Source of the DNA: Girardia tigrina
Taxonomy: Eukaryota
Length of the DNA stretch: 49,625 bases
Reading direction: 5' to 3'
Assembly: GCA_001938485.1 (NCBI GenBank)
Contig: MQRK01246887.1
Coordinates: forward strand, 1 to 49,625
Every line of letters starts with the position of its first letter. The stretch's first letter is position 1. Both the position numbers and the translations under genes were made by a program. The notes beneath the pieces are model-generated. The model had not been told where the DNA came from, made no database searches, and worked only from the letters and a program-made list of their open reading frames with translations. Shown one piece after another: positions 1-49,625 of this stretch.

Positions 1-6
1 ATTAGA

Positions 7-393
7 ATGAAGGACGGAAACCACAGAGATTGGACAGAAGTTTTGTCGGAAATAGAATTTATGTTGAATAGTACAGTTCAAGCTACGACAGGTGTTTCAC
101 CGGCTGAAATAATATTTGGTAGACGATTAAGACATTGGTGGAAGAACAATAAAGAAACTAACGGAAACCAAGTTAATGTCGAACAAAATGTGGAGACAAG
201 AAGAGTTTTTGAAATTGGAGACAGAGTGTTGATAAAAAAAGAAAATATATCAAAAGAAGATGATCGTTACATGGGTCCGGAAATTGTGGTGAAACGAAAT
301 CACGAAAGGAGTTACGAGTTACAGCTCGAAGATGGCAGAACTTTGATTAGAAATGTTGAATGGCTAAAGCCATTTAAACCGAGCGGGATGTGA
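7..393 (+). mobile_element. Gypsy/Ty3 LTR retrotransposon pol 3' end (integrase C-terminus)
   Basis: The ORF has W..VL..IEFMLNST..TTGVSPAEIIFGR, FEIGDRVL and Y.GP..V..RNVEWLKPF (integrase core end plus GPF/Y domain). A purine-rich tract precedes the LTR start TGTGAGG. Confidence 0.9.
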
Positions 394-736
394 GGAATGT
401 TTTGAATTGTGTATTGATATTGTGCATGTAGAATGTTGATTCGGATTGTGTCTCTCCTACACAGATGGATGATTGATATTTTCTTTGATTCTTACTAATT
501 AAAAATAATTTAATTTAATTTTAAAGTAAAAAGATTTAAAATAATTTTTGAATGTATTATTTATTTTTTTTAATGTAATTTAATTTTAACTAATTAGATT
601 CTTTATAATTTAATAATTTTTATTAACAGATTTTCATTCATTGAAAATAATTAGTTTGAAGTCAGAAAAAAATGATCAAGAGAGATGTCAAATAGTGAAT
701 GCGCTTGTAATATTAATAAATGTTGTAAACCTCATA
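389..736 (+). repeat. Putative 3' LTR of the Gypsy element
   Basis: Starts TGTGAGG immediately after the purine tract and ends CCTCATA, a near-inverted terminus. Contains TCTCC-TACA-CAGATGG and a 3' AATAAA. Confidence 0.65.
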
Positions 737-879
737 TTGATGTTGTTAATATTTATGATATAAAATTTTATATTATTTCGAGTCACAATACTGTATTAAA
801 CGATAAATAATATCATATACAAATGTAAAGCATAGATATTACTAGGTATACTTCAAAAAAACATTTTGTTTGCATACCA

Positions 880-1330
880 TGGTGCGGACTATATGTTGAT
901 GTGGAATTGTGTCTCTCCTACCCAGATGGCTGATTAAAATTTTAATTCTTATTATCTGAAAATATGTAATGTTTAAATTTATTTCTAATTTAAAATAATT
1001 GTAAAATTTTAAAAAAGTTAATTAATTTTATTAATTTTTATTAATTTTTAATTAATTTTTATTTTTAAAAAGATTGAATTAATAATTTTAAAATAATTAA
1101 TTAATTAATTTTACTTTTTAGCCAATAAATTTTTAGTAAATATTTTAACAAATTATTTATTTCTCCATCTGCTAAAAATAATAGGATTAAAGTCATTAAT
1201 CAATTTAATTAGAATGCAATCGTACGAAAGCTTTGACAAAGGTTGTCTTAAGGACCATCAAACTTGTTGTGTTAATAAAAATATGAAAAGTCAAATTGGT
1301 GTTCTTAATATTGATAAATTAATTGAATCA
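880..1330 (+). repeat. Diverged solo LTR-like repeat (same motif family)
   Basis: Shares TTGTGTCTCTCCTACCCAGATGG (908-929) and a downstream TCAAATTGGTGTTCTTAATA block with the other LTR copies. Boundaries are approximate. Confidence 0.5.
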
Positions 1331-1901
1331 TGAGGAAATCAATGGTGATATAGTCCTATCTAAATCTAAATTTAGTTTGCATCGTTCTTATTAAAAATAA
1401 ACAAAAATAAATTTATCTTTTTTTCTATATAAGGACTAAAGTCGGCAATTTCGTTCTTTTTTTTCATCATAACTAGAGAAGAAAATATAAAATGGATTGA
1501 ACGAAATATGATAATTTAGTTCAAACGAAAATCAAGTCAAAACTATTTGATCTATTTTTATGACTAATATAAAGTCCGCTTATTAAAAATAACAATAATC
1601 AGTAAATAAAAATTAAGTAGAAAAATATTAAAAACTTATATAAATTAAATTGAGTAAAATAAATAAAATAAAAATAAAAAATTAATTAAATAAGTGTGAT
1701 GGAGAAAATGATTATGTGAATGATGTGATTAATTGTGTTGTGTTCTACTGAGTGAAAAAGTCCTCTTGATTAGAACTAGCTTGGTGTTTTGTAGTACAGA
1801 ATCCAAATACAGATTTTTCTGTGTTTTGTGTCATTTAATATTCATTTCTCGTAAAAAAGTTAAAAGGAGATTATTATTCGGTTTGGCTGTAGATTCAAAT
1901 A

Positions 1902-2135
1902 TTGGGTTGATGAATAAGTTCCCGCCTTTTTTATAAAATTAAAATTTTATTTTTTAACAAAAACGTGACTACAAATTAATCACAAATATAATCTCCGCCA
2001 TTGTTCACGACTTCTTCCCAACGTTCAACGAGTTTTTCAATGCCTCTGGTAGAAATCACCCAAATCAAAAAAATGATTTAAATATTAAATTGATTAAAAA
2101 TTCAAAAAACGGCGGGAACTTATTCCTCAACCTAA
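1902..2135 (-). mobile_element. Internally deleted non-autonomous mariner (MITE), derivative of the 11661-12956 family
   Basis: TIRs TTGGGTTGATGAATAAGTTCCCGCC / GGCGGGAACTTATTCCTCAACCTAA with TA on both sides. The interior is the two ends of the full element joined together. Confidence 0.92.
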
Positions 2136-2400
2136 TATATGAAATGCTCCTGTGTGTGATTTCTAATTTGATAGGTAAATAATGATGTACTGTTTCTTGA
2201 TACGTGATTGAGAGTGTGTGCATACGATTATGTTTATGTAAATAATGTGTGAATGTGTAATAAAATTATAAGTTCAATAATTGATTGTTCAAATGAATCA
2301 ATTATGAAATATGCAATGAAATATTAGTTGACTGTTTATGTCACAATTCAAAATGACAATTTCCAAAAATTAAAAAAAAGGAAATTCGAGAATTGAGTCA

Positions 2401-2741
2401 GAACTAGTAAATCAAAAAATTTACTTTTTATATCCATTCTTTATGCTGACAGAACTCTACTTTTCTTACAAAGTTTTTAAAATTTATAAATTTTTAATTA
2501 AAAAAACACATTAAAAATTAATGTCAACTGCTTATAATTTATAAGTAGATATCTTGCCATTAATATTGTTCGGGAACTCAGAATTTTTCGTTTTTTTCTA
2601 ATTTTGGGATCTTAAAAAGGTTTATTCGATCAAATTTTTACATAATCATTTATTGTCATCGAGAATGAGTAAGTGTACAAAGTTTGAAGCAAATCGATTG
2701 AGTAAAAAACCTTCAACAACAGGTTTCTAAATTCCATGGAT

Positions 2742-2778
<37 letters not shown>

Positions 2779-2815
2779 CTTTTATAGAAAGTAAGCTAAT
2801 ACAAAGAATGGAAAA
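2401..2815 (+). mobile_element. Non-autonomous HINE/DINE-1-like (Helentron-type) repeat
   Basis: An inverted diverged copy lies at 11135-11527. Contains a CAAAGTTTGAAGCAAATCG motif, a CA/TA microsatellite and a GAAAGTAAGCTAATA 3' block. Confidence 0.6.
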
Positions 2816-3312
2816 AATGTTAAAAACAAAGTTTTAATTAAAAAATATATTCGTTTCATTTGGAATTTTGCAAATCAACAAGAATATCTGATGTAATTAA
2901 ATCTCCAATATATGAAATCAAATATTTTTGTAGATATAAAAATTAAAGTATGCACTTAATCATATTCAATTTATTAATGAAAAACGACTATTTTATTTAA
3001 CTGAAACCAACAAACCCATTTGAAAATTGTGTTAAAATGGAATTTCTAAGACATTGAATGATACAGCAATGGTATCCTTTTCACAACTTTTTTTAAAAAA
3101 TTAAATCAAAAAATGTTCAAGAATTATAAATATTCGATTTGAATGTCAGAAACGAATTAAAAACAAAATTATGATTGTAAAAGTTTTTTAACACTGATAA
3201 CAATAAATAATTAATAAAAACCCGTAAGACTACAAATGTCAAGCTATATTTAAATTACAAGAATTCGATATTATTTAAACAAACTTTGTTATTTCATTTA
3301 TTCATTTCAGAT

Positions 3313-4060
3313 TCAGAGAGAAAATTGATAAAAACACGACCGGGGAATCCAGACATACGGATTCTCCAACCCACTGACAATACAATGGAACCAATTTTCA
3401 TTTTCAGCGTCGTGGTAAACTAATATCATTTTTTGAGTAAGAGCTAGGATCTTCATCTTATAGAAGATATCTTGAGAATATCTTCTTTAAGACTTCAACT
3501 GAGGAAATTAATATGTCTTTGTAGTTAATGTTTTTTCATTAATGTTTTTTGTAATCTATTAAAAATTGGCCATACAATTTACTACTCTAAATTCCTATTA
3601 AAACGTTCATTTCTGGACTAGAATGTACACGTTACAATTTCATATGGATGATGAGACTATATACAGCTATTGTAAAAATTAACGTTTCCTTGCAGAAATC
3701 ATTGTAGACAAAGAGTAATTAATAGAGATTTTTATAAATATTTCAAATAATATTTTCCCTTTTTTACCAATATTTTATTAAAACGGAAATATACACTTCG
3801 CTATTGTTTACAAATATCGTGATTTAATCTATTTTCTTCTGATTCTTCTGAAGAATTGTTTTTATTTAGTATAATGGTCAATTCAAAAATCTTTTGAACA
3901 ATCTTATCCAAAAATTAACCATAAATTTTACACTACAATTATTGGACTGTTATTCAACTATTAAAAAATCCTTTCCTTGATCAATTCCTCCAGGAATATT
4001 TTCACAAAGTAGATCGAAACATTTCTTTTACAAATCTCCCGACAATCTTTGAATAATTAT
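3313..4060 (-). pseudogene. Degenerate coding remnant with SH3-like C-terminus
   Basis: The minus strand near 3313-3470 reads LALTQKMILVYHDAENENWFHCIVSGLENPYVWIPRSCF, with SH3-like W...IP spacing. The upstream part has many stops. Confidence 0.35.
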
Positions 4061-4793
4061 CCGTAAAAAATTAATTCAAATAATTTTAATTATAAATTTT
4101 GTTTCAAAAAAATTTATAATTTAAATATAAATATAATTTAATAAATATAAAAAAATATAAATATAATAAAAAATATATATAAATATATTTTATTTTCATT
4201 TTCCAAATAAAACTAATTAAAAATAAATAATTTATTTTGTATTTATTTTGATTTTATAAAATTCTATAAAAAATTATAAAAACCAAAGAAAATGATCAAA
4301 ATATTTCTAATTTCCTGATTTTTATTAATTTTTTTTCTGTGATTTTTTTAAACCGAAAAGACGAACACAAATTTCATGTGTAAGTGCAAATAGAAAAAAA
4401 AATTATTTCAAGTAATAAAAAACAGATTTAATAAAATTATTTTTGTCTAAAACTAATAATTGGGGAAATAAAATTTTTTGGATTTTTTTTGTTTTTTCAA
4501 AGGGAATTTCAGTGATTATTTATTGTGATAATGTTGTATCAGGAATAACAGAAAAAACAAATGAGAGAAGAGATAAATGCCATTATTTCCAACCAATAAA
4601 TTTAAAGAATGAAAAAATTTTCATTAATAAGTGATGTTATTTATATTATTAAAAAAATTTTTTCATGCTTCAATCGTATTTATAAGGGCACTTTTAATTG
4701 ACATTCTTTTGTAATGGAAGCTTCTTTAACTAAAAAGACTTACCCCAATAACTAGAACATCAAGTACATCATCAACAAACAAAAAGAAGCGTG

Positions 4794-5846
4794 ATGGATA
4801 AACATAATTTAACGGAAATTCTTTTGAGAATAAAAGCAAAGGAAATGATTGAATATGAAGAGATAATTGATTTTTTCGGTTCAAAAAATAAATCCTCTCC
4901 TTGTTCATATGCAATTTACGCGTGGAATATGACTGGAATGTATAACCTACCTCCACAATGTTGGCCAGAAAGATACCATCTAGTAACTTTGATTATTCTC
5001 TGTATCTCATTGACAATTCTTTTCCTTGGTACCTTTATTGGAAACGCATTAATGATATTCGCATTCCTTTTAGTAAGAAGACTTCGGACTCCGTGTAATA
5101 TGTTGATTATTAATTTAGCCGTAACAGACTTGATGGTTGGAATCATAGTTATTCCGATGGCAAGTATTTATCAGATAAAAGGATATTGGATTTTTAATGA
5201 TTATATTTGTAGTGGATTTATTTTATTTGACGTTCTTCTATGTACTTCGTCTATTTTAAATTTATGTGCTATTTCCGTTGATCGGTATTTTATCATAACT
5301 CAACCGTTTCGATACGCTACTCACAGAACTACTAAAAGAATGTTATTAATGATTCTTATTGTTTGGTTAGCTTCAGCTTTAATAAGTGTTCCACCATTGT
5401 TTGGTTGGAATAATTCTAAGTCCAGATATACATGTGACTATAGTGAAAATCTCGGCTACCAAATATATGCTACATTCATTGCTTTCTATTTACCATTAAT
5501 AGTAATGCTGGTTCTATATGGACGCATTTTCAGGCTTGCTAATTATATTGTTAATCAAGATCAGATTGCTGGTAAACCAGTCAATCTAACAAATAACTCC
5601 CAATTCTCAAAGGATTTTCTTCATAACAATGATCCCCATTCGAAAAATCAAAATAACAATGAAAGTTGTAAATTAAATCTACCAATTATCCGAGTCAATT
5701 TTGCCGAATCCGACGAAGATTCCATTAATAATATGAGAAAAAAAGATAATACATTTAAAAAGAATACCGAAGCAAAAGCCATCAAAACGTTAGGAGTTAT
5801 AATGGGTTGTTTCACAATTTGTTGGCTACCGTTTTTTATTGTCCAA
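4794..5846 (+). CDS. HTR7: Serotonin receptor, 5-HT7-like class A GPCR; large coding exon (TM1-TM6), partial gene
   Basis: Motifs: GN in TM1, NLAVTDL, DVLLCTSSILNLCAISVDRY (D3.32 amine-binding Asp and DRY), WLASALISVPPLFGW, YQIYATFIAFYLPL and EAKAIKTLGVIMGCFTICWLPFF. Phase-0 donor CAA|GTAAAT at 5846/5847; TM7 NPxxY is absent from this exon. The subtype call rests on motif recognition only. Confidence 0.9.
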
Positions 5847-6500
5847 GTAAATTTTTGTTGAATTGAAAAAACATTAAATTTATTCAATTAATTTTGTATT
5901 AAAGGATTAAAGAAAATAAAATTCTTAAAATATAAAACTGAAAAAAAGTTTCAAATAAAAAATATTTTAAATTATTTATATTTTATTTATCGTGAATTGA
6001 GAAATTTTCGGGATTAATTAAAGCATTAATATTTTTTCTTTGTTATTAATAATAAATACTGTTTATTTTTGTTTGTGATACCGAAAGAAAAAAATTGAAT
6101 AATTAATGTGTCGCAAGAAGAGCGTTATTTCCTGCCAGGAAGACATCCGAGCACGCGTTCTTCTACCACGTCTAAATTGGAAAAAAACAATACAGGTGAA
6201 TCTCGACTTACAACGTATCTGAGCTATAAAGAGATTTTTCAATACATTTTTTTATATTTATTATTTTAATAATATTACTTTGGATATATTTAGAAAGAAA
6301 TGCATTTTGCAAAAATTAATTTTTTAGCTAAAAAATAAATTTTTAAAACGTTCAAGAATACAATAAAGAGTACAAAATAATCATAAAAACCATATTCTGG
6401 AGGATTTAGAGCACATAAAAATATTAATCCTAAGAATATAGGCAAAAAATAAATGACATCCAAAGTTCTAATCTTCATCTTGGATAAATCGAAAAGAGTT

Positions 6501-7709
6501 TGTTGATTGCAAGCTAATATGATTTATAAATTTGATTGCCACGGGTGAAAAACTCGAACGTCTTCTTCATCGTGGGGGTCATTCGCTGTTCTGAAAGTTC
6601 CTCCAACTCGTTCTGTTGTCCCACCCATGGGGCACATGCCTGACGTGCAACTCATGGTATATAATGTCTTCTATTTCTACTTTATGTAGTCGGCGAATTC
6701 TGCTCACTACTGATAGTCTCCACTGAGTTGTACATGACGCGTTCATCGGTTGCACGAACAACGCTTCTTGCACTTGAAGTACCCTTGCTTCCACGATTCT
6801 GCCATCCCTTTGGGGACCTTTAGAGAAATCAACCGGTAGCGGCAATGGCCGTCGTTGTACGAATACAGTGGACGCCAGGATCACGCCCTACCGATTTTGG
6901 AGTTGCATTGTACTACGCTACCGTTTCGTGGATTGACTTCTTGATCCCATAACAGTGTTTGACGAGGCCATTTCCGCTTAACTGGTTAGCGCACCTGAAC
7001 ATCGATTTAATTCCCATTTCTGACAGAAGTTTCCGAATTGCTGCTCCACGATGTTTCTCGAAATTATCCAGTAGAAGCTCTTGTGGCGGCTGAGGTCATT
7101 GAACACCTCTCCTAGAGCTGTGCACAGATCTCCATCGCATTTTGAAGCAATCTTTCTCTAAATCACGAACCGGCCCGGCCCGCAGTCGACTAGCGTCATT
7201 TATTTTTTCTTTTTGACGCCAAACTCTCCCTTCTCCCACCTGATTGATGCCGGATTGATCGATGCGCACTGAGGGCATTCTTTCACCAGAGCTTGCACTT
7301 ACTTTTCGGTCACGCGTCCTGGGTTTCACAGCTTTCTCCCCTGGAAGAACACTCGTTTCACCCTGAAATTGTGGAATTAGAGTAGCTTTTTTAGACCGTC
7401 TGTCGGCCCCTGTTCCTCCTCGGCCGTCACTACTGTCATGTCCAATTTTTCTTTTAATGCTGTTAGCTTTTCGTTTGAACCTCAAGTTAGGCGGTCTACC
7501 TGGTTTTCTGCTGAGCCGACTAGTCTTCACTGAACGAGTATCTGCTCATCTTCGATTGTATGCATTGATTCAATGTATTGAATGTATTTGATTGTATGTA
7601 TTTTTAATAAAAACGTTTTATCATTATCTTCCTTGCTTCATCGAAAAACGCCACGAAGCCGACGAAATCGACCGAAAACCGTTCTGGTCGAACGATTGTT
7701 AAATCAACA
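6501..7709 (-). mobile_element. Degenerate Gypsy retrotransposon integrase region
   Basis: The minus strand, with stops and frameshifts, reads VKECPQCASINP (zinc finger), LVDCGPGRFVI, PPQELLLDN, FRCANQLSGNGLV and VFVQPMNASCTTQW. It is a GC-rich island bounded by TGTTGATT...AATCAACA. Confidence 0.85.
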
Positions 7710-8142
7710 CCAAATTTGAATTATGCCGATTAGGATGATTCTTACAAGGTATTTCGTGAGAATATTTTTAAAAATACTAAAAACATACTAATTAAATTGA
7801 CAAATGATGAGCTATATCACTTATTTACCAATTATATATCTAAAAATCAATTTATGTTAAATTTGCAAAATTTCCGTCATCATCTGAATCACAGTTTTTC
7901 GGTCAAGCTCAAATTTTACTGTGATCATATATGTTGATTAAATGCGTAATAGCGGAGGAATAGGGAGTGAATCCAAGTAAAATTGAGGTTCTGTCTGTGC
8001 TGCTCCTTCGACAAAAGCCGCTGGGAGCCGACTTAATTGACTGCTGTTAAATCAACACGGAATTCGAAAAAATAAATAATAAATTATAATAATTACGATT
8101 TAAAAATTAAAGCTGAAACTTTCAAAAACGAAAATTCATCTC

Positions 8143-8172
8143 ACCGTTCATAAATTACGGGTCTTTTTCTAG
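8143..8172 (+). mobile_element. Helitron-like 3' terminus (hairpin plus CTAG)
   Basis: A CCGT-TCATAAATT-ACGG stem is followed about 8 nt later by CTAG|T. A similar end occurs at 49312 on the minus strand. Confidence 0.45.
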
Positions 8173-8949
8173 TATATATTATTGATTGAAAATTTAATTA
8201 AGGCAAGTGGAGAGCTATAAAAAAAATCTTAAAACATGATTTACCTTATAGAAACTTCAGAGTAAATCCATCTTAATTCTTTAAATCTTTAATTAAAATA
8301 AATAAAAAATTATATAATCAAATATTAATTCTTATATTTAAACGAGTCAGTTGATCCATTGAATAGTTTATGTCTTAGAAGATATTTTTAATGAATGAGT
8401 TACATTTAATTAATAATAATAATTATTATTTTACACAAATTTAGAAAATAAAATTTTTATTTTCATAAACTTCATTCTACAAAAACAAAATTTTAATATA
8501 AATATTACTACTATTTTCCATAGGCATTGAATTTTTAATTATTTTAATTGTATTTTCATTTAATCATTTCAATAATATACAATTGAAAAATAAAATAAAT
8601 TTAAATAAATACATCAACTAAAATTATTTATTTCTTTATTTTTAAAATTTGTATAATTTTTACATACTTAATTTGAAAAAGTTTCGTTTAAATTCACGAG
8701 AATGAAAAAAATTGCATTAAACATAAGAATCATTTTAAAATATATTTTCGAAATATATAATAATTTTAAACTAAACAAATTTTAACTATTTTGTAAGATT
8801 AATTCTACATAAGATATTTAATGTGAATTATTAATGATAATGTTAAACAAATTAATTTCTGATGATAAAGAATTTAATTTATTTCTCATTAATATTAATT
8901 GTGAAAAGTATCATGATATATATAAAATTTATTTATAGAGATGCATATA

Positions 8950-10624
8950 CAGTGCTGGAAAAAAGTCTTTTGACAGTGCACTTTTTTGCGAGTTTTAGTG
9001 AAAATATATTACCAAAAACAGTTTTTCAACCCAATTTTTTAATACAACCTTATAAACGTATATTTTATCTATTTTAAGTAAAGAATTAATAGAGTGAGAC
9101 TATTTAAGGATATTATGTGAGCATACATAATGCTTACATAACAATATGTATGCATGGTCATGTATACACATGTGAATATGCTCTTATATATACAGTGCAT
9201 GCGAAATAAGCTGCGTCACTTGTATTGCATATGTTGCATTATCCTTCTTTCTTCCCTCATCAACCAATCAAATCGCGATTTTTTGCTATGTCTGGAAAAC
9301 AAGTTGACCAAGAGATTCGAGGTGCTATTATAGCCTTACACTGCAAAACAAGTTTGTCAACAAGAGAAATTGCAGCTCAATATGGAATTTCCCATTAATC
9401 TGTTGCCAATATAATCAAAAGATATGAATCCGAAGGCAATACTTCAATTAAAACAAGATCAGGCAGGCCTAAAGCAACCACGCCCCGAGTTGATGCATTA
9501 ATAAGAAGGCAAGCAGTGAAAATCCCTTTCTTACCTCTGCCCAAATCAAGCTCAATCTGGTAGTGCAGTGCAGCAATGTTACTACACGTATAATAAGAAA
9601 TCGCCCGTGTAAGAAATTCAAAATGCCAGCCCGTAAAGCTATAAAAAACCGATCATTACAAGTGCAATGAGAAAGAATTGATTACAATTTTGTGAAAAAT
9701 ACACGAATTATACGATTAAACAGTGGAAAAAGGTTATGTTCAGTAAAGAAAGCTCATTCCAAATCAACAATTACCCAAATCAGACAGTTCAAAGACCAGT
9801 TGGCTCATCACCGGTGAACCCAAGGTACACAAAGAAGACTAGCAAGCATCCAGCTTCTGTCATAGTTAGGGGCTGTTTTTTCCCACAATGGCCGAGGGGG
9901 GCTTACACTTCTCAATTCAAACCAAAGACTCAATACTGATGGTTATATCCAGATTTTAGAAGAGAAGTTGGCTCATATTATGTGCATCCATGTTTGTACA
10001 ATTTTCCAGCAAGACAATGCCCCTTGCCATTGTTCAAAAAAGGCGCTGATATGGTTTCAGGACAACAACATTGAGCTGCTTGACCGGCCATCCAACAGCC
10101 CAGACCTGAATACAATTAAACATCTGTGGTCCAACATGAAGAGGAAACTCAGTGAGATTGAAATAACATCTATAAGTCAATTAAAAGAGGAAATAAAACG
10201 AGTATGGTGCCTAGAGACCACTACAGAGGAGTGCCAGAAACTTGTTGAGAGCATGCCACGCCGTATCGAAACTGTTATTCGAAACAAAGGGTACCCAACC
10301 AAATATAGAATTTGATTGGCTTAAACTATGATCTTTTTACCCATTTTATCAATTCATGTTACTATTTTATTCATTTTATGCCATATTATCCTGATAAACA
10401 TTTAGCTTGATATTTTATTGTTTTTAAATAAAAGTGTATCATTCAATGATTTCTCTCTTTTGATTGAAATTAAAAAATCCTGGTATTAATTCTTTACTTA
10501 AAATAGATAAAATATACGTTTACAAGGTTGTATTAAAAAATTGGGTTGAAAAATTGTTTTTAGTAATATATTTTCACTAAAAATCGCAAAAAAGTGCACT
10601 GTCAAACGACTTTTTCCAGCACTG
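8950..10624 (+). mobile_element. Tc1-family DNA transposon, full length, defective transposase (9288-10315)
   Basis: ~140-bp TIRs starting CAGTGCTGGAAAAAAGTC, with TA TSD. Transposase motifs RSGRPK, FQQDNAPCH, PSNSPDLN and LVESMPRRI..VI..KGYPTKY. Stops and frameshifts are present. Confidence 0.96.
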
Positions 10625-10639
10625 TATATTAATATTATT

Positions 10640-10890
10640 ATGTAGACACCTTGCTTATAACTGCACCTTTGCTTTCTTTTTTTTATCTTAAAATTCATCC
10701 TAATCCCCATGATAATCCTATTTAAGACAATCTTCTCTTCCACTAGTTCCGTCGGACATTCTTTTTAGTTTATTTATGAATACTTCCTCCTTGAGTATGT
10801 TGGGGGTTCTCTTTATCTTGAGTTCGAATAATTTCTCCTGTTTTGTAATCTGTTAACCAATGTCTCTTTTCCATTATTCGTGTTTCTTGG
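10640..10890 (-). mobile_element. Possible LINE (RTE-like) ORF2 3' fragment
   Basis: The minus strand gives KRMSDG..EKIVLNRIIMG.R...KKRK, resembling the RTE C-terminal region. Heavily degraded. Confidence 0.3.
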
Positions 10891-11134
10891 ATCGAATCAC
10901 ATTTCACTAAAAATGTGATTATCTATTACAATGTGTTAAATATAATATGATAAGTCATTCATCATAACATATCTAACAAGTCTTTCTCTAAATTAACAAA
11001 TTAAGTTTTGTATTTACCCATAAGTGCAGTTTTTTATTTTATTTTTCAACTATTTTCCATTTGTTTTCATTTTTTGTGTTACACGCTGCAATTTCTTCTT
11101 TTATCTCACTAATACATCCTATTTATATGATTTT

Positions 11135-11527
11135 ATTCCATTCTTTTTATTAGCTTACTTTCTATGTATATAGATATATATGTATCCATAGAATTTAGGA
11201 AACTATTTTTGAAGGCATTCTAATCAATCAATTTTCATCAAACTTTGCAAAGTTACTCATTCTTGATGACAATAAGTGATAATGTGAAAATTTGATCAAA
11301 AGAAACTTTTTAAGGTCCTAAAATGCGAAAAATCGGAAAATTCGGAGTTCCCGAACATTATTAATTGAAAAAGATCTACTTATAAATTATAAGTAGTTTA
11401 TATTATTTTTTTAATTTTTTATTGTTTTATTTAAAATTATTTTTTTGTAATTAAAACTTTGTTGGCAATGTAGAGTTCTGTCTGCATAAAAAATGGATAC
11501 AAAAAATAATTTTGTAATTTACTAGTT
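11135..11527 (-). mobile_element. HINE/DINE-1-like repeat, inverted copy of 2401-2815
   Basis: The reverse complement aligns by eye with 2401-2815 (ATAATTTATAAGTAGAT, TGTTCGGGAACTC, TTATTGTCATC.AGAATGAGTAA, GAAAGTAAGCTAATA). Confidence 0.65.
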
Positions 11528-11660
11528 GTCATCAACTTAAGTCGGAGCTTTGCTAGCTTCATCTTTCAACATTTTCCTTAATAGTCAATAAGCATAGAAA
11601 AAGTTTGATAATTTTATCTTACTTAAACTATTCACTTATAACATTTTTTGAGTTAATCTA

Positions 11661-12956
11661 TTAGGTTGAGGAATAAGTTCCCGCCGTTTTTTGAATTTTT
11701 AATCAATTTAATATTTAAATCAATTTTTTTTGATGTAATGTTATATGTTCTTTGAAAGCTATTGTTTTGCTCTAAAAAATGGTTTATTTTGTTTTTTTAT
11801 TCATATTAATTTTTGTCGATTTTTAGACCATTGAAATAGAGTGTCAAGTCGACAAAAATGACCATTTCCGACACCATCTATTGTTTGCGTATAATCGAGG
11901 CGCCAAAGCCGCAGACACTGCCCGAGAGTTTTGTGCTGTATACTGAGAAGGTGCTATAGCTGATAGAACCGCTCGTGATTGGTTCGCAAAATTTAAAATT
12001 GACAATTTTGACCTCAAGGATGCACCTCGTTCACGACGACCAAATTAATTCGATGAAGAGTGTTTGAACAAACTTTTGCATGAAGACGCGCATCAAACCA
12101 CTCGAGAATTGGCGGAACAAATGGATTGTGATCAAAAAACTGTCGTGAACCATCTGAAATCAATGGGAAAAGTTCAAAAAATGGGAGCTGGGTCCCTCAT
12201 CTTTTGAAGGAAAACAACAAAAACCAGTGATCCACAATTTCGGTGAGTTTGCTTGCCCGTCATCGCTCTACTCACGGTCATAAGCAACAATTTCTTTATC
12301 GAATTGTAACGGGTGATGAAAAATTGTGCCTGCATGTCAACATAAAACAACGCAAAGAATGGCGTAGCCGAGAAGAACATTCGACACCGCGAGCAAAACA
12401 GTATCTTCATCCACGAAAGACAATGCTATGCGTTTGGTGGGGTTGGGAAGGTATTATTCATTATGAATTGCTTCCTCGAAACCAAACAGTGAACGCAGAA
12501 CTTTATGTTCAACAGCTGCATAGACTCAACGCCGCTATAAGACAAAAACATCCGAATGTACAACATGTCGTTATTTTGTAAAACGACAATGCACGTCCTC
12601 GTATTGCCAGAATGACAAAAGAAGCCATTCAAACGCTTGGTTTATAAGTGTTACCGCACCCTCCGTATTCACCTGACTTGGCTCCATCTGATTTTCATCT
12701 TTTCCATTCGCTTTCTAACGCTTTGCGTGGTATTTCGTTCAACAATGATGGAGAACTGCAAGTTTGGTTGGCTGAATTCTTCGAATCAAGACCGGGTGAT
12801 TTCTACCAAAGGGGCATTGAAAAACTCGTTGAACATTGTGAAGAAGTCGTGAACAATGGCGGAGATTATATTTGTGATTAATTTGTAGTAACTTTTTTGT
12901 TAAAAAATAAAATTTTAATTTTTCTAAAAACGGCGGGAACTTATTCCTCAACCCAA
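11661..12956 (+). mobile_element. mariner (DD34D) transposon, full length 1296 bp, defective transposase (~11836-12878)
   Basis: TIRs TTAGGTTGAGGAATAAGTTCCCGCCGTTTTT with TA TSD. Motifs WVPH (frameshifted), IVTGDEK, DNARP and HPPYSPDLAPSDFHLF. The start ATG is mutated to ATA and there are several stops. Confidence 0.97.
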
Positions 12957-13479
12957 TACCTTTCCAAATGCAAATATTGGATCATTAGAATAAACTCACA
13001 TTTCTTTAAGCTTATTCCTCTAATTCATGATGGATTTTTATTTTACCAATGTCGCTTTCAGTTTTCATTATGGTTTCTTTTTACTTTATCTTAATTCCTT
13101 TGAATATGACAGAACTTTTCAGAAATTCATCTAATCTTTACATGGATACATCAAGCATATTTGTATCTCTAATGCTTGAAGTTGCTTCTTTTGTAGGTCA
13201 CCAGTTTAAAACATTAAAATAATTTTTAAAACATTTATTATCATTACAATTCAAACTGCCTTTACAACAATTTTCATTTATTTCTTCCCTATTTGACATC
13301 AATTTTTATTGTTTTATTAATTTTTAATAACACATTGAATAAAATATATTAGTTTTAACAATATAACTTATTACTTTTATTAGTTTTATATTTAATAAAT
13401 TTAAAGATAATAAAAATTTTCAAAAAAAATGTTGATGTTAATATGTAAAAACAAAAGCATTCCATTTGTTAAATAAACA

Positions 13480-13930
13480 TATTTTTTACGACAATTAATT
13501 TCGACGGTATAACCGTCATCGTCAGGTCTCAAGAAAACAATGAATTTTAAATCTGCTTCTATAGGCAAGCAGTGGTTATGTCATCAATGGATTATTATGT
13601 CATCTAAACACGCTTAATAGGGTTTTCGAGAGACCCGTTTGCACATTAATCTTAAGATCTAAAGATCTGATATAAAGTGCTTCACAGGCCACCCTCTCCC
13701 AATAGTTTTTAAAACGAGAACACAGAATTTTAAAACAATTTATGTTTATAATTTCGTTCGAATTACAACTCTTTCTGTGTTCTGCAATATTACTCCGACC
13801 TACATTCCGACCATGTTCTTGAATTCTCATACACAAATGACGGGACGTCTCTCCAATGTTGTGGCATTACACCCATTACATGTAAATTTATATACGAGAT
13901 CCAAACATAATTCAAATTGGGTTGGAGATT
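13480..13930 (-). mobile_element. Penelope-like element 3' fragment (GIY-YIG endonuclease end plus pseudo-LTR)
   Basis: RIQEH..SNIAEH...C......FKIL....ER..CEALYI is typical of the PLE GIY-YIG domain. A hammerhead motif follows. Confidence 0.85.
13490..13528 (-). ncRNA. Minimal type I hammerhead ribozyme (Penelope-associated)
   Basis: Minus strand: GAC-CTGACGA-T-GACGG(TTATA)CCGTC-GAAA-TTAA-TT-GTC. It has the conserved core, a 5-bp stem II, a palindromic stem III (ATTAAT) and stem I GAC/GTC. Confidence 0.8.
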
Positions 13931-14492
13931 TATTACAAAATGTATTTTTGATTTTATATGTTTGTGATATTATTTTTAAATTAAAGGCATTATTTACACA
14001 TTTAAATATGTAAGTTTACACATTTATAATATTTAAGTTTATTAGTTTTAATATTATTAAGATATAATTGTAATATGTTTACTTAATTAGCTTTTCATTT
14101 TTGTTAAAATAATAGAAATTTTAAATTATTCCAAATATGAAGCTACAATACGTATTGGGAGGAGACCATTCTAAAAAACAAAAATAATATAACAACCAAA
14201 CCTTTAAAAATATTCTTTTCAATATGAATAACTTTTCATCTGATCTTTTTACAATAATTTAAAAATTTCTTTCCTTTATATTATAACTATATTCGTTTTT
14301 ATTCTCTAATTATACATTTAGACTTTAGGAATGACAATTTTAATTATAAATTAAATCTCAAATTCTGTCGTGAACTTAATATTTGAATTAATTGAAATTC
14401 ATGAAATTCTAAAATCATAGTCAAGACAAAAAGTTGGTAAAATATTTCCTGATTAATGACCAGGTTTAAATTAAATACCAAAAAAATATTTT

Positions 14493-14659
14493 NNNNNNNN
14501 NNNNNNNNNNNNNNNNNNNNNNNNNNNNNNNNNNNNNNNNNNNNNNNNNNNNNNNNNNNNNNNNNNNNNNNNNNNNNNNNNNNNNNNNNNNNNNNNNNNN
14601 NNNNNNNNNNNNNNNNNNNNNNNNNNNNNNNNNNNNNNNNNNNNNNNNNNNNNNNNNNN
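14493..14659. other. Assembly gap (N run)
   Basis: 167 Ns. Confidence 1.
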
Positions 14660-15235
14660 TATTTAAAAAATAAAATCTTTACATATTTTCATTTATTATT
14701 TCATTATGTTTTAACGTTTCTGATTTACATGTTTATTATTGAAATTATTAATTATCTTAATTACTATTATTAATTAATTTAAAAATACTTACAAATGTGT
14801 TCATAAAAATGATTTAATGATATTTTTTAGCATTACCCAAAAGAAGTATATCTAATCCAAAAAGAAAAAAAACATAAATCTTTGTTTCTAGTAAAAATAG
14901 AAAAACATATTATTTTATATTAACATTATATAAATGTTGAAAGAGAATTTCTTTTTCCTAAATTTTTACATTACTCAAATATGTAGTTTTATGAAAAAAA
15001 GTTTCTAAATTTTCTTTGTAAATATTATCTTTATGGTCAGTATTTTATCCTTCTTAAAAGTATTATATAAATACAATACATGATAATGGAGGATTAAAAT
15101 AAATATAAATATAAATATCAAATTTAACTACTGTAAATTCTACATTAATTTTTAATTAATTAAAGGAATTATAATGACGCTTCTAGCAGAGTTTGACAGA
15201 TAATTAACTGTAAATTATATTAAATTATAATTTAA

Positions 15236-15281
<46 letters not shown>

Positions 15282-16165
15282 TTTTTGTGGTAATTTAAAT
15301 TAAATATAAATTGTTATTTTTTTATTAAATGTGAATGTTTACTTTACAATTTTTATTAAATTTTATTCATTATTCTTATTAATTATTATAATAATTTTAT
15401 TACTTTTTTTATGATTTTTGAATTTATTTTATAAATTAATTAATAATTAGGGGGGTTTTAAGTTTCTGGCGTCAATAAATAACCATTATTTGTTAATTAT
15501 TTACTAATAGTTTTCGTGATTATTAATATTTAACATTAATTTTAATAAGTTTTATACTTCTTGGCGTCAAAAGATTCTATTCTTTTTATGAAGAAGTTTG
15601 AATTTTATTTTTTGTAAAGCCATCTTAATTTCAATTTTAAAGAAACATTTTCCTATTTGTAAATTTATTCGAAATATTTTTACGAAATTAAGAAAATATT
15701 AATTGTACATTTTGAGCTATTATTTCGTTTATACGCAGGAGCCTTATTTGTCGGAATTAATTTTATTAAGAATAATTTTGAACACAATGTAAAACTTTAT
15801 AGTTATATATATATATATATACATATATATAATATTAATTTTTCAACTTCATTTATTTATTTAAACACGTGGTTTGATTACATTATTAACAGTTTATTTT
15901 TTTTTAAACTTTATAAAAAGATATTCGTTAAACAAAGTTTTCCTAGTGGAAGTTTGCCTAATGAAAGACATTATTTATACGTGGCTACAAAATTCTGTTT
16001 GATGTTTGTGCATATGATAGAAGGAAAGCTGATCTTGCCAATGTAATAGTAATATCATTAATGTAATATCATTACGGCACGTTGATCCTTTGTTAGAAAA
16101 CATTTGTCTTCTACCGAAAAACATAATAAACTAAACGTAAAAGGTGTTCCTGATAAAAATATGTC

Positions 16166-16634
16166 AGTGAGGAAAATTTTAAATAGTGTTTATTGCATGT
16201 AGTTGCAGGATTGTGTTTCTCCCACCCAGATGGAAGATTGATATCTTAAATATTTTAAATCGTCGAATTATTTATTCACTTTTGAAATTTCAATAACTAA
16301 CTTTAAAATTAAATTAATATATCATAAATAATATATCTAAAATATTTTTAAAATAATTCAAATTATTTTTGTAATTTAAATTATAAATTATTTTAAAATC
16401 AAAAAAGTAAATAAATTGTAATTTAAATTTGTTTAAATAGTAAGACTTTTAGGAATAGAATTAAATTTACCAATAAAGAACGATCACTAGCGACAAAGGT
16501 TTTATAGAGAATTGACCTAGTGACGATTCAAGTTGTGATACAAATAAATGTATTAAAAATCCAATTAGTGATCTTAGTAATGCCAATAAGAGAATTAATT
16601 ATACTAAAATCATTTCGTAATGGATTTGATCACA
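16166..16634 (+). repeat. Solo LTR-like repeat
   Basis: Begins (A)GTGAGG, has TCTCC-CACC-CAGATGG at 16218-16233 and a 3' block TCCAATTAGTGATCTTAGTAAT like the other copies, and ends TCACA. Confidence 0.55.
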
Positions 16635-18576
16635 AGTTTTTGTATCGAAAGGGGTGTACAAATATCAAATACAAATTTTATTAAATAAGAAACTTTTATA
16701 ATTCAACTTGTGATCCAGTGAGAAGTTGTATTAACTATGAGTACATTTTTTTTCTAAAATTGGCCTCTTAATATTAAAATTTTATTATTGGGTTATTTTC
16801 TTTTCTTGTAAAAAAATATAGAATACGGCAATATACTAATTTTGAATAACATATATTTTCTTAATTTTTTTACTAAATTAGATAATTTAAATTTTTCATA
16901 TTTTGACTTTCAATTTTTATTATTTACAAATTGACTTTTTTTAAAATTTTTTGTGATATTCTAGAAGAATAAAATAAGTCTTGCAAATTTTATTTACAAA
17001 AACAACTCTGTTACCGACTTTTGACGATTAAAACAAATGACATTTTATTTATCCCACATTTTTATTAAATCTATTTTATTCATTCAGTATTTAACGTTAT
17101 TTTTATTTGATTTTCCAAAAATTAAAATTTTATTTAAAATTTATAACACCTTAAAAACTGATAAAATCTCATTAATAATAATATAAACCTCGGTTTGATA
17201 TTGAGTAATTATATGATGGGAATGAATCTTTGCTCTGGAGCTGAGAGCAGACGTAAAACAGGAAAAGTCAATTATATTTTATATGTAACAACTAAATATA
17301 AATAATTTTAAAAAGATAATATTTAGACTCAAGAAAATTTTTTAGATGATTTGTGGTTCAGAATTTCAAATATCTTTATTATAATTAATTTACTTATTAA
17401 TATTTCTGTAATGGAAAATGAGAGTGAGTGGATCTCTATCTTCCATTAACAAAATAAATTAAATAACACAAAATAATCTGAAGTTTATTGTTTAGAATGA
17501 TCAAGATAAGGTTGTTTCAAGAGAGTTGATACTAGTGATATGAAATAAATAGATTGTTTTCCAGAGTCCCATATCAGTAATAAGTATATTTCTGTACCAG
17601 TTAAAATGTGTTAACTGAAATTATCAACATGAGATTTGCTGAACAAATGTTGATTCCATGTTTAGACCGCTGCTAAACATTCATCGGGTGAAATTCACTA
17701 TGCGAGTGGTTTAGTTGTCGGTAGTTTGATGGAAATTCGTCGGCGTGAGTGCCATGTGAGACCAATTTCCAGTACCGACTAAACCTGAAAACCCGATAAA
17801 TGATTAGTGATCCGGTTGGATGCGTCGCAGCTAATGTTATGGAAATCGATTTGTTGATTTTCTCCATGTGATAAAATTCTGCTGACATTGAGTGGTACCA
17901 TGTACTTACGAACTAGTTTGGGACGGTAAAAATCTATTATGTGATCGCATTGTGATACATGTAACAACATACATAAAAATGACATCGTCGTGCTTTAAAC
18001 AAAACATACTAGTTACAGGAAATGAAAAACTGAATTATTAATTTAAACTCTTGATAAAAGTTACACACAAAAATTCGAATTATCGATAAGACAGTTAAAA
18101 ATAATCATAATAAACCGTGGCTTATGATATTTGGGAGGTAGACAAACGATTCTTTGATGGTTATGGTATAACAGGGTGTTATAACAATGAATTCCGACGA
18201 TAGAAATGTCAAGATAAATTAGAATTTCCTCTTTGAATTAGATGAGTTCTGGTGGATTGCGTCCCGATACACGAACCAATTTCCTCGAATACTGCAACCA
18301 ATGTGTTTCGAATCTGAGGATCTCCAACGTTGGATTTCGGATAACAACTCGTCGAATTTAATTAATCATCCAGCGAATTTAATTGCATTGATGTTTTCAA
18401 TTCATCAATTATTTTATTAATTTTTACATATATTAATATATATATATACACATAAATATATATACATATATATATATATATATATTTCGAAAATATAATT
18501 TGATTAAAGCTTTTTTAATACAACTATTGGACATGTTTCGATTTTTAAAAAAATCATCATCAGCAATTTTCTATTG

Positions 18577-18669
18577 NNNNNNNNNNNNNNNNNNNNNNNN
18601 NNNNNNNNNNNNNNNNNNNNNNNNNNNNNNNNNNNNNNNNNNNNNNNNNNNNNNNNNNNNNNNNNNNNN
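18577..18669. other. Assembly gap (N run) adjacent to (TA)n
   Basis: 93 Ns. Confidence 1.
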
Positions 18670-18712
<43 letters not shown>

Positions 18713-18942
18713 TTAAAATGTAGGATCACAACAATTTCTATTTTACAACCTTCAATTTAATGTATAAATTCAAATTTTCATCTTTGATTAGAATCTTTCT
18801 ATTTTTTTGAAAGACTCAAAATCCCTTTGAAGTAAAAAATCAATTATTTTTATTTTCACTTGTATGTATGCATATTATTTATGTGTATATATATATATAT
18901 ATAATAACGCTAATTAAAATTAATTAAAAATATAATTAACTT

Positions 18943-19650
18943 ATGTGGTGCAACCAATAAGTTGTGATACTAATATATAAATAATAATAGTAAACAAAAT
19001 TGATACAGAAATATTTAAACTTCAATATATACAAGTTAAAAAATGTATTTTGTTTTAATAATCCATTGTTGTTTAAGTCAATTTTTGTAAATATTCGAAA
19101 ATGCCACTAGAAAATATTTAATAATTACTTAGCGTTACTTGTTTTGTCTTTCTTAAAGGGAAAAATAGAGAAGAGTTTCTTTCTGAACTGAAAGCTGTTT
19201 ACCACCAGACTGCCCATCCACATAAATTGCTTCAATTTCTTTCAGAGTGGTAGAACCTCCGTGGTTGACAAAGAAAAATCTGGAAGACCCTCAGAAATTG
19301 ATGAAAAAATAACATAGAAGCTGCAAATAATCGTGCAAAATAAGAGAAAAATAACGAAGACAAACACCAAAACCAGTCTAAATTTGAGCAAAGGTACTGT
19401 GCATACTTTCCTTACTAAAAGTGATATTCGAAAACATTGATCTAATTTTGTTCACACTTCTTTACAGTAGACACGCGATGATGTTTGGAATGCCGCTTAG
19501 AGAATCTGCAGATAAGGACCAATGTGGAAAACCCATTCATTGATATTATTATCACTGTAGGTGAGACGCAATTGTCCATTTATGTCTCTGAATATAAAAG
19601 AGAGTTGCAAGAAGAGATATGCCAGGAGAAAGCAGCTCACTGAATATGCT
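18943..19650 (+). mobile_element. Degenerate mariner 5' half
   Basis: TIR-like TGTGGTGCAACCAATAAGTT, then FQSGRTSVVDKEKSGRPSEID and IITVGET..IYVSEYKRE motifs. Truncated next to an LTR-like repeat. Confidence 0.75.
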
Positions 19651-19659
19651 GTCCAAGAA

Positions 19660-20010
19660 TATGCAAGTATATTAGAAAAATTCTTCTAAATCTTTTTTAA
19701 AATATTAAATTTCTAAAAATATTAAGTAAAAATAATAATTTTAACAATAAGAAATAATAAAAATTGTAATAATTAGTTAAAAAAGAATTTAATTTAAATT
19801 TTATTAGTTTTATTGATATCTAATAAAATACTATTTTTTTAAAAAAAAGATTGCTAATTCTAAAATTATAAACTTATCAAATTATTATTTTAATTATGTT
19901 CGAATAGTCAATCACTGTTAATACAAAATACCAGTTTCCATCTGGGTGGGAGAATCACAATTCTAAGTTCAACATACTTACATCAACATACAGCGTCAAT
20001 ACATTTACAC
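19660..20010 (-). repeat. Solo LTR-like repeat (minus)
   Basis: CCATCTGGGTGGGAGAATCACAA at 19938-19960, next to an AT-rich body as in the other copies. Boundaries are approximate. Confidence 0.45.
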
Positions 20011-20216
20011 ATTCAAACAATTTAAAGTAAAGTAGTTTACTTTCCTAAGCTTTTCTTGTAATTTTTCAGTAAGTAATTTAATGTAAATATTAAAAATAAA
20101 ATATAATTTAAATGAAAAAGATTTATCATATCAATAATGATGTTATTTAAATAATAAAGATTGAATATATTTTGTAAAATATTTAAATAATAATCTCTTG
20201 AAATTACGAATTTTAA

Positions 20217-20255
<39 letters not shown>

Positions 20256-20801
20256 ATGGAACTTAATTTAAAATTTTTTTTAATTTTTAATTTTTCATGA
20301 GCTCATTAGGATTTTTCGATTTAAACTTACATTTTGCTTATTTCATCTACTTATTTATTCTCTATTAAATAATTTGATGCTGAAAGTAAACATTTTATTT
20401 CTTGAGTAATAATATTGTATTAAAAATAAATTTTAATTAAATTAAGAAAAAATATTTTTTTTAAATAAGATATTGAAAATTTTGTTTTTAATTCTAATTT
20501 ATTATTTTGACTTTAATAAGTAAAAAAATTTTATTTTCAAAAATTAAATAAGTAAAAAAATTATAATGATTTTTTATAATAATCTACTTTTAATACAAAA
20601 CTTTGAATTCACTAAATGGTAATGAAAAAAATAATCTTTTATTTTCTATAAAAGGAGAATAATTTTAAAATTTGAGCTTATATACATTATAATATAATTT
20701 TCAAAACAATTTTTAAAAATTTTATAGAACTGAAAGATTATCCTCATTATATTGAAGTAATGAATAAAGTCAGTCGTGGGTTTAAAAATTGTTAACTTTA
20801 A

Positions 20802-21600
20802 CACTAGTCAGTCAAAACTTAAGTAGGAAGTTCAAACATTTTGGACAGTTTTTTCCTTGCTAAAAGTTTTAACAGTTAAAATAATTACTTCTTGTATTAG
20901 TGTATCTGGAAAAACATGTTGGAATTTATTTATTCAGACTTCATTTAATTTGTCATAATAATGAACAAAAGATCCCTTAAAATTAACTACTTTTTAAATT
21001 TTTTTTTCAAAAAAGAGACGAAGGATGTTCATGGTCAAGAAAAGGTTAAAAATAAAAATAGTACATTCAGAAAGATAAAGTCACAACAGGTTCCCTATTA
21101 GCGCTTTCGTTGGTATAATATTTTATGAAGTTCTTCTGGATAAAATCGATTTATACCCTTGGAAAGAAATATACTGCACTATAGATATCTACATTATATT
21201 TTTTTTGGTTTCCAGAAATGAAACTCGATGGAACAATTCTTAAAAATCATACTCATATTAAATTTCCTACAAAATTGGAAGTAAACTTTCTTTTCTAGAC
21301 ATTCGTGTCACAAAGATAAATATCAAACTAAATTTTACAAAAGAACCACAGATACTCGTCTCCACAAAAACGAAAAAGATTTTTTGAGGAATAATATTCA
21401 GACAGTATAAAAGATACAGAGTTTAAAATTTCTCTTCCAGAAATCGCAGATTATAATTTCAATATTTTTACAGGGTGCTCGAGGAGCAACATGTAAACAA
21501 ACAAATAAATAAATCACGAAATTTGGAATACGCTTGTACAAATTATGTACTCAAATCTGGGTTAAGAAAAAATTGAAAGAAGAAAACGTTGAAAAGTAAA
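20802..21600 (+). mobile_element. Degenerate piggyBac transposase remnant
   Basis: TTAA|CACTAG-type end and a KFGIRLYKLCT motif at ~21519-21551. Confidence 0.6.
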
Positions 21601-22569
21601 ATCAAATCATCAAAATACCATCTTGAAAAAAAACTCAAGAAAGTCCAGATTAGTGAGTCCATCGATTATGGTTTTGAGCATTGGGAAAAGAATTTCTTCT
21701 GATTCAAAGCAACAGTTTTCTGTTTTACAGAAGAATCTTAAATCAAATTTTGAGCCACAGTTCTGTGATTCACCACAGCCAATAATTAATATTCAAAATT
21801 GACTAAGTAAGGCTGTCTTAAAATCTTAAAATAAATAAATAAATTTTCAATAAAATTTCGAAAAAATAAAGTTAATTCTAACTTATAAAAGCAAAATATA
21901 TATTGGAGTCGATATTCAAATATTTTAAAAGTTATAATTAGCAAGTAAAAATTTTACAAACTAATAAGGAAGTATGAAACTTTGAAACATGTTTAATGAT
22001 CAATTTCTTAAGATCTAAATTAAACAAAATAATTTAAAAAACAAAATAGTAAACTAAAAGCAATTAAAATTGTTAATAATAAAAAAGGCACAAGAGAAAT
22101 GATATTTATATTAAAATTTTAATCATTAATCTGTGTAAAAAAGAAATAATATTTTAATAAATATTTAATTTAATTTTTAATGAATTATGAATTTATTGAT
22201 GTGAGAAAGTTGTCTCTGACATTTTGGTTTATTATATTCTCCCGGAGACATTTAATGTTTCTGTTATTAATGAATTCGTTGAAATTAAATATTAACTATG
22301 TAAAAATTATTTCATTAATTAAATGAAAATTTACAGTCTGATTTTTATTATAAAACATGTTTTTTAAAAGTAAAATATAAAATAAATGTTTTTCTAAAAA
22401 TATAATATTGACAGAAATTCCATTTGCATGGGTACATTCAAGTTTGGAAGATTGTGCAAACGAGAGTAGTAGCAACATCACAATCTGCATGAACACTTAT
22501 TAACAACACAAACAGACTCATTTACAGTAGCACAATCTGCGGAAAGAATCGTTCTTAATTAATGTTTTT

Positions 22570-22899
22570 TTGTGTCAATATTCAAATCTTTGAATGATGA
22601 ATGAGATATAAATAATAATAACTTTTAATTTATCAAAATTTTATTGGATAAAATGCATTAAGTAAATTATAAAATAAACATTAGTTTTTAAATTATATTA
22701 ATTTCAATAAGGTGTTTACTCAAAAATATTAGTCATATTTTTAATTTTAAATCTTTTAACTAATTAGTATATAACCATTAATCTCATTAAATTAATTTAA
22801 TTAAATTTAAATAATCAATCAAATAACATATCAATCCCATCTGAGTAGGAGAGTCACCAACAAACATCAAACTTACAACATTGCGAATTTTCCCTCACA
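22570..22899 (-). repeat. Solo LTR-like repeat (minus)
   Basis: The reverse complement begins TGTGAGG (22899) like the LTR at 389 and carries TCTCC-TACT-CAGATGG. The left boundary is approximate. Confidence 0.55.
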
Positions 22900-23539
22900 G
22901 ACATAATTCAGATTTGATTTTTTTTCTATTTCATTTTTTGAAGAAAACGCTTTTGCTACAATTTTATTTTGTAAAATATAACGTGCCTCTATTTATATCA
23001 TTTTATGCACATGTATTTTCACATAAATTAAAAAAAACAAATAAAAAATAGGTATAAAAATTAAAATAATATTTACCACTACACAAATAATGTAAAAACA
23101 TTATTTAATTCAGAATTTTCAACATTTTTCTGTTAATCTAATTGTAATATTTTTGTTTTGCATTTTAGAATTAAATTTTTTTAAAATCAATATCTATTTA
23201 TATTTGGATGAACAAGCTAAAAAGGTTATATTAGGGTGATTATTATTGATTATTTTTATTTGATTCAATAGAAAAAAAGAAACATAAGGAAGATATCCCA
23301 ATCCAAACAACAGAAATTTTATAAAACATTTGCAAAAGATAATTGCCAATAAAATTACAAAAACCACATCCAAGTACATAATATGTTGTTGTAAAATGCA
23401 GGTTTTTGATTTTTTTGGTATTTTCAGCAATGTTATACGACTAAAGCATGTATGATGTTATGAGTCATTCGAAAACTTAATTTATACTCATTCAGATATA
23501 TTTGTCTAAAATTTATTATAATTTTTCTTTGTTCATAAG

Positions 23540-24330
23540 CTTTATGTTGTCGCAAATTAGTCTTGATTCAGCCAAATAAATCATTCAAATGAGACTTGTG
23601 TGCAATAAAAGCTGTGCAGGATGGATCCCAAAATGATTAAATAACAGAACTTTGGTATTTTTCATAAACATTTAGATCGTTTTGGTAATGAACTTAAACA
23701 GAATCACATATGGAGACAAAATATGGATCCATCGTTACCAGCTGGAGAGTAAACGAAATAGTATGGAATGAAAACATCCGAATATTTCATGTGCGAATAA
23801 AATCCAAAGTATGACATCTGTATCAAAAGTGATTCTTACAGTATTTTTGGAACTTGCAATGCATAGTACCAGAACATTATCATAAAAAAGACATAAAAGA
23901 TAGTTCAAGCGACATTGATATGCTAAGTTACGAAATGAAGACTGTAATTCAAAGAAAAAAATCGAGAACTACTGAAAAAATGTTGAGTTGTTGCGCGACA
24001 ATTTTGTTCACATACTGCTGCTCACATTGTTGAAATGCTTCAATAACTATAAATTGAAACGCAAGTTTATTCTCTGCATAGTTCTGACCGTGTCCCATCG
24101 GATTTTACCTTTTTTTGTCCACAAAGTTGCATCAAGGAACGGTAGATTTATCACGGAATGCTAAAATTATCAAAAATGCTAAATTATTCACTCAACAAAA
24201 ACCCCTCCATGAATCTTGTGCAACGATTAACCAAAAGCTCTTAAAGACGGTGACTTTGTTAAAAAAATAATGCTCGAGTATATTTCTTATTCGTAATTAA
24301 ATTAAATTTTACATTAAAAATTTTATATAT
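23540..24330 (+). mobile_element. Degenerate mariner transposase remnant
   Basis: WIPK, ITYGDKIWIHRYQLESKRNSME, a DN..HTA-like motif, SDRVPSDF (YSPDLAPSDF-like) and a GDFVKK terminus. Confidence 0.8.
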
Positions 24331-25292
24331 TGAGATAAAATTTAAGAATGTGTTGGAGTTAATTAATAATAATTAATCTTTAATTTAAAATAATAAATGT
24401 AAGTAAACAAACCAATATTTGTAAAATATGATTTATTATGATTTTTAATGAATATAAATTATATTTTCCTGTTAATCTAAATATGGAATTTACGCATATG
24501 ACGAAATATTTATAAATTATTTATTTTATAACATATTATTAATTGAAATAGATATATTGTATTTTTTATTATTTATCTGAAATATATATTTTTCATTTTT
24601 ATCTTTTATTTTAAAATAGTATTCTAGTCTGAAATAATTATAGCATTATCCTAACAAATATAATTGATTCAATAATAAAACATTTTAAAATACTTATTTA
24701 TTTTATTTATTATTATACAATTTTTCTATGAAAATGAAATTACCAACAGTCGTTTTTATTAACCCAACCGACTGATAATAAAATTCATTATTTCTAGGAT
24801 GAAAATCCCAACTGACATTAATCTGAGGTACACATAAACCGTGGAGTAATTATATAAATATTATAAAAATCTATTCGAAATCAGTTGATTAATTTTAATT
24901 TGCTTGATGATAAAAAATAGCGTTAGAAATAAAAGAGTTTCTTAAATCTGAGGATGAAGTAATTCATTTATCTTAATAAAATTGTCGATTAAATTATTGT
25001 TTTTTTTGTTAGTTTTATTAAGATTCAGCAATTTTTATACAGAAATTAAATGAATATTATTTTATTAAATTTGGTGATACCGATATTCATACTTATAAAG
25101 AACTTTATAGAAGTAATAAAAAATATAAAGGTTATTTTTTTGTAAAATGCAGTTTACCTAAGTCAAATTAACATTGATAATTTTAAAATACATTACATTA
25201 AAATAGAAGTTTTCAATATGGATTGATCCTCCCGTTTCGTGTATCCTCCTTTGAAGTATGGTTTGGACTCGGTGTTAAAGACTCCAGTTTAA

Positions 25293-25527
25293 CCTTCATC
25301 CGTCCCTCGGGTCTTTTTCTACCCGAAGTGATTTTGTTTTGCAAATATATCTTAAAATATTAATACTAAATATCTGCAATTTCATGACTTTGATTTTGTT
25401 GATATAATAAACTAATTTTGAAAATGAAAAAAAATATGTTACATAAATTTTCTCTTATAAAAAAGTCTCTTATCGAAAAAGACCCTAGGGGCTTTAGTGT
25501 ACAGTCGATTTGAGGGACGGATGAAGG
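25293..25527. mobile_element. piggyBac-type MITE (235 bp)
   Basis: Perfect 16-bp TIR CCTTCATCCGTCCCTC, with TTAA on both sides. Confidence 0.92.
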
Positions 25528-26188
25528 TTAAAATCCCATTTTTCAAGTTTGTAATAAAAAACAAAATACATTTTTTCTTTAAAATAGTAAATAAAATAGT
25601 ATTTAAAATAGTAAGATTTTTTGAAAATGTTTTATTTTAGTATTAAGGCTTTTACGTCAAATTCTTTTAAATATTTTCTTATTCATTAAGTCGAGTTTTC
25701 CTATGATCTTAGCTGTAGTGTTGGAGAAACCAAAAACGAATTATTTTTTCTATTTTATAAATATTGTAACTTAAAAACACAGAAAAACAAAAATAAACTT
25801 AATATGAGAATTAGGAACTTTTTTTGGTCTCTCTATAATTGAATTTTCCTAAGATGTTGGAAACGAAAAAAAATGTAGTGGATTTTAATGAATCAATAAA
25901 CGATTATTCAAATGAGATTTTTTCAATGTTCCTTTTGTAAAACAAATATCATTTTAATATTAATAAATTGAAAAGTTTTTAATGAAAATATTTTAAGCAT
26001 TATCTAAATTTAGTTTTGAAGTTTTTATTTTATAAATTATTATGTTTATGCGATCATAATGTTTGTGATCAAGTACGAGAATCGTGAAACAAGTTTATGA
26101 AAGATTAATTGAGTATTAATGATCAGATCAAATGACGTTAATATTAAATAATTCATTTAATTACTACAGCAGTTAAGGAGTGTTTATA

Positions 26189-26417
26189 CCGTAAATTCCG
26201 GACTATAAGCCGCACTTAAAAACATGAAATGAGTCATAATTTAAGAGTTTTGGTTTAAAATCCGTTGCGGTTTATACGTTTTAATAATGTTTTTATTTGT
26301 TTTATAATGTTTATAATGTTTTTTTATATAATGTCATAGCTTATAATGTTTTTTTGGGAAAATCAGGCAATGTGCGGCTTATAATACGGTGCGCGCCTTA
26401 TAGTGCGGAAATTACGG
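26189..26417. mobile_element. pogo/Tigger-type MITE
   Basis: TIR CCGTAAATTCCGGACTATAAG / CTTATAGTGCGGAAATTACGG with TA TSD. Internal TTATAATGTTT repeats. Confidence 0.88.
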
Positions 26418-26424
26418 TAACTTG

Positions 26425-27118
26425 ATTCCCAGACAATTTGGTAATTGACAACTGGGTAATGAGACAATTGTGTTATTGGACAATATATATTCAATATCAA
26501 TTGTTGCTCACAAAATACAGATAATGTTGTTGCGTTGAGTTGTGACTGTTTATCCACAACGCTTAAATCCAAGAATAATCCAAATTTTGATCTCATTTAT
26601 AAATTAGTAAATTAAAAAAAAACAAAAATTATCATTAACAAATTCTTCATCAGCAGTAAACGCTCGGCACAAATAAAATTTTACCATTAATTCAAATCAT
26701 CATCATAAAAAAATTTTCATCTGAAACAAATTATTATCATTAAATAAAATATGTTTCTTTAAAGGAATTTCGTTTTAATAATAAAGCATTTTTCACTATG
26801 AAGTCTTCTATGACCAACAATTTTTTAATATCAATAAAATCTTATCATTTTTCTTAATTTTTTCTATCATCAATAACAAAAAACAATAATACCTTTTTAT
26901 TGATAACCAAATAACTACTGCTCCTACATTATATATAACGATTTCAAAAACAAGTGGACTAAATTAAATTAATAAGAAATAATATTAATGTAAAAAATGA
27001 AGATAAAGAACTGCTGTTTAAATAAGATAAAGAGAAACAATTGATATTCAAAATATATTTTGCCAATTACACAATTGTCCAATTACTTAATAATCCATTA
27101 CCCAATTGTTTGGTCACC
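26425..27118. mobile_element. Long-TIR non-autonomous element (Mutator-like)
   Basis: ~80-90 bp imperfect inverted termini built of ACAATTG.GTAAT repeats (26430-26510 vs 27030-27118). Confidence 0.65.
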
Positions 27119-29032
27119 TTTATATCTATAGCAATTATAAGTTATGGCGCTTTTAGAATATTGAAATTTTCATTTTAAATACGATAGATAATGTACTAAT
27201 GTTCGGACCTTATTTCTCCTTTAAAAACTGAATTTGATTAGATTTTTGATTCATTGATTTTATAATTTATTTATTTGTTTTGACGTTTTCATTTAAGTTT
27301 AGTTCTAGTCTTAAACCTGAAGCGCGTCATACCTTTTATGAAACTCAGAAGATAGCACTGATGGAAGATGTTCAGAAAATTTTTACATAAGCGACATAGA
27401 AGTGCTGTTGTTATAAATGAGAAGGGGTTTTATTTCTCCCCTATGTCTGTGAAGGGAAATCATCGTACATGAGTAGACTCTGGTGGTGACCGGCCGCCAA
27501 AACCTAGGTATATTATTGCCGAAAAATCGCATATAATTCTGGCAATAAACTTTTGCGGTGAAAATTATTTTAAAGTGCTAAATCACGGCATAAGTCAATC
27601 CACAAATATATTCATTTTGTCAGAAGGGTACTTTCTTCAACACGAATGAGATTGGTAGAGTTTTTGGGTTAGCAATCAGTTATAAACTATCTTGAGATCA
27701 ACAATTTGCAAGGGAACCAACAAAAGCTTAATATTTGTAATTATGATGACTTAACGTGCCAAGCGTGGCTGCAGAACCATAATGCGAGTGAGGAGTTTTC
27801 GGATCGATGGAAATCAAAATTTTATTTTAATTTACTTTTGATTTTCATGAATTCTTTCAATTTTAATTGATCGGCCGATATTGTCCGTCTTCACGAATCC
27901 TCATCGTTACAGTAAAATAGGATTGAAAATTTTGGATAATCTATTTTTAACCGACCACAATGTCAACAAAATTTGTGAGAAAGGTGTTAAGACGTCTTGA
28001 GATCTTGATTACGATTTTTTGATTACTTCAACGAGTCCTAGCGGTAGAAAAACGAGTTCCGTCTGAGGATCAGCTGCGGACCGCGATTAAACTTTCGATC
28101 GTCATCGAGACTCTCAGCGGTACCATCCAATTCGTAACATATATCTTGAAGATTCTTCTGGCCTTTTTCGTTACTCATCACTGGCTACAAGCTGTAGCCT
28201 CTTTAAAATAATCGTTTTTCGTTTAGACATTGACAAATTAATCAGTTTATTATTCTTAATATAATCAGACTCAATTATCGGTGAATCGATCGGTTTACCA
28301 TCGATTTCCAATTTCTAATTGTATATGGGACAATGTAGAAATGTGTCTGCTCATGTGAATTGTATTTACTCTCTCGTGTTATTCATCTATCCAATCACAA
28401 AAATCCATGATATCTTATTGCTAATATGAAATAGATTATTGAAAGAAAAAGTCAAATTGTGAATATTTCTTTATTTTTCATTTTATTTTTATTTTCAAAG
28501 CATAACTCAAACATGCTGTCTCTTACACAAACGCCTCAATATTAAAACAGCAGTAAAGGCCTGTTAGGGATTTTTTGGTAAACTTAATTTTTGAAAATTT
28601 TAAATTGAAAATCATATTTATAGTTAAAATAAGTTTAAATAATACTAATTAAAATAAATTTTTTTAGTAAGAACGAACTAATAATGAAGTTTCTATAAGT
28701 AAAAAAAAATATTCTTTAGAATAATTTAATTTCGTTAACAATAATTAAATGTAAACAATAGTTTAAGAAAAGTAATTTATAATAGAAGTTACAAAATTAT
28801 GATTAAATAAAAAAAACAGATTGGGATTTAATCTTCGTAAAAAAACATTTAAAGTTATTATTTATTATACTTAAATTATAAAACTTAAATTGACTAAAAA
28901 TTATATACCAATATTTATATTTCAAATACTATATCTGATCATGCTAAAAACAATCTTCCTCATAAATTTGTTTAAAAAATCATTATTTGTTAGAAATAAA
29001 ATTCGGTGTTAATGAATTCTAATTTTGATTAA

Positions 29033-29115
29033 CCTTCATCCGTCCCTCGGGTCTTTTTCGACCCAAAATGACTATACACTTTTGTATACAGTCGATTTGA
29101 GGGACGGATGATAGG
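29033..29115. mobile_element. piggyBac-type mini-MITE (83 bp), same family as 25293-25527
   Basis: Same TIRs (right TIR has a 1-nt insertion), TTAA on both sides. Confidence 0.92.
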
Positions 29116-29809
29116 TTAAAAACCAGACAAGGCCTTTCCACAATTTCCTTCGTTTTCTAATTAATTAATAATATATTTATTTATTTACTTTTTATTAAAA
29201 TAGTTAAAAAAGTTTTTATTTTAATATTAAATTTTAACTCTTAAAATATGCATATATTTTTGATTTAAAATATTTACACTTTCATTTAAATGAATGCGTA
29301 ACAACATCTTTGATTATGAATATATTCTTATTTTGTGTTAAACAAAATAAAAGTTTTTAAGAAAGTTTTAGTTACCCCAGTGAACTTGATTATCAGATAA
29401 TAATTAATGTCATATGCCTTTTCCTAGACTTTTATTGATCCTTGTATCAATGGATTACAGATTGTCAACTGAACAGTGTCAAAATAATGATCCTCAAGGG
29501 AATTGCTGAAATATTTTTAAAATATTTTGATTTGAGAATGATAGGTGACTAGAATTTATTTTTACAGACTGAGAGAAGTTCGGTTTGTGGATGATTAAAA
29601 TCATTAATTTGATAATGATTATCAAAATTTGTTGAGTATTATTTGTCTTTGATTGGTCTATATAACAATATATGAATGATATCAAAGTTCAATTAAGTAA
29701 AAATAATAAATAATTGCAATATACTTCAACGCTCCAAGTAATCTTAACATTATAATCAATCACATAACACTTGCCATATTTTCTTTCAGTTATTCATTTG
29801 AGAACAATC

Positions 29810-30540
29810 TTTTACACGCAGTTTTTACTTGATTGCACAGACAAGCATGATTGCGATCTAATGCTGAAAAGTAAAATTACACAAATCTAGATTTTGCAAA
29901 AAAAGTAAAGAAAAAAGTAAAAAATTAAAGATCGTGCTTTCATGGAATTGGTTATGAAACGTTACAGAAATTTTCTCCGGCATTATATTTTCATTATTAT
30001 AAACAAATTTCCTGTAATCTCAAACCAGCTTTTTACCACCTTGAATTTGTGACAAGATGCACTGTCTTGTTGAAATATCGTTGCACTCACCTTCATTCCA
30101 AAAGTGAATGAAACCATTTTCATGGCATTTTAGACATTCTCCAGGCTATTGACACTTTCGGGTTACAAAAGCAGCGGTCCGATTGACTGTCGGGAAAAGC
30201 AACCCCAGACAATTACCGTGGCAACTTGAAGAAAACTTCATAAAACTTATATTCTGATTACTGGTAATTATTACAAAAAATGTGATCTGAACATACCTGG
30301 TAGTCACTTTTCTTTTTATCGCAAACCCCAACTCTGTCATCTGATTTGAATAACGTAAAGCGTGACTCATCAAACCGAACGATGCTAACCTACCGTTGCT
30401 ACGTCCAAGACTGCACAATAATAACGGTCACTGCACAATGATAATATCCGCCTTCTGTTTTGTAGAATCTAGTTAAGATGACTAACTGTCTCTAAGAATT
30501 TCCACCCTCTGTTATCCAGTTATGATACCACGCTGAGTTT
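29810..30540 (-). mobile_element. Degenerate Tc1-family transposase remnant
   Basis: Minus-strand motifs F-DES, VIVWGCFS...GPL and IFQQDSASCH. Confidence 0.75.
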
Positions 30541-30859
30541 CAATTAGTTCACGAAACGCAATCTTAAATAATTACCCTATTAACTACAAAATATTTTAGG
30601 AAAACTAAATTTTAATGAGTAACACAATTCGTGATTATTGTTCAGAAGTAAGGATTTAATATTTGTAAATTTAGTAAATTTATGTGTGTTAGAATTTAAA
30701 AAATTGAATAAAACAAGTTGAAGCTTGCTTTTTTAAAATTTTGTATTATTTTAGTGCATGATAATTAATGAATGAGTGTTTTTTAAAGAATTAAAATAAA
30801 ATTCCACAATTTGTGCTCGACGGCTTCAGAGAACGTAAATAAGTTATTTTTGGACTATA

Positions 30860-31340
30860 AATTCTGGTTGTCAGTCAATAATGATGATCCGAACTAGCAT
30901 TCGGAGAGTTGATCGGGGAGCCGAGGAAGCCAGCTGTTGGGATCGAGAAATTTCCCAATCGACACCAGGCCAATTCATTAAGGGGGCACTGAGTCTGATA
31001 GAAAATTTCTCGGGATCTGAAATAAACTAAAATGATTATTAAATAAATATAATATTAATTAATTAAAATTAACCCTAATTGATTTTGGACTTTGATCTGA
31101 AATAAAAAATATGATTATTAAAATTAATTGAATAAAAAGCTTACCTAAGTGATTTCACCTTTGATCCTGAAATTAACAAAAACAAATATTATATATGTAA
31201 TTAGAAAACTTACTTGATCTATCTGACCTTTGATCGTTGTTCATCTAAATGAAAATTTTGTTATTTTTATTTGATTAAAACAAAAACTTACTTTATTGAT
31301 TTGGAATTTGTTGTCGATTGATAACGGCAGGGGCTTATAG
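30860..31340 (-). other. Putative spliced micro-exon transcription unit (4 mini-introns) with a long hairpin in the last exon
   Basis: Minus-strand introns: 31245-31291 (GTAAGT..TTTAG), 31167-31213 (GTAAGT..TTTCAG), 31097-31144 (GTAAGC..TTTCAG) and 31017-31073 (GTTAAT..TTTCAG). Internal exons are 31, 22 and 23 nt. Upstream CTATAAG at 31340-31334. Confidence 0.6.
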
Positions 31341-31639
31341 TACCTGTCGAAACTGTTGACACAAAGTCCAGCGATCTCGAAATTTATGTGAAAATTTCAA
31401 AAATCTAATTACTATAAATTCGTTTGAATCTGTTATTTGTTCAGAAAGTTTTTTGTCTAATTGTTGATTACAAATTAATAAATTTTTCTCTCTTCAGTTT
31501 TTGTGAGTTTTTAATTGTAATTTTTTTTGAGGTTGATGGAGTATAGATATAAAATGGACATATTCTAAAATATATTGCTGGGAGCCGATCAGGTGATAGG
31601 TACCGGCAGGTACTCAGTGCCTGCAGTGAGTATTATCGA

Positions 31640-32107
31640 TCAGGCAGGTAATATGAAAAGATCTTGAAATGGAATTGAAGATAGCTGATCAGTTGATAGT
31701 TGCCTGCCGAAAACATTGGGGAAAAGCCCGGTGGAGATAATTTTCAGAAGGAAAATTGACAGACAAAAATGGTATAGTAACAATAGATCACCGTCGGGGG
31801 AGAAAAAGGAATATACGGAAACAACTACATGTCGCTCATTTAATATCGGAGACAAAGTATGGTTGAAGAAGAAGATAAAAACTAAATCGGATGAAAAATG
31901 CGAGGGACCTTATAAAATAGTGAGAAGATTCACGACAGAAGTTATCGATTAGAGGACGAAAATAAAAAACAAATAGTACGAAATGGAGAGAAGATCAAAA
32001 ACTTTAAAGAAAGGGGGAATGTTAGGAATTAATAGTAAACGGAAAATTTTTGAAATAGGCAATCGAAAATAAGTTAAATTAGTTAAATAAATATAATTTT
32101 ATAAAAT
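31640..32107 (+). mobile_element. Gypsy integrase C-terminus, polypurine tract and truncated LTR
   Basis: GKSPVEIIF.R, FNIGDKVW and EGPYKIV motifs, paralogous to 7-393. PPT AAAGAAAGGGGGAA (32006-32019) is followed by TGTTAGG. Confidence 0.85.
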
Positions 32108-32388
32108 ACCGGTTTAACAACAAATAAAACTTTAGTAATTAAAGTCCGCTTAAAGTCCGTTGAGCTTATACGTTTTTATAATGTCTTTATTTGTTTTATA
32201 ATGTTTATGATGTTTTTTTATATAATGTCTTTATAATGTTTTATATATACTTATAATGTTTTTTTTGGGAAAAGCAGGCAATGTGTGGCTTATAATACTG
32301 AAATATAGTGCGGAAATTACTGTAACTAGAATGTTGTTGCATTGAGTTGTGACCGTTAATCCACAACGCTTAGATCCAAGAATAATCA
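32108..32388. mobile_element. Second copy of the pogo-type MITE plus adjacent fragment of the Mutator-like element
   Basis: 32160-32325 matches 26270-26419, and 32329-32388 matches 26523-26580. Confidence 0.75.
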
Positions 32389-34119
32389 TGAATATTCATA
32401 ATATATTTATCATTACTAACTTTAGAAGATATTTCCTTTTTTAATACTGATTTATAATTTTATTCTCTGTACTGAATAAAATTAAGAACCGAATGACGCC
32501 AGAGAAAGCGAATAGTTTTTGTGTAATTAAATAAAATCGATTACGTGACTTGAATTGATTATTTGACTTGAAGAAATTGTACTGAAAATATTCGAATTTG
32601 TTTGTTATTGATCGATCGATTTTATTAAATTTAATTTTAAATCGTATCTCAATTTGAATAATTAATTCTAATCGTTTCTATGATTTCTGATTTTCGCTTG
32701 ACGACAAATTATTCGCAAATAAATAAAATGGCGATAAACAATCGAAATATTAATAGTGAAATATGTTCAATGAGAATAAATAATCAAATAAACGGCACAG
32801 TGTTTCTGTATGATCAGCGAATGTCGGTGTTGGATGAAACTTGATGATTTAAATAGAAAACAAAATACTTTTAGAAAAAATTATTCCAATAAGATTAATT
32901 TTTACAAAGTGAAATGTGAATCAATCACTTCGAAAATCGATACTGAAATGGTTAAAATTATCTGATGATAAATAAATTTATTTTGTTACATTTTTAGGTA
33001 ATGTCCTCTAATAATATTTTTCTTATAAAATCATAATTGAATTTATAAAAGCAACAACTGTTTAAAATTAAAATGGATAAAAAATTATTGCTTTGGGAAT
33101 CTTTCAAATTATATACAACGCATTTTGGAAAATATAATTTTTAAGACCATAAAAGTAAAAATGTGATATTTATTTGTCTGCCGTGTGATTTAGCCCTAAA
33201 AATTTGCTTTGGTTCTGTCAACCGGTTTATTGTTCTGTTGGGCAGGATGTCAGATTTATTTATAATCTGTCTGGAATATATAGCAGTTTTATATTATCAC
33301 ATTTTATATAACTTTAATAATATTTCAAAAAATAATTTCGTTTTATTAAATATAATGATTATTCTAACTAATACAAAAAATGATAAAATACGTGAAAATA
33401 AATTGCTAAAGAAGTCAATTAAGTATTGGTTTAAAAATAAACGTAAAATATTTTTTATATAAATAATAATATAATATTCAGATCAAGCATTCATAAAACT
33501 CTTGAGATGACAAAACTGGTTTTTAAATAATAAATAAATAATTTCCTTTATTTGATCAGAAATATTATAAAAAATCTTATATAATTTTGGACTTGTACAT
33601 GTTGGAAAATTATAACCATTTTACAGCTTCGATTAAATTTAATTGCTAATTCGCCGACCTTGAGGCTTATTAGAGTGAAAAATAAATTAATTGTTAAAAT
33701 AATAAAATTGGTTGATAAATTACTTCGACAGTTTTTTTTCGATTTTCTTGTTGTGGTTAAAAAAGTTGTTAATTGTTTAAATGAATTCATGTAAAGCGGA
33801 ATCACCGCACAAAATTCTAAAACTCAATAAACAATTAAATCAGATTATCTTGGTCTGTATTTTAACCAATTTTATCGGGATGTCAGTACCGAACGTTATT
33901 TATAACGTTAACGTAAAATCCGAATTTAATTGTGTCTCAATGATGAATTATGTGGAACAAACCCGACGACGTAGTAAAAAAAATCAATGAAGCTAATAAT
34001 GAAAGCAAAAATTTGGTTATTCAGACCATTATATCCATTATATTGGGAACATGAAATGGCCCTCATTAGGGACTCAATAAATGATTGGACGACAAAAATC
34101 TATTGGTCGGAAAATCCGG

Positions 34120-34330
34120 ATCAATCACGTTTCGGGTCTAATCTTCTATTCGTCACTTCTGAGTGATAGTAAAGCCTTGGTAATTGAAACTCTTGATTTT
34201 TCTAGCCTCTCCCATTCACTGTTGATCTCAAGTTTAGCCTCATTTTTACTGCTTCTTAGGACTATAATTTTGATTCTTTTTATTGATTTTCATTTTTTCT
34301 TTCATCCTTGAATTGTTACTTCGAGAGGAA
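34120..34330 (-). mobile_element. LINE (RTE-like) reverse transcriptase fragment
   Basis: The minus strand gives MKINKK...LEINSE...QEF.YQGFTIT, resembling RT domain 6-7 (F.YLG). Confidence 0.55.
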
Positions 34331-35519
34331 ATATGCGCACCAGGTTACTTGCCTACTGATACACTCAAAAATAAGCAAAAACTAAGTCATAAGACTTATG
34401 CATATTTGGGTACATTTATGGCCCGACGGCTGAGGTTCAAAAAACTTTTCTGAAATTTAAACTTATTAATTCAGCTTTCTCGATCTATTTCTTTATTTTA
34501 ATTTTCTAATGTCAATAAAATAATTAATAATATGTTAATGTTAATATATTTTATATGTTTTACTTTTTTAATATAAATATAAACATAATTTTTTGAAATA
34601 AATTTAATTATAATTAATAAATCAACAATAAATAATAATTCTTTTTTATTTATTTATTCACTTTTATTTATTCAACACAATATTTATATATATATATATA
34701 TATATATATTATCATAAGCAATCAAAGCGATAAAGTTATACACTGATTGTCATTCATATGTCGATGTTCTTGATTTTGAATTTTCTTTTGCATTAGAGGA
34801 ATTTCGAATATAAATAACGATAAAATTTATTTGAATCCAAATTTCGAACAATTGCGATTTTTTAATTTCCCGTAATTTCAAAATCGAAGAGTATAATCTC
34901 GTCTAACTAAAATAAACTATAAGTTCTTTTAAAATCGGGCTTCAAAAACATGTTATGTTTCTTGTTTTAAATCAAAATCCAGACTATTTATTCTTCTTTT
35001 TATCTTTCTGTTAATAAAGTTAGATTTATCAGTTATTTATTTTTATATTATTTATTGGTTAGACATTTGTAAGGAGAATTAATAATAATATAGGTACTTT
35101 TCAATCTACTTCTTATATTTATTCTACAAAAGATATAATAAGAAATACGAAATAAACGACAATCGAATGAAATGTCGTTATGAAGGGGTAGTCAAACTTA
35201 TTACGACACCGAATTAATCACAATAATAATAAAATATTAAAAATTAATGATAAAATTATATAACATAATAAAGCCGAATAAATGTATTTTTACGTATAAA
35301 TTTTACACAAAATATTACACAGAATTAGAAAAAGAATAATCAAACTGTATTAGATATCTAAATTATTTAAGGAACAACACCAGCAACAACGCTAACAACA
35401 ATACTAACGCCAACTCTCACCATTACAACTCTCGATTCTATTAACCAATTCTTTCCAATCAATACGTACCCTATATCAACACCAATCTTCTTCCAAATAC
35501 CGTCAATCTCACTAACTAC

Positions 35520-36420
35520 CAGTAGTGACGGTATGCGGGCAAAAAATTGGGGGCCTAAAGACTTATACATAACGATATTTATTAAATGTCGATAGTAACC
35601 AAATTTTTGCAACAATTATTTCGTGTTTTTGTCAATATTGGCCGTCGATATATATCATAACACACGTGTTTGAAACAAACGACATACATATATTTCAAAT
35701 AATTTAAACATTTTTCCTTAACTAAATGGTAAAATTAAATTTCAACGTCTATCTGCAAATTTATTTCAGTAATGTTTTGCTGCACATGATAAATCAGTCT
35801 CCTTGGCATGATTTGATTCAACCACAATAACTATTAAATCTGAAAGTCGATCTTGTGTCATAACTGTACAAAGGTGATTCTTCACTAATTTTAGTGCAGA
35901 GAAAGACCATTCACAGGAAGATGAGGTGACCGGGAATGCAAGCAATAGACGATAAAGTGTAACCATATGGGGATAGGTTGCGGTAAGGCCACGATTAACC
36001 ATGTGGAGGAATACAGAATAGATATCACCATTTTTAAATATCTCACGTGAGAACAATCGATACTCAATCCGAGCATTGGAAGCATTCACGTTCTCTCGGT
36101 AAAAGAAAAACAAAGTTTCTAGTTTGTCTAGATGAGATATGTTGGGAGAACATAAGCATGCAATGCATGACAACAAAGGATGGACATTTGGATTGAAGGT
36201 CAACAGTTCTATAGAAAAAGTAACATCAGTATCTCTCTCGACCTGTGAGTAACATCTGATGTGAGTAATAAATAGATACAAAAAATATATTATATAATAT
36301 TGATATTTATTACATTACCTGTGAATTACATTGATCATCAATGAGCTTGGTTATTTTTCGTTACCGTAGCTCCTCATATTGAAGGTCGATGGCGTTAGCA
36401 ATTTGTCGATGTCAGATTAA
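35520..36420 (-). mobile_element. hAT transposon 3' part (ZMYM1-like transposase, hATC dimerisation domain) with an intron at 36243-36318
   Basis: TYPHMVTLYRLLLAFPVTSSSCEWSFSALKLVKNHLCTVMTQDRLSDL is the hATC motif. GTAATG...CACAG intron; CAGTAGTG terminus at 35520. Confidence 0.88.
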
Positions 36421-37043
36421 AATCATTTTCAGAATGTTGCTTTTTTAACTTAAGAAAATAATAATTTCCTTTTAACAGTTTTAATTTTTATATCTTGTGT
36501 TTATTTAAAATGTAAATCATACTCAAACAATTACTCATCACAAAACATATTTCCGAATTCAACACACAAATTTTAAAATATTCATCGCTGCTTTATTCAC
36601 AAAAATTAAATTACAAAGGTTTTGTTAAAATATTTTCATTGCATTTCGATTGCTAATTTGTACTAATGTAACCCAAGATATTTTCAGTCATGAATTTTAA
36701 TGAAGTTAAATCTCTCAAATAGTTGATTCGAATCTATGTTCAATAAACCATAAAATGGGTTATGTAGATACAATTTACCAAAATCTTAATGAGTTTTACC
36801 CTAAAGCCATAAATTATATGCAAGTTAGTTAAAATATCCGTCATTTCCTAAATAATGCAAATGAGCAATTACGTTTGACATATCTTAATTGAAAACAAAT
36901 ATAATCATTTATACTTCGTTCTTAAACAATTTTTGACGTACCTGTTAATTGCATCAAGAAGAGAAATTAAATCAATGTTAACCAATTTATATTGTAGCCT
37001 TAAGAGCTTCAGCAAATCAGAAATATAGAAATCTTTCTATATA

Positions 37044-37259
37044 TATTTAAAAAACTTTCATGATTCATTTTATTTAATACTTGCAGTTTTTAAAAAAGAA
37101 GAAATATTTAAATTTTTGTTGAATTTTATGAATACGAAATCCATAAATTATCTAATTTAAGGATTTTGTACTCATAAAATTCAACAAAAATTTAAATATT
37201 TCTTCTTTTTTAAGAACGGCAAGTATTAAATAAAATGAATAATGAAAGTTTTTTAAATA
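37044..37259. repeat. Long near-perfect palindrome (~107-bp arms, 2-nt loop)
   Basis: The arms are reverse complements with about 6 mismatches by my count. Centre TAAATTA-TC-TAATTTA at 37151/37152. Confidence 0.93.
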
Positions 37260-39174
37260 AAGTTTTCAAATTGTTGCTTTAAAGATAATTGCATGAGAAT
37301 ACAATAGTTTCATCAAGTTTTTAGTTTTACAGAAGACAATGTGCTGCAAAATCTTTGATCATCTGCTTTGATATCAGATAGGCTTGTCCTGTTGTTGATA
37401 ACTGTGAAATATTTAATGGGAGACCTCTAAAATGGATGTAGCTCTATTTTCTAAAAGTAAAGTGTAGGTCATTAGAAAGAAATTTTGAACTCAATGGATG
37501 AAACATTTCAGAAAATCACTCCAAACAAGTTGCAAATCACCGCAAAACTGTTTACAAGCCATTTGCATTTAAATTTGGATAAAGTCAACACGAAAATAAA
37601 TGCATAAACCTGTTTTAAATTTTATTTCCCCTTCCTAATTAAGTCGATGGTTCAGAATTAAATGAAAAACGCTGAAAACAACTTGGTGTTTTACGTAAAA
37701 ATTTGGCTGAAAAATTTAACTACGGTGTATGAAACCCATTTCAGAAAGTTCTTTTTTGAAACGAAACATGAAGCGCCAGAATGACAATCCAAAAGAGACG
37801 CCATATTATAATCATGAAAGAAAAAGGTTATTCTCATTAATGAAACATTAAAAATATTCGAGCTTAATAAATAGCCAAATTCATAAAATTTCATTAAATC
37901 GAAAAACATAATTGATAAATACCATCAATCCAGAAAAGTTTTCACAATATCTTAAAATTCCTAAATCGAGCAAAAATTCATTTTTAAAAATTGTCAATCG
38001 AAGATTTCAGGTATTAAAGAGTACATTTCATCATTTGAGGAAACTTTAAAGAAATAGCAAAAATAAATTTGAGCAAAAAATTCAATCTAAATTCATAAAA
38101 AAATTCATTATTTGAGAAATTTTTAATAATCATAAATTTATTTTCAGCAAATAGTCGCTCTGACGAACAACCAATCAGAGCGAGTATTTGATTCTTTCTG
38201 CTAATACACAACATACCTCATACACAACATACACACCAGCTAACAATCAAGCATTGTACTTATTGCTGGAAATTTCTTGTTCCGGCCGATCCCGAGTTGC
38301 CCCAGAACCGGACTGTTGTAGCAGGGGCGTGCAGTGGATCATCTCAACGCTCGGTCTCATTGTGCTGGGCCCATTGTATTATTTTATTTGAGATATTTTT
38401 TTTAATTTTATATCGTCAAAATGAACAATTCAAACGAGAATTCGTAAATATTTGTTCAAATTACAATAAGCAATCGAGACTAAATTTAAAAACTTTATAC
38501 AAAACTTTAAATATGTCCAACAAAAAATATAAATAAATGGTTCAACAAATGTGACTGAAACAATAATTCAACAAATAGCTGGCAAATAATTTTAACAATT
38601 GTTTGTCAAAATCTTTCAAACAATGGACGACAAATAATTTTTAAATTTGGTTCACACAACAAAAACTTGTCAATTGAAGAAAATGAGTTTTATTGAGCCA
38701 AAAAACAATCGTTAACAAAGAAATCTAATTTTTGAAATAATTTCGCCACTCGAGAAAGTTTTCATAATATCGAAAATTCATAAGTTGGAAAACGTAGTTT
38801 TTTAAATCGAGAAAAAATAATTAGAAAAAAAACATTAGAAAAAAACGATCAACCAATAAAAAAGATTTTATCACTTAAAAATTTCTGTCCTAGATCGCTC
38901 TGATTGGATGACAAATGACTAATCAGAGCATAATCATTTCACCCTTAATTCAACACAAACATATTTTTATGCTAACGGGGAGAAAATGACTTAATGAGTC
39001 ATAAAATGAAATCGAATGTTTTGTTCATTTTGAAAACCATAATTAATATTGTTCATATGAACAATATTCTTATAAATTTTTATTTTAAATTCTTTTTTTG
39101 CTTTTAATTAATTATTTATTTTAAAATTCATTAACTATTATCATATTTTTATACATAATAAATCAATATATATA

Positions 39175-39815
39175 CAGTCAAACTCGCTTATCTCGAATCG
39201 TTTGGGGCGGAAAAAAAATTCGAGATAGCCGAGTTTGCAGATAATGTGATTTATTTTCTTGAAATATTCTCTATATTACATTACTGTATGAACAAAATTT
39301 TTATGAGACGAAGCCAATAACAAAATAGAGTTTGTTTTATTGTACTCACCCAACAACGCAAATCAAATGAAAGAATTTCGAACTGAAAATTGATGATATA
39401 AAATCCTCATTTCTTTTGTATGAGTGTCTTAAAAATTAATTTATAAAAAAATATTTATTTTAATATTACATGATATTTTAAAATAAAATTAATGGTTTGT
39501 TGTTTTAATATGCTTGGTCATTTTTATGCACTTTTTAAAATTCTTTTAATCAAAAATAAATTTTTCAATATTTTTTCTTTATTTTATAATCAATTTATTT
39601 TTTTATTCTATAATCAATACTTTACATTACAGATGGCTGAAAAGCCTAAATTGCTCATTTTGTATTGGGTCAAGAAAAAGGAAATTATTGACTATGTTGA
39701 CTCTCATAAGCATATGAAGATGAAAGACATTACATCATCATTTGGAATTCATCCCTCGACATTGTCCACTAATATAAAGGATAAAGAAAAGATTAATGAA
39801 CGGTGCAATACAGCA
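39175..39815 (+). mobile_element. Tigger/pogo 5' fragment (TIR plus CENP-B/psq HTH start at 39633)
   Basis: TA|CAGTCAAACTCGCTTATCTCGAA terminus and KKEIIDYVD.....KDI...FGIHPSTLSTNIKDKEKI. Confidence 0.82.
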
Positions 39816-39874
39816 ATGAATTTAAGGCTATATATATTCAACTATATAAATAGCAATTAATCACTTTATTTCAT

Positions 39875-39911
39875 TGCACTGAAGATGCCGAAATGGTGAA
39901 ACGTGTATGTA
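39875..39911 (+). ncRNA. Minimal type I hammerhead ribozyme in a Penelope pseudo-LTR remnant
   Basis: TGCA-CTGAAGA-T-GCCG(AAA)TGGT-GAAA-CGTG-TA-TGTA, flanked by TATATAAAT (39843) and AATAAA (39917). Confidence 0.7.
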
Positions 39912-40906
39912 TTGTGAATAAATTTAATATTAAAAAATGACCTTTCTTTTCTTTTTTTTATTATTAATAATGCCATTATCAGTTCTAGATAATATATATA
40001 TATATATATATAACAAATCAAAGCGATGAAAATTATCAATGATTGTCATTCGAATGTTCTTTTCTTTTGTCCATTCATATTTGAATTCAAACGATGATGA
40101 AAGATATATTCGAATTATAAATAATAATTTCTCATATAAATAATAATATAAAATTTCAAAATACAAAACATATCTTTTTAGACAAATTATTAAATTTAAC
40201 GACATTTTAATATTACATTTTTAAGAATGCGAAATATTAAATTGCAATAAATTTCATTTCAAAAATTGCAAATGAATTTAGAGATAAATTCAATGAATTA
40301 CAAAATTATAAAATTATTTAACTAAATTCTTTCTTCAAAATATAACAAAAAGTACATGTAATTAACATTTTAAATGTAAAAATTGATAAAATGAGAGTTT
40401 GGATAATTATTAAAAACTTTTAGCTTAAATAATTTATTAAATTACAGGAAATATATAATATTTGAGAAAGTAGAAAAACTTATAATTATTCTAAATCTGA
40501 TTGGACAATTTAATAAATTATAATTTAAACATTCTTTTTTATTTATGTTTTTACATTTATTTTTGGGTATATTTCCTTTCTTTGATTTTTTGTAATGTAA
40601 TTATTTTTGAACATAGTTGAAAAAGTATTACATCAAAAGAATTTTTTGAAGTATGTTTTTGAGACGTATGGTGTAAGAGCTTAAACTTTAAAATATCAAT
40701 TAATGATTTTTTTTGCAGTATATATTTTGTGATATTAATGACCCAGACATTTCGTGTAAAAATATGGTATAAATAATATTAGGTTAAAAAAAATATTATT
40801 TACAAATCACAAAAATTACACAAGTAAATGCATTAATCCTTCAAATAACACAATCACATAAATTTATCCTTCAAATCACATAATCATTTTATTTGCTTGA
40901 TTCAAA

Positions 40907-40955
<49 letters not shown>

Positions 40956-41608
40956 TTCCTCGTTAAACCACCACACTTGGTTCCAGAAAAAATGATGGTT
41001 TAACGAAACATCTTTGAACCACCATTATTTTGGTTGCTTATCGAGGTTTCAATGAATTATATGGTTATCTTATACCATTATGTTTACTTATTCTAATGTT
41101 TTATAAAAAATTGGAAGTGATTTGGTCTTGAATCAAATTTTAAATTATGTCTTCAATTTTACCCCCAAATGTCGTGTTATTTCTTAGTGGCTATTCTCAT
41201 CACCAATAGTGCAAAACAACATATACCAGAAAATCTTGTATTTTTTTTAAATCAATACAGTTTATTTTGGTTTAAAATAGTTTGCGATAAAAGGCTCGTG
41301 TAAATTGTTAAGTGTCAAACGATTTATAACTGCTGACAACTTGAAAGCCACAGAAACATCTTCATCCGTCATATGTTGACTTTCTAGATAAGTCAGAATT
41401 GTATCCATGGGTCATTTAGCATCCTTAGCAGTTAGGACAAGCAATGAACCTTCGTCGTCTGAATCTTAATCAGCGTCGTCAGCATCACATAAAAGAGAAA
41501 TTAAAACATTTCTAAAAATATTCAAAAAATTCTACATCCTAAAATATATATATATAAATAAATATAAATAAATTTATTAAGTAACAAAATCAACTTATTT
41601 ATTTGTTA

Positions 41609-43243
41609 CCGTATTTGTCGGATTATAAACAGCGGCTTATATAAAAAAAATAATATAAATATAAAAGTAAAAACATCAATATATAAAAACAAAACCAATA
41701 ATTTTATTTTAAGATTATTCGATTTCCTCGAATCCATCAAAATCTTCATCATCTATTATTTGAAATGTTTCGAAAATGTGCAAAAATTCCGTTTGGATTT
41801 CTTGTAAATCTTTATCCTCACTTCCAGTTTCAATTTCTGAATCATAACCACCTTCGATATTTTCATCATAAGTTTGAATCTGCTTTCTTAAATCCATTTT
41901 TAATACACTGTGGTGTAACATCTTCCCAGCTTTTAACAATCCAATCGCATATTTCTGAATATGTCGCTCTTTTGATTTTCCCCGTTTTGTTGTAAATGTG
42001 ACAACCATTGCTAATCCAATTTTCCCAATATATTTTTAGCTTAGATTTGAACGATTTGTAAACTGATAGATCAAGTGGTTGAATGCTTTTAGTGAGGCCA
42101 CCAGGGATCACTGCAAGTTCAGAATATTTTTTTACTTCATTTTCAACTTCCTCAGTAAGATGACATCTAGTAGAATAGTATATTAAAAGTGATTTTGGCT
42201 TAAAAAAGGAATCATTTCTTTTTATCCAAATTTTTTGTATCCATTTTTTCATTATTTCACTATTTGACCATCCATTTTTATTGACTTCAACAATAATTCA
42301 TTTTGGAAAATTTTCTTTGGGCATTGTTAGTCTTTTAAATATCACCATTGGTTTACATCTTTTTCCATCGGCAGTTACAATTAATATAACTGTAAAATTA
42401 TATTTTTCATTTCCGGTTGTTTTGATCAGAATATCTTATTTTCCGTTTTCATCAACTGTCCTTGTATCTGGAATATCGAAACTAACAGAAACTTCATCCA
42501 TATTCCCAAGATTCTTCAAATCGATAACTCTCTTTTTATCTTTAATAAAAAGTAAAAATGATTATATTTTTTCTTCCCAATCAGCTGGTAACGATTGTCC
42601 AACTGAAATTACTGCTGTCATGCTTAAATTATTTCTTTTCATAAATCTTGTGCACTAACTATTCGTTCCTTTAAAATTTTCTATATTAAAATCATATTTT
42701 GCCATTTTTTTCGCTGTTAATCTAATATCAATTGTAGAAACTTTAAACGCTTTCTCCCTTTTCTCAATTACATACTTTTTAACGGCCTTTTCTAAATCGG
42801 GCCAAAGTGCAAATCCCCCTCTTTTTGCTTTCTTTTTTGTCGGCATTACGTTTAAAAGATTTTTCGATTTTCTCCAATGCAGAATGTTTTTTTTTCATTT
42901 AATTTGAATTCTCTTTCTGCTTCTCTGTTACCATGTTTTTCAGCATAAGCAATAATTTCCAATTTTCTTTCGACCGTAAAGGATCTTCTTGTTTTCTTCA
43001 TTTCAACGTGGATTTTACATTCAAATTATTTTAATAAAACAAAAATAATTAAAGTCAAAATTAAAATAATATTAATTTAAATTTAATGATTTCTCTATTT
43101 GCATAATTTAAAATAAGTTTTTGATTAAAAATTTAAAGTCACAAAAATATGCGACTTGTACGCTGTTGAATTTAATTTTCAAAATTTAAAAAAAATGGGA
43201 TGCGACTGATATGCGAGTGCGACTTATAGTCCGATAAATACGG
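41609..43243 (-). mobile_element. pogo (POGK-like) transposon with defective transposase (43001-41715)
   Basis: TIR CCGTATTT.TCGGA.TATAA. BrkDBD-like start MKKTRRSFTVERKLEII, CENP-B HTH, GNMDE, and VIPGGLTKSIQPLDLSV.KSFK (DDE_1). Frameshifts and stops are present. Confidence 0.95.
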
Positions 43244-43635
43244 TTATTCAACCCACTTGATTGCGTTTTTTCTTTACTAAACAATTTAAATATATTATTA
43301 CATTAAAAGTATCATTTTTATTTATTAAGTTATTATTTATTATTAACCCCAACAATTAAAAAGAAAAAATAGATAGTTTTTGCGCAACAATGAGGAAATC
43401 TTATTTATTTCGATTATAAATATAAGAATGTTAAAAAACTAAATAGAAAATTATTAAAATTAAACAAAAAAATTACTAACCTATTTAAAATTGTAAAAAA
43501 AATAATTTAAATTTATTAAAACAAATTTAATTAAAATAAATTGACTAAAAATTAATTTAAAAAATAAAAAATAGTAATTTCAGATATAAAGAGTGTAAAT
43601 ATTGTATTTGGATAAAATTTTTCAATTCCTAATTT

Positions 43636-43738
43636 TAATACCGATTTTCAAACTTTGTAATACCGGTATTACTGAAGTTAATTTTCCTTTCAAATACCGG
43701 TAATACCGGTTTCGATAATACCAGTATTGCAAACCTTA
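43636..43738. mobile_element. hAT-type MITE end with AATACCGGT subterminal repeats
   Basis: Five AATACC(G)GT-like units ending in ATTGCAAACC(T)TA. Confidence 0.55.
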
Positions 43739-43991
43739 TTCTACACATTCTATACACATGTCAATTCGAGACAAAATTACACTCACATTGGCGGTTTAAC
43801 GTGGAATCCATATATTTTTGTTCCTATTTTGTATTGGCAGTTTGCGGACTTTGAGGGAATGGCGGTTTAAAGAGGTTTTTAGTTGTATTTATAACGGTTC
43901 CAGAGATATCTTGGCGATTAGCGAGGGGAGACTGTATTTATATACCATAATTAAATTTTAACTAAATATTTGAACTCCAAATCCTGATATA

Positions 43992-44207
43992 TCATTTAAA
44001 TCTTTTAAAATGATCAATCAGAGTATGTTTTTTCCCGGTTCCAGGATTTCCACAGCCAATTATCGTACAATTATGACCATAAAAATGTTCGATTATCGGT
44101 TTAATTGATTCAAATAATTTCTCATCAGCATCCGCAACGAGAATCATTTCATCAAAAGCCAAACAAGAACAATTTTGATAGAGTACGTGAGCCTTGAATT
44201 GTTGCAT
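43992..44207 (-). pseudogene. Kinesin motor domain N-terminal fragment (degenerate P-loop)
   Basis: AFDEM...KLFESIKPIIEHFYGHNCTIIGCGNPGTGKKHTL parallels the kinesin consensus F.FD..F...PLV...GYN.TIFAYGQTGSGKTHTM. Confidence 0.65.
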
Positions 44208-45034
44208 TATATCATGAGTTTATTCAACAAAATTATTTCAATGAGTATTATTATTTCACACAATTTTTGTAAATCACACCAATTTTAATAATTCGAATTC
44301 AACAGTTCAAAATACAGTGCTCAACAATTTTTGTAATCTTTATTTAATTAAAAAAAAATGTGGTTAATTATTTTAATTTGTTACTTTTTTACGTTTAATT
44401 AATTATTATATGGATTTTTTTGCTATTTATTAAAATTTTATTTTTTTTTAAATTTTTGTATTTAATAATTCTATTATTAATATCTACCTGCAATTGTAAG
44501 TAGTTGAATTATTATAATTATTAATATATTTATTAATATATATCTATAAATAAATATTTATTATATATTTTTTATTTAATTATCGGCTTGCAATTGCCAG
44601 TAGATTATAGAGCGTGAGACAAACCAACAAACAAACATTAGGTAAATATATAAGTTATTTAAAATAGAACAATCTCAATTTAAAATGAAAACGTTATATA
44701 ATATTTAAACTTTTATCTAAGATGCAAAATCCTTACAGGTTTATAAATAAAATTAAAATTGATTTTTCTGCTGCAGTTGTTTCGTACTAATTTTTCGAAT
44801 AAATTTATTAATAAAAAATTACCTTGGTATGCTTTACAATTAAAAATATCATTATTCATTCTAGATTATACATATATTTGATTAAATAGACAACTTCGCA
44901 TTCATTTTACACAAATTTTAACATGGTGTATATCTGATTATCATAATTTTCATGTTTATTAAAAAATCTTAAAAATGCCTACAAATTATTTTTTTTAAAA
45001 ATTCAGAATAGTTTTTAAAATAAAAATTTGAATA

Positions 45035-45500
45035 GTTTTACCAGACATTTTAGGAGAGCAATATGTCTCTATTAATTGATGGAGTTGTAGGTTTAAGTTT
45101 TTTTTGGTTTTGGGATCATCACCGCCTGAAATCTTCTCCAGCGAGATGGTATGATATCAGCATCAATAATTTTATTAAAGAGGAAGGCGAGGAACGGACC
45201 ATCTTGCTCGCAATAATCTATATTGTCATATCTTATATTAGAAAGACTAGGACTTGTGATTGATGTGTTTTTGAGAATGGTTGCTACTTCCTCGACAGAT
45301 TTAGAACGAAAGTTGAATGTTTGGTCAGCCTTGGCATGGGGTGATTCAGACTAGTCAGAAGTTGATGATTTATCACCTTTTGAGTTTGTATATGTTTTAC
45401 TATTTCTAGAGACATCTCCCATCTACAGTTGTATTTTCCAGTATTACCTATATTGCTTTTGTCAAATATACCGAGTAGAATTTTATTAGTCATTTTCCTA
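45035..45500 (-). mobile_element. LINE reverse transcriptase N-terminal fragment
   Basis: The minus strand gives FLAFLFNKIIDADIIPSRWRRFQAVMIPKPKK...RHIALLKCLVK, matching LFN...IP..W....IPK...YRPISLL. Confidence 0.78.
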
Positions 45501-46029
45501 TTTCTTTTCATTTTCCTAGAGTTATTATTGTTTTTTATTTTTTATTCTTAGTATTAAGCATGTAATCAAATAATAATATTTCTAAATTCTCAATGTTGCA
45601 GTTTTTTATTCTTATTTTGAAATTCAGTAATAGGTAATAGCGTTGTTGTTGGTCAGTAGAATTTTTAGTTGGAATTCTTTTTTTTATTTTTTAGAATTCT
45701 TACATTTGGACAGATCTTGTATTATTTCCTTGACGATGAAGTTTATAGGTTGATCATTGTAAAATTGCCACGAGTTGTTAGCTACCTGGTACCCACTTCA
45801 TCGTGAACATCCGAAATATCAATTTTCCATCTGGGTTGGAGAAACACATTTCCAAATACTAAACAGTTGTCATGTGGAGAGATATCTTTTCTTATTTGTG
45901 CATGGTGCAAATCATTGTTTTAATCATTTTTATATTGATTATCATTTTTGTAATGACTTTGATGACCCTTTTGATTCACCCTGTGTTTTTTTTATCTTTT
46001 GACATAAAATTCAAAAAAAAATTTAAAAC

Positions 46030-46180
46030 CTCAGAAAGTCGAATATCTTGAGTTCTAGGCTTTCAGAGCAGGTGGTTCAAAGTGTATCTTATTCAGCGTG
46101 GCGAGTTATGTATATGTACCAAATTTCATCGAAATCGGAATGTGTGGGTTCGGAAGGTTCCCTAGTAAGAAGAAATCAAT
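46030..46180 (+). mobile_element. DINE-1/HINE-like fragment
   Basis: Contains the TGTACCAAATTTCATCGAAATCGG core motif typical of this repeat class. Confidence 0.45.
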
Positions 46181-46792
46181 ACGATTTAGTAATAATCTAT
46201 GCGATGGAATTAAGCAGATTAAATAGAACTAAAGATTGATCTTCTTTGAACTCATAATTGAACTACAGACAAAATAAACTATTTAATAATTACCAAGTAA
46301 GTAAATTCATTATTTATTAGTTTAACTACTCAATAAATAATTTTAAAAAATATATAAAAATAATATTTGGATTTTAACTTTGTAATAAACATATTTTTTC
46401 GCATTTTAGGTAAAAAATAAAAATTGATATATTTCGCCATTTTTACATTTCCTTTTGCACATTTCTATTTTCGCCTTTAAAATGTTATTTTATTTCTGAA
46501 TTAAAGTAGAAATGTTAAAATCAATGTTAATTAAACTTAAATTTTAATATTTTAATTTTATAGCATTAAACAATGTTGTTATAATTTTTCCAATAGAAAT
46601 AAATAAAATAAAAAAAAATAATATTTATCTTTCCTTTTCAAATTTGTTTTAGACATTTTTGTTATAACAAAATATAATAATAATAACAATTTATCAAATA
46701 TAAATTTATTCAAAAAGATTTTTAAAAATTCAGAAAAAGATGCAAAATTATTTATAAAACATTCGATACGAAATCGCGTTTCTTTGTCAAGT

Positions 46793-47688
46793 ATGACAAA
46801 CATTTCTGAATATTCTAAGGTTGAAGATATTGGTGAAGGTATATTTGGAATGGTTTACAAAGCTTTTCATCAAGAAACAAATATGATTTACACAATCAAA
46901 GAAATATAAAATGACGATTGTTTTGATATTTCAACTATAAGAGAAATACAAATTCTGAAATCTTTGGATCACAAAAATATTGTCAAGGTAAAAGATGTTG
47001 ATGAAAGGTATGATGATGAAGGATTTTACACACCTTTTTTATATTGGAATTATGTGATCAGACTCTTTTACGATGGATATCTCCAAAATCGACTTCTCCT
47101 CATTCTTATTCAATAATGAAACAATCTTTGACAGCACTTAATTACATGCATGAAAATAATTTTATCCATCGAGATTTGAAACCAGACAATATTATAAAAG
47201 ACAAATTAGATGTAATGAAAATTGCAGACTTTAGATGTGCAAGAATAATAAAGGATTGTAAAGTTAAGAAAATAGCACAATATTCCCCCGATACTGGAAC
47301 GATGTGGTATTATCCTCCTGAAATATTGCTACACGACGAATTTTACGACGAATCTGTCGATATTTGGAGCATGGAATACATTTTTATAGAGATTCTTGGT
47401 AAAGATGTTCTATTTCCAATAGAAAATGAAAATTAAGCAAATTTAATTTCAAAAATGTGTGGAAGTATAAATGAAGATTGGTCACAAGGATATGAAATAA
47501 TGGAAAATTATAAAATTTATACAAAGTCAATGAACACTATTTTAAAAGATTATTTAGATGAAGCCACTGAAAATTCTAACATAACATCATTTCTTACTCA
47601 AATGATTTCTTTAAAAATTTCAAAAAGACCATCTGCAAAATGACTTTTAAATGAACATTTTTTTAATGTACACAATATTTTATTGTAA
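46793..47688 (+). pseudogene. Intronless CDK-like (CMGC) protein kinase pseudogene
   Basis: IGEGIFGMVYKA, ISTIREIQILKSLDHKNIV (PSTAIRE-like), IHRDLKPDNI, KIADFR (DFG lost), GTMWYYPPEILL, VDIWS and KRPSA. In-frame stops at ~46908, 47434 and 47641, and a frameshift at ~47040. Confidence 0.9.
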
Positions 47689-49311
47689 ATTAATAAATAT
47701 ATAAGATAAAAAATATTGCAATTTTAAATTTATTATTTCAAAATGTTTTCACTTAAATTTTTAATATTAGATATGCTATTTAACTATACTAAAATAAAAT
47801 TAAATTAAATTTATAAAACTAAAAAATTTAGATATAAAAAAAATTTAATAATAATTTGTCTATGCATATTGTTTAAAAACATTAAAAAATATCAAAAATT
47901 ATTTAATTAACAAACTAATTTTAATAACAAATATTAAAAAAAATTATTATTAAAATTATATCAATAAATATAATGTCAAGTTTTAGTGGTTTATAGAAAT
48001 TAAACATATTCGATCCGAACAGTTTATATATTTTTTTCGTTATAATTTTCTTACAGAAGTAAAACATTTTTTTGTCAAAAAAATGTAAAATAAAATTTAA
48101 GTGAAAAGAATGTGGAATGTTTATTCTATCATTTTATTGTTTCATTTAATATGCCATTTTAAACCTTTAGCAAAATCATACAACACGGTTTAGAAAATAA
48201 ACATCAAGACTCAGTTGTTCAAATTATTAATTTAAAATAAAAAAAACTAGATTTTTAAAAAATGTTTAAAATTTTTTTTATTTTACAAAAATTTATTATT
48301 ACCCTTGTACTGGAAAACTTTACACTTTTGTTTAGTAATTGACGCAAAAATCTTTCTATCTTCTTACAATTTATTCTAATAATAAATTCAAATTTCATTG
48401 TATTCTAAAAAGCAGACAGAAAAAGAACTAAAATTTAAATCACATTGTAATTTAACAATAAAAAAAAATTTAGTGTCACCAGTGTAAAACCTGGTACAGT
48501 TCAGAGAACACAACGTTCTCTCAGATTTCCATTTGATCAGACATTTCAGTCAAATTGCATCGAAGAGATTTCGATTTGTTTTGAGTTTGATGAGAAGAAT
48601 CGTAACTGTGTAGATTGTTTGATAGTACTGTGTAGTACCAATTGATATGTGGATGTTGCTACTGGCATTCGAACTGAGTCACTTCTAAATGGCAATTATA
48701 CTGGTAAGTCTGGTACTAGGTAGCAACGATTGATATGTGGATGTTGCTAAGAAATTTGTACTAGTTTGCTACTGGCATTTGAACTGAGTTACTACTAGAT
48801 AGAAAAGTTTAGCACATTAATAGTTATGATTTTATCACATAACAAGTAATATTCGTATATTTAATAAGTAATCATAAAACAATTATTATACAATATATTT
48901 TAGGAAATTGGTTTTTATTTTTAAAAGGAAATCTTTATGATATCTGAAAGATTAATAACGCACCAATTTTATCCAAATCATTTTTGAAAAATAATTTACG
49001 TTGTCATATTCTTTAAAATTATGATAATTTTACAAAGGAGTTGCACCTCAAAATTGATTTGATTTAACCTTTTCCATTACGTTTGAATTACTTTGAAATA
49101 GATTCAATTTTCATCAGATTTTCTCAACTGTCAAACGGATAAATTTTTAATTCAATAAAATATTTAAAATATCCATTCTGGTTTATCAAGGAATTTAATT
49201 TATCAATACATTTAACAAATTTAGGAAAATATATTCAGGTAGCATTTCGTTTATGTATTTAATAGATTGTGTTATTTGACTTAATTATATTTAAAGGAAA
49301 TTATATATCTA

Positions 49312-49625
49312 CTAGTAAAAAACCCGTCATATATGACCCGTTTAAAGTTTTTAAATCCAGTTGGTGATTTTTGTTTTCGTTTATGTGTAATCATGTATAT
49401 CAATAATTCTGATAATTTAAATAAAAGTAAATTTGCTACACAGAATAAGAAATTAAATAATTTAAGAAAATTATTTGGAATTTTTAAATTTGATGTTAAA
49501 AATACTTTGTACCTTATTCTGAAGGATTTAAAAACTTTAAAAATGCATTGTTAAAAGCAACTAACAATGAATTAAATTTAAAAATTAAATCACGATCTCA
49601 TAAAATTCAAAATATGTTCAGTAAT
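49312..49625 (-). mobile_element. Helitron-like element 3' terminus (continues beyond the window)
   Basis: Minus strand: GTCATATATGAC palindrome, then GGGTTTTTTA-CTAG|T. Confidence 0.55.

What the first reader, a model, noticed from the sequence alone, without database searches (positions are those of the whole stretch)
30941..31017. Pre-miRNA-sized hairpin at the start of the last exon of the micro-exon unit
Seen: on the minus strand, CGAGAAATTTTCTATCAGACTCAGTGCC pairs with GGCCTGGTGTCGATTGGGAAATTTCTCG. This gives 10 perfect bp, then ~16 more with G-U pairs and single bulges, and a ~13-nt loop. The G-U pairs work only on the minus strand, the same strand as the splice sites. A second small stem TCCGAA/TTCGGA follows (30888-30905). 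Inference: a pri-miRNA host transcript or a structured leader of a mobile element. I do not recognise either arm as a known miRNA.
Basis: partly seen in the sequence, partly recalled or inferred. Interest (0 to 1): 0.7.

Follow-up and report, generated by a model that had tools for sequence, protein, structure and literature searches.

The report
Retrotransposon end hairpin, not host microRNA
The hairpin is real but is the tip of the terminal repeat of a many-copy, retrovirus-like jumping gene of a flatworm, and it likely acts as a signal for copying that element, because it sits beside a backwards tRNA-matching site that stands where the usual second-strand start signal is missing.

Summary
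The hairpin is real (minus strand, 24 bp, z -4.3). It is not in a host gene: it is the first 80 bases of the LTR of a dispersed planarian retroelement (family A; 942 first-look candidates; 19 of 28 full copies are solo LTRs with exact 4-bp target duplications). Other copies continue into a tRNA-Pro primer site and gag, so the element's sense is the window's + strand; hairpin preference and the four intron-like blocks are antisense. A sister family (B, autonomous, at least 666 copies) keeps the hairpin with changed arm letters, a two-sided pair change and the same loop; a distant family (C) lacks it. A and B also lack a polypurine tract; in its place lies an inverted copy of the tRNA-Pro site, next to the hairpin. 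Best reading: a cis-acting end signal, likely part of a mirror-image priming module (inferred). A small-RNA precursor in an LTR-borne antisense transcript remains possible; no small-RNA reads were available, no clean splice joint was seen, and loop-over-arm conservation argues against a microRNA.

The parts
30935..31707 (+). 5' (U3) part of a ~1.3-kb LTR of retroelement family A; begins TGTTGGG at 30935, cut off at about 31707
   Evidence: 29 other loci align from 30935 (+/-6) to 31647-31709 at 88-93%; flanks differ at 30935; full copies end CCCAACA with 4-bp target duplications
30944..31012 (-). The hairpin: 5' arm 31012-30985, loop 30984-30972 with AATGAAT at 30979-30973, 3' arm 30971-30944
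30935..31016 (-). Predicted last exon of the antisense unit, from the acceptor to the LTR end (82 nt)
   Evidence: sequence; exon lengths in 11 copies; splicing not shown
31017..31291 (-). Four predicted GT-AG introns (31291-31245, 31213-31167, 31144-31097, 31073-31017) around micro-exons of 31, 22 and 23 nt; the exon+intron block is triplicated
   Evidence: self-similarity of about 70% at 31094-31235; one such block in family B; GT/AG letters 0 of 16 polymorphic
31583..31707 (.). Tandem, internally palindromic LTR repeat units (enhancer-like, inferred), variable in number among copies
30806..30934 (.).
31708..32030 (+). Flank: tail of an apparently unrelated LTR element (integrase-like end, purine tract, TGTTAG)
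   Evidence: translation resembles a gypsy integrase tail (recalled); no Pfam hit; no family A copy continues into it

Best explanation
The hairpin is the terminal stem-loop at the U3 end of the LTR of a planarian Ty3/gypsy-derived retroelement, and it likely works as a cis-acting replication signal on the minus-sense strand, next to the site where second-strand DNA synthesis would start. Shown: LTR identity, orientation, tRNA-Pro primer site after the U5 end, conservation of the fold in sister family B, absence of a polypurine tract before the 3' LTR, and an inverted tRNA-Pro-like site in its place, 5-6 bases from the LTR end. Inferred: on the minus strand the order hairpin - CCCAACA - short spacer - tRNA-matching site mirrors the order U5 hairpin - CCCAACA - spacer - primer site on the genomic RNA, so the same kind of structure would position a primer (tRNA-Pro, or a tRNA-like piece of the element's own RNA) for plus-strand synthesis and fix the LTR end. 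The window's copy is a truncated insertion and is probably inert.
For: Termini and target duplications: 19 of 28 distinct full copies have an exact 4-bp duplication, 4 have one mismatch, and the 5 without are joined to internal sequence. Primer site: L073 carries a perfect 19-nt complement of the tail (with CCA) of this genome's tRNA-Pro, followed by gag on the same strand. Integrase lies directly before the 3' LTR in five B loci; related reading frames show gag, a fusion-glycoprotein-like env, protease, RT, RNase H, integrase. Fold kept in B: z -5.13, all 21 of 21 B copies z < -3; upper stem 95.5% paired over 48 rows with an A-U to G-C change between families. 3' junctions: longest purine run in the 20 bases before the LTR is 3 in 11 of 11 A and 3-4 in 25 of 25 B junctions, 7 in the one C junction; the inverted site is conserved in 12 A and 30 B junctions. 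Family C has antisense intron-like blocks but no terminal hairpin (z 0.04, -0.17, 1.82, 1.23), so the hairpin goes with the inverted site, not with the intron pattern.
Against: No experiment or read data bears on function. The link hairpin/inverted site rests on one contrast (A+B against C, and one C 3' junction). The inverted site matches the tRNA in two blocks with a wobble in A and worse in B. Strand preference is modest: antisense more stable in 37 of 46 A and 17 of 21 B copies, but the controlled test of wobble-making changes was not significant (7 of 52 against 4 of 52 sites, p 0.22); as DNA the window's two strands fold alike (-13.2 and -13.7). The one two-sided change is a single event inherited by 19 rows. 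A common A subfamily carries a C-A mismatch in the stem (16 of 47 copies). The hairpin also begins right after an acceptor-like AG in both families, which fits an RNA role.
Confidence: 0.45

Rival explanations
1. The LTR drives a spliced antisense non-coding RNA whose last exon is a Drosha/Dicer-type hairpin; its small RNAs would be fully complementary to the U3 end of the element's own genomic RNA (self-silencing) or act on host genes.
For: Stem of about 24-33 bp with a 13-15-nt loop; strict intron pattern 3 times on the antisense strand against 0.07 in shuffles; GT/AG letters 0 of 16 polymorphic against 33 of 168 inner intron sites (p 0.036); all 51 of 51 B copies keep at least one of two AGs before the hairpin; predicted spliced forms have only short reading frames, 2-56 codons in 11 copies; shared variants favour G-U over A-C, 15 to 3 pair types, before control. 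Precedents: U3-encoded miRNAs of bovine foamy virus (PMC5807749, passages) and hairpin small RNAs from Sirevirus LTR palindromes (PMC4728375, abstract).
Against: Loop letters are near-invariant while arms differ between A and B, the reverse of the usual miRNA pattern (established knowledge); family C has the intron pattern without the hairpin; B shows no regex intron and has a weak donor; the three A introns are copies of one block; contigs of likely-RNA runs run unspliced through the introns and no clean GT-AG joint was listed; no Rfam or literature match.
Confidence: 0.24
2. The structure acts on the sense genomic RNA (3' end: packaging, export, dimer or RT pause signal), or the conserved loop is a DNA-level transcription-factor site in U3 and the fold is secondary.
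For: The sense strand folds too: z -4.43 in B, 21 of 21 B and 16 of 46 A copies z < -3; the sense RNA is the one that is replicated; the inverted site could simply pair with the primer site in the same RNA.
Against: Antisense fold is the more stable in 54 of 67 copies; the window's sense strand is not significant; a DNA site would not need a two-sided pair change.
Confidence: 0.2
3. A neutral by-product: an old local inverted duplication at the LTR end, carried along without function.
For: Within family A only 1 of 20 pairs shows a two-sided change; family C does without it.
Against: A and B differ in arm letters and stem length yet both pair, while most of their LTRs align poorly or not at all; position against the LTR end is fixed.
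Confidence: 0.08
4. A host microRNA gene with a micro-exon host transcript.
For: Size and shape of the hairpin.
Against: It is the end of a repeat with 942 first-look candidates, target duplications, primer site and gag; the window's copy is truncated and no closer to a special form than other copies.
Confidence: 0.03

Closest known systems
Burro / GYPSM1 gypsy-like LTR retrotransposons of dugesiid planarians (PMC6431247, passages read)
   Same: Planarian host; gag with two or three CCHC knuckles; fusion-glycoprotein-like env between gag and pol in the related families
   Different: Much shorter (A: about 1.3-kb LTR, gag plus one unknown frame, no env or pol seen in L110/L111); no BIR, ankyrin or MATH domain found in the frames scanned; no direct sequence comparison with Burro was possible; the passages say nothing on LTR hairpins, antisense introns or primer sites
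Canonical Ty3/gypsy cis-elements: primer-binding site and polypurine tract (PMC4558846, passages read)
   Same: TG...CA ends, 4-bp target duplication, tRNA primer site after U5
   Different: No polypurine tract before the 3' LTR in A or B; an inverted tRNA-Pro-like site and a long hairpin instead; 9-base spacer between U5 and the primer site
Bovine foamy virus U3-encoded pri-miRNA (PMC5807749, passages read)
   Same: Pre-miRNA-sized hairpin inside U3 of an LTR
   Different: That one is a ~122-nt Pol III transcript with sequenced miRNAs; here the hairpin is at the U3 tip, favours the antisense strand, follows a splice acceptor, and no small RNA is shown
Palindrome region of maize Sirevirus LTRs (PMC4728375, abstract read)
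   Same: LTR-borne hairpins and palindromic tandem units, proposed sources of self-silencing small RNAs
   Different: Copia-type plant elements; palindromes in the cis-regulatory middle, not one terminal stem-loop with a conserved loop
LTR-driven antisense RNAs of HIV-1 and HTLV-1 (PMC5807749, passages read); Rtl1-antisense miRNAs (recalled, no call)
   Same: Antisense transcription of a retroelement, possibly self-regulating
   Different: Here the whole predicted spliced unit lies inside U3 and has no sizeable reading frame; expression not shown

Membership tests
Ty3/gypsy LTR retrotransposon | LTR with TG...CA ends and 4-6-bp target duplication | tested here: met
   19 of 28 exact, 4 of 28 one mismatch
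Ty3/gypsy LTR retrotransposon | tRNA primer-binding site after the 5' LTR | tested here: met
   19-nt complement of the tRNA-Pro tail in L073, close variants in about 18 other A junctions
Ty3/gypsy LTR retrotransposon | Polypurine tract directly before the 3' LTR | tested here: not met
   longest purine run 3-4 in 36 of 36 A and B junctions; hence filed as a variant that works like Ty3/gypsy, not as a plain member
Ty3/gypsy LTR retrotransposon | gag, then protease - RT - RNase H - integrase in this order | tested here: inconclusive
   met in distant family C (L182); B has gag, env and integrase in separate contigs; A shows gag but no pol
Ty3/gypsy LTR retrotransposon | Two LTRs around the internal region with one shared target duplication | tested here: inconclusive
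   both junction types seen many times, no complete element in one contig among those fetched
Burro elements | env in frame between gag and pol | tested here: inconclusive
   env and protease in one frame in family C (L188); env after gag in B-type loci; absent from A copies seen
Burro elements | Giant size (about 30 kb) and BIR/ankyrin/MATH accessory domains | tested here: not met
   A spans under 10 kb in L110; none of these domains in 21 frames scanned
Animal microRNA gene (criteria recalled) | Hairpin with 16 or more paired bases and a loop of 8-40 nt | tested here: met
Animal microRNA gene (criteria recalled) | Discrete ~22-nt reads from both arms with 2-nt 3' overhangs | not testable with these tools
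   only assembled contigs of long-RNA or DNA runs were offered
Animal microRNA gene (criteria recalled) | Mature arm and seed more conserved than the loop | tested here: not met
   between A and B the loop is near-invariant and the arms differ
Animal microRNA gene (criteria recalled) | Match to a described family | tested here: not met
   Rfam none; six arm motifs in 0 papers; none in 12 of 15 supplement files of PMC7722302
Ginger-type DNA transposon or MITE (features recalled) | Long terminal inverted repeats, no primer site or gag | tested here: not met
   only 7-bp inverted ends; primer site and gag follow the repeat

The most novel reading that the evidence does not exclude
A clade of planarian env-bearing retroelements has replaced the polypurine tract by an inverted copy of its tRNA-priming module (hairpin, LTR end, spacer, tRNA-Pro site), so that both DNA strands are primed by host tRNA-Pro, and the same U3 end doubles as the last exon of an LTR-internal spliced antisense RNA.
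Probability: 0.25. Interest if true: 0.85.

Novelty: new variant of a known kind. Interest (0 to 1): 0.5.

Why it matters
At the least it corrects an annotation trap: a pre-miRNA-like hairpin with micro-exons that is really an LTR end present in hundreds of copies, each of which may offer antisense splice sites to neighbouring genes. If the mirror-image module is what primes the second strand, it would be an exception to the rule that LTR elements start plus-strand DNA at a polypurine tract; my searches found no such case in the held library. If instead the hairpin yields small RNAs, it would be an element-encoded self-silencing device in an animal whose stem cells depend on transposon control.

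Tried and rejected
Rfam: no match in the window at gathering score or in 30800-31750 at E up to 5. The direct repeats at 26255-26580 and 32150-32387 first looked like an LTR pair around the unit; they are short separate repeats and do not bound it. DNA-transposon (Ginger/MITE) reading dropped once primer site and gag were found. Reads: 11 runs were listed, none raw, none small-RNA; 4 of the 11 were laid. Contigs cover the introns unspliced in X1 and X3; 7 joints were listed, none a clean GT-AG removal; one (X3, depth 3.65) skips the body of predicted intron 2 at its donor with 7 other letters between, and one (X3, depth 12.7) skips the micro-exon region with unknown letters between; both could be genomic variants of another species, so neither is counted. 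X6 (share 0.08) is no evidence. The uncontrolled G-U excess did not survive the control for mutation bias; the first acceptor count in B had an index error and was redone. The intron pattern is not significant in B or C by regex. A pattern search for further families with the inverted site returned only B (21 matches); the pattern excludes A by its spacing. L239/L248 are insertions in unrelated DNA, not a C 3' junction. The fission-yeast paper 10.1101/2022.12.06.519325 (passages) did not describe tRNA-primed plus strands. The paper that named Burro was not held. Earlier findings of this scan: nothing by sequence or words; eight notes by place, none on this element.

Full report
Observation. 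The sequence is as described. On the minus strand 30941-31017 folds into one hairpin of 24 pairs with a 13-nt loop, -29.1 kcal/mol, z -4.29, 0 of 200 shuffles as good; the plus strand gives z -1.37. Three of 4914 windows of the same size fold as well. Rfam has no match. The host is a dugesiid-like planarian: a GPCR exon in the window is 73% identical to Schmidtea mediterranea GCR023.

What it belongs to. A search of the own genome with 30780-31420 gave 942 first-look candidates; of 40 scored, the 39 other than the window match at 93-95% and stop within a few bases of window 30935. Beyond that base the flanks differ. Full copies are 0.8-1.55 kb, start TGTTGGG on the window's + strand and end CCCAACA; 19 of 28 distinct copies have an exact 4-bp target duplication, 4 one mismatch, and the 5 without one are joined to shared internal sequence. 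After the right end, copies read into a tRNA primer site that in L073 is the exact 19-nt complement of the tail of this genome's tRNA-Pro with CCA, then into gag on the same strand. So the repeat is an LTR, its sense is the window's + strand, and the hairpin is the first 80 bases of U3. The window's copy is cut at about 31707.

The element. Family A copies L110 and L111 show gag and an unknown frame but no env or pol before the 3' LTR: A is likely non-autonomous. A sister family B (5' internal DNA about 70-80% alike; at least 666 exact matches to a hairpin pattern against 0 for the control) has env-like frames after gag and integrase directly before the 3' LTR. A distant family C (gag 30-35% identical) shows env, protease, RT, RNase H and integrase in order. 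Env between gag and pol is the layout described for planarian Burro elements (PMC6431247, passages). No complete element was found in one contig.

Conservation of the hairpin. B has a hairpin at the same place: z -5.13 antisense, -4.43 sense. Its basal arms differ in letters and length, the upper stem keeps a bulged U and has an A-U to G-C change, and the loop AATGAAT is nearly invariant over 48 aligned rows (29 of 46 A and 19 of 21 B hairpins were given). That change is one event. Within A only 1 of 20 pairs has a two-sided change (10 copies). The antisense fold is the more stable in 37 of 46 A and 17 of 21 B copies. Shared variants are G-U rather than A-C type by 15 to 3, singletons 18 to 22, but with only Watson-Crick sites and the rest of the LTR as control the excess is 7 of 52 against 4 of 52, p 0.22. 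The strand of action is therefore suggested, not shown. Family C has no terminal hairpin on either strand.

The micro-exon unit. Four intron-like blocks lie antisense in U3. The strict pattern occurs 3 times against 0.07 in shuffles, but the exon+intron block is triplicated in A and single in B, where the donor is weak and the regex finds none. In 40 A copies 0 of 16 GT/AG letters are polymorphic above 10%, against 33 of 168 inner intron, 12 of 77 micro-exon and 12 of 82 last-exon sites (p 0.036 against inner intron, 0.09 against all others). All 51 B copies keep one of two AGs before the hairpin. C shows similar antisense blocks by eye, not significantly by regex. Predicted spliced forms hold frames of 2-56 codons in the 11 of 28 copies parsed. 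In 4 of 11 listed runs, all contigs, the introns are covered unspliced and no clean joint appears. Splicing remains likely for A, unproven.

The missing purine tract. Before the 3' LTR the longest purine run in 20 bases is 3-4 in 36 of 36 A and B junctions and 7 in the one C junction. Read on the minus strand, the LTR end is followed after 5-6 bases by a G-run and a two-block match to the tRNA-Pro tail, conserved in 12 A and 30 B junctions. The U5 end has its own stem-loop before the true primer site. The two ends are thus mirror images: stem-loop, CCCAACA, short spacer, tRNA-matching site. The polypurine tract is the standard plus-strand primer (PMC4558846, passages); searches found no report of a tRNA-like site in its place, within a library that lacks most subscription papers.

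Mechanism. Most likely (0.45) the hairpin is a cis-acting signal of that end module, acting on the minus-sense strand to position the second-strand primer and define the LTR end; identity as an LTR end is shown, the role is inferred, and the supporting contrast with C is single. Second (0.24), it is a small-RNA precursor in an LTR-driven antisense RNA, as known for foamy-virus U3 (PMC5807749, passages) or proposed for Sirevirus palindromes (PMC4728375, abstract); size and the acceptor fit, loop-over-arm conservation does not, six arm motifs were in no paper and in none of 12 of 15 supplement files of the Dugesia japonica small-RNA study (PMC7722302, part 1 of 2 of file 8 read; three files unsearched, and the species differs or is unknown). 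Third (0.2), it acts on the sense RNA or as a DNA site. Neutral by-product 0.08; host miRNA gene 0.03. Planarian transposon small RNAs are mostly antisense piRNAs (PMC8532177, passages), so any reads here must be told from those.

Verdict. Observation confirmed, interpretation partly supported. A new variant of a known kind: an LTR end of a Burro-like Ty3/gypsy clade with a conserved terminal stem-loop, antisense intron-like blocks and an inverted tRNA-like site in place of the purine tract. Interest 0.5; the tRNA-primed-plus-strand reading has probability 0.25 and would deserve 0.85.

Noticed in passing
3' internal/LTR junctions, e.g. L003, L052, L091-L095, L152-L155: No polypurine tract; an inverted, two-block match to the tRNA-Pro tail, conserved between families A and B.
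   Followed up: partly
L154:1288-1821 (+), L158:451-975 (-): Some family B LTRs carry a sense reading frame of 175-178 codons with coiled-coil character and no convincing Pfam match, like an LTR-borne accessory gene.
   Followed up: partly
L234 and L198:5412-6140: Distant family C LTRs show alternating GC-rich blocks and 35-60-nt AT-rich blocks bounded by GT and AG on the antisense strand, with no sequence likeness to A (not significant by regex).
   Followed up: partly
L199, L200 (U5 end): Family C has a second primer-site-like motif inside a U5 stem-loop, about 35 bases before the true tRNA-Pro site.
   Followed up: no
window 4752-5861 (+): Serotonin-receptor-like GPCR exon, 73% identical to Schmidtea mediterranea GCR023; used to place the host among dugesiid planarians.
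   Followed up: partly
window 31689-32030 (+): Tail of another LTR element with a normal purine tract, abutting the truncated LTR.
   Followed up: partly
window 30806-30934: Piece of an older dispersed repeat (49 first-look candidates) into which the LTR inserted; identity unknown.
   Followed up: partly
window 29029-29117 and 37044-37259: Two other strong inverted repeats, the second with 107-nt arms at 94%; they look like miniature DNA transposons.
   Followed up: no
window 8945-10629; 1900-2826 with 11122-12958; 46622-47436: Tc1/mariner-like relics with terminal inverted repeats, and a broken CDK-like kinase frame (names recalled from the translations).
   Followed up: no
L176, L178: tRNA-Pro(TGG) genes in tandem at about 647-base spacing.
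   Followed up: no

Follow-up and report, generated by a model that had tools for sequence, protein, structure and literature searches.

The stretch of DNA analysed here (the window) covers 49,625 nt of a Girardia tigrina contig (MQRK01246887.1). An open reading frame at 4791 encodes a product 73% identical to Schmidtea GCR023, and positions 4791-5846 make up the first coding exon of a 5-HT7-like receptor, ending after TM6. As this exon ends at ~5846 and the last exon of the receptor is found on five other small contigs, the intron must be longer than 43 kb. A fragment of a long terminal repeat (LTR) most likely lies within this long intron and carries, on the minus strand, a run of short intron-like tracts (Table 1). 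The preliminary description of the locus had called the array antisense to the serotonin receptor gene. As a position, ~25 kb into the intron, this stands, but no further link was found; a functional connection of the LTR to the receptor was considered and rejected on the exon positions given above, the LTR being simply intronic. The window copy is best read as a truncated relic that is incidental in the receptor intron. The window also contains DNA transposon remnants (DDE_3, mariner-type, hAT and DDE_1 by Pfam, at 9968-10315, 12243-12581, 35766-36281 and 41866-42252), as well as two gypsy-type integrase tails (7-400 and 31708-32400), each with a purine tract and then the start of an LTR behind it; a section of the LTR after the second tail is repeated at 26255-26580. 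A CDK-like kinase frame on the plus strand (46800-47436) appears broken and without introns, and may be a retrocopy or the cargo of an element.

The array consists of four adjoining GT-AG tracts separating exons of 31, 22 and 23 nt. In the window copy, the donors of tracts 1-4 read GTAAGT, GTAAGT, GTAAGC and GTTAAT, the last being GTTAGT in 28 of 29 other copies, and the acceptors are TTTAG in one tract and TTTCAG in three. Under a simple donor-acceptor rule, no other chain on either strand of the window has more than one member. When the array region was dinucleotide-shuffled 20,000 times, the maximum was a chain of 2 (58 times) and chains of 3 or 4 never appeared, a figure that overstates independence because the array units are tandem duplicates and not four independent events. 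The coordinates, the unique chain and the shuffles confirm the earlier account of four back-to-back AT-rich introns of 47, 47, 48 and 57 nt with GTAAG donors in three and TTT(C)AG acceptors, and the spacing of the units (69-78 nt) is consistent with its proposal that an exon+intron unit was duplicated in tandem. Planarian short introns have a length peak at 45-85 nt (PMC13594981), within which all four tracts fall. With their GT-AG ends, donor consensus, pyrimidine tract and a length at the host peak, the tracts have the features of U2-type short introns.

Table 1. Features of the LTR fragment and its surroundings in the window (subfamilies A and B of the LTR are described in the text)
Feature	Position	Strand	Remark
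Different repeat, insertion target of the LTR	30806..30934	.	supplies the end of the 64-aa frame
5' (U3-side) 773 nt of the ~1.2-1.5 kb LTR	30935..31707	+	start TGTTGGG; 3' part lost in the window copy
Last exon, LTR part, 82 nt	30935..31016	-	nearly all hairpin; no AATAAA
Intron-like tract 4, 57 nt	31017..31073	-	GTTAGT donor in most copies
Exon 4, 23 nt	31074..31096	-	
Intron-like tract 3, 48 nt	31097..31144	-	
Exon 3, 22 nt	31145..31166	-	23 nt in subfamily B
Intron-like tract 2, 47 nt	31167..31213	-	one contig joint across tract 2
Exon 2, 31 nt	31214..31244	-	ATG lost in subfamily B
Intron-like tract 1, 47 nt	31245..31291	-	
CTATAAG TATA-like box (31340-31334) and presumed first exon to the first donor	31292..31340	-	0/30 differences, subfamily A vs B
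CTCCATCAACCTC 13-nt motif	31533..31545	-	inverted twin ~290-390 nt further into full LTRs (LTR position ~880-990)
~103-nt internal LTR repeat, palindromic GGCAGG...CCTGCC core	31583..31707	.	2-4 copies per LTR
Integrase tail (gypsy-type, unrelated) with polypurine tract, joined to the truncated LTR	31708..32019	+	own LTR starts at 32020

The array lies in a retrotransposon LTR of hundreds of copies, a setting that was missed in the first reading. A genome search with positions 30860-31400 returned 929 first-look candidates, and the 40 that were scored are 93-96% identical. All copies share a sharp edge at window position 30935, beyond which the flanks are unrelated from one insertion to another. 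Full copies form units of 1.2-1.5 kb bounded by TGTTGGG...CCCAACA (TG...CA termini with a short inverted repeat), and at least nine of them (e.g. L003, L006, L015, L023, L026, L037, L039, L040 and L043) are flanked by perfect 4-bp target duplications, the truncated window copy being outside this test. The longer loci with these termini and target duplications are solo LTRs. In some copies, an 18-nt primer-binding site starts 8-9 nt beyond the LTR end (13 matches versus 0 for the control) and is followed by an internal region common to the copies (48 matches). This site is complementary over its 18 nt to the 3' end of a host tRNA, which we take to be tRNA-Pro, and the matching tRNA pattern (T-loop/acceptor stem) was found 18 times, in tandem, in the genome. 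The spacer between LTR end and primer site, TATTATTTT, is unusually long at 8-9 nt in L047-L058. The termini, target duplications and primer site establish the sequence as an LTR, whereas a DNA transposon or MITE, a DIRS element and a Penelope element were ruled out by the tRNA primer site, the target duplication and the direct LTR-internal junction. As to the class of the element, the 4-bp target duplication is only suggestive of Ty3/gypsy. In the window, the LTR copy runs at 31707-31709 into the tail of an integrase that belongs to another gypsy-type element (loose ends at 31709).

Because the primer site follows the far LTR end, the element sense corresponds to the plus strand of the window, which places the array at the U3 end (LTR positions ~80-360) and in antisense. 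Splicing of the genomic RNA therefore cannot remove the array introns, and being antisense to that RNA, introns here would survive reverse transcription and be copied into every LTR. Penelope-like elements are said, in work by Arkhipova from 2003, likewise to keep introns through transposition; the planarian element differs in its true LTR termini, target duplication and tRNA primer site, and its intron retention would be explained by the antisense orientation.

Within 1.5 kb of internal sequence, no gag/pol linkable to this LTR and no antisense ORF of the family were located, and a 94-aa stop-free piece of it gave no matches in a protein search. Three purine patterns, searched for a polypurine tract before the 3' LTR, gave no shared 3' junction, and a metagenome pattern scan gave no match. 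In L055/L056, the first 1.2 kb after the primer site form a long internal leader with ~60-nt tandem repeats, in which a pyrimidine tract resembling a sense-strand acceptor precedes the start of a broken Asn/Lys-rich frame, itself without database matches. Most copies contain a stop-free stretch of ~122 codons on the antisense strand, from about +140 to +510. A related LTR family, ~70% identical at the LTR end and with the same primer site, is represented by L053 and L054; its LTR is longer and has the same palindromic motif, and its U3 end falls outside the loci examined. Finally, one copy of the LTR studied here (L035:3957-9661) has nested in it a gypsy element of 4.4 kb whose pol stretch spans 845 codons.

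We compared the splice signals among 30 young copies with a mean identity of 94%. The share of variable cells is 2.1% for GT, 3.3% for AG, 2.4% for exons and 1.6% for interiors, and all 16 splice-site bases are kept in 18 of the 30 copies. On the test put forward in the preliminary description, GT/AG against flanks among copies, the dinucleotides do vary like their flanks; however, young inserted copies decay neutrally, so the variation among them is not diagnostic of function. Precise deletion of an intron was seen in none of 33 aligned copies.

The diverged units and subfamilies are more informative about the replicating lineage. In subfamily B (L048, L050 and L056), introns 1 and 2 differ across their interior and in length (46 and 53 nt) from those of the window copy, yet they retain GTAAGT and TTTCAG. 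Across the seven distinct introns, interior identity between units or subfamilies is 51-74%, compared with 50-65% for shuffles, with one orthologous pair (95%) as the exception, while donors and acceptors are kept and intron lengths stay at 46-57 nt. A genome-wide donor-acceptor-donor pattern found 212 intact units versus 0 for the control. Their interiors are of several types and their exons 21-31 nt long; as this pattern presupposes splice sites, it shows diversity and not conservation. Since ends and lengths persist while interiors drift to near shuffle level, the sequences point to probable selection for splicing on the replicating lineage of the LTR. Unit turnover by recombination could alternatively have carried the splice motifs along. 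The earlier suggestion of a spliced non-coding or leader RNA is compatible with this persistence of splice signals between units and subfamilies, with splicing taken as putative.

The array itself is non-coding by its sequence. The peptide products proposed earlier, 24 aa with all exons and 64 aa in a skipped form, were both reproduced in length, but the frame-switching micro-exon gene built on them is contradicted by loss of the start codon, variable exon lengths and dependence on the flanks. The ATG of exon 2 is present in 29 of 30 subfamily-A copies and is ATC in subfamily B, exon 3 has 22 or 23 nt depending on the subfamily, and the products of 64 and 58 aa depend on 139-143 nt of last-exon sequence, to which the LTR contributes just 82 nt and private flank the remainder. 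An ATG in the hairpin loop of the last exon, which would open a frame leading out of the LTR, was rejected because a change creating a stop in that frame is common to 11 of 30 copies. Schistosome micro-exon genes (MEGs) have mostly symmetric exons, signal peptides and a conserved frame. The planarian array resembles them as a run of very short exons in a flatworm, but it has no signal peptide, its exons are not symmetric, neither start nor frame is conserved and it sits inside an LTR.

The last exon opens with a ~76-nt hairpin on the minus strand (31017-30941) with a ~30-bp stem and a 13-nt loop. Its folding energy is -29.3 kcal/mol, with a z score of -4.45 on the antisense strand versus -0.85 on the sense strand, and most copies fold alike. 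In size and stem (stable, 60-80 nt, long-stemmed) it matches a microRNA precursor. Paired columns are as variable as unpaired ones among the 30 young copies. In two diverged variants (C20812 and C120301), both arms have changed with pairing retained, as read by eye. The pattern running from the acceptor to the LTR edge at fixed distance matched 308 times versus 34 for the control, i.e. ~270 places above control. The last exon contains no AATAAA, and a transcript would therefore continue beyond the LTR edge.

Two motifs may bear on transcription. The CTATAAG TATA-like box of the preliminary description is indeed present at 31340-31334, but it is one copy of a ~48-nt motif that recurs within the LTR, with 2-4 more copies further in, as CTATGAG/CTATGAA, in the 103-nt internal repeats. 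The 13-nt motif and its inverted twin flank these repeats in opposite orientations, a possible bidirectional promoter layout judging from the motifs. Contigs of four sequencing runs were also examined, three of the runs being only guessed to be RNA and from related material; the runs contain 4-16% of the words. Several contigs read through the introns without splicing, which DNA or sense genomic RNA would also do. One contig of run X3, guessed as RNA (depth 3.65), joins the end of exon 2 to an exon-start-like piece with the intron absent, which is compatible, and no more than that, with splicing of a variant copy.

Starting from the LTR identity, the orientation and position of the array, the persisting splice signals and intron lengths and the hairpin, we consider it probable (roughly 0.6) that the array belongs to an antisense unit of RNA polymerase II type in the U3 end of a gypsy-type LTR retroelement, yielding a non-coding leader that is spliced and carries a hairpin. 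A promoter within the LTR would fire backwards, and four short introns, made by tandem duplication, would be removed by splicing. The product would be a ~190-nt non-coding leader with its hairpin end at the LTR edge, continuing beyond the LTR. A transcript starting in a 3' LTR would enter the 3' internal region of the element itself, as an antisense cargo mRNA or a regulatory antisense RNA, and one starting in a 5' or solo LTR would enter host flank. The likely job of the introns would be to license expression of the antisense RNA, by splicing-coupled elongation, stability and export as known in general. For the role of the RNA, we prefer an antisense cargo mRNA leader or a regulatory antisense RNA over a small-RNA precursor.

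That last option amounts to an explanation of its own, in which the same antisense spliced unit exists for the sake of the hairpin, as a retroelement-encoded microRNA or small-RNA precursor. In its favour, the hairpin has the size of a pre-miRNA, begins right at the last acceptor and takes its best fold on the antisense strand, with apparent covariation in diverged subfamilies, and LTR-encoded miRNAs have a precedent in foamy viruses (PMC3993851). However, an Rfam scan of three loci matched no family, and both arms differ by eye between subfamilies, so that there is no fixed seed. The strand preference is also modest, as just 22 of 30 copies have the lower energy on the antisense strand (means -25.5 versus -23.7 kcal/mol), and as DNA both strands fold alike. 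We therefore see this purpose as unlikely, although it is the strongest of the competing accounts. Less probable again is a minisatellite or enhancer repeat in U3 that undergoes no splicing, its splice-like motifs being one duplicated chance unit or protein-binding sites on DNA or sense RNA (the reverse of GTAAGT being ACTTAC). The tandem origin of the units, the occurrence of U3 repeats in many LTRs, the lack of a selection signal among young copies and the unspliced contigs all fit such a repeat, but donor and acceptor persist in the right order, on the right strand and at 46-57 nt spacing, while interiors randomise and exon lengths vary.

The array could also be the relic of a host gene fragment that was captured in antisense with its intron, then amplified, and is now functionless. 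Antisense capture would preserve introns, yet splice signals that outlast interior divergence imply continuing selection and a host source was not identified, which makes such a relic improbable. Least credible, to the point of being very improbable, is a host gene, whether it encodes a MEG-like or frame-switching protein or acts on the serotonin receptor as a natural antisense regulator. The exon-2 ATG of subfamily A and the position inside a receptor intron speak for it; against it, the LTR copies are dispersed and number in the hundreds, subfamily B has lost the ATG and changed the frame, the long products rely on private flank and the nearest receptor exon is 25 kb away. A host gene or MEG was rejected on the repeat copy number and the lack of a conserved frame, and the array is a module of a retrotransposon LTR instead of a micro-exon gene of the host.

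LTRs are known to be transcribed in antisense, whereas for a spliceosomal mini-intron array maintained inside an LTR we found no description in the full-text literature, whose coverage leaves out most subscription papers. In the deltaretroviruses, BLV AS1/AS2 and HTLV-1 HBZ are spliced, partly non-coding antisense RNAs that start in the 3' LTR and read into the element (PMC4855707). The planarian unit, the expression of which is predicted, shares the layout of an antisense spliced RNA running from the LTR into the element, but the viral RNAs have one splice from an LTR exon to an internal exon, compared with four 46-57 nt introns and 21-31 nt exons wholly within U3 in the LTR of an invertebrate retrotransposon. 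Maize Grande gene23, RIRE2, Retand, micropia and IAP likewise carry antisense promoters and RNAs, coding or non-coding, as units of an LTR element (PMC7264820); that review mentions introns 0 times, in contrast to the four intron-like tracts here. The microRNA cassettes of foamy-virus LTRs also encode hairpin RNA in U3 (PMC3993851), but they rely on RNA polymerase III for transcription, are unspliced and are proven by small-RNA data, whereas the planarian hairpin is antisense and downstream of putative spliceosomal introns, with a predicted role. Burro/GYPSM1, a planarian gypsy-like element, shares the host group, the high copy number and the LTR class, and no antisense or intron feature is described in its paper (PMC6431247). 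As gag/pol linked to our LTR was not found, the element is given no family assignment. It would work like the BLV/HTLV-1 and Grande/micropia/IAP antisense units, with a hairpin that recalls foamy-virus LTR microRNAs, and it is a member of none of these three.

A wider generalization is possible, and we offer it tentatively: the U3 of planarian LTR retroelements may be a purpose-built antisense cassette of promoter, tandem mini-introns and hairpin that, acting from the 3' LTR, drives an antisense cargo gene or a small RNA encoded by the retroelement, the solo LTRs remaining as hundreds of spliced promoters that face outward. In practical terms, such LTRs will be miscalled in their hundreds as micro-exon genes or lncRNAs in planarian annotation. 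Should the unit be spliced, the retroelement would give its own antisense RNA a host-like exon-intron structure, and this would provide a testable route to antisense cargo expression or self-regulation in animals whose somatic piRNA control is strong (PMC8532177).
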